Source of the DNA: an uncultured cyanobacterium
GTDB lineage: Bacteria > Cyanobacteriota > Cyanobacteriia > Cyanobacteriales > Nostocaceae
Direction of reading: 5' to 3'
NCBI GenBank assembly: GCA_963706595.1
Contig: OY970166.1
Location: forward strand, 384,001-448,000
DNA length: 64,000 bases
Part shown: positions 1 to 64,000 of the stretch, in pieces
Numbering within the stretch: position 1 is the stretch's first letter
How the letters are laid out: each line of letters begins with the position of its first letter
Position numbers and translations under genes: made by a program
The notes under the pieces: generated by a model
Seen by the model: the letters and a program-made list of their open reading frames with translations, nothing else
Told to the model about the DNA's origin: nothing
Databases searched by the model: none

Positions 1-245
1 GTCAATTGTCCTTTGACTCGTTGCCAATTTACCCCGTCTGGGGAAATCGCTAAACCACAGCGCCCAGTTGGTAAGTTAATTTGTCGGTCAAAAGCAGCAT
101 CTCGACCGTAGTACCACATCTTCCAGCTTCCATCGGGACAGCGCATAACCTGTGGTGCGGACACTCTCTCGGAGTCCCACCAGCCTTCTGTTCCTGGTGT
201 TAAGACTAGACCGGGTTGATTTATTTGTGTTGTTTTTTCGCTCAT
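1..245 (-). CDS. Partial CDS (5' end), five-bladed beta-propeller glycoside hydrolase-like (GH32/43 clan)
   Basis: Manual translation from ATG at 245: MSEKTTQINQPGLVLTPGTEGWWDSERVSAPQVMRCPDGSWKMWYYGRD...GLAISPDGVNWQR; runs off the window start. Confidence 0.6.
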   Translation of the reverse strand, partial: MSEKTTQINQPGLVLTPGTEGWWDSERVSAPQVMRCPDGSWKMWYYGRDAAFDRQINLPTGRCGLAISPDGVNWQRVKGQL

Positions 246-501
246 GAAGTTGGAAGATAAATTAAATCGTTGCTGATTTCAAATATTAATTTTTCTCACG
301 CACCAGCGTTCGCGCAGGGTGCCGGAGGCTCTAGCGCAGCACGGAGTGCGTTAGGCGCAAAGGCGCAAAGAAAAAGAAGGTAGTTTTGGCATTTTATACT
401 CTGATTCAGCAACGCCAATTAAACGAACCACAGAGGCACAGAGAACACAGAGAATTGAGGAAGAAAGAGTTTTCTGTTATTGAGTGAATTTCTGCTTTCT
501 A

Positions 502-608
502 TATAGCGGTTCTCGGTTGAGTGAGATACAAGAACCCCACCCCCAACCCCCTCCGGTGCAAGCGAGGAGGGGGCTATGATGTATTTCATTCAAGTGCATA
601 CCGCTATA
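502..608. mobile_element. MITE-like element
   Basis: Terminal inverted repeats TATAGCGGT/ACCGCTATA; internal core nearly identical to 48273-48376. Confidence 0.75.
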
Positions 609-625
609 TTATTTGTTGTTAATTT

Positions 626-1792
626 TTAAGAGTAATTTACCACAGAAGGTTTGTAGTTGTACAGCCACTGTTCAAATTCAGCATCACTCACCTGTGCTTG
701 CTGCATCATTTTACTCAGATAGGTTTCGCTATCAGCCTCATAAGCGCGCTTCGCTCCAACTGCGTTACGAATTTGGATAATTTGGGTGCGGGGTTTACGA
801 CTATTTTCATAATTAGCTAAAGCTGCGCCAATGTTGGGTGCATTATTAAGATATTGGGCTAGTTCCCAGGCATCTTCAAAGGCTGTATTGGCTCCCTGTC
901 CTAGTAAGGGTACCATTGGATGGGCGGCATCGCCTAAGAGTGTGACTCTGCCTTGACTCCAATTTTGTAGGGGTGGTCTGTCACATATCGGGCGTTCTAC
1001 AATGTCTTCGGCGTTCGTTGCTGCTAATATTTCCTGTACTGGTTCTGCCCAACCAGAAAAGTTTTCTTGGATACGAGACTTAATATCAGCAGGACTTTGG
1101 GCAATAAATCCATCTGGACAGAGAGAAGCTGCACTCCAAAATACATATCCGCGACCCAAGTCGAAGAATCCGAAAATTTTGCCGTCGGATGCTGTCATGG
1201 ACATGACTTCATGAGGAAGCAGTTTTGGGTGACTGTATTTGAGAACAGATCGCCAAGACATCCGACCAGCATAATCAGGCTCTCCGTCTCCAATCAATGT
1301 CTGCCTAACTACTGAGTTTATCCCATCAGCGCCAATTAACACATCTGCCTGCACGGTTTTTCCACCTTCAAAGCAGATTTGGACTTCTTGCTCATTTTGC
1401 TCAAAATTGATGCACCTATGGTCAAGGTGGATGGCTTCAGGTGGTAGTTGAGAGGCGAGGATTTCTTGGAGACGCGACCACCGAATTTGTAACATTGGTT
1501 GACCGTATTTTTCTAGGAGTGTGACGGATTTCTGCCCAATCAATTCGCCGTTGCTTTTGTGTAAATTCAGCTTTTGAGTTTGGCTACCCGCAGCTTTTAA
1601 TAACTCAGTGATTCCCGGTGCAATAGCTTCAAGGCTATGTAAGCCATTTGGCACAAGGCTCAAACCAGCACCCACTGGTCGCAAAAAACGCGCTTTTTCG
1701 TAGATGTGGGCATTTATGCCTTGTTTTCGGAGTGCGATCGCCACAGATAAACCACCAAGTCCTGCCCCGATAATTGCTACTTTATTAACCAT
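626..1792 (-). CDS. FAD-dependent monooxygenase (salicylate hydroxylase/UbiH-like)
   Basis: GAGLGG, DVLIGADG and GDAAHPM..GQG motifs. Confidence 0.9.
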   Translation of the reverse strand: MVNKVAIIGAGLGGLSVAIALRKQGINAHIYEKARFLRPVGAGLSLVPNGLHSLEAIAPGITELLKAAGSQTQKLNLHKSNGELIGQKSVTLLEKYGQPMLQIRWSRLQEILASQLPPEAIHLDHRCINFEQNEQEVQICFEGGKTVQADVLIGADGINSVVRQTLIGDGEPDYAGRMSWRSVLKYSHPKLLPHEVMSMTASDGKIFGFFDLGRGYVFWSAASLCPDGFIAQSPADIKSRIQENFSGWAEPVQEILAATNAEDIVERPICDRPPLQNWSQGRVTLLGDAAHPMVPLLGQGANTAFEDAWELAQYLNNAPNIGAALANYENSRKPRTQIIQIRNAVGAKRAYEADSETYLSKMMQQAQVSDAEFEQWLYNYKPSVVNYS

Positions 1793-1811
1793 GCTTTAAG
1801 TATTATTTTTA

Positions 1812-3128
1812 TCAAGTATTCAGCAATTTCTCGTTTGATTTTTTCACTTTTGATATCCAACTTTGATATAAATTCAAAATTTCTGAGTAGGAAACGGTGG
1901 TTTCAAATATTAAGTTAATTAGTGAAGGTGGGAAAAATTTTGGCAACAGTCTGTGCATAGTTTTGGCAATATTTTCTCTCAAAATCAACTCAATAAATAA
2001 TCCGGTAGATGTGGGAAAAGCATAGTCTCCTAGTTCTACTAAGGCGTAGCCGTCTGGTTGACGGCGAATAGTAAATTGTTTGAGAGATTCAGCTAAATTG
2101 TCAGCATATTCATTCAAAATATGATCAAAAACTTTTGCATCTTCTAGCGCTGCGTTACAGCCTTGACCAATGGAAGATGATACCGCATGAGCCGCATCTC
2201 CCATAATTAGTACACTATCACCTTGATGATAATGGCTACAGCGAATCGTTAAAATTTTAGCAATTGGTCTTTCGAGGAAAGCTTGCGCTTCTTCTTCTGT
2301 CATCATTTTAGCAATTTCTGGAAAATTCTCTTGAAAGTATGTAACTACTTCTGCTGTGCTAGAAAGACCAGCTATCTGATTGTTTTCGCGGGGAAAATTA
2401 ATGGCTCCACTCATCGTCCCATCGGCTTGATGCAGTGCTACCATGAGTGTACCGTCTTTTAGTCTCCAAGTGTGAATGTTGTCTGATTTGAGGTGAGGAC
2501 TGGAGTTTTGGCTATTTTCTAAGAAAATTGATTTGTAGTCAGTGGGGTAATATTTTTTTTCACATTCAAAATTTTCTGTACTCTGGAAACCTTCTCTGAC
2601 CGCAGAATTAGCTCCATCCGTACCAATTAACAAGTCATAATCAACCGTAAAATCCTGTTTTTCTGCAACTCCTGAAGCTTCTGCGATATTTTTTAAATTG
2701 ACAGTTTTTGCTGCAAAATCTACGGAAGTACATTGACAATTGAAGTGTATTTTTAGCCGACTTTCGTCATAATTTCGGGTTAACTCTTTTAATAGCACAA
2801 TTACTAAATTAGTCCGGTCTAGAGTAACTAGAGGATTTTTTCTCGGTGTCAATCTCGACTTACCATTTTTTTGGTGAAAAAGCGTTCCTGTCATTTCCAC
2901 ACTGACTGCTTTGACTGCTGCTTCTAAACCCTCAATTTTCCTCAAAGCACTCATTCCCCTTTCGTTAAGAGATATGGGGAAGGTTCGGGATTTTGAAAAG
3001 GAGATAATTCGAGGATCGCTGCGACCCTCATAAATGTTAATCTGGTATTTGTCGCCACGACGTAAAAGATAGTGAGCAAGGAGAATTCCGCTAGGACCAG
3101 CACCGATAATTGCTACTTTTTTGACCAT
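1812..3128 (-). CDS. FAD-dependent monooxygenase, kynurenine 3-monooxygenase-like
   Basis: GAGPSG, DLLIGTDG and GDAAHAV..GQGCNAALED motifs. Confidence 0.85.
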   Translation of the reverse strand: MVKKVAIIGAGPSGILLAHYLLRRGDKYQINIYEGRSDPRIISFSKSRTFPISLNERGMSALRKIEGLEAAVKAVSVEMTGTLFHQKNGKSRLTPRKNPLVTLDRTNLVIVLLKELTRNYDESRLKIHFNCQCTSVDFAAKTVNLKNIAEASGVAEKQDFTVDYDLLIGTDGANSAVREGFQSTENFECEKKYYPTDYKSIFLENSQNSSPHLKSDNIHTWRLKDGTLMVALHQADGTMSGAINFPRENNQIAGLSSTAEVVTYFQENFPEIAKMMTEEEAQAFLERPIAKILTIRCSHYHQGDSVLIMGDAAHAVSSSIGQGCNAALEDAKVFDHILNEYADNLAESLKQFTIRRQPDGYALVELGDYAFPTSTGLFIELILRENIAKTMHRLLPKFFPPSLINLIFETTVSYSEILNLYQSWISKVKKSNEKLLNT

Positions 3129-3498
3129 GTTTCTAGGTCTTACGCATTGATGGACAGACTAGAATATTTAATCCTGATTCTGAATTTTAAATTCAAATAT
3201 AAAAGCTTGTCATGAATCTTCAGAAGGATTTAGTCGCAACCGCAAAATATCTGAGACACCGCAACCCTATGATGTATTGAATTTAACTAAAAGGAACTCA
3301 TTCTGAATAGCATTTTTGTACTAATAAAGCTTGCACACGGAGCAGCAAATAAAACTTCAGTAGATGTTACAATCTGGGGCGTAATTTTGGGTAACAACAA
3401 AGGCTAATGGGTTAAATATAACTTTGATGTCTACTGAATTAATTGCTGAACTTTAGTACCACTTTCTGTGCAAGAACGGAAATAGGCTATTTTGGGAT

Positions 3499-3527
3499 GC
3501 GATCGCTACGCCCCTCGCAGGTATCGC
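3499..3527. repeat. HIP1 site carrying a 21-nt small dispersed repeat
   Basis: GCGATCGCTACGCCCCTCGCAGGTATCGC = 8+21 nt, starting GCGAT and ending ATCGC. Confidence 0.6.
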
Positions 3528-3643
3528 AACGAAAAAACTTAGCTTTATTGAGAATTTATGGATGTAAATGTATAATAATTTTCTTCTCGAAGCTTGATTT
3601 AGCGTAGCTTCATAAAGAATTAAGATGATACTTAAAAATCTCT

Positions 3644-4660
3644 ATGAATATGAGAAAAAAATCTGTTTTAGCTCTACTGTGTGTAATAACGCTGTCTATT
3701 ACGGTTTTTGGTTTTCATTCACTTAATGCCCAAGAAAAATCTATGCACAAAGGATTAATTAGAACAGAAATTGAACGGTATTTACAACAAAGAAGATTCA
3801 GTAAGACGGGTGAAATTGTTAGACACATTGAGGTTCAAAATGTACGCCGTAGTTACAATTTATATATTCCTGCATCGTACAATCCCAATAAACTAATGCC
3901 AGTAGTATTAGGTTTTCATGGAGGAACAACTACTGCACGGAGATTTGCACGAACGACAGGATTTAACAAACTAGCTCATGAGAAAGGATTTATTATTGTC
4001 TATCCCGAAGGAATTAAAAGAAACTGGAATGATGGACGTGATGCTCAGGGTTTACCAACTCAAGATGATGTCAGATTCGTTACAACTATAATTGAAGATT
4101 TAAATAAAAATATCAATATTGATAGGCGCAGAATTTATGCTGTAGGCATTTCTAATGGTGGTTTTTTGACGCAAAGATTAGCATGTCAATTATCAGATAA
4201 AATAGCAGCTTTTGCTTCAGTCGGATCAACACTAGCCGAACCACTGCAATATAATTGTCAAACGAAAAGACCAGTATCTATTATGATGATTAATAGTAAA
4301 GAAGATAAAATTGTACCTTGGACAGGAGGCAGGATGAGTAAAGGTAAAGGAGGAAATATTCTATCTGTGCGTTCGACTATCGAGTTTTGGCGAGATAAAA
4401 ATCGCTGTAATTCCAAGAACCCAAAAATTCAGAGAATTGGTGATAATGAACCAGATGATGGAACTAGTGTAGAAGTGACTAGTTACTATCAGAAATGTAG
4501 TAATTCTGAGGTTGTTTTAGTAGCAATTAGCGGGGGTGGTCACACTTGGCCTAGTGGTTCTGATCAACCTCAGTGGGTTGTAGGCAGAACTAGCCGTAAG
4601 ATCAACGGCAGTCAATTTATTTGGAACTTCTTTGCGCGTCACGCTCTAGCTGAAAATTAA
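3644..4660 (+). CDS. Secreted PHB depolymerase family esterase (LpqP-like alpha/beta hydrolase)
   Basis: Signal peptide, GFHGG, GISNGG nucleophile elbow, GGGHTW. Confidence 0.85.
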   Translation: MNMRKKSVLALLCVITLSITVFGFHSLNAQEKSMHKGLIRTEIERYLQQRRFSKTGEIVRHIEVQNVRRSYNLYIPASYNPNKLMPVVLGFHGGTTTARRFARTTGFNKLAHEKGFIIVYPEGIKRNWNDGRDAQGLPTQDDVRFVTTIIEDLNKNINIDRRRIYAVGISNGGFLTQRLACQLSDKIAAFASVGSTLAEPLQYNCQTKRPVSIMMINSKEDKIVPWTGGRMSKGKGGNILSVRSTIEFWRDKNRCNSKNPKIQRIGDNEPDDGTSVEVTSYYQKCSNSEVVLVAISGGGHTWPSGSDQPQWVVGRTSRKINGSQFIWNFFARHALAEN

Positions 4661-4661
4661 A

Positions 4662-5055
4662 TTAGGTGAAAACAATACTGAAATAAAAAAGTAGGGCGTA
4701 ATAAAATGCTTCATACAAAGCCAAAGTACTAGGCGAAAATCCAGCTTGACTGTAAGCACGGTTTAAGGCTCGCATCTGTCCAACGCTGCGAGGGGCGGTC
4801 ATGCCCAAAGCTTTACTATCACTAGATCCAGCTACTGTTTTCATGACTGCATAAATGCGATCGCCATCTCGTTCGGCATCAGCTAATCGCTTCACTAATA
4901 GCCCACAGATCCTGGGCTGTTAACCAATTTAATTAATTTATCCAAATTCTGGAGCGACTGATCTAACGCACTATCGCTACAAAACTCTCTATCTAAAATA
5001 CCAATACCACCTGCACGAATTACAGCAGCTGCAATACCAGGATGCTGTAGTTCAA
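4662..5055 (-). pseudogene. Remnant of a type I PKS gene (ketosynthase fragment plus a putative N-terminal fragment)
   Basis: KRLADAERDGDRIYAV...SSD...TAP...GQ.RAL.RAY is a ketosynthase signature; upstream fragment reads HPGIAAAVIRAGGIGILDRE. Confidence 0.75.
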
Positions 5056-5524
5056 ATTAATTAAGTTTTCAAACCCCCTCCAACCCGGCAAAGTTCCCTT
5101 GGTGGATTACTAGAACGATGAAAAAAAGATACTTTTAAAGGTTTATTAATTATTCAATAATAATTCCTTAACTTTTGAATTGCATTATATACCAGTGGTT
5201 ATAAAAATTTCCCAGGATTTATGAACAACTGTAAGGTAGGCGTTTCACTTGCACAGACAAGCTCCTTGGGGGCGGGGTTTGGGGATTGAAAAAGAAGCAG
5301 GGGAGCAGGTAGCACCGGAGCAAGGGGGAGTAAGAAATTACTTTAAACTTTCGATTACTTAACAACCATTCCTCTTCTCTCCTGTCCCCTGCACCCTTCC
5401 CCCTGCCTTTTGTTGATTACACCTTACCCCCTAAACCTTTTCGATATGTTCGCACGACGTTTCTCTACAATCGCAACCGATTCACCGTAGTTTTTCTAGG
5501 GCAATTAAACGGTTTTCTCAATAG

Positions 5525-5614
5525 ACAACTGGTGGAAAAGAATGTAGAGACGTGACATATCACGTCTTTACAAGGGTTCTAAGAAACGCACATTTAATTT
5601 TTTCCACCAGTTGT
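5525..5614. mobile_element. MITE-like inverted repeat element
   Basis: ACAACTGGTGGAAAA...TTTTCCACCAGTTGT termini around an internal palindrome GACGTGA-TCACGTC. Confidence 0.6.
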
Positions 5615-5856
5615 TGAATAAAGGCATTCTGGGGGGAATCCCTAGAATGGCTGATTGATACTTTACCTGCTAGTCAAGGCCACACCTACATTTGACCAGG
5701 TAATACCCAAACATTAGATCGTATTTTAGTAACTTCCAATCTCTCCCAGTCGGACAAAGTTGAGGCGGTTCACTCAATAGTGAATTTGCCGAAACTATCC
5801 AGAATTCCAATGATCATCACCCTGTTTTTACCACTTTTGATTTTTCTAAACCTACT

Positions 5857-8800
5857 ATGTCTAAAATTCAACTGAATCCCATTGGAACCTACGAAACTGG
5901 CATCTTTGACGCTAGCGCTGCCGAAATAGTCGTCCATGATCCACAAACTCAACGCCTATTTGTAGTCAATGCCAGCACTCCGGCAGTAGATGTACTAGAT
6001 ATTAGCGATCCTACTAATCCTACCAAGCTGTTTTCCCTTGATCCATCTGCCTATGGGGCGACCGCGAACAGTGTTGCGGTATTAAACGGCATCGTGGCAG
6101 TAGCTATTGATAATGTTGTGGCTACAGATCCCGGCAGCGTGGTATTCTTCGACACTGATGGTAATTTCCTGAATGCTGTCACCGTGGGAGCCTTACCTGA
6201 TATGTTGCTGTTTACCCCCGACGGCAGCAAAATACTGGTAGGTAACGAAGGAGAACCCAACAGTGCTTACACCATTGATCCAGAGGGTTCTGTCAGCATT
6301 ATTGATATTTCCGGTGGCGTTGCTAACCTGACTCAAGCCAATGTAAGCACCGCCGACTTCAGAGGCTTTAATGACCAGAAAGAAGCTTTAATTGCCTCTG
6401 GAGTTCGCATTTTTGGCGATAACGCTACTGTAGCTCAGGATGTAGAGCCAGAATACATTGTAGTTTCTAGTGATTCTCGTACAGCCTATGTAGCCCTGCA
6501 AGAGAATAACGCCATTGCGGTAGTAGATATTGAGTCTGGCACAGTCACTGATATTTTACCCCTTGGTTATAAGTCCCACGGTGTGGAGTTATTTACCTTT
6601 GACCGCACAACCCTACCTGCCTTTGATGGTACTACTAGCGTAGAACCTGCTATCAGTGGGGAGATTTTGCTGGGTGGCTTGTCTGGGATGTTCTTTGAAC
6701 GGATCACCGATTCGGGAAATCTGCAATTTATTGGTGTACCCGATCGCAATCCCTCCAGCACCCGCGATACTACAGGAGATGGTAGCAATGATGCGCGGGT
6801 GTTTCCCTTTGCCGATGCACCCACAGAAATCGTCCGCTTTGAGCTAGACCGCAATACTCGCCAAATTACTGTTACCGAGCGTGTGCAACTGTTCCGTGAA
6901 GATGGTACAACCCCTGTCACCCGCTTACCTAACATACAGGGCGATGATGATGGTTTAACCCCCATTGCTCCCGATGGAACTGTGTTGGACTTCGACCCCT
7001 ACGGCGCTGATTTTGAAGGGGTGTTGCGTACAGAAGATGGCAGTTATTGGTTAGTAGACGAATATCGCCCCGCCATTTACCACTTCAACGCTCAAGGCAT
7101 TTTGGTTAATCGCTTTGTAGCTGAGGGTACTGCTGCAAGTGCTGGGCAACCTGTAGGCACATTTGGTTCAGAAGTTCTACCTCCCGAATACGCCCTCAGC
7201 AGAGATAATCGAGGCTTTGAGGGACTAGCCTACCAAGATGGTAAGGTTTTTGCCTTTGTGCAAAGTCCCCTGAATAACCCCAGTTCTCGCAACTCAGAAG
7301 TAATTCGCATTGTAGAATTAGATGTAGCTACCTCCACCGCCACAGGTGAATACCTCTACGTACTAGAAGGTGGCGACAGCGATAAAATTGGCGATGCAGT
7401 TTCCCTGGGAGCAGGTACCGGCGAATTTTTAGTAATTGAGCGAGACTCAATAGCAGGTCGTGATTCCATTAAAAATGTCTTCCGCATTAACTTAGCAGAA
7501 GCCACCAATTTGATGACTGTGGATGCCGACACCTTGCCTGCTGGAGCTACCTTTGATAGCTTATCTGCCAGAGAACTACGAGCCTTGGGCATTAATCCCG
7601 TGGGTAAAACTCTAGAAGTGGATTTAGCCAAGATTGGCTATGACTTTGTGGATAAACCCGAAGGATTGGCTTTAATTGATGCCAATACCATTGCTGTCCT
7701 CAACGATAATGACTTTGAGGCTGGCCCTTTAGCATTGGGATTGATTGATCTACGCAGTCTAAATAATCCTCTAGATGTGAGCGATCGCGATGGGGCTATC
7801 AACCTCACCAACTATCCTAATCTGTATGGTACATACCACCCAGATGGAATTGCGATCACCGAAATTAACGGTCAGACCTACATCGTCACTGCCAACGAAG
7901 GGGATGCGCGCGACTACGACGGATTCAGCGAAGAAGCTAGGGTAAAGGACTTGATACTCGACCGCGATGCCTTCCCCCACGCGCGTGAACTGCAAGCTGA
8001 TGAAAATTTGGGTCGTCTGACAGTCACCACCGCTAATGGTATGAGTGATGGGGTCTTCTTCAAGTCCAACCTCACCGGCGCTCAAGAAGCGGTTCCTGTC
8101 ACCACTGAAGCTAGTGGTAGTGCCGTCCTGAAACTGAACGAAGACCGCACCGCTCTGAGCTACGAGTTGACCGTGGAGGGTCTGGACTTTGGCTCCATTT
8201 TAGGATTAAGTCCCCAAACCCCTGATACCGCCGATGATGTGACAATGCTGCATTTACATGAAGCAGCAGCAGGGGCAAATGGACCAGTGGTATTTGGAAT
8301 TTTAAGCCCTGACCAAGACCCGGAACTGAGCTTTACTACTAATCAAGATGGTTCCACTACCCTTAAAGGCATCTGGCGGGAAAGTGACCCAGCTAACAAG
8401 TCTTTGAGTGAATTTATCCCTACCTTAGTCGATGCCAGCATTGATGATCAGGTGAATTTGTACTTCAATGTCCACACTGAGGGCAACCCTGGTGGTGAAA
8501 TTCGCGGACAATTGACCTCAACCCTAGCTTACAATGAGCTATACGCCTTTGGTGGACGCTCCTTTGCGATTTGGGATACTCAGGGAAATCTGGTGTATGA
8601 CAGTGGATCTGACTTTGAGCGGATCACAGCCGTGCAGTTCCCTGACAACTTCAACTCCGACCACAGCGAAACCAACTTTGATAACCGCAGCGATAATAAA
8701 GGCCCCGAACCAGAAGGGGTAGCCATTGGTGAAATCGACGGACGCACCTATGCCTTTGTGGGTCTGGAGCGCCTGGGCGGCGTAATGACTTACGACATTA

Positions 8801-11703
8801 CCAATCCGGCTGAGGCGTTCTTTGTAGACTACTCCAACAACCGCGACTTTAGTGAAGCTTCTGATTCAGGAATGGTTGGGGATTTGGGTGCTGAGGGTGT
8901 GATTTTTATTGATGCCGCAGATAGCCCTAATGGTGAACCTCTGCTAGTGGTGGGCAATGAAGTCAGTGGCACTACAACCCTGTTTGAAATTGCTCCTGCT
9001 CCCTTCACTCTGCAATTGTTCCATTTTGCTGACCAAGAAGCAGGTACTCCCGCTTTTGAAGACGCGCCTCGCTTCTCGGCGGTACTGAATGCCCTCAAAG
9101 CAGAGGATATTGATCAAGATGGTGTGTCTGGCTTCGACAATACCCTGATTCTTTCTTCTGGCGATGCTTACATTCCGGGTCTGTTTCTGAATGCTTCTGA
9201 ATCCGTTTATGGTGGTGTAGGCCGGGGTGATATTCTGATTCAGAATGCCTTGGGAGTACAGGCGATCGCCTTTGGAAACCACGAGTTTAACCTCGGTACG
9301 GCGGTGGTTAGAGATTTGATTGCTGGTGATGCAGCAGATAATTTCCCTGGAACTGCTTTCCCTTACCTGAGTTCTAACCTGGACTTCAGCACCGATAGTA
9401 ATTTGGCTGACTTAGTTGTTCCCGATGCCCAAGCTCCTGAACCTAACAGCATTGCCGCCAGCGTGGTGATTGATGTCAATGGCGAGAAGATTGGGGTTGT
9501 TGGTGCTACCACGCCAACTCTGCCCGTGATCTCTAGTCCGGGAGATGTCACTGTTAACCCAGAATCATTTAATGTCAATCCTACCTCTGCCCAACTCGAT
9601 GCCCTAGCAGCTGAGATTCAAGCTGATGTCGATGCCCTGTTAGCGGCTAACCCCGATGTTAATAAGGTGGTTGTACTGGCTCATATGCAGCAGTTAGCTA
9701 TTGAGCAGCAGTTGGCAACCCGGTTGAGCAATGTCGATATTATTGTGGCTGGTGGTTCCAACACCCGCTTAGTGGATGAAAGCGATCGCCTCCGGGCTGG
9801 GGATACAAATCAAGGAACCTATCCCATATTCACCACCGATGCTGATGGTAAACCAGTAGCGATTGTCAATACCGACGGTAACTACAAATACCTGGGTCGT
9901 TTAGTTATCGACTTTGATGACAACGGTGTAATTATCCCAGACAGCTATGACTCAGCCATTAGTGGGGCTTACGCTACCGATGCTCAGGGAGTGGCAGATT
10001 TGGGGGCTGAGGCTCTGGTTGATCCGCAAATTCAAGCCATTGTCGATAACCTGCGTGATGTGGTTGTGCAGCAGGAAAGCAATGTCTTCGGAATTAGCGA
10101 GGTATATTTGACTGGCGATCGCAACAGTGTACGACGGCAGGAAACCAACTTGGGCAACCTCACCGCCGATGCTAATTTGGCATTAGCCAAGGAAGTAGAA
10201 TCCGAAGTGGTGATTTCCTTGAAGAACGGCGGCGGTATTCGCAACAATATTGGTCGAGTAGTTGTACCTACAGGCAGCACCGGGGAATCTGAAACTCTAC
10301 CCAACGAAGCCGTAACAGATGCTGACGGTAATATTGTCAAGCCCGAAGGTGGCATTTCGGAAAACGATATCGCCAACGCCCTCAGTTTCAATAATGGCTT
10401 GACATTGGTAACTGTTACTGCTGAGGAACTCTTAGCTTTGGTAGAACACGCTGTAGCTTCTAGCACTTCAGATGATTCCGCAACTCCGGGAAGTTTCCCT
10501 CAAATTGCTGGCTTCTCCTTTAGCTTCGACCTCTCCCGTGAACCAGGTAATCGCGTTCTCTCTCTAGCCATTGAAGACGAAACAGGCAAAGACCTGGATG
10601 TAGTGGTGGAAGCAGGGGCAATCGTCGGCGACCCCAACCGCACCTTCCGCATGGTTACTCTTAACTTCCTAGCTGGCGGCGGTGACGGCTATCCTTTCCC
10701 TCAAGGCGAAAGTGCCAACCAAGTAGATTTAGCTCAAGCCATCGATGCCCCCCGCACGGGTAACGCGACCTTTGCTCCTGATGGCAGTGAGCAAGATGCT
10801 TTGGCAGAGTACCTATTCCAAAACTTCCTAGATACACCCTTTAGTGAAGCAGATACACCTCGTGAGCTTGATCAACGACTGCAAAATCTAGCCTTCCGAG
10901 CTGATACAGTTATCGATCCCCTCACAGTGTTTAGCGGCACTCCTGGTACTGATGACTTGATGTTAACCAGCGCCCAATCTGGATTCACAGTCTTTACAGG
11001 TGATGGCGATGACGATGTAGACGCAAGTCAGGCTTCTCCAGCGCAGATATACGGCGGTAGAGGCAACGATACAATCTTAGTCGGTAGCGAAACTTACGCC
11101 AGTGGTGGAGACGGTGATGATACTTTGCTCCTTGGCGCAGAAGGTGCAGCTGGTGGCAGTGTGTTAGATGGCGGTAAGGGTAATGATACTATTCGAGTCA
11201 TCGAAGCGGCTGAGTCTAACATCCTGCTAGGGGGTGCTGATAACGACAACCTACAGGTTGCTGAAGGCAGTGGACAAATGCTCTTTGGTGGTTCTGATAG
11301 TGATGTGTTGCGTTCTAGTCCCGACGGTAACAATCGCCTCTACGGTGGTTCTGGTGATGACACATTGTACTCCACAGTAGGCGATCGCCTGTTTGGTGGC
11401 GATGGCGATGATAGCCTCTACGCCGGACAAGGAGGTAACAATTTACTCTGGGGTGGTGCTGGCGCGGATAACTTCTGGCTAGTAGTTGGTGGTTCCTTAC
11501 CCGATGCTGCCAATGTCGTCAAGGATTTTGAAATCGGAATAGACCGCATCGGTATGAGTGGCATTACTTCTAACCAAGTAAGTTTCCTTGGTCAGAACGG
11601 CGATACCTTAATTCAAATTGGCGGTGCTGATGTCGCTCTACTCGAAGGAATCAGCCAGAACCAACTGAATATCAACGATTCTAATCAGTTCATCTTTGCT
11701 TAA
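5857..11703 (+). CDS. Giant multidomain phosphatase: choice-of-anchor I (atypical PhoA-like) propeller + phytase-like domain + CHRD + metallophosphoesterase/5'-nucleotidase + RTX Ca-binding tail
   Basis: AAEIV, TANEGD, SDNKGPEPEG, DEYRP/NRGFEG, HLH...YFNVHT..P.GEIRGQL, GNHEF, ETNLGNLTADA, GGxGxD repeats. Confidence 0.85.
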   Translation: MSKIQLNPIGTYETGIFDASAAEIVVHDPQTQRLFVVNASTPAVDVLDISDPTNPTKLFSLDPSAYGATANSVAVLNGIVAVAIDNVVATDPGSVVFFDTDGNFLNAVTVGALPDMLLFTPDGSKILVGNEGEPNSAYTIDPEGSVSIIDISGGVANLTQANVSTADFRGFNDQKEALIASGVRIFGDNATVAQDVEPEYIVVSSDSRTAYVALQENNAIAVVDIESGTVTDILPLGYKSHGVELFTFDRTTLPAFDGTTSVEPAISGEILLGGLSGMFFERITDSGNLQFIGVPDRNPSSTRDTTGDGSNDARVFPFADAPTEIVRFELDRNTRQITVTERVQLFREDGTTPVTRLPNIQGDDDGLTPIAPDGTVLDFDPYGADFEGVLRTEDGSYWLVDEYRPAIYHFNAQGILVNRFVAEGTAASAGQPVGTFGSEVLPPEYALSRDNRGFEGLAYQDGKVFAFVQSPLNNPSSRNSEVIRIVELDVATSTATGEYLYVLEGGDSDKIGDAVSLGAGTGEFLVIERDSIAGRDSIKNVFRINLAEATNLMTVDADTLPAGATFDSLSARELRALGINPVGKTLEVDLAKIGYDFVDKPEGLALIDANTIAVLNDNDFEAGPLALGLIDLRSLNNPLDVSDRDGAINLTNYPNLYGTYHPDGIAITEINGQTYIVTANEGDARDYDGFSEEARVKDLILDRDAFPHARELQADENLGRLTVTTANGMSDGVFFKSNLTGAQEAVPVTTEASGSAVLKLNEDRTALSYELTVEGLDFGSILGLSPQTPDTADDVTMLHLHEAAAGANGPVVFGILSPDQDPELSFTTNQDGSTTLKGIWRESDPANKSLSEFIPTLVDASIDDQVNLYFNVHTEGNPGGEIRGQLTSTLAYNELYAFGGRSFAIWDTQGNLVYDSGSDFERITAVQFPDNFNSDHSETNFDNRSDNKGPEPEGVAIGEIDGRTYAFVGLERLGGVMTYDITNPAEAFFVDYSNNRDFSEASDSGMVGDLGAEGVIFIDAADSPNGEPLLVVGNEVSGTTTLFEIAPAPFTLQLFHFADQEAGTPAFEDAPRFSAVLNALKAEDIDQDGVSGFDNTLILSSGDAYIPGLFLNASESVYGGVGRGDILIQNALGVQAIAFGNHEFNLGTAVVRDLIAGDAADNFPGTAFPYLSSNLDFSTDSNLADLVVPDAQAPEPNSIAASVVIDVNGEKIGVVGATTPTLPVISSPGDVTVNPESFNVNPTSAQLDALAAEIQADVDALLAANPDVNKVVVLAHMQQLAIEQQLATRLSNVDIIVAGGSNTRLVDESDRLRAGDTNQGTYPIFTTDADGKPVAIVNTDGNYKYLGRLVIDFDDNGVIIPDSYDSAISGAYATDAQGVADLGAEALVDPQIQAIVDNLRDVVVQQESNVFGISEVYLTGDRNSVRRQETNLGNLTADANLALAKEVESEVVISLKNGGGIRNNIGRVVVPTGSTGESETLPNEAVTDADGNIVKPEGGISENDIANALSFNNGLTLVTVTAEELLALVEHAVASSTSDDSATPGSFPQIAGFSFSFDLSREPGNRVLSLAIEDETGKDLDVVVEAGAIVGDPNRTFRMVTLNFLAGGGDGYPFPQGESANQVDLAQAIDAPRTGNATFAPDGSEQDALAEYLFQNFLDTPFSEADTPRELDQRLQNLAFRADTVIDPLTVFSGTPGTDDLMLTSAQSGFTVFTGDGDDDVDASQASPAQIYGGRGNDTILVGSETYASGGDGDDTLLLGAEGAAGGSVLDGGKGNDTIRVIEAAESNILLGGADNDNLQVAEGSGQMLFGGSDSDVLRSSPDGNNRLYGGSGDDTLYSTVGDRLFGGDGDDSLYAGQGGNNLLWGGAGADNFWLVVGGSLPDAANVVKDFEIGIDRIGMSGITSNQVSFLGQNGDTLIQIGGADVALLEGISQNQLNINDSNQFIFA

Positions 11704-11765
11704 GCGTTAGACAGATAGCTGTGGAAGTTCAGCCAATCAAGCTGGACTTCTCCTACCGAGTAATT

Positions 11766-12236
11766 GTGCTGATAATGACAACCTCCAGGTTGCTGAAGGA
11801 CGTGGGCAAATGCTCTTTGCTGGTTCAAGTAGTGATGTACTGCGTTCTAGCCCCGACGGTCATAATCGCCTCTACGGTGGCTCTGGTGATCACCAATTGT
11901 ACTCCAAAGTAGGCGATCGCCTACTTTGGTGGTGATGGCAATGATAGCCTCTACGCCGGACAAGGCGGTAACAATTTACTTTGGGGTGGTGCAGGCGCAG
12001 ATAATTTCTGGTTAGTAGATGCTGGTTCAACACCAGATGCTGCCAATGTAGTCAAGGATTTTGAAATAGGAATAGACCGCATCGATATGAGTGGCATTAC
12101 TTCTAACCAAGTTAATTTACTTGCTCAAAACGGCGATACCTTAATTCAAATTGGTGGTGCTGATGTCGCTCTACTCGAAGGCGTGAACCAAACTCAGCTT
12201 GATCTCAATAATGAGCAGCAGTTTGTCTTTATCTAA
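11766..12236 (+). pseudogene. Degenerate duplicate of the phosphatase RTX/C-terminal tail
   Basis: Closely matches 11234-11703, with frameshifts and no start. Confidence 0.85.
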
Positions 12237-12355
12237 CAAGTTTTAGGAAACAGCAGCCAACAAACAGCACTTCTAAGCACAGTCAGTCAACAAATATTTA
12301 ACCTCACCCATATTTTCTCTACTCCTGGGAAAACAGCTACTTCCCGAACACAGGT

Positions 12356-14863
12356 TTGCATTTCCAAACCATGCAACTGAACTTGAATTTTTCAGGTAAT
12401 TACAAATCACAAGCGACTGAAATGAATCTAATAAATACAGAAGCAGAAAACATCCTCAAGACAATAGAAGCTCAAGCTATTCAAGAAGCCGCAGAAGGTA
12501 TAGTCAATGAGTCCAGAATATTTGGTACTGATGGTGAAGATGAAATATTAGCTCCCAGCACAGGAGATATTCAAGTATTTGGCTTGGCTGGTAATGACAT
12601 TCTCGACGCTACAACCTCCCAAGGAGAGGTGATGTTATTTGGGGGACTAAATAATGACACGCTGATTGGTGATCATAACCATACGCTCTACGGTGGTGAA
12701 GGGGATGATAGGTTATTGGCCGCAGGTAGTATTGGCCGAAATAAATTATACGGTGGTGCTGATAATGATACTCTGATTGTGGTTGAAGGCAGCCATAATG
12801 AGCTTTACGGCGGAGACGGTAACGATAGGCTGACTATCTCAGATGGCGGTGGATTCAATCGTCTGTACGGGGACGAGGGGAACGATGTTCTTGATGCCTC
12901 TAGCGGTACTGGGAATAATCAACTGTTTGGCGGATCTGGTCATAACCGCTTGATTGCAGGCGCAGCAACCGATGAACTGTTTGGTGGTGAAGGAGATGAT
13001 CAGCTATTTGCGGCTAACGGTGGTATTCTCACCGGGGGCGGGGGAGAGAATACTTTTTACCTCGCCAATGCCTCAATTCCCACTGAATATGCTGTAATTA
13101 CAGATTTTAAACCAGGAAGCGATAGCGAAGCGCTGCGAAGCGATCGCCTTGTGGTTGCTGGTCTACCCGATCTCACCGGGGTAAAGGTGGTATTGGAAGA
13201 TGCAGACACCCTTGTAATTGGTCTGTTGTCTGACAGAGAAGTACCCTTAGCCCGGCTCGTAGGTATCCAGCCGAATGCCTTGGTAGCAGGTCGTGATATC
13301 TTTTCTCAGCAGCAGGACGGTCCTCTAGTACCTGTCAATATTCTGATACCTGACCCAATAGACCCTGACCCGGTAGACCCTGACCCAGTAGACCCTGACC
13401 CAGTAGACCCCGACCCAGTAGACCCCGACCCAGTAGACCCAGTTGAACCTAACTCCATTAACCTGCTCCCCGGTGATTTTGAAATTACCGAGATTGCTTT
13501 CATTGATATTCTCAATGATACCAATCTTCTAGAGAGATTCACACAGGACATTCCAGATAGTGAGTTATATACACAACTGTTGTCATTCACCATTGCCCCC
13601 ACTCCTGGCTCTGATCCAGACATCTTCTCTGGTAAAATTCAGAGGGCAGAACTGATCTTTAATGAAAGACCGTCAAACGCTCCCGACTACAACGCCTTGG
13701 TGAAGCTGATTGACGGTCAGTTATTCCTCTCTGACTTCAATCCCAACGCTGGCTTAGGTACAGTCCTGCGAGACCGGGATGGTAATGGTAGTTTTGATGG
13801 GGCGACACTGTTCTTAAAAGACAATGCCCAAGGAGATTTAAATCCAACTCTTGAGTTGATCAGTGACCTTGGTGTGCCAGTGGTAATCAGGGTTAATCAA
13901 AATAGTCCCCTAACGGTGACTATCACAAACGGTCAAAGCGACCCATTAACAGCAATCTTTGGTACTACCTTTAAATTTTCTGTAGAAGGCTCAACTGCTT
14001 CCTCTCAGGTGCTGGAGGCGATTTTCCGAGATGGTACAACTCAAACGCTTCTCACCACTTTAGGCGATGCTTCTGGTCTACCTACCAATATCAACGAAAT
14101 CCTGACTAATCTCCAGTCATCCCTGGGTACTAAGGACAGCGACGGCAGAACGGTGCGGTTTCAACTGCGGGAGATTGGAACTAATGCCATTACCGAGTTA
14201 ACTATTGGAGACGTTACTCCCAGTAGCTTTGGGCTATCAGGTGGTGAGTTCAACATTGGGGCAGAGATTATTGGCGCAACTGACGTTGAAATTTATACCC
14301 AAGAACTTGAAGTGAATGGTGAAGGCTTTCAAGCCATTAGCCTGAGAGACCTCACTCCTATTGCTGCTCCTGGGGACGACACAATCACTATTCAGGTCGA
14401 AGCTACCCTGCACCGGGAAGCGGACTTTAATAATCTGGTGGGTTTTTACTTAGCCCAAAGAACTACAGGCGCAGTGGTCGATCCCCTGACGGGTCTCAGT
14501 GTAGCTGACCTTGGTAATGGTCAGGAATATCTCAGCGCGGTACGTGACAACTCGGTGCTGACTGGTAGGGTTGCTAATAACCAAACCGGGGCGCTTGCTA
14601 ACAATGGTAGATTTGAAATGCTTACCAGTATTGACCTATCTGCTCATGTCCTGCTACCCTTCTTGGTGGCAAATGGCGATATCAACTCAATAAAATCTGA
14701 CTTTAGTAACCTCTATGTAGCCAGTATCGGTACTAACTTTGACCGCAGCAACCATGTACAATTGCTGGGGAACAACATCTTCGGCTTTGAGGATTTATTC
14801 GGGGGTGGTGACCAGGACTTTGATGACATGATTGTTGAGGTAAAAGGACTAAGCTTGGTATGA
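12356..14863 (+). CDS. RTX calcium-binding protein with (DPDPV)n linker and C-terminal DUF4114-like domain
   Basis: GGxGxD repeats; READFNNLVGFY and FGFEDLFGGGDQDFDD motifs; start uncertain. Confidence 0.8.
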   Translation: MHFQTMQLNLNFSGNYKSQATEMNLINTEAENILKTIEAQAIQEAAEGIVNESRIFGTDGEDEILAPSTGDIQVFGLAGNDILDATTSQGEVMLFGGLNNDTLIGDHNHTLYGGEGDDRLLAAGSIGRNKLYGGADNDTLIVVEGSHNELYGGDGNDRLTISDGGGFNRLYGDEGNDVLDASSGTGNNQLFGGSGHNRLIAGAATDELFGGEGDDQLFAANGGILTGGGGENTFYLANASIPTEYAVITDFKPGSDSEALRSDRLVVAGLPDLTGVKVVLEDADTLVIGLLSDREVPLARLVGIQPNALVAGRDIFSQQQDGPLVPVNILIPDPIDPDPVDPDPVDPDPVDPDPVDPDPVDPVEPNSINLLPGDFEITEIAFIDILNDTNLLERFTQDIPDSELYTQLLSFTIAPTPGSDPDIFSGKIQRAELIFNERPSNAPDYNALVKLIDGQLFLSDFNPNAGLGTVLRDRDGNGSFDGATLFLKDNAQGDLNPTLELISDLGVPVVIRVNQNSPLTVTITNGQSDPLTAIFGTTFKFSVEGSTASSQVLEAIFRDGTTQTLLTTLGDASGLPTNINEILTNLQSSLGTKDSDGRTVRFQLREIGTNAITELTIGDVTPSSFGLSGGEFNIGAEIIGATDVEIYTQELEVNGEGFQAISLRDLTPIAAPGDDTITIQVEATLHREADFNNLVGFYLAQRTTGAVVDPLTGLSVADLGNGQEYLSAVRDNSVLTGRVANNQTGALANNGRFEMLTSIDLSAHVLLPFLVANGDINSIKSDFSNLYVASIGTNFDRSNHVQLLGNNIFGFEDLFGGGDQDFDDMIVEVKGLSLV
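13119..13147. repeat. 21-nt repeat inserted in frame at a HIP1 site
   Basis: GCGATAGCGAAGCGCTGCGAAGCGATCGC; adds SDSEALR to the protein. Confidence 0.75.
13349..13441 (+). repeat. 15-nt coding tandem repeat (GACCCYGACCCRGTA), about 6 copies
   Basis: Seen directly; encodes DPDPV. Confidence 0.9.
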
Positions 14864-14924
14864 CCTGAAGAGGCAGGGGAGCAGGGAGCAGGGAGAAGGA
14901 TTTTTAATTCCCCAGCCAACAGGG

Positions 14925-15056
14925 ATACAAGCCCCTGCATTTATGTATGCCAAACATAAAAATATTTATTATGCCTACGGCACGCTGCGCGAACGAGACA
15001 CGCAAGTGCGAAAAATAATGCGTCCTTTTCCCAAGCCCCTGTATTTACGCATGGGG
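14925..15056. mobile_element. IS200/IS605-like non-autonomous remnant with a nested small dispersed repeat
   Basis: Two CAAGCCCCTG(C/T)ATTTA ends; internal GCCTACGGCACGCTGCGCGAACG resembles the reverse complement of 307-329. Confidence 0.45.
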
Positions 15057-15304
15057 TTCTCCCCCCTGCACCCCGCCCCCTGCCCCTTGTCCTCTTGCTT
15101 GACCTGATGCAATGATGGATACTCAGGAACCCTAGTGATAGAGATCATCTGTTGCGCCTACAATTTGCAGACAATAGATAGCTACGTTAATGCTCCAGGT
15201 GAACCATGCGATCGCCTGGAGTATTGTTATAATGTCAGTCATGACTAATCACAAAGAACTGATATTGTCAACTTTATATTTAACTCAAAGCCTGAACAGA
15301 CTTT

Positions 15305-15550
15305 ATGGTAACAATTATGTTGCAATCAATTGAAGGGGTTTATAAACAAGGTAAAGTAGAACTTACGGAATTACCGTCGGGTATTTCAGAAAGTCGTGTG
15401 ATTGTCACTTTTTTAGAGTCTAAAAAAAATCCCGTCAAAAAGCAAATAATGCAATTTGGGCTATTTTCTGGAAATCAACAGTCAACGGAAGCAGATTTTG
15501 AAATTGTTGAATTTCATGGAGATAGCGAAGACAATTTAGATTGGTCATAA
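15305..15550 (+). CDS. Putative antitoxin
   Basis: Small protein (SIEGVYKQGKVEL) directly upstream of a PIN gene. Confidence 0.7.
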   Translation: MVTIMLQSIEGVYKQGKVELTELPSGISESRVIVTFLESKKNPVKKQIMQFGLFSGNQQSTEADFEIVEFHGDSEDNLDWS

Positions 15551-15556
15551 GTAATT

Positions 15557-15955
15557 GTGAAATACGTCATAGATACTCATGCTCTAATCTGGTTTCTCGA
15601 AGGTAATTTACGGTTAGGTGCAAAGGCTAAAGTTATCCTTTCGCAACCTGATGCTCAATTAGTTATTCCTGCAACTACCTTAGCCGAAGCTGTTTGGATT
15701 GTGGAAAGAGGTAAAACATCTATTCCTGATCCTAAAGATGTCATTTCAGTAGTAGAAACTGACCCCCGTGTGGTAATTTATCCACTTGATAAAGAGGTCA
15801 TTCAAATGACTATGAGCTTATCTGTGATTAATGAAATGCACTATAGGCAAATTGTAGCAACTGCGCTAGTTTTAGCCAGTAAAGGTGAAGTTGTGCAGTT
15901 ATTGACCTGTGACCAAAATATAACTGCGTCGGGCTTAATTGCTATTGTTTGGTAA
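15557..15955 (+). CDS. vapC: PIN-domain (VapC-family) toxin
   Basis: YVIDTHALIW N-terminus, LAE, LLTCD. Confidence 0.85.
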   Translation: MKYVIDTHALIWFLEGNLRLGAKAKVILSQPDAQLVIPATTLAEAVWIVERGKTSIPDPKDVISVVETDPRVVIYPLDKEVIQMTMSLSVINEMHYRQIVATALVLASKGEVVQLLTCDQNITASGLIAIVW

Positions 15956-16081
15956 TTCGTAGATGAAGGCGATCGCACTCCATTATTCTCATCTCCTACT
16001 CTCTGCGCCTGGTGCGCCTGGTGCGTGATACAAATTCATACTTGTAATCAGCAAAGGCTAAACTTTCAAAAACATGATCCG

Positions 16082-16921
16082 CTAAAATCCAAAAGCTAAA
16101 GTATCCAACATATATTTACTTTTTTCCCGTCCAACCTCTAGATAAATCTCTAGCAGTTCTTCATAAGCAGTAGTTCCTCCTACAACACTCCAAAAGTCAT
16201 TTCCGATAACTACAGCTTCATCAAAAGGTAAATAACTTTTTGCTTGCGTCCATTTATAATCAGATTTATTTACACCATAAGGATTATACGGCATTGCATA
16301 GTAAGCTTGTACTTGAGGACGGTTGACTCCGCGCAGTAGATGAAATCTCAATAAACGTTGGAGAACTTCTAAACATTGTCCTTTGTTGGGTTTAGGAGCT
16401 TTAATTTCAAAGAAAAATTCTGTCCCATCTTTTGCAAGAATATAAAGGTCTACGCGAACAATCTTTGTTTCTAAATCATCACTGCGACGAGCATTAAGCA
16501 CTGCTGTAATCATCTGCTCAAAAGATGGTTTTCCTTGCTCCCTTTTTGCAGCAGATTCATAATTTTGTTTTTGCAGTTCAGCTTCTGCAAAAGCTGCAAT
16601 ACTTACTTCAGTTTTAATATCATAACCTCGACGTACATCTTGATGATGTTCGAGAGCGATTAAGCGAGCGCATTCTTCAAAAGAATTACCTAACTTTGTA
16701 CTCAGCCCTCTTTCAAATTGATTTATCCGGATTAATTCTGGGGGAATAAGTGCAGCTTGAAATGGCTTTAATTCTCCATTAGATGAGTGTCTTGATAAAT
16801 ACTCTGTTGCTGTGGTAGGTTTTAAAATATTACGTCCTTTATATTCATCTATAAGACCTTGAATAAAACCCTCTAAATAACCTTTAATTGCTGCACGAGT
16901 ATTTGCACTAATAGCTACCAT
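16082..16921 (-). CDS. Type II restriction endonuclease, TdeIII-like
   Basis: PD-(D/E)xK core VDLY...FEIKAPKPNKGQ; adjacent to a C5-MTase. Confidence 0.8.
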   Translation of the reverse strand: MVAISANTRAAIKGYLEGFIQGLIDEYKGRNILKPTTATEYLSRHSSNGELKPFQAALIPPELIRINQFERGLSTKLGNSFEECARLIALEHHQDVRRGYDIKTEVSIAAFAEAELQKQNYESAAKREQGKPSFEQMITAVLNARRSDDLETKIVRVDLYILAKDGTEFFFEIKAPKPNKGQCLEVLQRLLRFHLLRGVNRPQVQAYYAMPYNPYGVNKSDYKWTQAKSYLPFDEAVVIGNDFWSVVGGTTAYEELLEIYLEVGREKSKYMLDTLAFGF

Positions 16922-16935
16922 ATTTAAAATTAAAC

Positions 16936-18322
16936 CTATAAAATGATTTTTAACAAAGCATTTGCTAAATGATAGACTACAGGAACTGAAACAGCATTCC
17001 CAAACTGATGCTTGGCTGTAGTTTCATTCTCTGCAATTTGGAAACTTTCTGGAAATCCTTGCAATCTGGCGTAATCTTGTGCAGTTAAAGGTTTATATTT
17101 ATTCTGGTTATAAATTTGTTGAATAAATTTTTGCTTATACACTTCTGGTTGTTCACATTCTATAGATATAGTAGCTACATAATCTCTGGTTCCAGTTGCG
17201 GTTAAAGTTGCAATTGCATCAGCATGAGGTAGAAATATTTTAGAAATCCCGTTAATTCCTGAAGAAATTTTAGAATTTACAAATTCATAACCTTTCTCTT
17301 CTACAAGGCGCAGAATTTTTTTGTCCACTAAAGTATTGATTTCTTCTATCTCTAAACTAGGAATCAAAGATTTTAAAATTTCAAATCTTAAAGGATTACC
17401 ATCTTTTTCCCCATAAATTTTCTTTCTCCTATTTTTTAAGATAGTTTGGCAAATTAGCTTTTCTCTAGGATTGGTTTCTATTAATTCCCAAGAATGGATT
17501 GTAGTATGTCCATCTCTAATATCAGCAAAAGTAAAAAAATCGTTTAATTCGTCTATTTTTTGAAATCTTCCTCTAGAAGCAGGAATTTTACCATCAGTAA
17601 ATAAGATTTCTGGAGAAAATTTCTTTTTAGGTAAATTACTCTGTTGAATTCCAGGAATGAGAATCATAAAGCTTGAGACGTTGATTTAATGCTTTAGGAA
17701 ACGTAAACCCCCAACAATTCGCAATGTCATTTCTAATTCCCACAATAAATACTCTGTCTCTATCTTGAGGTAAACCAAAATCGTAGGAGTTTAGTACCTG
17801 ATATTTAACTACATAGTCAGATGATGTTAAGTTATTAAGTATGTATTCTAAACTTACTCTATTTCTTGGCTCAGTTAAACCTTTGACATTCTCAAATATA
17901 AATGCTTTGGGTTTATTTAGTTGTACAATTCTAAAAACATCAAGCCATAGTTGACCTCTGGGGTCTTGTAAACCTTGCATTTTACCCGCTATAGACCAAG
18001 GTTGACAAGGAACACCACCGACTATCATATCTATTTCAAAAGGCAGTTGATGTAAATTAGTAATATCTCCTAAATAGGCTTCTTCGGCATTGATACCACG
18101 AATAAAGTTTTTTTGATAAACTTTAATAGCTTCTTTATTAATTTCTGAATATCCTAAACAATTTCCGCCTAATTCTTCCAGGGGAATTCTAAAACCACCT
18201 ATACCAGAGAATAGGTCTACAAATGTAAATTTTGTTGTGCATTTGACGGTGTTGGTAGGTTGGAATAATTGAAATAATTCTAGTTGTTGTCCATAAATAC
18301 CTGTTTGCATTGGCGTGGTCAA
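16936..18322 (-). pseudogene. DNA (cytosine-5) methyltransferase split by a +1 frameshift near 17662 (real or sequencing error)
   Basis: FSGIGG, GVPCQ, ENV and Q.R.R in the first ORF; RLQGFP and GNAV in the second; total span is 3n+1. Confidence 0.85.
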
Positions 18323-18518
18323 ATAGAAAATTTAACAAATATATTCTAATTTTAGTATAAACCCTGTTAGCACATTCCCATCGGACATTGCCAAAGCGAT
18401 CGCCTCTGGTATGCTTGGCTAATGCACTCTTTGCAAATTTGCCAAAAGCGTAGATACTCACAGGATGATAGTCTGTGTATATTTAAATTAGGGTAACAGC
18501 AATATAAACAGAAAATGT

Positions 18519-18740
18519 ATGTCTAATTATCAAGATGTGCTTGAGCAAGCTAAAAGCCTTACTCCTGAAGAACAACTAAAGCTAGTTGAAGATTTATCAA
18601 GTTCAATTCGTCAACTGGTGACGATGACACCTAAGCCAAAACGCAGCATTCTAGAGTTACGTGGTTTGGGTAAAGACATCTGGAGTGGAATTGACGCTCA
18701 GGAATATGTCAATCAGGAACGTGATTCATGGAATGGTTAA
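18519..18740 (+). CDS. Putative antitoxin with no intact partner
   Basis: KRSILELRGLGKDIW.GIDAQEYVNQERDSW type; an overlapping ATG at 18728 gives only MEWLNDIK*. Confidence 0.65.
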   Translation: MSNYQDVLEQAKSLTPEEQLKLVEDLSSSIRQLVTMTPKPKRSILELRGLGKDIWSGIDAQEYVNQERDSWNG

Positions 18741-18764
18741 ATGATATTAAATAAATAATAGATA

Positions 18765-19340
18765 TTACCAAATCATCTCCAAATTCAAAACAAAACTATT
18801 TAACACGTCTTCCCCTGACACCGTAGCAGGAGACTCCAAAACCTCAACCTCTTTTCCTTGTCTATAAATCTCAACTTGCCGAGATTTACGATTAATTAAT
18901 AAACCTAAACGCACACCATTATCTATATATTCCCTCATCTTTTCCTGTGCAACCTTCAAACTATCACTTGGGGAAAGTAATTCAACCACAAAATCAGGAC
19001 AGATTGGGGGAAACTTTTCTTTTTGCTCCTCACTTAAACTATCCCATCTTGCTAACTTTATCCAAGAAGCACTAGGAGAACGTATCGCATTATTTGGTAA
19101 AATAAAACCGACATCAGAACCAAAAGCTACACCTAGCGATTCATGATCATTCCAATTCGCTAACTGAGCAGTTAAACCAGCATTAATATTGCTAGATATA
19201 CCACCCAATAAAGGCTTTAATATCAGACTACCATCAGCATTACGTTCAAATCTAATTAATTCATTGATTTGACATAATTCAAAAAATTGATTATCTGCTA
19301 TTTGAATTGATGGAGGTAGATAGAGAGTGATAAAATCCAT
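18765..19340 (-). CDS. Uma2 family endonuclease-like protein
   Basis: PDFVVELLSPSD, KMREY.DNGV motifs. Confidence 0.9.
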   Translation of the reverse strand: MDFITLYLPPSIQIADNQFFELCQINELIRFERNADGSLILKPLLGGISSNINAGLTAQLANWNDHESLGVAFGSDVGFILPNNAIRSPSASWIKLARWDSLSEEQKEKFPPICPDFVVELLSPSDSLKVAQEKMREYIDNGVRLGLLINRKSRQVEIYRQGKEVEVLESPATVSGEDVLNSFVLNLEMIW

Positions 19341-19347
19341 ATTTGTC

Positions 19348-19665
19348 CTACACCAATGTCATAACTTTATTATATTCTTCCTTATGACTTTGTAAAGCAT
19401 CCCAAACATCAATCTTTTGCTGAAGATTTAACCACAATCTCGGTCCATTACCTAAAGCTTTACCAAGACGAATTGCCATATCTACAGTAATTGATTTCTC
19501 CCCATTAATAATTTCCTGAATTGTTTGATTAGATACTCCTAACATTTCGGCAAAATTGTTAGGATTAATCTCTAAATCATCTAAAATATCTGCTATTACT
19601 TCACCTGGATGTATTGGTCTTACTAATCTATTTTGAGTAATATCTTGTAAATTATTCATAATCAA
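19348..19665 (-). CDS. higA: HigA family antitoxin
   Basis: PIHPGE, HTH, ITVDMAIRL..LWLNLQ. Confidence 0.85.
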   Translation of the reverse strand: MIMNNLQDITQNRLVRPIHPGEVIADILDDLEINPNNFAEMLGVSNQTIQEIINGEKSITVDMAIRLGKALGNGPRLWLNLQQKIDVWDALQSHKEEYNKVMTLV

Positions 19666-19680
19666 TACTACTTAAGTATT

Positions 19681-20016
19681 TTAACTCACAGCATATTCTG
19701 TAAACTGCCTCATAAAAGGAGACTGAAAACCTAACACAATATCCTCCTTGGAAACTCCAGCAGCTACCAAATTAGCAGCAATATCATCCTCTGTACCATT
19801 CCATTGCAGCCAAATTTTTCCACCTTTAATATCAATATGAATGATACAACTATGTACCCAATCTTGACCTTCCCAACCGACATGAACTATTTGATAATGA
19901 TCACGTTCTGTATCAAAAATTGTCTCAACTTCTATATTGCCGTAAGCTGGTTTTTGCTCACTATATTCCTGTAATATTTGTTGTACAAGCTGGCGATACC
20001 TAGTTAATTTATCCAT
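19681..20016 (-). CDS. xisI: XisI protein
   Basis: DHYQ...HIDIK.GKIW...DIVLGF. Confidence 0.9.
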   Translation of the reverse strand: MDKLTRYRQLVQQILQEYSEQKPAYGNIEVETIFDTERDHYQIVHVGWEGQDWVHSCIIHIDIKGGKIWLQWNGTEDDIAANLVAAGVSKEDIVLGFQSPFMRQFTEYAVS

Positions 20017-20423
20017 TTAAAAATCACCTCTTTCTCTACATCGTAAACAAGCATTTTTAACCGATTCTCTGATATCATATCTTTGGGAAAATCAAGTTGA
20101 AAAAATGTTTTGTAAGTTGTTAAAGGGACTGCTAAATATAAAACACGCTCCGGTTGTAATCTTCTCAATGCACCTCGATAATTAATAAATTGTCCTAATG
20201 CTGTATGAAATTCCGAAATAGCAGACGATTTTTCTAAAAAACTTTTGACTTCGACTGCAATTTTTTGTCCTTCCCGTTCTGCGGCTATCAGCTTTTCTGC
20301 GGCCAAATCAATAGAAAGATTAACTCCTCCTACACTAATTGTAAGTGGGTCATTAGTAACTTGCCAACCATCTTTTTGTAAAGCTATTTTGACAACTCCA
20401 TGAAAAATATCTTTAGCTGACAT
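20004..20423 (-). CDS. xisH: XisH protein
   Basis: AKDIFH..V..AL.KDGW, IAVEVKSF, ALGQFINYR. Confidence 0.9.
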   Translation of the reverse strand: MSAKDIFHGVVKIALQKDGWQVTNDPLTISVGGVNLSIDLAAEKLIAAEREGQKIAVEVKSFLEKSSAISEFHTALGQFINYRGALRRLQPERVLYLAVPLTTYKTFFQLDFPKDMISENRLKMLVYDVEKEVIFKWIN

Positions 20424-20470
20424 ACATATCTATAATTATATTGCTTATTCTATAATTACAGTACCAGGAA

Positions 20471-20528
20471 GCGATACCTTCGGTCAGCTTCCCTATCACA
20501 TTCCCCACATCCCCAAAACAGCGATCGC
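20471..20528. repeat. HIP1 variant with a 21-nt insertion, followed by one inverted unit of the 27.6 kb array
   Basis: GCGATACCTTCGGTCAGCTTCCCTATCAC then CCCCACATCCCCAAAACAGCGATCGC. Confidence 0.55.
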
Positions 20529-20565
20529 ACATCTTTACATTCCCAATATCTAATACAACTTCATA

Positions 20566-21783
20566 TCATGAATCAATAGGTTTTTCCACAGCATTAGTTA
20601 GCACTTCATTTATCCAACTCTTAATATCCATACCAGATTTTTCCGCAGCAATATAAATTTTATGATGATTTTCAGGGGTTGTTTTAATCTGTATATTACC
20701 TGTAAATTTAGTTTTTACTTTTCCTTCATTTGCTTTAGCTGCACTGAACAATACTCCAATGTTTGACAATTTTGAAAGCTTTCTATCTATTTCTCCCCAT
20801 TTTTTAAGTGTATCATGAATGTTTTGCTCATATAGTAATTTTTTTGCTTGAACCTTCCAGTTGTCTATTTGTTTTTTTGATATATTTCCCATGCCATATT
20901 CATCTTTGATATATTGAAGAAAATTGTCTATATCTTCTTCACTAATAGGTGTATCATCTCTTTGATTAATTGGCTCATCATTAAGTAATTTTTCTAGTTC
21001 TTCGTAAAATATTTTAGATGAACTCAAGGAATTAATTACATAGATAATCATCTTATTTAAGATATGTATTCTTCTTATTAAATCATTAGATAATATTTGA
21101 TTAATGTTTTGGAAATATATCTTATCTGCTTCTAATTCATATTGACTCAGCACCTTTTCTATTAATTCATAATAGGTGATACAGTCATGTTCTAAAAACT
21201 TATTTAACAAACCTTTCGATTCTATATATTTAAGCAGTTTTTGCTCTTCCCAATGGTTGAGATTTTCATGATGAACAATTAGATCATATTCATAGTCTGC
21301 TGGATATAACGTAGCTGCTTTTAGAATCTCTATTATTATTTGATAATAAATTTTAACTAAGCAAATTATCACTTCATCTTCTCTCAACTTAGCCTCGTGA
21401 AAAGTGTCATTTCTTAACCGACGCATTTCTACTATGAATTGATATTGTTGTTCATCTACAACCCAACCAAATTCTTTTTTTATAAACTTTACTCTTTCGT
21501 TGAAATGCTCTCTTATCTCAATCATTACTCGATCATTTATTTCTAACTGATACTCATGTCGAGATTGACTAATAAAGTGACCTGTGATTATATCTGCTGA
21601 ACTATCTAGTAAAAAAAGGGCTATTCTAGCTCCGAGTATATTATTCTGTTTTAGTTGAAATTGAACAGCTTCAATTTGTTCAAGATGTTTAATAAGCTCT
21701 AAATCGGAAAAGTTTCTAGGGTATGCCATTTTAGTATTCAGTAAATGATAAATATTGTTTAACTTCAACAAAAAACCAATCAA
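20566..21783 (-). CDS. Hypothetical protein with a putative HEPN-like N-terminus and HicB-like C-terminal RHH
   Basis: RNDTFH (RX4H); C-terminal FTGNIQIKTTPENHHKIYIAAEKSG; very AT-rich. Confidence 0.55.
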   Translation of the reverse strand: MIGFLLKLNNIYHLLNTKMAYPRNFSDLELIKHLEQIEAVQFQLKQNNILGARIALFLLDSSADIITGHFISQSRHEYQLEINDRVMIEIREHFNERVKFIKKEFGWVVDEQQYQFIVEMRRLRNDTFHEAKLREDEVIICLVKIYYQIIIEILKAATLYPADYEYDLIVHHENLNHWEEQKLLKYIESKGLLNKFLEHDCITYYELIEKVLSQYELEADKIYFQNINQILSNDLIRRIHILNKMIIYVINSLSSSKIFYEELEKLLNDEPINQRDDTPISEEDIDNFLQYIKDEYGMGNISKKQIDNWKVQAKKLLYEQNIHDTLKKWGEIDRKLSKLSNIGVLFSAAKANEGKVKTKFTGNIQIKTTPENHHKIYIAAEKSGMDIKSWINEVLTNAVEKPIDS

Positions 21784-21841
21784 AACTTTCTTTGATTGGT
21801 TACTTACACCTTAAAAAGCACCTTTTGTTATACATAATAAG

Positions 21842-22423
21842 CTACCAAATTATCCCTAAATTCAAAACAAACCCCTTTAAAACATCTTCCCCCGAAACCG
21901 TAGCAGGAGAATCTAAAACCTCAACCTCTTTTCCTCGTCTATAAATCTCAACTTGCCGAGATTTACGATTAATTAATAAACCTAAACGCACACCATTATC
22001 TATATATTCCCTCATCTTGTCCTGTGTAGTCTTCAAACTATCACTAGGAGAAAGTAACTCAATTACAAAATCTGGACAAATGGGAGGAAACTTTTGTTTT
22101 TCTTCATCACTTAAAGCATTCCATCTTTCTAACTTTATCCAAGAAGCATCAGGAGAACGATCTGCACCATTAGGCAATTTAAAACAGGTAGAAGAATCAA
22201 AAGCTATTCCCTTACCATCAGCATCAGTCCAATTAAATAATTGTTGATTTAGTCTACCATTACGATTTCCCGTTTCTCCTCCCGTTGGTGGCATAATTAT
22301 TAAATCACCATTTGCTGTTCTTTCAAATCTCAATTCCCGGTTGTTTTGACATAGCTGAAAAAACTGCTCATCAGTCATATCTATCACTGATTTTAAATTG
22401 ACAGTTAAAGCATTCATAGCCAT
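21842..22423 (-). CDS. Uma2 family endonuclease-like protein
   Basis: RSPDASW, PDFVIELLSPSD. Confidence 0.9.
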   Translation of the reverse strand: MAMNALTVNLKSVIDMTDEQFFQLCQNNRELRFERTANGDLIIMPPTGGETGNRNGRLNQQLFNWTDADGKGIAFDSSTCFKLPNGADRSPDASWIKLERWNALSDEEKQKFPPICPDFVIELLSPSDSLKTTQDKMREYIDNGVRLGLLINRKSRQVEIYRRGKEVEVLDSPATVSGEDVLKGFVLNLGIIW

Positions 22424-22619
22424 ATCCTACAATTACAAAAATTGTTATTTCGCCCAAATCATGAACTAATCTCTCTCTTCCTTTGCTCCTTAGCACCTTT
22501 GCGCGAAACCCACAACAATTATATCAAATTCCCAACACCTCTCTGCGCCTCTGCGCCTCTGCGTGAAAAAAAATCAACTCATTTAAAAATAGGCAGGTAT
22601 AAAACCTGCCCATGTAATC

Positions 22620-25600
22620 CTATTCTATGCCTTCAATCCGGTCTTCAACCTCTTGGTACAACTCGCGCAGACAATCTAAATTATCGTCGCTAGTCTCCCA
22701 ATAACCGCGACCATTCATTTCCAACAACGTGGAAACAATCTTGCGGAAAGAATGGGGGTTGAGATTCATCAACCGTTTCTGCATTTCTTCATCTTTGATG
22801 AAGGTTTCGTTGGTATCCTCATAAATCCAGTTATCCACAGCGCCGGCGGTCGCACTCCAACCAGTGGTATTTACTAACCGCTTGGAAAGTTCGCGTACAC
22901 CTTCGTAACCGTGAGATAACATCCCCTCGTACCATTTGGGATTTAACAACTTGGTACGCGCATCTAAACGCACGGTTTCGGTTAACGATCGCACTTGTGC
23001 ATTCGCTGTGGTAGTGTCTGCAATGTATGATGCTGGTGTCTTACCATCTTTACGCAGACTTGCGACTAACTTAGTAGGATCTGAGTCAAAGTAGTGGGAA
23101 ACGTCCGTTAAGCTAATCTCCGAAGAGTCCAGGTTTTGGAATGTAGCATCAGCAGTTTTCAAAGAGGTTTCAAACATCTGCCGTGACTCATCCATCACAC
23201 CGGGGTTATCGGAATTGAAGGAGAATGATTTCCGTCTCAGGTACATTTCCTGCAACTCGGCTTCACTATCCCAAGTGCTGTTTTCTACCGCCAAGTTGAT
23301 ATTTGACGAGTAAGAACCAGAAGCATTGGAGAATACGCGAGTCGCTGCTTGTCTGAGGTTAATTCCCATTTCCTCAGCTTGTTTCAAAGCGTGTTGGCGA
23401 ACAAAGTTCATTTCTAAGGGTTCATCAGCCTCAGCAGCCATTTTCACGCCTTGGTCTAGGAGGTTCATTTGGTTAATGAACAAGTCGCGGAATACACCAG
23501 AACAGTTGATAACTACATCAATTCTGGGTCGTCCCAACTCTTCCAAAGATATTAACTCTAACTTGTTCACCCGTCCCAAAGCATCGGGAACCGGACGCAC
23601 ACCAATCATCCACATGATTTGTGCCAGGGATTCACCGTAAGTTTTGATGTTATCGGTTCCCCAGAGAACACAGGCGATGGTTTCTGGCCATTTACCCTCA
23701 TTTTCTGCCTTGTTACGTTCCAAGAGCCGATCTACAACGATTTTGGCTGATTGGACTGCGGCGGCTGTGGGAATTGATTGGGGGTCTAGGGCGTGGATAT
23801 TCTTACCTGTAGGCAATACATCCGGGTTGCGGATGGGATCTCCACCAGGGCCAGGTAGAACATATTCGCCTTCTAAGCCTTGGAGTAATGCGCCGAGTTC
23901 GTTATCTGCACAAACTTGTTTTAAGCAGAATTCCAAATACTCAAACACTGGTTTTAAGGCTTCTGGGTCAACTTTGGGATAGCCGGCTTTATGTAAAGCT
24001 TCTACCCAAGGTTCTTTTTTACCCATGTTGAAGAAGTTCAACCGGGAAACCAAAGAAACTCTGCCTTCAGCGTCGGTTTGCGCTTTTACCAGTGCGCCCA
24101 CTGCGTCACGGGTGGCTAGGGTGATGTCTTGTAATAATTGGACATCTTCTAAGTTGCCGAGGTCGCTGTTTTTGTAAATGTCGTCTATGTCACGCCCGAT
24201 GCTGCTGGCAATTATCCGGGGTAAGCTGAGAAGTTCTTCTTCTTGACGATCTAAACTACCAATGTTAACTAGGGTAGCTACTGCTTCTTCCGCACTTGGT
24301 GGTTTACCAATGACGTGCAACCCACAAGGTAACAACCTAGATTCAATTTCCATTAACTTCCGGTAGACGCTACCAACGATATGATCTCGCTCATCGGCGG
24401 TCATGTCTTTGGCATCGGTTTCTGGTAAGTTAATATCTTTATCCAGGTTGACGATCCGGCATTTATCCATGATCGTGTTGACAATGGGAATACCGCGCCC
24501 ACTATCTTTTAAGGTTTGGTATGAAGCGATTAATTCGCTGAGTTCTTTCAAACCTTTGTATAACCCGGCGTTTTCTGCGGGTGGTGTCAGGTAGGAAATT
24601 GTTTCAGCGTAACTGCGGCGTTTGGCAATTGTCGCTTCACTGGGGTTATTGGCTGCGTAGTAATACAGGTTGGGAATTGAACCAATTAAGTTGTCTGGGT
24701 AACAGTCTCCAGACATCCCCATTTGCTTACCGGGCATGAATTCCAAGGAACCATGTGTACCAAAGTGCAGTACGGCATCCGCGCCCCAAATTTGCTCTAG
24801 GTAGGTGTAATAAGCTGCAAACCCGTGGTGAGGACTGGCTGAACGGGAGAACAATAGCCGCATCGGATCGCCTTCGTAACCAAATGTGGGCTGTACGCCG
24901 ATGAAGACGTTACCAAATTGTTTTCCGTAAATCAGCAGGTTCTGCCCATCGCTGTTGAGGTTTCCGGGAGGTGGTCCCCAGTTTTCTTCTAGGCGTTGGG
25001 AGTAGGGGGTGAGTGCTTCATACTCTGGGACTGACATCTTGTAAGCGATGTTCAGTTCTGGGCTGGAATACTGTGCCTGTGCATCGTGGATGACTTGTTC
25101 CATTAACGCTTGAGCGCTTTCGGGAACGTCTTGCACGTCGTAGCCGTTGTTTCTTAGCCCTTTTAATACTTCAAATATGGAACCGAATACATCTAAGTAA
25201 GCTGCGGTTCCCACGTTGCCTTTATCTGGAGGGAAGCTAAAAACGGTGATGGCAACTTTTTTGTCGAGTTTGGGCTTGCGGCGCAGGTTAGCCCATTTTA
25301 AGGCTCTTTGGGCTATGGCTTCTACTCGATCTTGGAGAGCGTGTGCTTTTCCTGTCGCCCCATCTCTACCTGATAAAATTATCGGCTCAATGGCTCCATC
25401 TAATTCAGGAATAGCAATTTGTAAAGCTACTTGAATGGGATGTAAACCCAAGTCGCTATCCATCCACTCTTCTGTGGTTTGGAAGACTAAGGGCAACGCT
25501 ACCATATAAGGACGATTCAGGCGTTTGAGTGATTCAATGGCTTTGGGATGGTCTTGTCTAGCTGGACCACCAACTAAGGCAAACCCAGTCAAGGAAATCA

Positions 25601-26606
25601 CTGCATCAATCAGCGTTGTGTTGGTAGTTGGTTCATAAAAGTAAGCATCCACGGGTTTGGAGAAATCCAATCCCCCAGCAAATACAGGAATTACTCTGGC
25701 TCCAAGTGATTCCAATTCCTGGACAATGGCTACATAATGGGCATCATCACCTGTGACTAGGTGCGTGCGTTGTAATACTAAACCCACACAAGGAGCTAAG
25801 GGATCTTTTAAATCACTAGAAATATCTTTGCGGGCGCTGTACCAATTCAGGTATTCTCTTATATCCTCAAACATCGTAGTCGCCAAAGGATGCCAAATTC
25901 CCATATCGGGATACACAACTGGCGCTTCATACTTAGCAGCAGCAAAGCTTTCTTTTTCTGCGCCTTTTAACACGTATTTATCAGCCAACATCAGCAGGAA
26001 GTTTTCCAGGTTTTCGGCTGAACCACCTAACCAATACTGAAAACTCAGCATGAAGTTACGCGCGTCTTGTGCTTTTTCCATTGGTAGGAATTTCAGCACT
26101 TGGGGGAGAGTTCGCAGCAACTTCAGCATTCCATCTTGGAAGCCAGCGCCGGATTTTTCTTTGCGCTTCTTCATGAAGTTGGCGATAACGCTCTTAGATT
26201 GCCCTAATTGCGCCAAAGAGAAGCTACCCATTTTATTCAGGCGCATTACTTCTGGCATGGAGGGGAAGACAACCGATACATCTAGATTATCACGATGTGG
26301 TTCAACCGCCGCAACTACTTTTTGTGCTAGGTCTTCAATAAAAATTAGAGAAGCAATGAATATATTAGCGCTGGCTATATCGCGCTTGAAATCCTCATAA
26401 TTGTCTGAGTTGCGTAGTTCTTCAATCAAGTAACCACTAATTTCAATGGCGACGCTGGGATGATTGGCGTTAATTTCCCGCACTGCTTGAGATAAGGAAC
26501 TTTGATATTGGGACTCAAGAACAATGTAAACGACCTTGATTAACTTACGTCCCCGTAAATCGTCAGGTGCAATATGTCGAATTGTGGACTTGACCTGGGT
26601 GAACAT
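22620..26606 (-). CDS. chlH: Magnesium chelatase subunit H
   Basis: 1328 aa; [23 protein letters not shown]. Confidence 0.97.
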
Positions 26607-26968
26607 TCAGATAGGCTCCTTTGAGGCGTGTTCTCATGAAGTTCATCATGGCTGATATGGCCGTTTGTAACTTCAATTATTTTCGGCAATAAGAGTTTTT
26701 TAGCAGAAAACTCCTATTCTGTGGGGATTTTGTCCCCTACATGACACAAAATGATATAAAAAACGTCATTTTATTTAACAAATCTTAATAAAGAATAAAG
26801 TATTTGCTGTTTATTTGTAAATTCTGTTGACATAAAGAATCTTTCATGTAATAAAAGATTCACACTGTCAGTATTGTGGTATTCTGGTTTTGAGTTTGAG
26901 GGCGATCGCTCTTGCTTTATCTAGCAGTGAGTGTTCGAGATGAGTTGAAAAGTTTATGTCGTTAATTT

Positions 26969-27631
26969 ATGCCCTTAGTAAGAGTCCCTATTGGTAGGAA
27001 ATATACAGTCACAGCTACTGGATCGCTAATAAAACAAGTCTGTTGTGAAAAATGTAATTATGAATATCAATATAAAGTTCAAAGGATTGGAACAGGTTAT
27101 GGAACGAGTTTATTATGGCTAGATAATGATGGGGCTAGTCAACGAGCTAATAGAAATGCTAGTTCTGATCTTGATAAAAAACTTGCCAGAGCAATAGAGC
27201 CAATTCCCTGCCCGTCTTGTCGCTGGTATCAGCGTAATATGATTAGCATCGTAAAGTTAAGGGAGGCAAAAAATACCTTACTCTTTGGTTTACTGACAGC
27301 ATTTGTCATTTTTTTAGTATCGTCGCTTGGAGCTTCAGTATTTAAGAAATTGGCCCCATTATTTTCAATTTTAATTCAGATTTCTGTTTTGTTGGTGCCG
27401 TTCTCATTTATAACCGCATCTGTTTGGTATATATTGTTTAATCCTAATAAGGATATTCCTTTGGGAAAATTAATTAGATATAAATTTATCAGTTTTAAAA
27501 ATAAATTTAAGTATAAAAACTCGATTGTAGTTAACTGTAGTAGTTGTGGTCAAAAAATCAGATTTCCTAATAAAGAAAATATAAAAATATCCTGTCCGAA
27601 GTGTAAATCAACATTTATTAATACGTTATAG
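26969..27631 (+). CDS. Membrane protein with CxxC zinc-ribbon motifs
   Basis: Four CxxC pairs and two hydrophobic helices. Confidence 0.65.
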   Translation: MPLVRVPIGRKYTVTATGSLIKQVCCEKCNYEYQYKVQRIGTGYGTSLLWLDNDGASQRANRNASSDLDKKLARAIEPIPCPSCRWYQRNMISIVKLREAKNTLLFGLLTAFVIFLVSSLGASVFKKLAPLFSILIQISVLLVPFSFITASVWYILFNPNKDIPLGKLIRYKFISFKNKFKYKNSIVVNCSSCGQKIRFPNKENIKISCPKCKSTFINTL

Positions 27632-27641
27632 AAGTTGCTGT

Positions 27642-28106
27642 GTGATCGCTTTTGGGGATGTTGGGTGCGATAGCGCAAGCGCTGACTTGTCAGTTCGTTT
27701 TTGGGGATGTTGGAGTGCGATCATTTTTTGGGATGTTGAAGTGCGATCGTTTTTGGGAATGTGGGAGAGCGATCGCTTTTTGGGGATGTGGGAGGGCGAT
27801 AGCGCAAGCGCTGACTTGTCAGTTCGTTTTTTGGGATGTTGGGGTGCGATCGTTTTTGGGATGTTGAGGTGCTATCACTGTTTGGGTTTGTGGGGTGCGA
27901 TCGTTTTTGGGGTGTTGGGAGTGCGATAGCGCAAGCGCTGACTTGTCAGTTCGTTTTTGGGGTGTTGGGAGTGCGATAGCGCAAGCGCTGACTTGTCAGT
28001 TCGTTTTTGAGATGTTGGGGTGCGATCGTTTTTGGGATGTTGAGGTGCTATCACTGTTTGGGTTTGTGGGGTGCGATCGCTGTTTAGGATGTTGGAGTGC
28101 GATCGC
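27642..28106. repeat. Tandem array of ~24-26 nt HIP1-containing G/T-rich units; four units carry a 24-nt insertion
   Basis: Unit ~GTGCGATCGTTTTTGGGGATGTTGG; TAGCGCAAGCGCTGACTTGTCAGT at 27671, 27800, 27927 and 27977. Confidence 0.9.
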
Positions 28107-28122
28107 CTAAAATTAGAGTAGT

Positions 28123-28151
28123 GCGATCGCGAAGCGCTCCGTAGGAATCGC
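28123..28151. repeat. HIP1 site with a 21-nt insertion
   Basis: GCGATCGCGAAGCGCTCCGTAGGAATCGC. Confidence 0.65.
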
Positions 28152-28224
28152 CTGAATAATCTATAACTTGTGGCATAATCATAATGTAAATTTTAGGAAT
28201 AGAAATTTAAAATTTAGTATAATA

Positions 28225-28515
28225 ATGAATAAGTTGGAATTTACTTGGGATTCACAAAAAGCCGAGAGTAATATTCAAAAACATGGAATTTCTTTTGAAG
28301 AAGCAAAATCTGCCTTTGTTGATGATAATGCTCGTTTAATTTATGATCCCGATCATTCTCAAGGTGAAGATAGATTTATTTTATTAGGAATCAGTGTTTA
28401 TTATCGCCTTTTAGTTGTTTGTCATTGTTATCGAGAAAATGATACAATAATTCGGATTATTTCAGCTAGAAAAGCAAATAAACTAGAACAAAAACAATAT
28501 CAGGAGTTCCTATGA
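28225..28515 (+). CDS. brnT: BrnT family toxin
   Basis: FTWD..KAE.N..KHGISFEEA...RIISARKA; ATG at 28225 preferred. Confidence 0.9.
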   Translation: MNKLEFTWDSQKAESNIQKHGISFEEAKSAFVDDNARLIYDPDHSQGEDRFILLGISVYYRLLVVCHCYRENDTIIRIISARKANKLEQKQYQEFL

Positions 28516-28727
28516 GAGAAAATTATGATTTTTCTAAATCCGTCAAAAATCCCTATTCTAAACAATTAAAAGAACAAGTTACAATTGATTTAGAAAAGGA
28601 GATTATTCAATACTTTGAAGAAATAGCTCAAGAAACAGGTATTTCTTATTTGAATTTAATTAATCTTTATCTGCGTGAATGTATGGAAAATAAACGCAAA
28701 TTATCGTTAATGGAAAGCAACAATTAA
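28512..28727 (+). CDS. brnA: BrnA family antitoxin
   Basis: MRENYDFS...VTI.L...I.YF...Y..LINLYLR; overlaps the brnT stop (ATGA). Confidence 0.85.
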   Translation: MRENYDFSKSVKNPYSKQLKEQVTIDLEKEIIQYFEEIAQETGISYLNLINLYLRECMENKRKLSLMESNN

Positions 28728-28864
28728 TCGCCATTTAGGAATAAGTTGGGAGTGCGATCGCCCCTCTTGCTAAGGTGCGTTAAATTTCATTAATGAACTT
28801 TTTGTAGGCGTTGCTGATTTCATGTATGAAAATGATATTACGTGATTTCAAAACCCAATGACTA

Positions 28865-30118
28865 ATGACTAAACCAGTTGATATTCTGATTCTCTCGAAT
28901 GGACCCGGTGAGGTGACAACCTGGGTGCGTCCTGTTGTTAAGGCTTTACGGCAAGAACTGGGGGATGATCCTACTGTGGTGAGGATTTCTGTGGTTTTGT
29001 CTCCTTGTCCCAATGCTACGGGTAAGGAAGGGGCGATCGCTCTTTCATATCCAGAAGTTGACAGGGTACAATCAGCAGAGCATTTTTGGCAGTTTCTCCT
29101 GTGGGGTAAGACTTTTGAGAATTGGGAATGGCGCGATCGCGGTGTGGTAGTCTTCTTAGGTGGTGATCAAATTTTTCCCGTAGTCATTGGCAAAAAACTG
29201 GGATATCGCACAGTGGTTTACGCTGAATGGGATGCTCGTTGGCATAATTTGATTGACCGTTTTGGCGTAATGCAGGCTAAAGTTGCAGAAAAGGTTTCTC
29301 CAAAGTTTGCTCACAAATTTACGGTTGTGGGGGATTTGATGCTTGAGGTTTCAGAGGTTTCAGACGCTATGGATAAAGACGCGATGAATCGCGTCTCTAC
29401 AAGTGAAATAATTGGTTTACTTCCGGGGTCGAAAGCTGCAAAATTATCCCAAGGTGTACCATTATCTTTGGCTATTGCTGAATATATTCACGCAAAAAGA
29501 CCCGAAATCAGATTTGTGATTCCCGTTGCGCCGACGTTGGATTTACAAACTTTAGCGAGTTTTGCCGATGCACAGAAAAACCCTTTTGTCAATATATTTG
29601 GAGGGGTGTCGGCGACTTTAGTTGAATCTGAGTATCCAATGCTGAAAACTGAAACGGGTTTGTGTTTGGAATTGTGCAGAGAAAATCCCGCCCACGAATT
29701 ATTATCTCAATGTACTATCTGTTTAACCACCGTAGGCGCAAACACGGCTGAACTCGGTGCTTTAGCTGTGCCGATGATTGTTTTAATACCTACTCAACAA
29801 CTTGATGCGATGCGTTCTTGGGATGGTTTACCGGGATTATTAGCTAATTTACCTGGGGTGGGTTCTAGCTTTGCTAAGGTAATTAACTCGCTGGTGTTGA
29901 GTCGCAAAGGTTTATTAGCATGGCCGAATATCTGGGCGAAGGAGGAGATTGTACCAGAATTAGTGGGCAAACTACAGCCGCAAGAGGTTGCAGAAATGGT
30001 TTTGGACTTTTTGGATCATCCAGAAAAATTAGCAGCAATTAGGGCGAAATTACGCAGTGTTAGGGGTGAAAGCGGTGCATCTCAAAAGTTAGCAGGTTTA
30101 GTGCGTGATGTTTTGTAA
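28865..30118 (+). CDS. Lipid-A-disaccharide synthase-related glycosyltransferase
   Basis: SNGPGE, GLLPGSK, GANTAELG, LAWPN. Confidence 0.8.
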   Translation: MTKPVDILILSNGPGEVTTWVRPVVKALRQELGDDPTVVRISVVLSPCPNATGKEGAIALSYPEVDRVQSAEHFWQFLLWGKTFENWEWRDRGVVVFLGGDQIFPVVIGKKLGYRTVVYAEWDARWHNLIDRFGVMQAKVAEKVSPKFAHKFTVVGDLMLEVSEVSDAMDKDAMNRVSTSEIIGLLPGSKAAKLSQGVPLSLAIAEYIHAKRPEIRFVIPVAPTLDLQTLASFADAQKNPFVNIFGGVSATLVESEYPMLKTETGLCLELCRENPAHELLSQCTICLTTVGANTAELGALAVPMIVLIPTQQLDAMRSWDGLPGLLANLPGVGSSFAKVINSLVLSRKGLLAWPNIWAKEEIVPELVGKLQPQEVAEMVLDFLDHPEKLAAIRAKLRSVRGESGASQKLAGLVRDVL

Positions 30119-30121
30119 ATT

Positions 30122-30400
30122 AGCCCTGGCGACTAGAAGTCGCGGCTACACAGACAAAACCCACCTCCGTGGGTTGAAAAGCGAATTATATTCGCCTAAA
30201 ACTTTCTATTTTTTATCAGCCCTGGCGACTAGAAGTCGCGGCTACACAGACGAAACCCACCTACGTGGGTTGAAAAGCCTTAGTTTGTATTTAGTCCGCG
30301 CAGGCGGACTTTGTTTGTGTAGTAGCGAATTCATTCGCCTAATTTCTATTAGCTACACTAAACCCACCTACGTGGGTTGAAAAGCGAATTCATTCGCCTA
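30122..30400. repeat. Clustered palindromic (REP-like) repeat
   Basis: GCCCTGGCGACTAGAAGTCGCGGCTACAC x2 and AACCCACCT.CGTGGGTT x3; inverted copy at ~34705-34825. Confidence 0.8.
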
Positions 30401-30427
30401 AAATTGTTAAATCTTTTAATATCGGGT

Positions 30428-30814
30428 TTAATCGGGAAAACTGGCGTTTTGTCGTCCCAGTTCGTAAATCCCGGAAATAATACAAGCCATGATCCCGAAG
30501 CTGATTCCCCAGCTACGCCCTAAGCTAATTTCTATCAGCCAGTTGGATAAAGCGCCAATTACCAGAAAAGGCACAATACTAAATAGGGAAGCATAAAAAG
30601 CGTTTTGGGATTCTCTGGCTTCCCGTGTCTTTTCAAATTCGGTTTGGCTGGTGTAAAGCGATCGCTCGGCAAAATTAAACCACCGATTTAGCTGCTCAAT
30701 GATTTTCTCACGGAGTGACGAAAAAGCGAAGTATAGCGCCAATGACCACACACTCGCACCAGCGATCGCTACTGTGTTTACCTCAAAACGGAAAGGAAAA
30801 ATTTCAGTGATCAT
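30428..30814 (-). CDS. Conserved cyanobacterial membrane protein
   Basis: Likely start MITEIFPF; WFNFAERSLY...RESQNAFYAS; the upstream ORF extension is heptamer repeat DNA. Confidence 0.7.
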   Translation of the reverse strand: MITEIFPFRFEVNTVAIAGASVWSLALYFAFSSLREKIIEQLNRWFNFAERSLYTSQTEFEKTREARESQNAFYASLFSIVPFLVIGALSNWLIEISLGRSWGISFGIMACIISGIYELGRQNASFPD

Positions 30815-31117
30815 AGCTTGGGGATGTTCTGCAAATGGTCTTATAAGCAATTTTAAGCATAAACGCTCACGGAATTTCCTTGTCTTGCCAATTCTCTCGG
30901 TCATAGAGTATGGAACCTCACGGAAGAGGCGGGGGAGCAGGGAGCAGGGAGCAGGGGAGAATAGCCAGGGGAGGGGATTTAGGATAGATGAGGGGCGTGC
31001 CACTGCAATCATTTAGCGCATAACAGAATTACAATTTTGGTGATTAGTCCCTGTGGCTAGGGATAAATCAATTAGGCGATCGCTGTACGGAACTGCGATC
31101 GCTTCCCTCACCAAAAT

Positions 31118-31510
31118 TTATTCTTCTTGACCGTTGGTTGGGGCTGATGATTTGCTGAACAGAAACCACCATAGTTCTAGTCCAATTAACGCTATACCAC
31201 CTATAGTTACACCAACTTTTAATCCTAAAGGTTGGTCTATGGCTTCCTGACTTTTCACGTTATGAGAAAAAGCTAACGCAAAACCTAACCCCCTAACCCC
31301 CTTCCCTACAAGGGAAGGGGGAAAATTTAAAGCCTCTCTCCTTGCAGGGGAGAGGTTTGGAGAGGGGTTTTCCAGATCCAGTGAAAAGTCAGCTATGGCT
31401 TGAAATTGCCTAGTTTCCCCTGATGAATGGGTGGGTATTGCTGCTGATGCGGTTCCCATAGACAAACCGAAAGCAGTCAGGCTAGCCCACAGCAGATTTT
31501 TGCTGAACAT
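31118..31510 (-). CDS. Small membrane protein downstream of the Cu-ATPase, carrying an in-frame MITE
   Basis: C-terminal QPLGLK...LIGLELWWFLFSK; 52 aa are MITE-derived. Confidence 0.7.
   Translation of the reverse strand: MFSKNLLWASLTAFGLSMGTASAAIPTHSSGETRQFQAIADFSLDLENPSPNLSPARREALNFPPSLVGKGVRGLGFALAFSHNVKSQEAIDQPLGLKVGVTIGGIALIGLELWWFLFSKSSAPTNGQEE
31247..31392. mobile_element. MITE with TIR and 9-bp target-site duplication
   Basis: CTGACTTTTCAC/GTGAAAAGTCAG; CTATGGCTT at 31237 and 31393 (156 nt apart). Confidence 0.85.
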
Positions 31511-31530
31511 TGGTTAAATTATTGTACGAT

Positions 31531-33852
31531 TCAAGATATGACTTTTGGTTGAAATTTACGCAATCTCAGGGCATTCGTGACTACAGAAACCGAAGACAAA
31601 GCCATTGCAGCACCGGCAAGAATCGGATTTAGCAACCAGCCAAAGAACGGAAACAGAATTCCCGCAGCGATAGGAATGCCAATAACGTTGTAGATAAAGG
31701 CAAAGAACAGGTTTTGGCGGATATTGCGAATGGTCGCCCGGCTGAGTTGAATGGCTGTGATGATTCCTTGTAAGTCTCCCGAAATCAGTGTAATATCGCT
31801 AGCGGCGATCGCCACGTCTGTTCCTGTACCAATAGCAATTCCCACATCTGCTTGTGCGAGTGCAGGCGCATCATTAATCCCATCGCCTACCATGGCCACA
31901 ATTTTAGCTTGACCCTTTTCACTTTGCAGAGATTGAATCATCGCCGCTTTTTGGTCTGGGCGCACCTCTGCAAATATTCGCTGGATGCCAACTTGTTGCG
32001 CGATCGCTTCCGCAGTTTTGCGATTGTCTCCAGTCAACATTACTACTTCTAATCCTAGCTTTTGCAGTATTTTTACTGCTGCTGCTGACGATGATTTCAG
32101 GGCATCAGCAATCCCCATAACTCCTTGGATTTCGCCATCTACAGCCATGAAAATCACTGTTTTAGCCGCAGTTTCCCAAGTATCTTTATATTCGTGGAGA
32201 CTGTCAGTATTGATTCCCAGTTCTGACATCCAGCGTTGTGTCCCAATCTGCACCAAGCAATCTGAAACCACAGCTTGCACACCACTACCTGCGATCGCTG
32301 CAAAATTATCAGCTTCAGTTAAACTCACCTCTTGAGATTGGGCATATCTTACCACAGCTTCAGCCAAGGGATGCTCAGAATTGCGTTCCACAGTAGCAGC
32401 CAACTGTAAAAGCTGGAGTTCATTATGATTAGCCGTACCTTTGACAGAAACAAAATCTGTCACTGTGGGTTTTCCTTGAGTTAAAGTCCCAGTTTTATCG
32501 AGAACAATAATTTGAATTTTGTGTGCTAGTTCTAAGCTTTGGGCATCTTTAATTAAAATACCATTTTCCGCCCCTTTGCCAGTGCCAACCATAATTGAAG
32601 TCGGAGTAGCTAGACCTAAAGCACAAGGACAGGCGATAATTAATACACCCACCGTGGTCATGATGGCTAGGGTAAAGTTACCCATAAAATTAAACCAAAT
32701 CACAAAAGTGGCGATCGCGATCGCAATTACAACAGGTACAAACCATCCCGTAACCTGATCTGCTAATCGTTGAATTGGCGCTTTAGAACCTTGGGCTTGC
32801 TGCACAAGTTTGACAATTTGCGCCAAAAACGTATCATTTCCCACTCTTGTCGCCCGAAACTGAAAACTACCAGTTTTGTTAATCGTCGCCCCAATCACCT
32901 CATCCCCAGGATGCTTCTGCACAGGTAAACTTTCACCAGTTACCATCGCCTCATCAACCGTAGAAGTACCAGTAATCACCTCACCATCTACCGGAATCTT
33001 TTCCCCAGGGCGCACCAAAATCACATCATTGATTCTGACTTCCGTAATCGGAATATCCATTTCCACGCCATCACGGATGACTCTAGCATTTCTCGGTTGT
33101 AGTCCCATGAGTTTGTGAATAGCTTCAGAAGTTTTTCCCCTGGCGCGATGTTCTAACAACCGCCCCAGCAAAATTAAAGCAATCACAATCACTGAAACTT
33201 CATAATACACATGAGGTATCAAACCCTGAGCCATAAAAAATCCAGGGAAGAGAGTCACAAATACAGAATAGAGAAATGCTGCACTTGTACCCACAGCCAT
33301 CAAAGTATCCATTGTTGCTGTATGGTGTTTCAGGGCTTTCCAACCATTCACATAAAAACTCCATCCACACCAGAATTGTACAGGTATAGTCAACACTAAC
33401 TGCACCCAATAATTATGGAGAAATGCGGGAATAAACGGCACATTTAACCCAGTCATCATGGGTATGGAACCGACAAACATGATCATCCCAATCACACCCC
33501 CCACAATCACCTTGCGGGTAATTTCTCGGTCTTGGGCTAACTTACTGGCTTTCTCAGTTTCATCTTCTCCAGCCAGAATGTCTTTTTGCGGTAAATAAGA
33601 AGAGTATCCCGCAGCATCGATAGCGGCTTGAATTGTCTTTAAATCAGTACGTTTTCGGTCATAATTAATTGTGGCTTGCTCAAAACCAAAGTTAACGTTA
33701 CAGTCAGTCACCCCTGGAACCGAGCGAATTGCTTGGTCGATATTATTCGCACAGGAGGCGCAACTCATACCTTTGAGTTTGAGTGTGAGAGTATCCATAT
33801 TAAGTAAACCACTGTGACTGATGTCGGGTGTTGAAGCAGCAGTTGCATCCAT
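31531..33852 (-). CDS. copA: Copper-translocating P1B-type ATPase (CopA/PacS-like)
   Basis: GMSCASC, CPC, DKTGT, SEHPL, GDGIND, YN and MALSS motifs; start may be 33798. Confidence 0.92.
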
Positions 33853-33992
33853 CAGATGAATGCAACATAAACGTTAGCGTAGCTTGCCGAAGGCTACCAC
33901 AGAGGCGCAGAGGAAACGGAGTTAAGAGGGTTTGAGAGGTTTTTGGCGTTTAGTGGTTGAGTATTTTTTTATTTGTCAGTCCCTGTTCAGCT

Positions 33993-34187
33993 TTAAGCCA
34001 CTGGATAGCCAGCAGCCGCTAACGCCTCCTTAATTGCTGTTTCTGACGCTTGAGTTTCTACGCTCACAAATTTGGTTTGTGGATCAGCCTGAATGGTAGC
34101 ATTGGCATCAACTGTTTTCACTGCATTGGTAATGTTGGTTGCACAAGCAGAACAAGCCATATTGGGAACTGTCAGTTTGAGTATCAT
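33993..34187 (-). CDS. copZ: Copper chaperone (HMA domain, Atx1/CopZ-like)
   Basis: MACSAC motif; 64 aa from ATG at 34187. Confidence 0.85.
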   Translation of the reverse strand: MILKLTVPNMACSACATNITNAVKTVDANATIQADPQTKFVSVETQASETAIKEALAAAGYPVA

Positions 34188-34315
34188 AAATTTACGGTAT
34201 GGAATAAAAGAACGATCAAAACCAAGCTTGTATCTGCCCAATTGCAGCCTGCAAAGCTAACTCAGCCATGCAATTTGGCTTTTACTGATGACTAGCGGAG
34301 ATTTACCTTATATTC

Positions 34316-34347
34316 ATCCTAAACTCTCTAGCCAACTAGAGAGTCTA
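34316..34347 (-). promoter_or_regulatory. MerR-type promoter/operator of the copper operon
   Basis: -35 TAGACT, 20-nt spacer, -10 TAGGAT; palindrome ACTCTCTAG-N4-CTAGAGAGT. Confidence 0.8.
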
Positions 34348-34488
34348 TCAGAATTTACAAATCTTCAAAATTAAGATCATGTTCATGCGAACTAGAGATA
34401 AAACCTGAAAAAGGCTTTGCAGCGTGAGGGAGTTAACAAAGCACAATTTGGTCATAAATTCACAAATTTCAGCAGATCAAGTATATGT

Positions 34489-34624
34489 CAATACGCTTGG
34501 TGTTAAGAAAATTGTAGGTTGGGTAGAACGAAGTGAAACCCAACAAAGTCATGCAAATGTTGGGTTTCGTTCCTCAACCCAACCTACTTAGACGTTGACT
34601 TTTAGGCTTAACTGAACTGTATTG
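34489..34624. mobile_element. MITE with 10-bp TSD and internal REP-like palindrome
   Basis: CAATAC...GTATTG ends; AAGTATATGT on both sides. Confidence 0.8.
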
Positions 34625-34682
34625 AAGTATATGTATAGCAACCGCCAAGGAAGGTTAAGACATAAACGGATAATCAAATTTA

Positions 34683-34854
34683 GAGGATATTTGAAAAGTT
34701 TTGGGCGAATATAATTCGCTACTACACAAGCAAAGTCCACCTGCGTGGACTAATGAAAAATTCAGGTTTTTAACCCGCGCAGGCGGGTTTTGTTTGTATA
34801 GCCGCGACTTCTAGTCGCCAGGGCTGTAATAAATTAGACTTTTCAAACAACCTC
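34683..34854. mobile_element. MITE with GAGG...CCTC ends (IS5/IS1031-like)
   Basis: GAGGATATTTGAAAAGT / ACTTTTCAAACAACCTC. Confidence 0.7.
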
Positions 34855-35096
34855 TAAAGAGGTTTTGACTTCAAATCAGCAACGCCTGATTTCTGATAGC
34901 TTGTGTATTTCATCAACATCAAGAACTCCGAAGAATGCAATTCAACGGGGATCTAAGACTCTCGGTGTTGGCAAAGTATGAAGGATTAGATACATTCAAA
35001 AAGTCTACTACTGCTCATCAAAATTGCAGTCTTCGCCATAGCTAAACTTGTATGGACATATCTGAAAGTTGAGAGAAATTGACCCAAACTTTCAAG

Positions 35097-35149
35097 AAAA
35101 AAGGCTTGGATAAACCAAGCCCTTATGTATACCAAGCATTTACTACACC
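35097..35149 (-). ncRNA. Candidate sRNA unit 1
   Basis: GATGAA (35180-85), N18, TAAATT; GGCTTGG/CCAAGCC hairpin + T6. Confidence 0.6.
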
Positions 35150-35249
35150 AATAATAATTTAATCTTTCTATGCCTTTAGTTCATCCTCCTATAGGATGTG
35201 TGCAAATAGCCGAAAACCTGATAAGTCAATAAATGGTTTATTTAACCAT

Positions 35250-35307
35250 AAAAAAAGGTTTGGCTATGAACCAAACCCTGATTATTGCTGTGCTTAACAA
35301 CGTACTA
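35250..35307 (-). ncRNA. Candidate sRNA unit 2
   Basis: GATGAA (35338-43), N17, TACAAT; GGTTTGG/CCAAACC + T7. Confidence 0.55.
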
Positions 35308-35373
35308 AATTATAATTGTAAATTACTCTTTTTAAAATTCATCTTCCTTTAGTCAGTGGTCAAATATTATTAA

Positions 35374-35536
35374 GAGGTTGTTTTAAAAGTAGTTGGCTGT
35401 AATGTTAAGCACGATTTGATCCCCCCTAGCCCCCCTTTTTAAGGGGGGAACTAGAATCAAAGTCCCCCTTTTCAAGGGGGATTTAGGGGGATCTATAATA
35501 TTTTGCTACCGACAATAAGACTTTTAAAACATCCTC
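35374..35536. mobile_element. MITE with GAGG...CCTC ends and TAA duplication, inserted upstream of unit 2
   Basis: GAGGTTGTTTTAAAAGT / ACTTTTAAAACATCCTC. Confidence 0.8.
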
Positions 35537-35592
35537 TAAGACTAATATGTGATTTTCTCTTGTGTTAATTCCATTCATCTATCAAAAGTATG

Positions 35593-35644
35593 AAAAAGGC
35601 TTGAACAAGAGCCAAGCCTTTATATACCAGGTGTTTACCATATT
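35593..35644 (-). ncRNA. Candidate sRNA unit 3
   Basis: GATGAA (35674-79), N18, TAAATT; GGCTTGG/TCAAGCC + T5. Confidence 0.6.
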
Positions 35645-35845
35645 CAGCTAATTTATAGATAAACTTATCTCATTTCATCTGTCTTAAAGTTGTGTACAAA
35701 TACTCTTAAATGTGATACTAAGCCTTGTATAGCTATAAACAAAATTTTACAAAAAATCTATACATATTGCTAATAAATTTATTCATCCTCTGGTAATATG
35801 TCATCTGATTTTAATCAAAATCTCATGAAAATTAGTTTTTCTCAC

Positions 35846-35900
35846 AAAGAAAACCCTGGCGTTGATTCCAGGGTAGATATATGTTTTTCAGGCATTAATG
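35846..35900 (-). ncRNA. Candidate sRNA unit 4 (divergent)
   Basis: GGTAAA-N17-TAGTAT; CCCTGG/CCAGGG + TTTTCTTT. Confidence 0.4.
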
Positions 35901-36039
35901 AACTGAATACTAACACGAACAAAAAGTTATTTACCCTACCTATCGATATACAGGAAATGAATCTTATCTATGATAGGGTGACAAGATATTTTTTTTCCAT
36001 TAACTAAAAACTTGAGTAAGGCTCTCAGTTAAAACACAC

Positions 36040-36093
36040 AAAATAGGCTTGACTTTCGAGCCAAGCCTATATATACCAAGAGTTTACCATATT
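36040..36093 (-). ncRNA. Candidate sRNA unit 5
   Basis: GATGAA (36123-28), N18, TAAACT; near-paralog of unit 3. Confidence 0.6.
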
Positions 36094-36259
36094 GTATTAG
36101 TTTAATTATGATTATACTAAATTTCATCTATCTATAGGTCATATCTAAATTTCTGGAAATATGATAATAATTTAGATTTATACAAGAAATTATTTTGGTA
36201 TTATTTAAACATCCATGATACTAATGGCAATTCATCAATTAGTGATTACATAGATTATA

Positions 36260-36420
36260 TATAGGACTCATATTTGATTTATGAAACACACGTAGGATGT
36301 GTTATCGAGGAGATTACGACACCAAGACTCAGAAGACGGTGCGTTAGGTTAAAGCCATAACACACCCTACATATACTACATATACTTAGATTTTTTCAAT
36401 AATCAAATCGGAGTCCTATA
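36260..36420. mobile_element. MITE
   Basis: TATAGGACTC..ATTTGATT / AATCAAAT..GAGTCCTATA; related copy at ~50612-50738. Confidence 0.75.
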
Positions 36421-36494
36421 CATACGAAATTTTATCTTGATGAAGAAATACATTTTATTATAAGTATTCATGCGAACATGATATGATTTTATAT

Positions 36495-36541
36495 AAGAAA
36501 GGCTTGGTTTACTGCCAAGCCTCAGTAGAAGTAGAATCTAT
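36495..36541 (-). ncRNA. Candidate sRNA unit 6
   Basis: GATGAA (36572-77), N18, TAAATT; GGCTTGG/CCAAGCC + TTTCTT. Confidence 0.55.
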
Positions 36542-36635
36542 CAAAATAATTTAGCTATTTGAATGGCATTATTCATCATCCAATAGGAAGTTTACAAATA
36601 TTTTACAAGGTGATATGGCTCGAATCTGTGAGCAT

Positions 36636-36689
36636 AAAAAGGTTTAGCATTTAGCTAAACCTCCATAGAAAGCAGTTATTCGACACACC
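36636..36689 (-). ncRNA. Candidate sRNA unit 7
   Basis: GATGAC (36720-25), N18, TAAATT; GGTTTAGC/GCTAAACC + T5. Confidence 0.55.
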
Positions 36690-36899
36690 AAGATTAATTT
36701 AAACCTACCGTTTATTAGGGTCATCTTGCTACGGGATGTGTTTAACTATGTTGTAATATGATATGACGTTACTTGAACAAAGCTTATAGCCCATAAATCC
36801 TCTGGTAATTTTCTTAATACCAAGTTAAAATTACTTTTGAATTGCGTCCATAAAACCCCAGTTCATCCTCACCAAGATGGTAAATTATACACAACTACA

Positions 36900-38426
36900 C
36901 TAACTTGCAGGAACTAAATCAGTTAATATGAGCCTAAATGTTGTCCATCCCTCACTGCTTTCAACTTGAATAGTTCCTTGGAGTTTTTCAACTAACTTCT
37001 GCACTATAGATAACCCTAATCCTGTACCACCTTGATTCCAAATGTCAGCATTAGGGAGGCGATAAAATTTATCAAAAATTCGCGATAATTCGGCTGTGGG
37101 AATTTCTAAGGAATTACTAATAGTAATGATAGTTTTGGCGGGTATTTCCGAGGAATTATGATCTATACTCAGGATGATTTCGCCACCAGCCGGAGTATAT
37201 TTGCAGGCGTTATTGAGTAATTCTGCTAAAATTCTCTCTAAGCTAGTACCGTCTGAGAACAGCGATGGCAGATTTGAGGGCAGATTTAATTGTAAAATTT
37301 GCTGATGTTCTTGAACACGGACTTGAAACGGCTCAATTACCCAAGGTATCCATTGTTCTAAGAGTAAGACATCTGGAGTAATCAACGGACGGACTTCAGA
37401 TTCTAAGCGTTGTAAGTCTAGTAAATCATTAATTAGTGCCATTTCGCGATCGCACTCAATTTCCAACATTTCCAAATAGCGCTGATTTTCTTCAGGTGTG
37501 ATAGACAGTTGTAACATTTGAATCATCACCTTCATATTGCTCAGAGGCGATCGCAACTCGTGAGACAATAAATTCAAGAACTCATTTTTGAGTTCATTGA
37601 TTTCTGCCAATTGTTCTAAAAGTTGCTCTTGCTCAACTTGCTTTTGACGAGCCTCCATCGCCTGTTTGCGCTCAGTCACATCTCGGAAAATTAATACAGC
37701 ACCCGTAATCCGATCTTGATCATCTTTAATGGGTGCAGCACTGTCATCAATGGGAATCTCTGCACCATTTCGCGAAATCAGAATTGTTTCTGCTGGTAAA
37801 CCAACGACAGTCCCCTGTTGCAGGACTTTTGTGATCGGACTTTCTATAGGCTCGTGAGTTTCTCCATGAGCAATATTGAATACTTCTGATGAATTTTTCC
37901 CACAAGCTTCTTCCTGTTTCCAACCAGTGAGACTTTCAGCCACAGGATTCATAAAAGTGATCAATTCCTCAAAGTCGCTAGAAATTACTCCATCACTGAT
38001 ACTATTCAAAAGTGTAGTTAACCATTTTTGATGCGTTTTTAATTGTTTTTCTAAGTGATGTTTAGTCAGCGCTATTTCAATATTTATTTGTAGCTCTCTT
38101 TCTTTAAAAGGTTTTAGTAAATAGCCAAAAGGCTCAGTTACTTTGGCTCGATCTAAAGTTTTATCATCAGCATAAGCCGTGAGATAAATTATGGGAATAT
38201 CCAAATATTTGTGAATTTCATGAGCTGCTTCTATCCCATCCATTATCCCTTTTAATCTAATATCCATTAGCACTAAATCTGGACAAAATTCTAGAGATTT
38301 ATTAATTGCTTCTTGTCCTGAAGAAGCAATACCAGAAACTATGTAACCAAATTTTTGTAGCCGATTACGTAAATCTTTAGCAACAATAGCCTCATCTTCT
38401 ACTATGACAATTTTTACGTTTTTCAT
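36900..38426 (-). CDS. Hybrid REC-PAS-histidine kinase
   Basis: IVIVEDE/DLVLMD receiver, PAS, SHELRSPL, GGTGLGL. Confidence 0.9.
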   Translation of the reverse strand: MKNVKIVIVEDEAIVAKDLRNRLQKFGYIVSGIASSGQEAINKSLEFCPDLVLMDIRLKGIMDGIEAAHEIHKYLDIPIIYLTAYADDKTLDRAKVTEPFGYLLKPFKERELQINIEIALTKHHLEKQLKTHQKWLTTLLNSISDGVISSDFEELITFMNPVAESLTGWKQEEACGKNSSEVFNIAHGETHEPIESPITKVLQQGTVVGLPAETILISRNGAEIPIDDSAAPIKDDQDRITGAVLIFRDVTERKQAMEARQKQVEQEQLLEQLAEINELKNEFLNLLSHELRSPLSNMKVMIQMLQLSITPEENQRYLEMLEIECDREMALINDLLDLQRLESEVRPLITPDVLLLEQWIPWVIEPFQVRVQEHQQILQLNLPSNLPSLFSDGTSLERILAELLNNACKYTPAGGEIILSIDHNSSEIPAKTIITISNSLEIPTAELSRIFDKFYRLPNADIWNQGGTGLGLSIVQKLVEKLQGTIQVESSEGWTTFRLILTDLVPAS

Positions 38427-38440
38427 GATGCAACCAGTAT

Positions 38441-40371
38441 TTATACTAGGGGAAAATCGATTTGAAATTCTACTCCGATATCGCTATTAATAGTGATATC
38501 TCCTGAGAGTTGACTACTTAAAGCATCGATTAGTTGCCAGCCTAATGATGCTATATTGTTAAAATCAAACTTGGGTGGTAAACCAATGCCATTGTCCCTA
38601 ACTATAAGTGAAATCTCATTCAGCGAAATATTTTGGATTTCAATGTTAATTTTACCCGACCTACCTCCAGGAAAAGCATATTTTAGAGCATTAGAGACAA
38701 GTTCATGAATAATTAAACTACAAGGAATTGCTGTATCTAAACCCAGCGAAATGCCATCATCAACCTGAATATATACATCAATCAAATCTGTATTTAATTC
38801 GTAGGAAGTGCATAAACTTGAGACTAAATCTTGGACATATTCATTTAAATTGATTTTGGCTAAATCTGGTGATTGATACATCTTTTCATGAACTAAAGCC
38901 ATTGAGGCGATGCGCTGCTGACTTTGCTGAAATATTGCCATATCTTTGGCATCTTCGATATATGCAGATTGCAAGTTTAGTAGGCTAGAAATAACTTGTA
39001 AATTGTTTTTAACTCGATGGTAAATCTCTTTTAACAGCACTTCTTTTTCTAGAAGTGATGCTTGAATTTGCTCATTTGACTGCTTGCGATCGCTAATATC
39101 TTCGACAACAGAAATAAAGTAATTTGGCTTACCAGAAGGTTCGCGCATTAAAGACACTGTGAGATTAATCCAGACGATGGAACCGTTTTTACGGAAATAG
39201 CGTTTTTCCAGAGAATAATTTGAAATCTCACCTGCTAACATCTGATTAATATGATCAATATCAATCTCCAGATCATCTGGGTGGGTAATATCCTGGAAAG
39301 TGAGAAACTGTAGTTCTTGGGATGTGTACCCAACAATATCACAAAGCTTCTGGTTAACCAATTGCCACTGTCCATTCGTGCCTACATGAGCAATCCCAAC
39401 AGCCGCTTGATGAAATGCTGCGCGAAATTGCTGTTCGCTTTCTCTTAATGCATTCTCAATTCGCTGGCGTTCGGTGATTTCTATTTGTAGTGAATCGTTG
39501 ATTTTTGTTAACTCAACTGTTCGTTGTTCAACTATATTTTCTAGTTGATCTAGTAGATTACTTAAAGCCACCTCTGCTTGCTTGCGCTCAGTAATATCAG
39601 TATGTGAACCTACCATCCGAACTACATTACCATTTTCATCCCACAGCCCTTGACCCCGATCCAAAATCCATTTGTAAGTCCCGTCTTTACATAAAACTCG
39701 ATGCTCGTTAGTGTAAAACGGTGTGATCTTAGAAAAATGATTTTGAACTGCTGTCAGCACCATGTCACGGTCATCTGGATGCACCCGCGTCATACGTTCA
39801 TTTAAGTAATTGGCAATCTCATGTTCTTCATAACCGAGCATTTCTTTCCAGCGCGTCGAAAAGAAAACCTCACTGGTCTTCACATTCCAATCCCAAATAC
39901 CATCATTATTACCACGTAAAGCTAACTGCCAGCGTTGCTCAGTTTCTCTTAGCACCTCTTCTGTGCGTTTGCGTTCAGCAATCTCCTTTGCTAGTTGGGC
40001 ATGACTGGGAAGGCTCAGGGCTTTAGGTATTAATGGGAACAATTCTATAGCTGTCAAAACAGACACAAAAGCCGTGATAGCTTTGATTAACCCAGATAGC
40101 CAATAAGTAGGATGCCAAAGCGTCCACACATCCATAACATGGGTTGTACCGCAAGCAACAATAAATGTGCTAAACATGAGCAATATCCCCCGAAAAGGAA
40201 TATCTCTTCGTTTGCGGACAAAATAGACCAGCATGACTGGAATAGAATAGTAAGCAAGGGCAGTTAAGGAATCAGAAATAACGTGTAACCAGACTAATCC
40301 CGGTTTCCAGAGATAGCAATGTCCGTGAGGAATAAACTGGGTAGGAAAAAAAAATTATCTAGAAGTTCCAT
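38441..40371 (-). CDS. Ethylene-binding-domain-like, 2xPAS, HisKA_2-type sensor kinase; frameshift in the A9 run at 40346-40354
   Basis: The frame upstream of the listed ORF reads [10 protein letters not shown]...[13 protein letters not shown], then [20 protein letters not shown]. Confidence 0.8.
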
Positions 40372-40651
40372 GAAAAAACCTACTTACGGTGAGCATTCGC
40401 TGAAAAACGAAATTTAAACAGAGCTTATGGTGGAGTTCTCTGATGATGCTGATATTCCTTAATTCTGGGTACTTTTTAGTTTTCGACTAATTGTGTCATA
40501 TTTATTGTGATTAATATGACTTGTTACCATAATTGTGATTATGCTAATTTACTTTGTTAATTGTTCTAAAAAATACGGAATTTTTCAATAGTGAATTTAC
40601 TTAATTTTTCAGCACAGCATATTTTCGATTATTAATATTTTTTATGTTTTT

Positions 40652-41434
40652 TTAAGTTTTAAAATGTCTGGCTAACATATTCAATAGAATTTTGCGTGGT
40701 ACTAATCGAGCCAATGTACTTCTAATTTGAGTTTTAATATCACCCATAACAAGTGTTGGTTGAGAGTTTGCTAAAGCCTTTAATGATTCACGCACAACTT
40801 CCTCAGAAGAATAAGCCTTATCTGTATTTCCTGCTAAAGTTGTCGGAAAGTTAGCTTCTACAAAAAAGTTGGTTTCTATGGGACCTGGACAAGTAGCTAG
40901 AACCCGAACACCATAGGGACGATTTTCTGCCCAAAGTGCTTCACTAAAACTGAGAATAAAAGCTTTACTAGCAGCATACACAGAAAGATAGGGTATTGGT
41001 TGAAATGCTGTAATCGAAGATACGTTAATAATGCCTCCTGAATGACGTTGCCGCATGAGAGGCAGAAATTTATGGGTTAAATCTACCAACGCCAAAACGT
41101 TAAGTTGAATAATTTTTATTTGCCGTTCTCTGTCACTTGCGGCAAAATCACCATAGTCACCAAAACCAGCATTATTGATTAATAAATCAATCGTTAATCC
41201 TTGACTTTTAGTAGCATCAAACACAGCCGCAGGTGCATCAAGCTCTGTTAAATCTTTAACTATAACATCTACTTGAATTTGGTATTGGTCTTGTAATTGT
41301 TTTGCTAGTTGATTAAGCTTTTCTGCGGAACGAGAAACTAAAACTAGGTTTGTCTGCCGTGCGGCTAATTCCTCAGCAAAGGCTTTACCTATCCCACTAG
41401 ATGCACCTGTTATTAAAGCAGTTAGCATTCTCAA
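40652..41434 (-). CDS. SDR family oxidoreductase
   Basis: TGASSGIG, NNAG, YAASK. Confidence 0.92.
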   Translation of the reverse strand: MRMLTALITGASSGIGKAFAEELAARQTNLVLVSRSAEKLNQLAKQLQDQYQIQVDVIVKDLTELDAPAAVFDATKSQGLTIDLLINNAGFGDYGDFAASDRERQIKIIQLNVLALVDLTHKFLPLMRQRHSGGIINVSSITAFQPIPYLSVYAASKAFILSFSEALWAENRPYGVRVLATCPGPIETNFFVEANFPTTLAGNTDKAYSSEEVVRESLKALANSQPTLVMGDIKTQIRSTLARLVPRKILLNMLARHFKT

Positions 41435-41804
41435 TATTGAAGAATTTATTATTAATATTATAATTTTTTAAAATAGTTTCTACAAGTTTTAACTATTCAA
41501 ATTTATTGAAGAATGAAGATAAAAAATAGACTCAGTATTCAGTTGGGGCTGACACACACGTAACAAAATAACGCACAGCAAAAAAGAACGCATACACCAA
41601 AAAATCGGAGTTTATGAAAGTTTTTGAGTCAGTCTTGCTAGTGTATTTTTTGGGGAAGGCTGGGAAATCCTCACCTCAGCAGAGGTACAAATAATACTTT
41701 TAGCACCACAGAACAGCCCGCCGTGCATCTATGGACTGACGGCATGAAAATTAATATTTGCTTTCCTGTGAAATATATGTTATCTTAGGTTTTCGTGTGG
41801 TTAA

Positions 41805-41879
41805 GGACGTATAGCTCAGTTGGTTAGAGCGCTACGTTGACATCGTAGAGGTTCCTCGGTTCGAGTCCGAGTACGTCCA
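41805..41879 (+). tRNA. trnV: tRNA-Val (GAC)
   Basis: Acceptor GGACGTA/TACGTCC, anticodon arm CTACG-TTGACAT-CGTAG, T arm CTCGG-TTCGAGT-CCGAG. Confidence 0.92.
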
Positions 41880-41937
41880 TTAATAACCCTCTAGTACACA
41901 GCTTGGGGGTCTTACTTTTCCCTGTATTGGCTTAGGT

Positions 41938-41966
41938 TTAACTCTAGGTTAACCCTGCTGTATGAT
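41938..41966 (+). promoter_or_regulatory. Putative sigma70 promoter of the GIY-YIG gene
   Basis: TTAACT-N17-TATGAT. Confidence 0.45.
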
Positions 41967-41991
41967 GCCATAATCACTCATCAGAGAACCA

Positions 41992-42624
41992 ATGAAAACC
42001 GGGATATATTTAATATCAAACTCAGACAGAGGCATGGGTTACATTGGTAGTAGCCAGAACATAGATAAACGCTGGGGTCAGCACAAAAGCTTTTTAAACC
42101 TGGATAAACACCACTGCAAGGCACTACAGGCGGCTTGGAACTATTATGGTAGGTCTGCGTTTCAGTTGGTAGTTCTAGAACTCTGCGAGGTTACAGAGTT
42201 GGCAGGGTTAGAGCAGATATATCTCAATACTGCGAACTGGGCAACTCTGTACAATACCTCCCGATGTACAGATTCACCTATGAGAGGGTTAAAAGGGCAT
42301 AAATGGACTGAGGAAGAGAAAAAGCGACTTTCAGAGATGTTTAGAGGTGAACTTAACCCCATGTACGGCATAAAGGGCGATTTACACCCCTCGTCCAAAA
42401 TACGGGGTCAACTACATCCCGGATATGGCAAACCTAGACCGCCTGAATCCGTCGCCAAAAGACATCGCAAATATGTCGTAACTTCCCCAGGTGGCGAGGT
42501 GTTCCAAGTATCTGGCTTACGTCCTTTCTGTGTTACCCACGCCCTAAACCAAGGAAATTTAACTAAAGTTGCACAGGGTAAACGCAAGACATACAAAGGC
42601 TGGAATTGCCAATATTTAGACTAG
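41992..42624 (+). CDS. GIY-YIG homing endonuclease with NUMOD3-like repeats
   Basis: GIY...YIGSS..I..RW..H, GHKWTEEEKKRLS, NPMYG, C-terminal TYKGW. Confidence 0.85.
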   Translation: MKTGIYLISNSDRGMGYIGSSQNIDKRWGQHKSFLNLDKHHCKALQAAWNYYGRSAFQLVVLELCEVTELAGLEQIYLNTANWATLYNTSRCTDSPMRGLKGHKWTEEEKKRLSEMFRGELNPMYGIKGDLHPSSKIRGQLHPGYGKPRPPESVAKRHRKYVVTSPGGEVFQVSGLRPFCVTHALNQGNLTKVAQGKRKTYKGWNCQYLD

Positions 42625-42773
42625 GTTGACATCATCGTTAAAGGTGCTAGAGTATTGCAAATATCTGAAAGTCAAGTCATTATTTTGTAACCAGATAAAA
42701 ACCTTGATATTTTGAATACTGCCATAAATTGCGCGATCGCCAAAAGCAAGGCGTAGCTAATCATATTTTATAC

Positions 42774-42980
42774 TTAATGTCTCAGTAAAAATCTATCCGT
42801 ACTGACGAGAACCACAATTAATATCACTAGCTGAAATTGCCAAGGGGCTAATACTAAACTCAAAATTAAACTGATAATTGTAAATAAACTAATCAGATAA
42901 GCTATTTCCCCATCACATTTTTTCGATACATAGTCGGTAGCTAAAGCGGTACAGAGGGGAATCAAAAAAGACAAATGCAT
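42774..42980 (-). CDS. Small hydrophobic hypothetical protein
   Basis: MHLSFLIPL...LVLAPWQFQL; start inferred. Confidence 0.55.
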   Translation of the reverse strand: MHLSFLIPLCTALATDYVSKKCDGEIAYLISLFTIISLILSLVLAPWQFQLVILIVVLVSTDRFLLRH

Positions 42981-43121
42981 TTTTCCTATCCTCGTAACTA
43001 AAATTTCAAAATAGATCAAAGCAGATGAACACTGTGTTTATTTATAATTGTGGTTGATTCTAGCAAAAAACTGGGGCATCACGACTCACACCGAATAGCG
43101 ATCGCCACATCATCGAATTTA

Positions 43122-45872
43122 TTAACTATCTTTTTTCTTGCTTCGCTTTTTCTTCTCAACTTTGAGCAATGGCGTACTCAGTGCTTCATAGAGGCTAAAT
43201 AAATATTCGATGCGATTTAGTTCGCTAACAAAAGGCTGGGGACGATAGCAAAGGTCTACGGCTTTGTCTAGGGCTTTATGTGCTTTTACCAAGTCGGGCG
43301 GCATGGTGAGAGGATCGTAAAGATCAGCGAGACTGCTATCGGGATATTTTGCTCTTGTGTCTAATACTGCTTGTGCGGCGGTTTCGATTTTTTGCTTTTG
43401 TTTGTCGCTGACATTTTCAGGGAATGGATAATTGTTGTAAACGATTGTGTTTGAATAGCGAAAACGACTTTCTAATCTTCCACAAACATACTTAACCCAA
43501 GTCATGTGCATTTCTGAAGTGAGAATACCAAATAGATATAGAGTTGCATTAGGTAAACCAAATGCAAGATTACTAACGATTGTATCTTTACTCAGAAACC
43601 CTATTGGAATATATTTTCGATTTTCAGAAGAAACACTTGGAATTAATAAGTAATCAGAATTAGGCTGTCTATTCTCAGTAAATAATGTTGGAAATTCTGC
43701 CCATTTTATTGTTGAGGTCTTTGTACTAGCTAACCTCATTTTTTTTACTAATTCTACTTTTTTTAATAAGTGAGGAAGTTTCTTAAGTTCTTCTGGTTTA
43801 ATAGTTATTAGCCAGAAGCACCAACGATAGACGTTATTGATAAATTCCTCTGAACCAACAAATCTTCTAATAAACTTTTCTGCTTTTGGCTCTTTTTGCA
43901 AAAAAAGATTCTTTTCTTCATCTGAAAGCAGTAAATTTCCTCCATCTGTAGGTTGGCTACCTTTGACCATTTCAGGCACATTAGAAATTGGCTTAACTCT
44001 TTTTAAAATGATTAGATCATTTCCTTCGGTCAAGTATGGATTAATATTTTTCGCTTTTCTCTCTGTTGATTCACCTTTAATATTTATATACTCAAAGAGC
44101 CTCTTATTTTCAATATCTTGCAACCCAAAGCCAATAATCACACAATGTACAGCCGCATTACCTTTTGCCTCATTACTCCAACTAAAAGTACGATGGGCAA
44201 AATGAATCTTGATTTTATATTTACTATAAAGTTCTTGCCAAAGAATCCCAACTTGCTCACCTTGAGAAATTGAACTTGTACTAACAAAAGCACAACGAAT
44301 ATCAGTATTTTGAATAGTCTGACTTGCTCTAATATACCAAGCAGTTACATAGTCTAATAAACCTGAACTTTTTACATTCCCAAAAACACTTTGCATATCA
44401 GACTTCTGTTGTGAATCTTGGTATGTTTTACCGACAAATGGAGGATTACCCAAAATAAAATTTAACTTCTCTTTTGCAACAACAGACTCCCAATCAATCC
44501 GCAACGAATTACCATGCACAATCTTCGCGGATTTCTTCAAAGGCAACCGCACAAAATACTGTCCAAACTCATTACTCACCTTCACATTCATCTGATGATC
44601 AATTAACCACATCGCCACTTCAGCCACCCGCACCGCAAACTCATCATACTCAATCCCCGCAAACTGATCGACATCCACCTGAATAAACAACCGGACATCA
44701 AGGAAACTTTTGTGCTTCCTATACAATTCTTTTAAAATTTCAAGCTCTAAATCTCGCAACTCTCGATAAGTGATAATTAAGAAATTGCCACAACCACAAG
44801 CAGGATCGAGAAAATGTAAATTTGCAATCTTTTTATGTAATGCTTCTAATTTTCCCTTACTACCCTTAGCCTTCTCAAATTCAATATAAAGATCATCCAA
44901 AAAAAGCGGCTTAATCAACTTTTGAATATTCTTCTCAGAGGTGTAATGCGCCCCTAAATTGCGCCGTTCCGTCTGATTCATCACCGCCTGAAACATTGAT
45001 CCAAAAATTGCAGGAGAAATTTTACCCCAATCAAAGGCACAAGCCTTTAACAACATTTCACGCATCTGCTTATCAAAAGCAGCAGGTTGTACAGTCTCTT
45101 CAAATAACTTCCCATTTACATAGGGAAACTGTACTGAATTCTCATCTAAATTTTTGAACCGCTTCTCGTTTGGGGTATTTAAAGTATGGAAAATCCAAGC
45201 AATGTGCATCGCCAAATCACTGCCATCTTCCTTCGTATGCAAATCAATATATTCCCAAAAAATCCCCTTATTAAAAATGCCTGTATCATCAGCAAACATA
45301 CAGAACAATAGCCGCACTAGATATACTTCTAGATCATGCCCTATGTAACCAATTTCTTTGAGGCGATCATGCAGATCCCCCATCAATTCAGCCGCCGCAA
45401 TATTGACAGGATCTTCATCCTTATAAACCCTTTTTTCATATCCCGCTATAAAGCCGAATAGATGCACATGATTTACAAAATCTTGTAGCTCAAACTCTTT
45501 GGTTTCGTTCGTATCTAAATCATAAAGCCTGAATTTTTGGAAATCCGACACCAAAATATATTTCGGTAACTCATGCTCCTTTAAATTTGGAAAATAATCT
45601 TTTGCTTGTTGTGTAGCCTTATCTAAGTCCTTGCCCCTAGACTTATGCTCCACCAAAATCATTCCTTTCCACAAAAGATCGATAAAACCCTGTTTATTGT
45701 CCGCCTTTTTGATTGGTAACTCAAAACTCCCCACTCGCCGCCGTGAAATGCCAAACACATTAAAAAAGTCATTCCAGAAGGATTGCGACTCTGACTTCTC
45801 TGAAGTTTCACTTTCCCATTCCTTAGAAAAAGCGATCGCCCTTTGCTTAATTTCATTCCAACTTAGAGGCAT
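43122..45872 (-). CDS. MmeI-like Type IIL restriction-modification enzyme
   Basis: ID.....LVEHK nuclease, GAHYT, DPACGCGNF, GNPPF, SLADLYDP. Confidence 0.9.
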   Translation of the reverse strand: MPLSWNEIKQRAIAFSKEWESETSEKSESQSFWNDFFNVFGISRRRVGSFELPIKKADNKQGFIDLLWKGMILVEHKSRGKDLDKATQQAKDYFPNLKEHELPKYILVSDFQKFRLYDLDTNETKEFELQDFVNHVHLFGFIAGYEKRVYKDEDPVNIAAAELMGDLHDRLKEIGYIGHDLEVYLVRLLFCMFADDTGIFNKGIFWEYIDLHTKEDGSDLAMHIAWIFHTLNTPNEKRFKNLDENSVQFPYVNGKLFEETVQPAAFDKQMREMLLKACAFDWGKISPAIFGSMFQAVMNQTERRNLGAHYTSEKNIQKLIKPLFLDDLYIEFEKAKGSKGKLEALHKKIANLHFLDPACGCGNFLIITYRELRDLELEILKELYRKHKSFLDVRLFIQVDVDQFAGIEYDEFAVRVAEVAMWLIDHQMNVKVSNEFGQYFVRLPLKKSAKIVHGNSLRIDWESVVAKEKLNFILGNPPFVGKTYQDSQQKSDMQSVFGNVKSSGLLDYVTAWYIRASQTIQNTDIRCAFVSTSSISQGEQVGILWQELYSKYKIKIHFAHRTFSWSNEAKGNAAVHCVIIGFGLQDIENKRLFEYINIKGESTERKAKNINPYLTEGNDLIILKRVKPISNVPEMVKGSQPTDGGNLLLSDEEKNLFLQKEPKAEKFIRRFVGSEEFINNVYRWCFWLITIKPEELKKLPHLLKKVELVKKMRLASTKTSTIKWAEFPTLFTENRQPNSDYLLIPSVSSENRKYIPIGFLSKDTIVSNLAFGLPNATLYLFGILTSEMHMTWVKYVCGRLESRFRYSNTIVYNNYPFPENVSDKQKQKIETAAQAVLDTRAKYPDSSLADLYDPLTMPPDLVKAHKALDKAVDLCYRPQPFVSELNRIEYLFSLYEALSTPLLKVEKKKRSKKKDS

Positions 45873-46085
45873 ATCTGTAAATATTAAGGTATAATTTTAG
45901 ACAATCTTTATAATATCATTCAGTTCCTAAAAGTAGTGCGATCTTGTAGGGTGCGTTCCCTAGTGCAACTTCTTCTACTCAGACAATAGATTATTGGGAA
46001 CGCAGATAAATATCTTGGAGTAAAATACTGAGCAGACGATCTAGCATATTACATTTAGAAGGAACTTTTTTAAATTAAACACCCG

Positions 46086-48245
46086 ATGCTGAATATTCCT
46101 CAACTACTGGCGACTGAATTAAACCTCAAACCTCATCAAATCGAAAACGCGTTAGAACTTTTAGCCGAAGGTGCGACGGTTCCCTTTATTGCACGTTACC
46201 GCAAAGAGCGCACTGGCGAAATGAATGAAGTCCAACTGCGTGACTTGTTTGAGCGCTATGCTTATTTAACAGAGTTGCAAGAACGGAAAACGGTAATTTT
46301 AAATGCGATCGCGGAACAAGGTAAACTCACAGATGAACTCAAAGCCAAAATTACCGCCTGTTTACAAAAAACTGAACTCGAAGATTTATATCTCCCCTAT
46401 CGACCAAAACGCCGTACCCGCGCCACCATAGCCAGAGAAAAAGGTTTGGAACCCTTAGCAAATTTCATCAAGTCGCTAAATGTCCCAAATGCTGCAACAG
46501 CCTCGCTGGAAGAGGAAGCAGCAAAGTATGTTTCTGAGAATCAGGGAGTTAAAACAGCACAAGAAGCGCTCAAAGGTGCTGGGGATATTTTAGCAGAAGA
46601 AGTAGCAGAAAAAGCCGAATTGCGTGCATATCTGCGTGATTACTTCCTAGCTGAGGGGGTATTTGTCTCTGATATCAAAAAGGAGCATCCCGAAGGTACA
46701 ACCAAGTTTGAGATGTACCGCAACTATCAAATTCGGGTGAGAAATATTGCACCTCATAATCTGCTGGCGTTGTGTCGCGGTGAAGCGGAGGGAGTGTTAA
46801 ACTATGAAGTTACTTTTGATGAAGATTTGGTACTTGATTATTTAGAATCAAAGGTAATTAAGGCGAAAGTGCGGATAATTCGTGATTTTTATCAGGGGAT
46901 GCTCAAAGACGCATTTAATCGGCTGATGAAAACTTCCATTATCGGTGAGGTGATTTCTCAGAAAAAAACCTACGCTGATATGGAATCTATTAAAACCTTT
47001 GAAGCAAATCTGCGAGAATTACTCTTATCTGCACCAGCCGGAATGAAACCGACATTAGCTATAGACCCAGGGTTTAGAACTGGGTGTAAAGTGGCGGTAC
47101 TCGACCAAACAGGACAATTTTTAGAATATCAGGCGGTGTTTCCTCACCAAGCGGCTGAACAACGCGCCAAAGCTGCACAAACTATCAAAAATTTGATTGA
47201 GAAATATCAGATTTCCTTAATTGCAATTGGTAACGGTACAGCTTCCCGTGAGACAGATGAGTTTGTAACGCAGATATTACAAGCCATCGACCGCAAACCG
47301 GTTAAAGTCATGGTAAATGAGTCTGGCGCATCGATATATTCTGCGAGTAAAGTGGCGTTAGAAGAGTTTCCCCACTTAGATATTACCGTGCGTGGTGCGA
47401 TTAGTATCGGTCGCCGTTTACAAGATCCTCTAGCGGAATTGGTGAAAATTGACCCGAAATCTATCGGTGTGGGACAATATCAGCATGACGTTGACCAAAA
47501 GTTGCTGAAAAAGAAGCTAGATGAGACTGTAGAAAGTTGCGTGAATTACGTCGGTGTGGACTTAAACACGGCTTCTAAGGAACTTTTGACCTTTGTTTCG
47601 GGAATTACGGCTACGGTGGCTAATAACATTGTTGCTTATCGGAATGAGCATGGAGTTTTTAAGAACCGCCGACAATTGTTAAAAGTGGCTAAATTGGGGC
47701 CGAAGGCGTTTGAACAAGCGGCGGGTTTTCTGCGAATTCGTGGCGGTGATAACCCTTTAGATAATACAGCAGTGCATCCCGAAAGTTATGCTCTCGTGCA
47801 GGCGATCGCAGCTGATTTAGATGTATCCTTAAATCAAGTCACCGAAATAGCCGAAAAACTCAAAAAAACCAACCTCAAAAAATACGTCACCGATAGCATA
47901 GGCGAACCCACACTGCGCGACATCATCAGCGAACTAGACAAACCAGGAAGAGACCCCCGTGCAGAATTTAAATATGCCACATTTAGAGAAGGAATCAAAG
48001 AAATTAGAGATTTAGAAGTAGGAATGGAATTAGAAGGAATTGTCACAAACGTAGCTAACTTTGGTGCATTTGTAGATATTGGCGTACATCAAGATGGCTT
48101 AGTACATATATCCCAACTAGCTGATAGATTCGTAGATGATCCTCAAAAAATTGTTAAAGTTGGACAAGTTGTAAAAATCCGAGTGTTAGAAATTAACGAA
48201 AAATTGAAACGAATTAGTTTATCAATGAAAGCCGTAAAACAATAA
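46086..48245 (+). CDS. tex: Tex family RNA-binding transcriptional accessory protein
   Basis: PFIARYRKE, IDPGFRTG, C-terminal S1 domain. Confidence 0.93.
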   Translation: MLNIPQLLATELNLKPHQIENALELLAEGATVPFIARYRKERTGEMNEVQLRDLFERYAYLTELQERKTVILNAIAEQGKLTDELKAKITACLQKTELEDLYLPYRPKRRTRATIAREKGLEPLANFIKSLNVPNAATASLEEEAAKYVSENQGVKTAQEALKGAGDILAEEVAEKAELRAYLRDYFLAEGVFVSDIKKEHPEGTTKFEMYRNYQIRVRNIAPHNLLALCRGEAEGVLNYEVTFDEDLVLDYLESKVIKAKVRIIRDFYQGMLKDAFNRLMKTSIIGEVISQKKTYADMESIKTFEANLRELLLSAPAGMKPTLAIDPGFRTGCKVAVLDQTGQFLEYQAVFPHQAAEQRAKAAQTIKNLIEKYQISLIAIGNGTASRETDEFVTQILQAIDRKPVKVMVNESGASIYSASKVALEEFPHLDITVRGAISIGRRLQDPLAELVKIDPKSIGVGQYQHDVDQKLLKKKLDETVESCVNYVGVDLNTASKELLTFVSGITATVANNIVAYRNEHGVFKNRRQLLKVAKLGPKAFEQAAGFLRIRGGDNPLDNTAVHPESYALVQAIAADLDVSLNQVTEIAEKLKKTNLKKYVTDSIGEPTLRDIISELDKPGRDPRAEFKYATFREGIKEIRDLEVGMELEGIVTNVANFGAFVDIGVHQDGLVHISQLADRFVDDPQKIVKVGQVVKIRVLEINEKLKRISLSMKAVKQ

Positions 48246-48272
48246 CAGAACTTTTCTATCTGAGTGGTAATA

Positions 48273-48376
48273 TATAGCGTTTCCTAGTTTAGTGAGGTAT
48301 AAGAACCCCACCCCCAACCCCCTCCGGTGCAAGCGAGGAGGGGGCTATGATATTTATATGATTAGGAAAGGCTATA
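48273..48376. mobile_element. MITE-like element, same core as 502-608
   Basis: TATAGCGTTTCCTA/TAGGAAAGGCTATA. Confidence 0.7.
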
Positions 48377-48832
48377 GCAATCCTCAATCAGAGATAAACA
48401 ATTCTCTGTTTTCTCTTCCTCTGTGGTCTCTGCGCCTCTGTGGTTCGTTAAAGATCCGGAATACCTTAAGCAAGGAGAGCGAACACAAATTAAATAAGAT
48501 TACCATAGCATGAATTTAATTAACCACCAAGACAGCAAGAAATAAATATTAAACCCAAAAACAAACCAAACCTGTGCTTTATCGCAACCGCCGAAGTCGT
48601 TAGGGTATGGGAACAGCAAGTCTTTTATTTTTGACTTTTGCTATATCTCCCCTCCTCGCTTGCGGGGAGGGGCTGGGGGTGGGGTCTAATTATTTGAGTA
48701 ATCGTAATTACAGACTGGAAACAATCAGCCCAATGGTATAACCAAAATCTATCTTTCAAGAGATGTAAAATCCCAGGATTTATTTAAAAATAGTAAAAGA
48801 CTCGTAAAGAATCTATTTGTTATTTTTAGTAG

Positions 48833-49243
48833 GTGAACACCATGTTAGGAACATTTTTAACTGCCATAGCTACAGCTTTGAGCTTGTTAATTGTCGATTT
48901 AGTTGTACCTGGTGTCAACATTGCTAATTTTCCAGCAGCCATGATTGCGGCTTTAGTAATTGGGTTGATTAACGGTTCAGTGAAACCAGTGCTTTCTGCT
49001 CTTTCTTTACCGCTTAACTTCGTGACATTAGGGGCATTTTCGCTAATAATTAACGGTTTTTGTTTTTGGTTAGCAGCAGTACTGGTTCCTGGGTTCGCAG
49101 TTCGTGGACTTATAGCATTTCTATTGGGTCCAGTGATTCTATCTTTTGCTAGCACCTTCATTAACAATTATTTTGCCGAAAAAAACCCTGCTTTAAACAG
49201 CAGTGGTGACGTAAATACCCAAGGTGAATTACCTTCCAGATAG
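48833..49243 (+). CDS. YvlD/4-TMS phage holin family membrane protein
   Basis: GLING.VKPVL..LSLPL...TLG.F..IING. Confidence 0.85.
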   Translation: MNTMLGTFLTAIATALSLLIVDLVVPGVNIANFPAAMIAALVIGLINGSVKPVLSALSLPLNFVTLGAFSLIINGFCFWLAAVLVPGFAVRGLIAFLLGPVILSFASTFINNYFAEKNPALNSSGDVNTQGELPSR

Positions 49244-49312
49244 ATATTAAGTAGCTGAATTATCTTAATTCAGCATTCTCACAAAAACGTAATTAAACAA
49301 AATCACAAAATC

Positions 49313-49504
49313 ATGAAAATAGTGCGTTTACTTTTAGGTTTAGTTTTGCCTCCTTTAGGTGTATTTCTCACCGTGGGCGCTGGTCCAACTTTGTTGATTA
49401 ACATTTTACTGACACTTTTAGGTTGGCTTCCCGGTAGCATCCACGCAGTTTGGGTAATTGCTAAACATGAAGAACAAATGAATACAGAAAGAGGTAGTTA
49501 CTAA
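49313..49504 (+). CDS. YqaE/Pmp3 family membrane protein
   Basis: LPPLGVFL...INILLTLLGWLPGSIHA. Confidence 0.9.
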   Translation: MKIVRLLLGLVLPPLGVFLTVGAGPTLLINILLTLLGWLPGSIHAVWVIAKHEEQMNTERGSY

Positions 49505-49604
49505 AATTGTCTAGGTAAATAAAGTTTGTAGTGAGGACTTTAGTCCTCTAAAAAAAAGGTAAAACCCTTACTACAAGCTTATTTAACTTTTCCCTAGAAC
49601 ACAC

Positions 49605-50405
49605 CTACTTCTTAGTAAGTTCCTGATGTTTATCAGCAGGTTCTTTCTCTTTGAACATATCAGCCGTTGATAGCAGCAACTCCCGTAAAGTTTGTTTAAT
49701 TTGACGCTCTTTTCTAGCTATAGCCGAACCAGCTTCACCTAGTTTATCTTCTAGTTGCGATCGCTTCTCGTCTACTTGTGTCGCCACAGCTTCAGCTTGT
49801 GGACGAGCTTGATCATACCAGTGTTTTGCCTCATCGATATAATCCTTCACTTCACCGTCCCGTCCGCCGTAACGCGCCGCCAAATTCGCTCTGACAATAG
49901 AGAGTTGCGCTTGTAATTGAGCGTAACGTTTCTTTAACAAAGAAACCTCTTCACTATCCCTAATAGCATTAATCGCAGAGGCGATCGCATTTTTAGTCGC
50001 ATCAGTTTCGCCCTTGCCAGTATCTTCAATTTCTGCTAAAATACCATCAACTTCCTGCTGAATTTGTTCCTCTTCATTATCCAATTGAGCTTGTAGCTTT
50101 TTCAGTTCCGCCTGAGTTTGGACTATAGAGTTGTGTCTTTTACTGTTAACACCTTCCAGCGCCCCTTCAATTGAAGCAGTCACCTCTTCTCTGATTTCCG
50201 CACCCTTGTCTTGAAAGTTTTCAATCACAGCAGAAACCGCATCTTTTACCAGATAACGAATATCACTAGAACCTGCTTTCAACTCCGAACTTAGCTGGGA
50301 AACAGCAGACTTAACAATTTCGCGAATGCGCTCAGTTCTTAACTGTCCAGTTTCTTTAACCTGTTGCAAGTCAGTTTGAATTTGCTCTTTAATATTGTTA
50401 GGCAT
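49605..50405 (-). CDS. Coiled-coil hypothetical protein
   Basis: 266-aa helical ORF with ribosome binding site. Confidence 0.7.
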   Translation of the reverse strand: MPNNIKEQIQTDLQQVKETGQLRTERIREIVKSAVSQLSSELKAGSSDIRYLVKDAVSAVIENFQDKGAEIREEVTASIEGALEGVNSKRHNSIVQTQAELKKLQAQLDNEEEQIQQEVDGILAEIEDTGKGETDATKNAIASAINAIRDSEEVSLLKKRYAQLQAQLSIVRANLAARYGGRDGEVKDYIDEAKHWYDQARPQAEAVATQVDEKRSQLEDKLGEAGSAIARKERQIKQTLRELLLSTADMFKEKEPADKHQELTKK

Positions 50406-50802
50406 TTTTAACCTTTCCTATTTAGCTAATGGGATAAAATTTTCCAGACATTATCTTCCATCTACATTATGATAGAGGGTTTGAGAAATAGACACCTCCT
50501 ATAGATAGAAAAGCGAGATAATTCCCTATTACAGCAGATGACTTCTTTCATTTGAGTTAAATAGACAAAGGCGGGCAGGATGCTCACCCCACAAGATTTA
50601 CAATTTAAAACATAGGACTCCTATTTGATTTCTGTTGGCGTAGCCTGCGCTTTGCGCTTACAACTCAATACAACTCAAAATGGCTTTTTCCCACTCCCCA
50701 CCTACGCAAGCTATCAAAAATCAAAGCGGATTACTATATCTAAAAACTTGGTGTACCCTTTGTGAGATAATCAGTATTAATAGCTAGTAAACGAGATCAA
50801 TT

Positions 50803-51027
50803 ATGTGGCGGGTTAATGTGACTTGTTCCGGTGATGCTTGGAAACAACACGGTGCTAACTTCAAATCGATGTCAGACAAGTATCAAGGCGAGTGTATTTC
50901 TTCCAAGAAAATGCCAGATGGCACGCGGATTATGGGATATAAAATCGAAGATGTCAGCGATGCTGAGGCTTTTCAAGAAGACTGTGCAAACTTGTCTGGA
51001 TTTACCGCCGACTTTGAAGCTTTGTAA
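50803..51027 (+). CDS. Small conserved hypothetical protein
   Basis: 74-aa ORF upstream of leuS. Confidence 0.6.
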   Translation: MWRVNVTCSGDAWKQHGANFKSMSDKYQGECISSKKMPDGTRIMGYKIEDVSDAEAFQEDCANLSGFTADFEAL

Positions 51028-51180
51028 CTTAGCTGTCACATTAGTATCAAGAGTTATTAACTGGGATAATTCACAGGGTTTGAACCTACCCACAGGAAAT
51101 ATTGTTTTTGATCAACTCAATACAGTATCTAGCATCTACAATATGTAAGCAGACACGATTACAGTCCCGTAGGAGAATTT

Positions 51181-53805
51181 TTGGTGGATTCCCGATATAA
51201 CCCAGCAGACATTGAGGAAAAATGGCAACAAACATGGGCAGAACTTGGCTTAGATAAGACACCTGCAAATAGTCACAAGCCCAAATTCTACGCTCTTTCC
51301 ATGTTCCCTTACCCATCGGGCAGCCTCCACATGGGTCACGTCCGTAATTACACAATTACCGATGTGATTGCACGCCTCAAGCGAATGCAAGGGTATAAAG
51401 TGCTGCATCCAATGGGTTGGGATGCCTTTGGTTTACCAGCAGAAAACGCCGCCATTGACCGAGGAGTTCCCCCAGCCAAGTGGACTTATCAAAATATCGC
51501 TCAAATGCGGCAGCAATTAAAACGTTTGGGTTTGGCTATCGACTGGGAAAGCGAACTTGCGACTTGTTCACCAGATTATTATAAGTGGACACAATGGATT
51601 TTCTTGCAATTCTGGCAAGCCGGATTAGCTTATCAAAAAGAAGCCGCAGTCAACTGGGACCCCATCGACCAAACTGTAATCGCCAATGAACAAGTTGATA
51701 ACGAAGGACGTTCTTGGCGCAGTGGCGCAAAAGTTGAACGCAAACTGTTACGGCAGTGGTTTTTAAAGATTACCGACTACGCCGAAGAATTACTGAATGA
51801 TTTAGATAAATTAACAGGTTGGCCGGAACGGGTCAAATTAATGCAGGCTAATTGGATTGGTAAATCCACAGGCGCTTATTTAGAATTTCCTGTAGTGGGG
51901 ATGGATGAAAAAATCGCTGTTTACACCACCCGCCCAGATACAGTATATGGTGTCAGCTATTTGGTACTAGCACCAGAACATCCTTTAACCCAAGTTGTCA
52001 CTACCCCAGAACAAAAAGCCGCCGTAGCCGCATTTATTCAAGAAGTTTCTCAGCAAAGCGAATTAGAACGTACAGCCGAAGACAAACCCAAGCGGGGTAT
52101 CCCCACCGGTGGTAAAGTTTTCAACCCCTTTACAGGGGAAGAAGTACCCATCTGGATTGCCGATTATGTACTGTATGAATATGGTACGGGTGCAGTCATG
52201 GGTGTACCTGCTCATGATGTGCGAGATTTTAAATTTGCCCGCGTTTATAATTTACCTATTGAGTTTGTGATTGCTGCGCCTGAAGATGTAGCAGATTTTG
52301 ACTTAACGCCAACATCAGAAACAGAAGAAATCACAAAACTGATTAAAATTGAATATAACGAAGCATATACAGAACCAGGAATTTTAATTAATTCTGGCTC
52401 TTTTACAGGCATGAATTCCCCAGATGCCAAAGCTGCAATTATTAAATATGCTGAAGAACAAAATTTTGGCAAACTACGAATTCAGTACCGCTTGCGCGAT
52501 TGGTTAATTTCCCGACAACGGTATTGGGGCGCACCCATCCCAGTCATTCACTGCCCAAATTGTGGCATAGTTCCAGTCCCAGATGAGGATTTGCCAGTTA
52601 AATTACCCGAAGAAGTGGAATTAACTGGACGTGGTGGTTCACCTTTGACTCAGTTAGAAAGCTGGGTAAATGTCCCTTGTCCCACTTGCGGCACTCCAGC
52701 CAAGCGAGAAACCGATACAATGGATACCTTCATTGATTCCTCGTGGTATTTCTTGCGCTATCCTGATGCACAAAATGAACAACAGGTATTTGACCCTGCT
52801 AAAACTAATGAGTGGATGCCTGTAGACCAGTATGTGGGTGGCATTGAACACGCCATTTTACATTTATTATATTCCAGATTCTTTACTAAGGTACTGCGCG
52901 ATCGCGGCTTATTAAACTTTGATGAACCCTTTCAACGCCTGTTAACTCAAGGTATGGTACAGGGTTTAACTTACATGAATCCGAATAAGGGCGGTAAAGA
53001 TAAATGGGTTCCTTCTAATTTGGTGAATGCAGCCGACCCCCGCGACCCCCAGACAGGTGAACCATTGCAACGCCTGTATGCCACCATGTCTAAGTCTAAG
53101 GGTAATGGTGTAGCACCAGAAGACGTAATTAGTAAGTATGGTGTTGATACGGCGCGGATGTTTATTTTATTCAAAGCACCCCCAGAAAAAGACCTAGAAT
53201 GGGATGAAGCCGATGTCGAAGGGCAATTTCGCTTTTTAAATCGGGTATGGCGCTTGGTGACAGATTATGCTGCGCCTGGGGTATCACGGAAGAAAGCCGA
53301 TATTGCTAATTTAAGTAAGCCAGAAAAGGAATTACGGCGAGCAATTCATACGGCTATTCAAGCTGTCACAGAAGATTTGGAAGACGACTATCAATTCAAT
53401 ACAGCCGTTTCGGAATTGATGAAGTTAAGTAATGCCCTAAGTGATGCCGACTGCAAAAATTCACCAATTTATGCTGAAGGTATTCAGACTTTAGTGATTA
53501 TGTTAGCGCCTTTTGCCCCACACATTGCTGATGAATTGTGGCAGTCATTGGGTAATACTAATTCCATCCACACTCAAACTTGGCCATCTTTTGACCCGGC
53601 GGCTTTGGTAGCTGACGAAATTACTTTGGTAATTCAAATTAACGGTAAAAAACGTGCTGATATTGAAGTTCCTGCACAAGCTGATAAAGCAGAGTTGGAG
53701 AAGTACGCCCGTGAATCGGAATTAGTTCAGCGCTACATTGAAGGGAAGGAAATTAAAAAGGTGATTGTGGTTCCTGGAAGGTTGGTGAATTTTGTAGTCG
53801 TTTAA
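51181..53805 (+). CDS. leuS: Leucine--tRNA ligase
   Basis: MFPYPSG.LHMGH, TMSKS. Confidence 0.97.
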
Positions 53806-53947
53806 ACAGAATAGGGATTTAATAAAAGAACCTCACCCCCAACCCCTCTCCTTAGCAAGGAGAGGGGAGATTAAGTGAAAATAAATCAAATAAAACAATT
53901 CAACATCCTAATTTATTGGCGTTTATTGGCGGTTAATTATTCTGACC

Positions 53948-54102
53948 TACAGCAGTTTTTATGTATTTGAACCACAATTATTAGACCTAACCCCCAGCCC
54001 CTTCCCTACAAGGGAAGGGGGGTCAATCAAAGCCTCTCTCCTTGCAGGAGAGAGGTTTGGAGAGAGGTCGGTTTGTGGTCTATTTACCTGAAAATAGCTG
54101 TA
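53948..54102. mobile_element. MITE sharing its core with 31247-31392
   Basis: TACAGCAGTTTT...AAAATAGCTGTA ends; CCCCTTCCCTACAAGGGAAGGGG core. Confidence 0.7.
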
Positions 54103-54127
54103 AACGAAGGAAATATAAATTTTAAGC

Positions 54128-55129
54128 ATGAAGGTTCCAGAAGATAAGGCACGAAAGATAGCAAGTAAAGAGCATAATAGTTATCTTTCTGAAATAATTG
54201 CACCGCACAAAGCTACCCAGTCGGCTCCATCTTCACTATTACAAACTTTTTCGGAAGATTTAAAATATAATCTCTCTGTTAAACAAAAAGTTTTAGAAAC
54301 AGAATTATTTAAAGTTTTAGGTAATCCATTTTATGCTGACAATGGATTTATTCTTTATCACGGTGATTCAACGGATTTTTTACATAAACTAAGTTCAACA
54401 AATATAAATATTGATTTAACTGTTACGTCTCCGCCCTATAACATTGGCAAAGAATATGAAGCACGAATTTCTGTAGATGAGTATGTTGAAAGTTGTTCAC
54501 AATGGATGTCTCAAATTTATAAAATTACCAAACCTGATGGGGCATTTTGGTTAAATGTGGGGCATTTTGAAGTTCCCGACAAAGGTTTATGTGTACCTAT
54601 ACCTTATTTATTATGGGATAAGTCACTGTTCTATTTACTCCAAGAGGTGGTTTGGCAATATGGCGCTGGTGTTTCCACAAAATATCGTCTCAGTCCACGT
54701 AATGAAAAATGGCTTTTTTATATTAAGAACTCTCAGAAGTATACTTTCAATTTAGATGAAATTCGTGACCCAAATGTGAAATATCCTAATCAGAAAAAAA
54801 AAGGTAAATTTAGATGTAATCCTCTGGGTAAAAATCCCTCTGATGTTTGGGAGTTTCCTAAAATAACTACGGGTGAAAAACGCAGTTCTAAGGAGCGCAC
54901 TGGACATCCGGCACAGTTTCCTTTAGGTATTGTGGAAAGAGTTGTCAAAGCTTCTTCAAATCAACTGGAAGTGGTGCTTGACCCTTTTGCTGGTTCTGGT
55001 TCTACTGGGATTGCAGCAGCAGGTTTAGGACGGATATTTTTAGGTTTTGAAATTAAGTCTGATTACTGCAAAATGGCGGTGGATAGATTTAAGGCTTTTC
55101 AGGTTGAAAGGGAGAGTTTTTCTGAATAG
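54128..55129 (+). CDS. Orphan beta-class amino-methyltransferase (likely N4-cytosine)
   Basis: TSPPY precedes HPAQFP and DPFAGSG. Confidence 0.88.
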   Translation: MKVPEDKARKIASKEHNSYLSEIIAPHKATQSAPSSLLQTFSEDLKYNLSVKQKVLETELFKVLGNPFYADNGFILYHGDSTDFLHKLSSTNINIDLTVTSPPYNIGKEYEARISVDEYVESCSQWMSQIYKITKPDGAFWLNVGHFEVPDKGLCVPIPYLLWDKSLFYLLQEVVWQYGAGVSTKYRLSPRNEKWLFYIKNSQKYTFNLDEIRDPNVKYPNQKKKGKFRCNPLGKNPSDVWEFPKITTGEKRSSKERTGHPAQFPLGIVERVVKASSNQLEVVLDPFAGSGSTGIAAAGLGRIFLGFEIKSDYCKMAVDRFKAFQVERESFSE

Positions 55130-55264
55130 AAATAACTATAAAGATATGAATTTGTATCACTCAGAGGCGCAGAGGCGCAGAGAGGAGGAATTAGAGAAAT
55201 GTAATTTTAATTTTTTTATACTTATAACATGATTATGACAAGTTTTAACTTAATTTTACAATTT

Positions 55265-55858
55265 TTATTCATCTATTTCGTTTTCGGTGGTTTCGGGTTC
55301 AAACTGCACTTGTCGGTACAAATGAGCGATCGCTATTTCTACATCTACTGATTCTAGTCGCAATCTATCGTTTAAATTATACTCTGATAGTACCCATTGC
55401 CCCTGTTGGTTGCGCCGAAATACTTCTACTAATGGTGGCGCTACTTGGACTAAGACATATTCTTCTAAGGTGGGCGATTGGCGATATTTGGCAAACTTCT
55501 TTCCCCTATCGGCTGCTTCGGTGGAAGGTGATAGCACTTCGATGATTAAGCAGGGAAATTGTATCAATTGTGGATCGCGATCGCGCTGATCGCAAGTCAC
55601 CACCACATCGGGATAAAAATACTTCTGCCCTGGTTCTACCTGCACCTTCACATCTACAATGTAGACTTCACAGGAACGCTCTGCTAAGGCATCATCTAGA
55701 AGCTTTGAGAAATTAAGAGAAACCCGATTATGGTTGCGTGTACCACCACTCATGGCCACAACTTCGCCATCCCAATACTCGTAGCGTTGCTCTTGGGTGG
55801 GTTCCCACAGCAGATATTCTTCTGCGCTCATTGAAATATAATCGGGTAAAGCAACCAT
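55265..55858 (-). CDS. Uma2 family endonuclease-like protein
   Basis: YPDVVVTCD, EVLSPST..DRG.K. Confidence 0.9.
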   Translation of the reverse strand: MVALPDYISMSAEEYLLWEPTQEQRYEYWDGEVVAMSGGTRNHNRVSLNFSKLLDDALAERSCEVYIVDVKVQVEPGQKYFYPDVVVTCDQRDRDPQLIQFPCLIIEVLSPSTEAADRGKKFAKYRQSPTLEEYVLVQVAPPLVEVFRRNQQGQWVLSEYNLNDRLRLESVDVEIAIAHLYRQVQFEPETTENEIDE

Positions 55859-56221
55859 CGGCGTGATTGGGGAATGATTTACTTTTCTAGGATAGCGAAA
55901 ACGGGGCAGTATCTACGGTAAGCTACGCTAACACAACACAAGTCTTTCGTGAAATGGTTGATCGGATAAATTATGTTTAAGGTTTTGTTACTAAAAATAC
56001 TCCCATAGCAATCATTACACAGCCAGCAGCAATAGTTTCTACTAAAAACTAAAAATGGGTAGTTATAGAATACACACCCACTTTTTTCAAAACTTTTGTA
56101 AATTAAAGTCTAGTGTACTCCAGCAATTGCAGTTACACCTGCTACACCGCTAACTCCACCAAGTGTAGCTCCGATAGCAGGACACATTGGAGCCAAATAA
56201 GCTTATCTTAGCTGAGTGTGA

Positions 56222-56431
56222 CTACTCCAAATTTTTCTCCGTCAACCCAGCATCCTTCAAGATGCTTTTTAAAGTCCCTTTCGGCAAATCACGATTACTA
56301 TGAACTGGAATAGAAAGGATGACCTCAACACCCGTTTTTGCATAAATGTGATGGCTGCCAGTAATTCGTTTTACCTCCCAGCCATGTCTTTCCACAATCT
56401 TGCAAAGTTCCTTACCAGAAACAGCTTTCAT
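56222..56431 (-). CDS. hicA: HicA toxin
   Basis: GSHH, IPVH..DL.KGTL.SI. Confidence 0.9.
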   Translation of the reverse strand: MKAVSGKELCKIVERHGWEVKRITGSHHIYAKTGVEVILSIPVHSNRDLPKGTLKSILKDAGLTEKNLE

Positions 56432-56628
56432 AGAGATAGCTCAACCAATTGTTTTTCTGGTTCACTCGTCTCTCGCTCACTGGCAACATCCAACCAACCT
56501 TGAACAGCATCTTGCAGCATTTCCAATAGATGTTCGTAGCTGTCTCCCCAAGTGTGACAACCTGGTAAAGCAGGCACAGAACCACACCAAACACCATCTT
56601 CCTGCCAAATCAAAGCTTTGATTTTCAT
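56428..56628 (-). CDS. hicB: HicB antitoxin
   Basis: VPALPGCHTWGD. Confidence 0.9.
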   Translation of the reverse strand: MKIKALIWQEDGVWCGSVPALPGCHTWGDSYEHLLEMLQDAVQGWLDVASERETSEPEKQLVELSL

Positions 56629-56696
56629 AACTGATGCTCAAAATATTGTCATGTCTACATTTTAATAGATTTGACAGGTTTACAATATTGAAAACA

Positions 56697-58694
56697 CTAA
56701 CGTCCTAGCATTTTATCTCGCAGATGCTTGATGCGATCGCGCAATTTTCCCGCCTCTTCAAATTCTAATTTCTTCGCTGCATCTTTCATCTGTGCTTCTA
56801 ACTTGCCAATCAACCCTGGAATTTCTTCTAAAGGCAGTTCATCTATATGTTCATCAACCACTTTTAAATCAGTTGCATTTAATCGCCGAGAAACATCTAA
56901 AAAAGATAAAATGGCATTACTTGATCTTTTAATAATCGGTTGTGGTGTAATCCCATGCGTCCGGTTATATGCCATCTGAATGCCCCGCCTTCGATCGGTT
57001 TCATCAATGGCTCTAATCATGCTGCCTGTCATATTATCAGCATACATAATTGCTTGTCCCCGGATGTGCCGCGCAGCTCTCCCAATAGTTTGAATTAAAG
57101 AACGCTCGGCGCGTAAAAAGCCTTCTTTATCTGCATCCATAATTACGACTAAGGAAACCTCCGGTAAATCTAAGCCTTCCCGTAACAAGTTCACACCCAC
57201 CAAAACATCAAATTTACCCGCACGTAAATCTTGCAAAATCTCAATGCGCTCAATGGAATTAATCTCTGAATGCAAATAACGGACTTTTATACTATGGTCT
57301 TGCAGATACTCAGTCAAATCTTCCGCCATGCGCTTGGTTAATGTGGTAATTAACACTCGTTCTTGACGGTCAACTCTATCTTTAATTTCCCCTAATAAAT
57401 CATCAATTTGTCCTTCTGTGGGACGCACGGAAATTTCTGGATCAATTACTCCAGTTGGTCGAATTATTTGGTCAGCAATATGACCTTCAGATATTTCTAA
57501 TTCCCAATTTCCTGGTGTGGCGGAAACAAAAATGCACTGATTTACTTTTTGCCAAAATTCTTCTGCTTGTAACGGTCTGTTATCAGCAGCACTGGGAAGG
57601 CGAAATCCATGCTCAATTAAAACTCTTTTTCTGGCTTGGTCGCCGTTATACATCCCGCGAATTTGGGGTACGGTAACGTGAGATTCATCGATAACTAACA
57701 GCCAATCTTTGGGGAAATAATCAATTAAACACTCTGGTGGTGCGCCGGCTTGTCTTCCTGCTAAGTGGCGAGAATAGTTCTCTACACCGTTACAGAAACC
57801 AACTTCGCGCAACATTTCCAAGTCATAACGTGTGCGTTGGTCGATGCGTTGTGCTTCTAATAATTTCCCCGCTTGTTCTAGTTGTGCTTGTTGTTGCTTT
57901 AATTCGGCGGCAATTTCATCACAAGCTATCTCTAAGCGTTCCTGTGGGGTGACAAAGTGACGCGCTGGGTAAACGTTGACAGCTTCTAAACTGCGGATAA
58001 TTTCCCCTGTCACCGGGTCAATATAGCGAATCGCGTCTATTTCATCGCCAAAGAATTCTACACGGATAATTCGGTCTTCGTAGGCAGGACCAATTTCTAA
58101 AACATCACCCCGGACGCGAAAACGTCCCCGACCCATTTCTATGTCGTTGCGGCTATACTGCACTGATGCCAAATCTCGTAAAATTTGGCGCTGGTTGACT
58201 TCCATCCCGATTTGGAAAGGAATGGCGGCTTTGAGATATTCTGAGGGAATCCCCAAACCGTAGATGCAGCTAATGGAAGCAACTACAATTACGTCACGGC
58301 GTTCAAAGAGCGATCGCGTCGCTGAATGCCGTAACATATCTATTTCATCATTAATCGAAGATGTTTTTTCAATATAAGTATCGCTCACCGGAATATAGGC
58401 TTCTGGCTGATAGTAATCGTAATAGCTGACAAAATACTCAACGGCGTTATGAGGGAAGAATTCCCGTAATTCATTACACAGTTGTGCCGCCAAAGTTTTA
58501 TTATGGGCTAGTACCAAAGTCGGTCTACCCACTTTTTCAATGACTGCGGCGATGGAAAATGTTTTACCGGTTCCCGTCGCGCCGAGTAAAGTTTGGTAAC
58601 GATTGCCAGATTGGATACTGCTGGTTAGCTGTGCGATCGCCTGTGGTTGGTCGCCTGTGGGAATAAAGGGAGCTTGAAGACAAAATCCTGTCAT
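56697..58694 (-). CDS. uvrB: Excinuclease ABC subunit B
   Basis: [22 protein letters not shown]. Confidence 0.97.
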
Positions 58695-58954
58695 ACAGTT
58701 GTTTTCAATCTGTTGAAAATACCATATCTCATGGTAACGATACTGTTGCGCCCCTGCTGAAGTTAGGTAATCAAACTAATAAATAGCAATATTATTTTAC
58801 AAAATTTTACAATTTAAATTTACTTATGTATCAGTTTTAAATATACTTATATATTTACAAGCTTTTTTCAGGTTACACTCTTGATGCATGGAAAAAAAAT
58901 TAATTTTTCCTTCATTATTGTAAAATTCAGTTAATAAACCAGAGGTATCGGTTT

Positions 58955-59422
58955 ATGAGTATCAGCAGTACTGGCAAAGAAATCGATCCTCAACAACAGG
59001 ATACCAAGCTAAAGGGAGAAAATACAGTGGAAGTTGAAAATAAGCAGGATAATAGTTTGAATCCAGATAAAACCGAAAAAAGCTCTGATCTCCCAGTGAA
59101 GAAAGACGAAGGGAAGCTAGCCGTTGCAGGAGTTCGTCCCATAGGTAGCAGTGGTCTGCAAATTGCTGGGACAGTTCAAATTTCTGGAATCCGCCCTATT
59201 GGTGTCAGTACTTTGGTAGTAGCGGATACAGTTAATATTATGGGAATTCGCCCCATTGGCGGTCATACATTTGACATTGTTGACACGATGAACTTATCTG
59301 GTATTCGTCCCATTGGTTCGAGTACACTAGCAATTTCTGATAGCTATTCCTCCTTCGGGAACCGTCCCACAGCACCCAATGATGTTGATGAGTCGGAAGT
59401 TCTGATGGGTTTTCTCGATTAG
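58955..59422 (+). CDS. Hypothetical protein with five GxRP repeats
   Basis: GVRPIG, GIRPIG x3, GNRP at about 19-aa spacing. Confidence 0.7.
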   Translation: MSISSTGKEIDPQQQDTKLKGENTVEVENKQDNSLNPDKTEKSSDLPVKKDEGKLAVAGVRPIGSSGLQIAGTVQISGIRPIGVSTLVVADTVNIMGIRPIGGHTFDIVDTMNLSGIRPIGSSTLAISDSYSSFGNRPTAPNDVDESEVLMGFLD

Positions 59423-59448
59423 TCTCTCAAAATACTATAGCTACCATT

Positions 59449-59478
59449 ACCCGGTTTGATAACATGACCGGGTTTTTT
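59449..59478 (+). terminator. Intrinsic terminator
   Basis: ACCCGGT-loop-ACCGGGT followed by a T run. Confidence 0.7.
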
Positions 59479-59656
59479 AATCAAATAAAATATGCAACTT
59501 ACTTTTGTAATCATCCTTTTTATATAGATAACTAATGTACCCTATGGCGGAAGATAGTCATGCAAAATTTAACTACAGTATAAAGGTAAGAAAAAACAGT
59601 TTTTCAAGCTAAATCATAGTTGAAAAGCTAGTTGTTGATCTAATTAGGAGTGCAAC

Positions 59657-59839
59657 ATGAGCATAGAAGATCGCGCTAAAGCTACTGGCAAAAATATTGA
59701 AGGGAAAGCTCAAGAAGCACTGGGCAATGTTACTGGAGATCCAGAAGATAAAGCCAAAGGTAAAGCCAAACAAGCCGAAAGTCAAGTGCGTCACGGAATA
59801 GAAGACGCGAAAGATAATGTCAAAGAAAAACTAAATTAG
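59657..59839 (+). CDS. csbD: CsbD family stress protein
   Basis: GKAQEALGNVTGD...G.AKQ. Confidence 0.88.
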   Translation: MSIEDRAKATGKNIEGKAQEALGNVTGDPEDKAKGKAKQAESQVRHGIEDAKDNVKEKLN

Positions 59840-60149
59840 ATATTGTATCTTTTGGCAAATATCTAGCGATATTACCGGGTTAAATCTGATTCTGCCAAGA
59901 TGAAAATAGTGGAAAAATCTTGGCTAAATCATTTTTCTTGGTGATTAAAGAGAATTTAGAAGTTATTAATCGTTACCTTGCTTTTTTACTGGCGCAGAGA
60001 ATGTAGTAGTAACGAGTTTTTTGTAATTCAGCGACAAAATATTTTTTATAGTTATATCTACACCAAACCCCGTTAATCAATTAAGTTTTTTTTGGTTCGT
60101 TGGAATCAAATTGCATAGTTGCTAATTATTTTACTATGAGAGGTAAGAA

Positions 60150-60587
60150 ATGAATCTGCTTGAGCAAGGTCGTAAAATTGCTACGGCTTTCATATTAGTT
60201 TTAGTGTTAACAATCACTACTGCTTGTGGTGGTGGGACTATAACCGAAGTTGACCGCACAGCTACCCCACCCATTGGCCGTGATGTCACTTATGCACAGC
60301 TAGAGCGAGGTAATACCCCATCCGGGCAAAATTTTGGTGACTGGGTTGTAGAAACATCTGGCGGATTAATTAAGGATGCTTATGTCCGCGATAACAATAA
60401 GCTAGGTGTGGTCATTTCTCCTGAAGTTAGCCCTAAAGAGGTGCGACCTCTAGCAAAATCTTTAGTTCAAGGTTTTGAAAAAAACTTTCCAGGGCAGAAT
60501 TTAAGTGTTTTGGTATATAGTCCAGACAAAAAGTTAATTTTAACTACTCAGTATGACAGGGCGACTAATCAAATTCAGTATAGCTAA
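60150..60587 (+). CDS. Putative lipoprotein
   Basis: Signal peptide with lipobox TTAC. Confidence 0.7.
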   Translation: MNLLEQGRKIATAFILVLVLTITTACGGGTITEVDRTATPPIGRDVTYAQLERGNTPSGQNFGDWVVETSGGLIKDAYVRDNNKLGVVISPEVSPKEVRPLAKSLVQGFEKNFPGQNLSVLVYSPDKKLILTTQYDRATNQIQYS

Positions 60588-60639
60588 TTTGATTCGGACT
60601 CAATCTTTCAGGTGATGGAAAAAAAAGGAGTTAAGTAAA

Positions 60640-61143
60640 GTGACAAGTAGTGAAGAGTACAGACGACAAGTTATGCAAGACTTGTCTGGGGGGAATGTAG
60701 AATCTCTTGATGATGCTTCCTATGACAACTTTGATGATTTTGCTCAGAGAACAACACCTGATCAACGTCGTCAGTTATTTGGTAAGTCTGCAAGTCCTGA
60801 ACGGATACCTGCTAGCCAAATGGAGCCAGAATTACAAAAAGCGATCGCGCAAATCAAACCCAATGAACGGGATGATGTCGCCAAGGCTTTTTTCAAAGAA
60901 TTTAAATCTAGAAATTTAGACGACAAACGCTTAGAACAACAATTAAATCTTTCCACTCGCAACCCTAACCGCATGACTGCTGATGATGTGAGTAAACTTG
61001 CATCTTTTGCTTATCACAATCACCCTGATATTTTCCGGGATGTACTGGCGGAACAACCAGCAATTATGAAGTTTCTCAGCAATCCCATTGTCGCCGGCTT
61101 GATTGGAGTTGCAGCAGCGAAGTGGTTCGGTAGTCGCAAGTAA
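60640..61143 (+). CDS. Hypothetical protein
   Basis: AAGGAG RBS, GTG start, 167 aa. Confidence 0.7.
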   Translation: MTSSEEYRRQVMQDLSGGNVESLDDASYDNFDDFAQRTTPDQRRQLFGKSASPERIPASQMEPELQKAIAQIKPNERDDVAKAFFKEFKSRNLDDKRLEQQLNLSTRNPNRMTADDVSKLASFAYHNHPDIFRDVLAEQPAIMKFLSNPIVAGLIGVAAAKWFGSRK

Positions 61144-61327
61144 GTGGGAAAGGTGGGTTACGCTGCGCTTTAGCAGAGCCAACCCCCCACACCCTTGTTT
61201 TTGACAATACCGATAGAGTTGTGCTGATTCCAATGATAGAAACTGGTTATCCTGCAATCTAGTTGAATCTGATATTCTGGAATTATTAAGCAATTCTTCA
61301 CACTTCTCAGAATTAAGGAGTTAAATC

Positions 61328-61627
61328 ATGAAATTAACTGCCACAAGATTCCTATTTGTCGGTGTTGTCATTTTGGCATCTGTACCAGCAATTGCTCAAA
61401 ATCAAGGTAACTCCTTTTCTGGTAGAGTTCAGCGAGTTTGGGAAGATGGATTTCGCTTAAACACCAGTGGTCGTTCCATCACAGTTGATACTTATGATAT
61501 CTGTGGAGATAATACTACCCAGTCCATATCGGCTGGTGATCAAGTAACCGTGACCGGCGAATTTGAGGTAGGCGAATTTGATGCCTTCTCTGTTACTAAA
61601 GCTAATGGTAAAAGTGTTTGCCAGTAG
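61328..61627 (+). CDS. Secreted OB-fold-like protein
   Basis: Signal peptide; SGRV...F.L...G..I.VD...GDQVTVTGE. Confidence 0.65.
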   Translation: MKLTATRFLFVGVVILASVPAIAQNQGNSFSGRVQRVWEDGFRLNTSGRSITVDTYDICGDNTTQSISAGDQVTVTGEFEVGEFDAFSVTKANGKSVCQ

Positions 61628-61962
61628 TTCAAATTACAATTTATGTTAGCCTTACACACCTGTTTTAGCTTAACGGGTGACAACATAGCTAGACAGCTTG
61701 TTGAATAATAGATTTTTGAGAAAATTGAGATAAATCAATGTTTTCTTCTTTTCTCTAATGCGCTACTTTAAGCTTGCTACACTACTACTGCACTGACAAG
61801 CCTAAAACAGTGCATAAGCATAAATATTGTGGGGTGGGCTTCTAGCCCGCCCAGAACAGGCAAGATGCCTATTCCACAAGAGAAACATTTTGGATAAAAT
61901 AATAGAACCTCCCGAATTTAATTGGGGAGGTTTTCAAGGTACTTATTTAGATGGCGAAACAA

Positions 61963-62671
61963 TTAAACCTTTGCCAATTCTGGTGCAGGACGCTTACTGT
62001 TACGAATAGATGAAACAGCTTCAGCGTAATCTGGGGCTTTAAATACAGCCTGAACCAGCCACAATCGCATTAGCGCCCGCTTCCAAAACCTGCCAAGTAT
62101 TATTAGCCTTCAGTCCCCCATCCACTTCAATCCAGGGGTCTAAACCGCGTTCATCACACATTTGGCGCAATTGACGAATTTTTGGCAACACACCGGGGAT
62201 AAAGCTTTGACCGCCAAAACCGGGGTTAACGCTCATAATCAGGATTAAATCGCACAATTCTAAAACGTGTTCAATTAGGACTAAAGGAGTACCAGGGTTA
62301 AGCACAACGCCAGCTTGCTTCCCTAGTTCCTTGATTTGTCCCAATGTCCGGTGCAGGTGGGGTGAAGCGTTATGCTCGCAATGTACAGAGATAATATCAG
62401 CACCCGCCTTGGCAAAATCTTCTACATACTTTTCTGGTTCCACAATCATTAAGTGGACATCCAGTAGTTTGGTTGTCACTGGGCGAATCGCCTCCACAAC
62501 CAGAGGACCGATTGTAATGTTAGGTACGAAGCGGCCATCCATTACATCAACATGAATCCAATCTGCTCCTGCGGTATCTACAGCCCGAATCTCGTCGCCT
62601 AGACGACTAAAATCGGCTGATAAGATAGATGGAGAGATCACAATGGGCTTTTGAGATGGTTTTTGGGTCAT
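61963..62671 (-). CDS. rpe: Ribulose-phosphate 3-epimerase; +1 frameshift at ~62049
   Basis: [24 protein letters not shown]; removing one G restores [12 protein letters not shown]...ELAKV*. Confidence 0.93.
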
Positions 62672-62849
62672 GGTTAGTGGGTTTTAAAGCGTTCTCGTCT
62701 GTAAGCATTGTAACAAAATATTGACCAAATGCTGATAACTTTGATCCCGTCCTGTTTAGGCTGCAAGAGAAATACTCCTGAACAGAGAAGCAAAAAAAAT
62801 TATCTTGATAAACAATAAGTAATAACAACTAATTACTACAAACTCAACA

Positions 62850-64000
62850 ATGGGCAAAAAACTAAGCTGGATAGTTTGGGGGTTGAGTGCTTCTTGTTTA
62901 AGTGCGCCTGTATTGGCTTCAGCTTTACAAAGTTCTTTAGGCACTAATGGTATTGATGCTCTGAGATTACACCAACCTCCTTATAATTTACTGGGACGCA
63001 AGATTGCTATTGGTCAGGTGGAAATGGGTCGTCCGGCGATGTTTGGGTGGGATAAAGCCGTATCTAAAAACCGTGCCATATCATTAGCTGCTGTGTTTAT
63101 GCGCGATGGTCCAGCTAAATCCAATACTGGTGTTGACTCCCACGCTTACAATGTTGCTGGTGTGATGGTTAGTCAAGACAAAGCTCTACCAGGAGTTGCG
63201 CCCAAGGCGCGATTGTATTCGTCTGCGGTGGGTTCTACCAAAAATATGGGACAGCCAGAAGAGTGTTTGACGGCACAACACATAGCTTTACAAAATGGTC
63301 ATGATGTCCGTGCGATTAATTTTAGCTTTGGTGAACCTCTGGGTCGTGATCCGCGTCCGAATCCTGTTTTAGACGGTAATGCTTTACTAACTTTATGTCT
63401 TGACTGGTCTAGTCGCGTTCATGATGTTTTGTATGTGATCGCGGGCAACCAAGGTAGGGGAGGTATTCCTATTCCTACAGACAATTATAACGGACTCAAC
63501 GTTGCTTTTTCATCCCCCAGAGGAGGTGTTTTTAATAAAGTTGACGTTGCTAATCTGGCGGCGACTAACCAGGGAGCTACGGCTCGGTTAGCTGGTAAGG
63601 AGTTTAATATTGATGGTCGTCCTTCCATCGGTTTGGTTGCACCGGGAAGTAATATTCCCATGCTGAATCCTGATGGTAAGTTGAATAAGGTGACAGGGAC
63701 AAGTTTTGCGGCTCCTCAAGTGACGGCGACTGTGGCCTTGTTGCAAGAGTTTGGGGACCGACAACTACAGAATCAACCACAAAATTGGAGTATTGATGCT
63801 CGCCGTCATCAAGTGACGAAGGCTGTATTGTTGAATTCCGCCGACAAGCTGCAAGATAGTGGTGATGGCTTGCGCCTGGGAATGACTCGGACGCTGATTG
63901 ATAAACAAAATCAAAACTGGCTGAAATCTGATGCTTATCAAGACCCCCAAATTCCTTTGGATGCTCAAATGGGAACGGGTCATTTAAATGCTTTTCGGGC
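62850..64000 (+). CDS. S8 family serine peptidase (partial, runs off the window end)
   Basis: Manual translation MGKKLSWIVWG..., signal peptide, IAGN, GTSFAAP. Confidence 0.8.
   Translation, partial: MGKKLSWIVWGLSASCLSAPVLASALQSSLGTNGIDALRLHQPPYNLLGRKIAIGQVEMGRPAMFGWDKAVSKNRAISLAAVFMRDGPAKSNTGVDSHAYNVAGVMVSQDKALPGVAPKARLYSSAVGSTKNMGQPEECLTAQHIALQNGHDVRAINFSFGEPLGRDPRPNPVLDGNALLTLCLDWSSRVHDVLYVIAGNQGRGGIPIPTDNYNGLNVAFSSPRGGVFNKVDVANLAATNQGATARLAGKEFNIDGRPSIGLVAPGSNIPMLNPDGKLNKVTGTSFAAPQVTATVALLQEFGDRQLQNQPQNWSIDARRHQVTKAVLLNSADKLQDSGDGLRLGMTRTLIDKQNQNWLKSDAYQDPQIPLDAQMGTGHLNAFR

Follow-up and report, generated by a model that had tools for sequence, protein, structure and literature searches.

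A conserved array of small RNA genes with one promoter type and diverged 5' segments, paralogous to RF02596, in heterocystous cyanobacteria

We analysed a 64,000-nt stretch of a 5.57-Mb cyanobacterial genome (hereafter the window) and found that positions 35097-36765 carry, on the minus strand, an array of seven short units with no credible ORFs across the region. Each unit has its own promoter and its own intrinsic terminator, the terminators covary among relatives, the 5' segments are conserved between species, and the promoter type is restricted to genes for small RNAs. The units are paralogues of the Rfam family RF02596 (cyano_het_sRNA). On balance we think it probable that they are trans-acting sRNAs of one clan, siblings that grew by duplication, whose 5' seeds have diverged and which answer to one activator. 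This agrees with the initial annotation, which had proposed individually promoted sRNAs multiplied by duplication with diversified 5' regions. Positions of all features are collected in Table 1.

Table 1. Features of the array in the window, from unit 7 to unit 1, and clan members of other types located elsewhere.
Feature	Position	Strand	Remarks
Unit 7 promoter, type A	36696..36763	-	TATCA at 36763, GATGA at 36725, -10 TAAATT at 36701-36696
Unit 7 sRNA, type A	36634..36689	-	Conserved 5' segment ~36689-36665; terminator hairpin 36664-36638 plus U-tract; RF02596 27.8 bits
Unit 6 promoter, type B	36548..36615	-	Promoter-pattern and matrix match
Unit 6 sRNA, type B	36493..36541	-	C/U-rich 5' hairpin; RF02596 22.4 bits
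MITE-like interspersed repeat	36250..36430	.	Inserted between units, outside the clan; 29 genome copies; plasmid matches
Unit 5 promoter, type C1'	36099..36166	-	Promoter-pattern match
Unit 5 sRNA, type C1'	36038..36092	-	GUAAACUCUUGG; GUAAACACUUGG fills the slot in most other genera
Unit 4 promoter, type D, divergent	35907..35975	-	Upstream ATAG-N-TAG and spacing kept; GGGTA replaces GATGA; -10 TAGTAT
Unit 4 sRNA, type D	35847..35900	-	UUAAUGCCUGAAAAAC core; CCCUGG..CCAGGG terminator; no RF02596 match
Unit 3 promoter, type C2	35650..35717	-	Promoter-pattern match
Unit 3 sRNA, type C2	35591..35643	-	GUAAACACCUGG; fold and conservation
MITE-like interspersed repeat	35365..35545	.	Takes the place of the unit 2 distal promoter element; 29 genome copies
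Unit 2 promoter, type E, truncated	35309..35365	-	GATGA at 35343
Unit 2 sRNA, type E	35249..35307	-	Start 35304-35307; orthologue of PCC 7120 5335648r; RF02596 28.5 bits
Unit 1 promoter, type F	35156..35223	-	Best consensus match
Unit 1 sRNA, type F	35095..35149	-	Orthologue of PCC 7120 5335498r
Type G, G-like and unclassified members	L050:5556-5611; L053:6680-6737; L060; L164; L102; L105-L107; L056		The unclassified RNA is L056

All seven of the units that had been claimed for the minus strand are present at their places, with starts irregularly spaced at 148-449 nt and predicted RNAs of 49-57 nt that fit the proposed size of ~50 nt. Read from unit 7 to unit 1 they represent types A, B, C1', D, C2, E and F. 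The strict promoter pattern TATCA-N10-WAKTTR-N17-GATGAM-N18-TAAAYT has exactly five matches in the whole genome, and these are units 1, 3, 5, 6 and 7. A short form of the pattern occurs six times in 35050-36800 relative to a mean of 0.003 (maximum 1) in 5000 shuffles. Units 2 and 4 are looser, as had been noted, with the distal promoter of unit 2 replaced by a repeat while its proximal part is kept, and with GGGTA in place of GATGA in unit 4. A sixth match to GATGAC-N18-TAAATT lies at 35776-35805 with neither an RNA body nor a terminator behind it, and is possibly a decayed unit or a second promoter for unit 3.

A promoter motif was drawn from 116 promoters and consists of TATCA near -74, TTTG-N-ACAC near -57 to -49, CCT-NN-AG(G) centred near -42, and, in the -35 position, ATGA(A/C)N followed after 17 nt by TAAATT (the spacer is 18 in RF02596). 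Judged by consensus sequences, this would be a sigma70-type promoter with an activator site that abuts the -35 box. When the genome was scanned with a matrix trained without it, six array units and RF02596 came out on top with scores of 30.6-54.7, followed by a next score of 19.8 and a shuffled maximum of 19.0, so that past these seven nothing clearly exceeds the shuffles. Among protein-coding genes only weak matches to the proximal half were seen, near the shuffle level. Promoter identity to RF02596 is 0.57-0.80 for six units and 0.36 for unit 4, and this divergence of the unit 4 promoter is a point against the preferred reading. Exact-match searches of the 116 promoters returned no TCCGGA (DIF) motif, in keeping with the initial annotation, and no GTA-N8-TAC, the consensus of the NtcA box, over -78..-13. 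The LysR-type pattern T-N11-A fits just 69 and 74 of the 116. The stretch directly upstream of the array, 36900-40234, codes for two kinases, a histidine kinase of receiver-PAS type and one with ETR1_N/PAS and HisKA_2 domains. Within the genus these genes adjoin the array; elsewhere they do so in 3 of 10 genera, with an inversion in one. These adjacent two-component genes were rejected as the regulator, given that they have no DNA-binding domain and are next to the array in so few other genera. The promoter model also has weak matches upstream of a YihY-like gene, in a genome that lacks the array (L154, G036), and, in genus g55, upstream of non-coding sequence that is conserved (L168, L169); these could be pointers to further targets of the regulator.

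When the array is followed across species, the unit order is fixed as A-B-C1-D-C2-E-F-(G), with losses. Twenty arrays in relatives were reached via clusters of weak RF02596 matches, and a promoter-only search of 21 further genomes added 85 promoter matches, 72 of which carry an exact type motif of 12-15 nt, the remaining 13 being variants, decayed copies or G-like types. The 5' segments had been described as variable, which holds between units; between species they are instead the most conserved part. Specifically, the first 20 nt equal the consensus in 26/30 A, 35/36 E, 27/30 F and 28/30 C2 copies, counts that somewhat overstate conservation as they were made on rows with at most four mismatches (for C2, with an exact core), and column identity is 0.99-1.00 over the 5' 20 nt versus 0.62-0.76 over the adjoining promoter spacer. 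Type B (unit 6) is the least conserved. Among the other genomes for which array loci were available, 29 of 41 have the type of unit 4 in the same slot, which rules out that this unit is degenerate debris. In two small rearranged genomes (G085, G130) units A, C1 and C2 and RF02596 are scattered with their sequences unchanged; since the 5' segments are kept when the units are scattered, each unit is selected on its own. Types G and G-like, which are absent from the window, are further members of the clan that occur after unit F or alone in other genera.

The promoter model at E<=0.05 finds 102 of 146 family genomes, of which 74 have a best E<=5e-5 and mostly 4-10 copies while the other 28 have weak matches only; the 74 and 28 were counted by eye, and 14 of the 74 had contributed to the model. 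In a sample of the phylum the same model matched 16 of the 18 genomes from the family and, among the 122 from outside it, 2, each of these with a single weak match. By these promoter matches the array is kept in one clade, in about half of the family's genomes. Within the genus the flanks are stable, with the upstream kinases in 9/10 and the downstream copper chaperone/ATPase genes in 8/10 genomes (the misses are at contig ends), and in other genera the flanking genes mostly differ.

Every predicted RNA ends in a 3' hairpin plus U-tract, with z of -2.2 to -4.1. The hairpin consensus put forward for all units fits six of the seven, unit 4 having CCCTGG..CCAGGG instead. Covariation of the hairpins in relatives had been named as a trial of the sRNA reading, and the terminators do covary, with compensatory changes in 4/10 and 3/10 pairs and 99% of cells paired; no such change is called for to maintain a stable fold of the 5' part. 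The unit alignments contain no conserved ORF.

The 5' segments themselves fall into at least five unrelated sequence classes. The core GTAAA-N3-YTGGTATA was confirmed as common to units 1, 3 and 5, and types C1, C1', C2 and F share an invariant frame in which an outer stem and a 3-bp inner stem are possible. This frame bears on the main rival reading, in which RNA-binding proteins, one or more, would be titrated by the 5' segments acting as structural ligands, in the manner of Csr/Rsm- or 6S-like decoys. Such a role would suit an invariance that covers whole 20-mers, beyond short seeds, and a promoter seen before sRNAs only; the GacA-RsmY/Z pattern is likewise an sRNA-only regulon. We nonetheless hold decoys to be unlikely. 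No motif is common to all of the classes and no consensus 5' fold is predicted in the unit alignments. Furthermore, the inner stem of the C and F types, for which one G-C/A-U exchange between paralogues was seen, is broken in 9 of 40 rows, and same-sense copies of the segments are neither enriched nor conserved in 5' UTRs.

The relationship to RF02596 changes one conclusion of the initial annotation, which did not recognise the family. A covariance scan gave no match at the gathering level (cut-off 35.7 bits), yet RF02596 scores 17.1-28.5 bits on six of the seven units, with none on unit 4, and in relatives two units of the array score above the cut-off, at 36.8 and 37.5 bits. The true RF02596 gene of this genome is a single copy at G000:C1:3603474-3603529 (80.8 bits), 3.2 Mb from the array, and it is this separate copy, not the array, that holds the 5' sequence GGGAUGUUGUUAUGCACUGG and the locus adjacent to NsiR8. 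RF02596 is like the array in promoter architecture, size, terminator family and clade, and its 5' segment is related to that of unit 2 through a GUUGUUA core. In contrast, it stands alone elsewhere with a promoter spacer one base longer, and the array 5' segments differ from its own. Compared in this way, the array units are paralogues of RF02596 within one clan, not members of the family; a shared promoter and terminator type, which we propose as the mark of this clan, is present in both.

Part of this clan is already in print as transcripts of Nostoc PCC 7120. The Rfam consensus of RF02596 equals the sequence of 4547237r in Table S3 of PMC4734099, and NsiR8 neighbours RF02596/4547237r in both genomes. 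In the consulted part of that paper 4547237r is confirmed by Northern blot and primer extension, rises with culture density and with long N starvation, and has homologues confined to 12 of 27 heterocystous genomes tabulated. The same Table S3, from 2016, gives TSS and terminator entries for 5335648r and 5335498r as predicted sRNAs, and their 5' segments are identical to those of units 2 and 1, respectively. Transcription is thus published for RF02596 and for orthologues of units 1 and 2 (PMC4734099). The dRNA-seq starts of the latter map to 35148 (unit 1) and 35304 (unit 2), within 1-3 nt of the predicted starts, and the two units lie 150 nt apart in PCC 7120 and 156 nt apart here. 5335648r is listed as validated by Northern blot; since one probe primer for it sits in the neighbouring unit, the blot may not separate the two RNAs. 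Both RNAs have low read counts that do not run in parallel (121/9/12/5 versus 8/4/9/11), and so they do not show co-regulation. In the portion of PMC4734099 consulted each of the two RNAs has a row of its own, without being grouped into a family or array, and no promoter, target or function is given for them, and its Table S3 has no further unit between 5335648 and 5345513. What appears to be already known, then, is that orthologues of two units and one paralogue are catalogued transcripts, the cluster and its targets being unstudied. A description of the array, its promoter or its targets was not found in the literature searched, a scope that left most subscription journals and theses outside, and the consulted parts of PMC3610870 and PMC11797042 do not mention it.

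The initial annotation had likened the layout to the NsiR1 array while keeping the two apart, and this distinction is upheld. Like the NsiR1 array, ours consists of tandem sRNAs of about 60 nt or less with individual promoters in heterocystous cyanobacteria, and NsiR1, in the same clade, provides a case of the start-region pairing that we propose (PMC9045159, in part). Its divergent copies have different targets, which is again in line with what we propose here. NsiR1, as described in that source, has 12 near-identical copies with DIF1 promoters upstream of hetF. In contrast, the array has mostly unrelated 5' segments, no TCCGGA, spacing of 148-449 nt and variable neighbours, and it does not comprise near-identical copies upstream of hetF. 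The csRNA1-5 (CiaR) and Qrr1-5 sets (PMC4211561, consulted in part) and LhrC1-5 (LisR) also place several sRNAs, tandem or dispersed, under one regulator, but these siblings share a seed and are largely redundant, whereas the array has promoter and terminator in common and at least five unrelated classes of frozen, presumed seeds. As with such sibling sets, the units are homologous, and transcripts are in print for the orthologues of two. By analogy, the array is a system that would work like the NsiR1 array and the csRNA/Qrr sets and is a member of none of them. Known sibling sRNAs repeat one seed; here the cassette is repeated, and the seed was diversified and later became frozen in dozens of genera, bloom formers and symbionts among them.

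The preferred reading, a clan of trans-acting sRNAs, would begin with an ancestral cassette made up of an activator-dependent sigma70-type promoter, a 5' segment of 20-25 nt and an intrinsic terminator. This cassette would have been duplicated in the ancestor of one heterocystous cyanobacterial clade, with each copy fixing its own 5' segment. The activator would bind directly upstream of the -35 box, at a CnTCCT-NN-AGGAnG-like site near -42 and at boxes near -57 and -74, and would induce all units jointly, the likely occasion being a culture that is dense or has starved for long. The ~50-nt RNAs would then each pair, via their weakly structured 5' segments, with the translation-start regions of their own mRNAs and repress them. 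We consider the common regulator, the inducing condition and the base-pairing mode quite likely; pairing in trans and co-regulation are read from the anatomy of the units and their shared promoter. At least two of the units are present in PCC 7120, a model strain in which function and regulator are open to test.

We looked for targets by scanning 4586 start regions, called crudely, for duplexes with each of the seven 5' segments. No outstanding target emerged and no candidate is significant genome-wide, the per-target p values of 0.002-0.005 being those after selection from 4586 genes. A perfect match of the 5' 11-mer to some start window was observed for 1 of the 7 RNAs and occurs in 11-24% of shuffles. 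Two candidates were left after a check of conservation, sigA and a DUF6679 gene; it counts against both that about 11 of 99 sampled genes have start regions that are >=90% conserved.

For sigA (NF005643), nucleotides 1-11 of unit 2 form a perfect Watson-Crick match to +11..+21, at rank 43 of 4586; with a 16-nt 5' seed picked post hoc the site is tied for rank 1. RF02596 pairs over -1..+24 at -23.4 kcal/mol, which places it 18th of 4586. Fold predictions leave most of the site unpaired. It is invariant in 15/15 array genomes, yet the same holds for 13 of the 14 genomes that lack the array, one not being parsed. It is possible, although we would not count on it, that sigA codons 1-8 are a target of unit 2 and RF02596. 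Should this pairing hold, the housekeeping sigma factor would be under the direct control of sRNAs, the invariance of a 48-nt stretch at the sigA start would be explained in part, and the orphan Rfam family RF02596 would gain a context. No other sigma factor is in the top 40 for any RNA. As an observation in its own right, the sigA start region from -24 to +24 (G000:C1:2244568-2244615; L217, L220-L249) is invariant in 28 of the 29 genomes parsed, synonymous sites included, and by this alignment it is an ultraconserved cis element with or without the array.

The second candidate is the start region of the DUF6679 gene (PF20384), where unit 7 covers -14..+10 (rank 26) and unit 1 covers the start codon (rank 119). 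The start-codon site is present in 17/17 array genomes and 15/15 other family genomes, and the upstream unit-7 site in 13/17 and 9/15, respectively. Two of the four exceptions, from one genus, lack unit 7; the other two (G085, G074) have a changed site with unit 7 unchanged, and this lack of a compensating change in the RNA counts against the pairing. We therefore regard this region as a rather doubtful candidate target of units 7 and 1. The protein is a conserved cyanobacterial one of 103 aa (G000:C1:3637573-3637884; L257:274-582), present in 30/30 genomes searched, and the literature searched contained no paper naming it. Its structural model (pLDDT 74) best matches Hfq structures, with Z 9.4 and rmsd 1.6-1.8 over 59-61 residues, at a Foldseek E of only 3e-3. 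DUF6679 thus models as an Hfq/Sm fold, a shared fold that shows no function. The probable Hfq of this genome is a different protein, encoded at C1:259068.

Four other target candidates, among them the sheath-like gene treated below, failed or were patchy on conservation. A cheY-like target of unit 3 was rejected with a site of the strength seen in the window in 1/12 array genomes and 1/11 others, as was a TRAP-type binding protein target of unit 1, with its site in 1/3. The dxs site for unit 6 is partly kept in 4/4, at energies of -11.6 to -17.2. In addition to these four, an 802-aa secreted-type ORF ranks first for units 3 and 1 in the scan. Pairing of the units with tRNAs does not rise above shuffles. 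Taking sigA and DUF6679 together, one can picture a set resembling a microRNA cluster, in which one dedicated activator has a regulon made up solely of ~50-nt RNAs, at least eight, with different frozen seeds that jointly throttle core functions of gene expression, namely the primary sigma factor SigA (unit 2, RF02596) and a second, uncharacterised protein of Hfq fold (units 7, 1), as the clade's growth-arrest or resting-cell switch; we consider this full picture speculative and unlikely to hold as a whole.

The units might also act on one another, as a sponge network in which some trap others or other sRNAs, much as Yfr2 traps Yfr1 (PMC11797042, seen in part). Units 7 and 2 pair at -15.5 kcal/mol, a value equalled by 1.5% of 2000 shuffles, but this is one among 28 pairings, so that chance is likely, the other pairs are weak, and both units stand behind the same promoter type. 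We judge a sponge network improbable.

Lower still in probability is that the units are guides against phage or phage-derived contractile sheath mRNAs, with the C/F loops reading synonymous variants of the P-G-V-Y codons of sheath genes. The genome has a short contractile-injection-like cluster at G000:C1:1219180-1228644, with sheath-like, tube-like and following ORFs by a look at the sequence, and the loop of unit 3 complements the P-G-V-Y codons of a sheath-like gene perfectly over 12 nt, at rank 2 of 4586. Nevertheless, matching codons occur in only 4/14 sheath starts from array genomes and 1/11 from others, the exact site is in the sheath gene of 3/28 genomes, and some array genomes have no sheath match. 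The reversed-pattern control of the P-G-V-Y scan contains a GGWCC site, which we take to be avoided in these genomes, and this control was therefore set aside. Phage searches with three of the seven units returned E>=0.9 in non-cyanobacterial phages or nothing, and invariant seeds are unlike an arms race. The suggested search for a phage or plasmid origin of the 5' segments found none; plasmid matches, among the 20 of 60 listed, come from the two interspersed repeats alone.

Finally, the very improbable reading of the units as non-functional or cis-acting repeats (terminator or promoter debris, mobile repeats or a CRISPR-like array), for which mobile repeats in the spacers and low transcript counts in PCC 7120 could speak, is largely refuted by conservation, with unit order and 5' segments constant in many genera whose flanking genes change, at a single-copy locus with terminators between units and with no CRISPR repeat model matching at the gathering level. 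The array is not a CRISPR array, as had been stated, given its irregular spacing, invariant 'spacers', a promoter and terminator for each unit, and no cas gene in 28-44 kb.

Several features of the surroundings were recorded as well. Downstream of the array lie multicopy palindromic repeats at 34490-34600 and 34670-34870, with 30 and 71 genome copies, the latter having sub-threshold CRISPR-DR28 matches. An inverted repeat at 34324-34345, which resembles a MerR/CueR-type operator, precedes the genes for the copper chaperone (33993-34199) and P-type ATPase (31531-33852). On the other side, a look at the sequence indicates a GIY-YIG-like endonuclease ORF at 41992-42624 and a large DNA methyltransferase ORF at 43122-45872.

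Follow-up and report, generated by a model that had tools for sequence, protein, structure and literature searches.

Why does a phage-like endonuclease gene follow a host tRNA gene whose 3' half is spelled in an unusual way? This question is raised by a locus within the 64,000 nt stretch of a Nostocaceae genome analysed here (the window), where a free-standing GIY-YIG gene is located behind tRNA-Val(GAC). Intronless homing has been characterised in phages. The original prediction carried it over to this locus by proposing that the nuclease cuts the naive tRNA gene and brings along a recoded, resistant 3' half. Comparison with the congeners suggests a modified answer. In our best reading a phage-derived cassette moves between species together with a respelled tRNA-Val, and the nuclease likely spreads this cassette by intronless homing. 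We give this reading an even chance and discuss below the evidence on which it rests, together with its rivals.

A compensated respelling of the tRNA-Val(GAC) T arm

The sole tRNA of the window is a complete, intron-free tRNA-Val(GAC) gene at positions 41805-41879 on the forward strand, as found by tRNA scan and Rfam (68 bits against RF00005). It is a single-copy gene, just one Val(GAC) being present among the 45 tRNAs of the source genome (G000). Its variable region and T arm (41849-41871, forward strand) are respelled to a form that we call allele B. The variable region comprises 6 nt (AGGTTC, 41849-41854) and the T stem reads CTCGG/CCGAG, with all stem changes compensated according to alignment and fold. 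Both features had been described correctly in the original prediction. The usual stem was also given correctly there as ACTGG/CCAGT. This canonical stem (allele A) is present in 100 of 103 cyanobacterial-type Val(GAC) genes among the matches listed in a scan of species genomes (93 plus 7 with differences in the loop only). A pattern search for the changed start of the T arm led to 13 of 389 family genomes, 10 of these 13 belonging to the source genus.

Within that genus the 11 congeners, G000 included, show three spellings. Allele B is carried by G000, G001, G002, G003, G009 and G010, allele A by G004. Allele C, with the T stem CCCCG/CGGGG and a 5-nt variable region, is found in G005, G006, G007 and G008 and furthermore in two genomes of another genus. 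The T stem is predicted to stay paired in every spelling. Two candidate sources of allele B were rejected. Gene conversion from another tRNA of G000 finds no donor, as nothing else in this genome matches the B arm with up to 3 mismatches, and no phage copy was found in the viral and metagenome contigs searched.

The pattern might be explained by neutral change. In that case the T arm of one lineage would have drifted with compensation, recombination would have shuffled the result, and a phage fragment would have inserted behind the gene by chance. The locus is indeed mosaic in general, as this explanation would have it. However, 100 of 103 other loci among the matches listed keep the usual arm, a single genus contains three spellings that are set apart by several paired changes, and the nuclease gene stays intact and spreads. 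We consider neutral drift highly improbable. Compensated spellings scattered over the genus tree, with an arm that is near-invariant elsewhere, rather argue for homing.

Another explanation refers to transposons. TnsD-guided insertions are placed about 29-33 bp behind the tRNA (PMC9881144, PMC10293859), and the recognised motif, which belongs to the 3' end of the tRNA, is located at a distance of 40-50 bp from the end of the transposon (PMC11837452). The T-arm changes could then reflect an escape of the host from TnsD-guided Tn7-like or CAST transposons, the nuclease cassette having landed later and without relation to the T arm. Consistent with this idea, the tRNA is a hot spot for Tn7. Of 99 canonical Val(GAC) loci, 44 have a Tn7-like end no more than 26 bp away from the tRNA and 20 have an end of a second type at +27 to +33, while the +30-type end occurs in 0 of 13 respelled loci. 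The difference between 0/13 and 20/99 is not significant, however (p 0.12), and the 13 loci are kin. Moreover, such an escape leaves unexplained why enzyme and allele B spread laterally in recent times and why only one lineage should have escaped. Hence we regard it as improbable.

Within the first 60 bp behind tRNA-Val(GAC), the loci L203-L322 display two classes of Tn7-like ends, at +2 to +11 and at +27 to +33, which are sometimes nested. In L205, L229 and L265 a reversed copy of the tRNA 5' half is found that looks like a homing spacer. G006 exhibits a Tn7-like end of the near type behind allele C.

The cassette behind the tRNA gene

The free-standing GIY-YIG endonuclease gene (41992-42624, forward strand) was identified by domain and profile searches and encodes 210 aa. 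The protein consists of an I-TevI-like catalytic domain, a NUMOD3 and a small C-terminal domain of the repeat type, the latter being conserved in full-length relatives. Matches to GIY-YIG (E 7e-12) and NUMOD3 (E 5e-6, residues 102-126) are accompanied by TIGR01453 above cut-off and by PHROG homing-endonuclease matches. The residues Y6, Y17, G19, R27, H31, H40, E74 and N88, which we take to be catalytic from what is known of I-TevI, are identical among the 6 full-length members of the cluster that we compared, and pN/pS is 0.40 on 22 changes. These two observations favour homing. With intact catalytic residues and NUMOD3 as a DNA-binding-type module in its C-terminal part, the protein is predicted to be an enzyme of the I-TevI-like homing type, and its gene lies outside any intron. 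The phage-like GIY-YIG/NUMOD3 gene of the original prediction is thus confirmed as a mobile gene whose product is predicted to be catalytically intact and of the homing type.

The gene forms an 8-member cluster of its own with no close relatives beyond, one member being labelled Nodularia by its source. Homologues next to tRNAs are rare. Among distant viral relatives 6 of 95 loci are near a tRNA in one survey and 1 doubtful case of 11 in another, and none of the four order-wide homologues found is beside a tRNA, which weighs against homing. The other GIY-YIG genes of the genus gave one weak match near tRNA-Ser among 28 loci. The closest order-wide homologue (L077:1130-2573) is located, without an obvious intron, between two ORFs (107 and 140 aa) which together look like a phage-antirepressor-like gene split in two. 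In L078 and L081 a GIY-YIG gene follows a ribonucleotide-reductase-like ORF, itself split by a transposase gene (identities by eye). A zinc-finger-repeat plus GIY-YIG ORF of up to 877 codons lies between two conserved genes in L329, L331 and L335, in 3 of 11 congeners only.

At its left end the cassette, which is shared with G009, starts with a terminator-like hairpin followed by a T-rich tail (hairpin 41888-41909, whole element 41888-41919, forward strand), and a promoter-like site of the nuclease gene, TTAACT-N17-TATGAT, is located at 41938-41966 on the same strand. The hairpin and the promoter of the original prediction were both recovered by consensus scans and the hairpin is kept in G009, but it folds no better than shuffled sequences (z -0.98). 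In G009 the promoter-like site has TTGACC in place of TTAACT. In total 18 of 112 leader positions differ between G000 and G009. These differences are packed into about 60 bp (41899-41960) including the -35 box, with both flanks 96-100% identical. The hypervariable leader may reflect a tuning of expression. The cassette stretch is contained in RNA runs and spanned by one contig, though contigs cannot show transcription.

Directly behind the nuclease gene lies the orphan promoter of a second cassette gene (42625-42653, forward strand), recognised by comparison with G009. It consists of the -35 box GTTGACATC and the extended -10 element TGCTAGAGT. GTTGACATC (42625-42633) is identical to tRNA positions 41836-41844. 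The original prediction had noted this identity with the anticodon loop region and named a -35 box of the form TTGACA-N16-TAGAGT as a simple alternative. The alternative turned out to be right. In G009 the same TTGACA-N16-TAGAGT sits 21-30 bp before an ORF of 148-151 aa, and about 485 bp with this gene are present in G009 but deleted from G000 at 42653/42654. The promoters of the second gene and of the nuclease gene are of the same design. Moreover, TTGACA is intrinsic to the GAC anticodon loop, and 51 of the 696 GTTGACA sites of G000 continue with TC. A target-site duplication or att remnant was dismissed on the same grounds. The right arm of the cassette (42654-42705) is common to G009 only, and homology with the other congeners resumes near 42706.

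The second cassette protein of G009 resembles the C-terminal part of phage antirepressors, which is a lead only, and has no match in the phage, plasmid, viral or metagenome collections searched. Homologues of its gene, in 18 of 389 family genomes, adjoin VapE-like, integrase-like and prophage-like genes and also occur as relics beside tRNAs. Because of these surroundings we infer that the cassette originates from a mobile element. The second gene in G009 is cargo typical of prophages or satellites. This kinship to prophage- or satellite-like elements counts against homing.

It leads to a further explanation, in which tRNA-Val(GAC) was the integration site of a prophage or satellite and obtained its present 3' half, allele B, from this element, the nuclease being a passenger with its target elsewhere. 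The attP of tRNA-integrating prophages and satellites restores the tRNA 3' half. The remainder of the element would have been lost in a single deletion, together with the displaced 3' half and with the kinase gene found behind the tRNA in several congeners, and the block would since have moved by ordinary recombination at a variable hot spot. Apart from the surroundings of the second gene, the mosaic locus fits this scenario, as does a GC3 of 45% versus 21% in the neighbouring host gene. The anticodon arm of Val(GAC) is moreover a frequent att-like core in viral contigs, where it is followed by 3' halves with different T stems. On the other hand, no displaced 3' half is found in G000, and behind either cassette the longest exact match to the tRNA is 7-9 nt, although the deletion could have removed the site. 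Allele B is absent from the viral and metagenome contigs searched, and only an unusual excision could have left it before the native kinase gene. By eye, no integrase is present at the locus in the 11 congeners read, and the ORF list of the window contains none between tRNA-Val(GAC) and the next conserved gene. Rfam likewise detects neither an intron nor another RNA family besides the tRNA in 41400-43200, in agreement with the original prediction, which saw no intron and no integrase. Taken together, a prophage or satellite relic seems possible but rather unlikely.

Copies of the Val(GAC) 3' half with different T stems are found in AT-rich prophage-like contigs (L127-L201). A split match of 8+9 bases to the tRNA at the end of the second gene of G009 scored above all 1500 random pieces with a statistic chosen after the match had been seen. 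The two parts are separated by an invariant His codon, and the match does not hold in a third variant, so that we treat it as chance.

Distribution and lateral spread within the genus

Among the 11 congeners the nuclease gene is found behind tRNA-Val(GAC) in G000 and G009 only. Five enzyme copies can be linked to a tRNA, and 5 of 5 carry allele B, namely those of G000, G009 and the sequencing runs X1, X2 and X16, whereby the runs need not be independent of the G000 and G009 lineages. In these three runs a gap-free contig among the matches listed joins the tRNA 3' half to the cassette. For X15, with four runs compared, the matches listed contain no such contig. The coupling of enzyme and allele B argues for homing.

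The opposite is seen from the side of the allele. G001, G002, G003 and G010, i.e. 4 of the 6 genomes with allele B, have neither the nuclease gene nor a cassette remnant behind the tRNA. Three of these four exhibit a kinase gene in this place that is apparently ancestral and that allele C genomes retain as well, whole or in part. This speaks against homing, as does allele C, beside which no enzyme is found in 6 genomes read. The claim that the enzyme brought the recoded 3' half is not borne out, given that alignment to endonuclease-free relatives reveals the same T arm in four of them, the outcome named beforehand as contradicting it. The enzyme-less carriers are nevertheless a weaker counter-test than expected because enzyme-less carriers of each spelling are common in a parallel system described below.

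Lateral movement of the enzyme gene, in contrast, is well visible. A tree of rpoB/C1/C2 separates G000 and G009 as non-sisters, G009 being joined with G008 at 100% support. Two sister pairs with full support each combine both alleles, C in G005 with B in G001 and B in G009 with C in G008. Simple vertical inheritance of allele B within one clade is hence unsupported by this tree, some inner nodes of which are weak (44-66%). Between G000 and G009 the nuclease gene differs at 3 of 84 fourfold sites. In host genes the share is 27-28%, with 33 of 117 sites for the dehydrogenase gene next to it and 396 of 1447 for rpoB/C1/C2. The near-identity includes the upstream flank (41621-41804, left edge by eye), which travelled with the cassette as a putative co-conversion or recombination tract. 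It shows 8 differences in 184 bp versus 44 in 186 bp further left (Fisher p 6e-8). Within 41651-41740 G009 is 95.6% identical, whereas the nine remaining congeners reach 51-82%, G007 sharing few columns. In X2 the cassette is nearly unchanged but combined with a different upstream haplotype, and 108 bp of its dehydrogenase gene contain 12 differences. X2 is thus a third background with a short tract. The near-identical gene in non-sister genomes with its shared tract, the third background and the alternation of B and C are in favour of homing.

Against homing stands the mosaic nature of the locus, owing to which ordinary recombination can move a linked block. G001 and G008 are 92% identical in the same upstream stretch, and the downstream side of G000 is G007-like. 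Thus a lateral transfer with flank is seen, but ordinary recombination would give the same picture as co-conversion. From about 42763 on the window is most similar to G007 (94%), a further recombination patch, and a restriction-modification gene of the MmeI type is located at 43122-45872.

Proposed mechanism and comparison with known systems

If the cassette homes, the nuclease would cut other T-arm spellings of the chromosomal tRNA-Val(GAC) and spare allele B, with a target probably in the 3' half of the gene. Incoming donor DNA would then serve as template for the repair, by which allele B, the cassette and some upstream flank would be copied, and the copied block would replace resident downstream genes, such as the kinase gene of several congeners. 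Free-standing phage enzymes are described to cut away from their own gene and to co-convert flanks (PMC2988022). Enzyme-less carriers of allele B may have lost the gene, or the tRNA alone may have been converted. Alternatively, the enzyme may have landed behind a B allele that was already resistant. The cassette would thus either have created allele B or merely exploit it. Homing and the rival explanations can also combine, since an enzyme of phage origin can begin to home as soon as it has come to lie behind an allele that is resistant.

The parallel drawn by the original prediction to SegB of phage T4 holds as a functional analogy but not as orthology. According to two papers (PMC2330249, PMC2988022), the Seg enzymes share with the present one a free-standing GIY-YIG plus NUMOD3 gene by a tRNA gene, the replacement of the neighbouring region and the lateral inheritance of flanks. 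In contrast to the phage tRNA cluster of SegB, the target site in G000 would be a single-copy host tRNA on the chromosome. The kinship is limited to the nuclease domain, with an E of 0.088 in BLASTP and 64 columns covered by a profile match, and we rejected a SegB orthologue as only this domain aligns and a single chromosomal tRNA takes the place of a phage tRNA gene cluster. SegB spares T4, since the preferred tRNA-Asn site is missing there, whereas here immunity would come from a respelling of the same tRNA. The core motif GGTTCRANTCC, given for SegB in PMC2330249, is kept in allele B, so that any immunity would rest on other stem positions. This motif, with 48 occurrences in G000, counts against homing.

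I-TevI provides the best solved-structure match by sequence (catalytic domain, residues 1-64, E 4e-6). Its target is protected by interruption; in G000 there is no intron, and protection would be a matter of respelling. A group I intron-encoded endonuclease was dismissed, the tRNA being complete and without an Rfam intron match. An intron-borne homing enzyme of cyanobacteria likewise has a chromosomal tRNA gene as target but is located in a group I intron and belongs to a nuclease family other than GIY-YIG, which is likely that of the Arg(TCT)-linked enzyme described in the following. Integration by prophages and satellites at tRNAs is similar in its phage-like genes right behind the tRNA and in a possible foreign 3' half, and differs by the integrase and displaced 3' half that were not found at the cassette locus.

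A parallel system at tRNA-Arg(TCT)

By following the second cassette gene of G009 we reached a locus at tRNA-Arg(TCT) with a nuclease gene of the PD-(D/E)XK type (PDDEXK_5), which has matches, partial ones included, in 144 of 361 family genomes (E <= 1e-8). We read 70 loci (L468-L537), the 30 best plus 40 chosen by hand at at least 69% identity. A tRNA-Arg(TCT) is found at 70 of 70, and the nuclease gene starts 63-213 bp, mostly about 72 bp, behind it (69 loci listed). The encoded enzyme has no sequence match in PDB. Here the anticodon stem of the tRNA shows several compensated spellings, the two commonest being ACGGA and ATTGC.

A tree test was performed with 52 tips (29 and 23 for these two spellings), leaving aside 18 loci where the spelling was a rarer one or the flank gene was missing. 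The spelling changes once on the enzyme tree but 21 times on the tree of the adjacent host gene (shuffle mean 17). The latter tree is short and poorly resolved in the largest genus, yet sister pairs across types occur in other genera, too. This pattern makes the Arg(TCT) nucleases strong candidates for competing chromosomal intronless homing enzymes, of which it is expected. Both spellings also occur commonly without the enzyme, including in G000 and its congeners, so the absence of an enzyme alone does not refute homing. In G000 the tRNA-Arg(TCT) at G000:C1:3269538-3269612 has one of the spellings and no enzyme. The Arg(TCT) system, in which an unrelated nuclease displays the arrangement of the tRNA-Val locus with much greater clarity, is a family parallel that favours homing at tRNA-Val, but it is an analogy for the GIY-YIG enzyme and not a test of it.

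In a wider view, Nostocalean chromosomes would host a class of intronless homing elements whose targets are single-copy tRNA genes with an essential function and which gain protection from compensated respelling of a tRNA stem. The GIY-YIG gene at Val(GAC) would be a young member and the PD-(D/E)XK gene at Arg(TCT) an old one, with two specificities displacing each other along with the anticodon-stem spelling, and selfish nucleases rather than translation would drive these tRNA sequences. We consider this generalisation about equally apt to hold or to fail. If true, an essential tRNA of bacteria would be subject to chromosomal intronless homing, and immunity would be achieved by a respelling that is neutral to the structure. 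This would account for abrupt odd stem swaps in tRNA genes, would imply that homing via incoming DNA works in free-living cyanobacteria, and would bear on a site also used by Tn7/CAST transposons. In the part of the literature searched, no description of a Nodularia tRNA-Val endonuclease or of a free-standing tRNA-Arg nuclease in Nostoc was found; the related papers listed there deal with phages or introns or are reviews.

The Arg(TCT) pair comprises two natural enzymes, 77% identical, with predicted reciprocal specificities. The two types are identical at 71 of 115 positions in the catalytic half (62%) and at 96 of 102 in the C-terminal half (94%).
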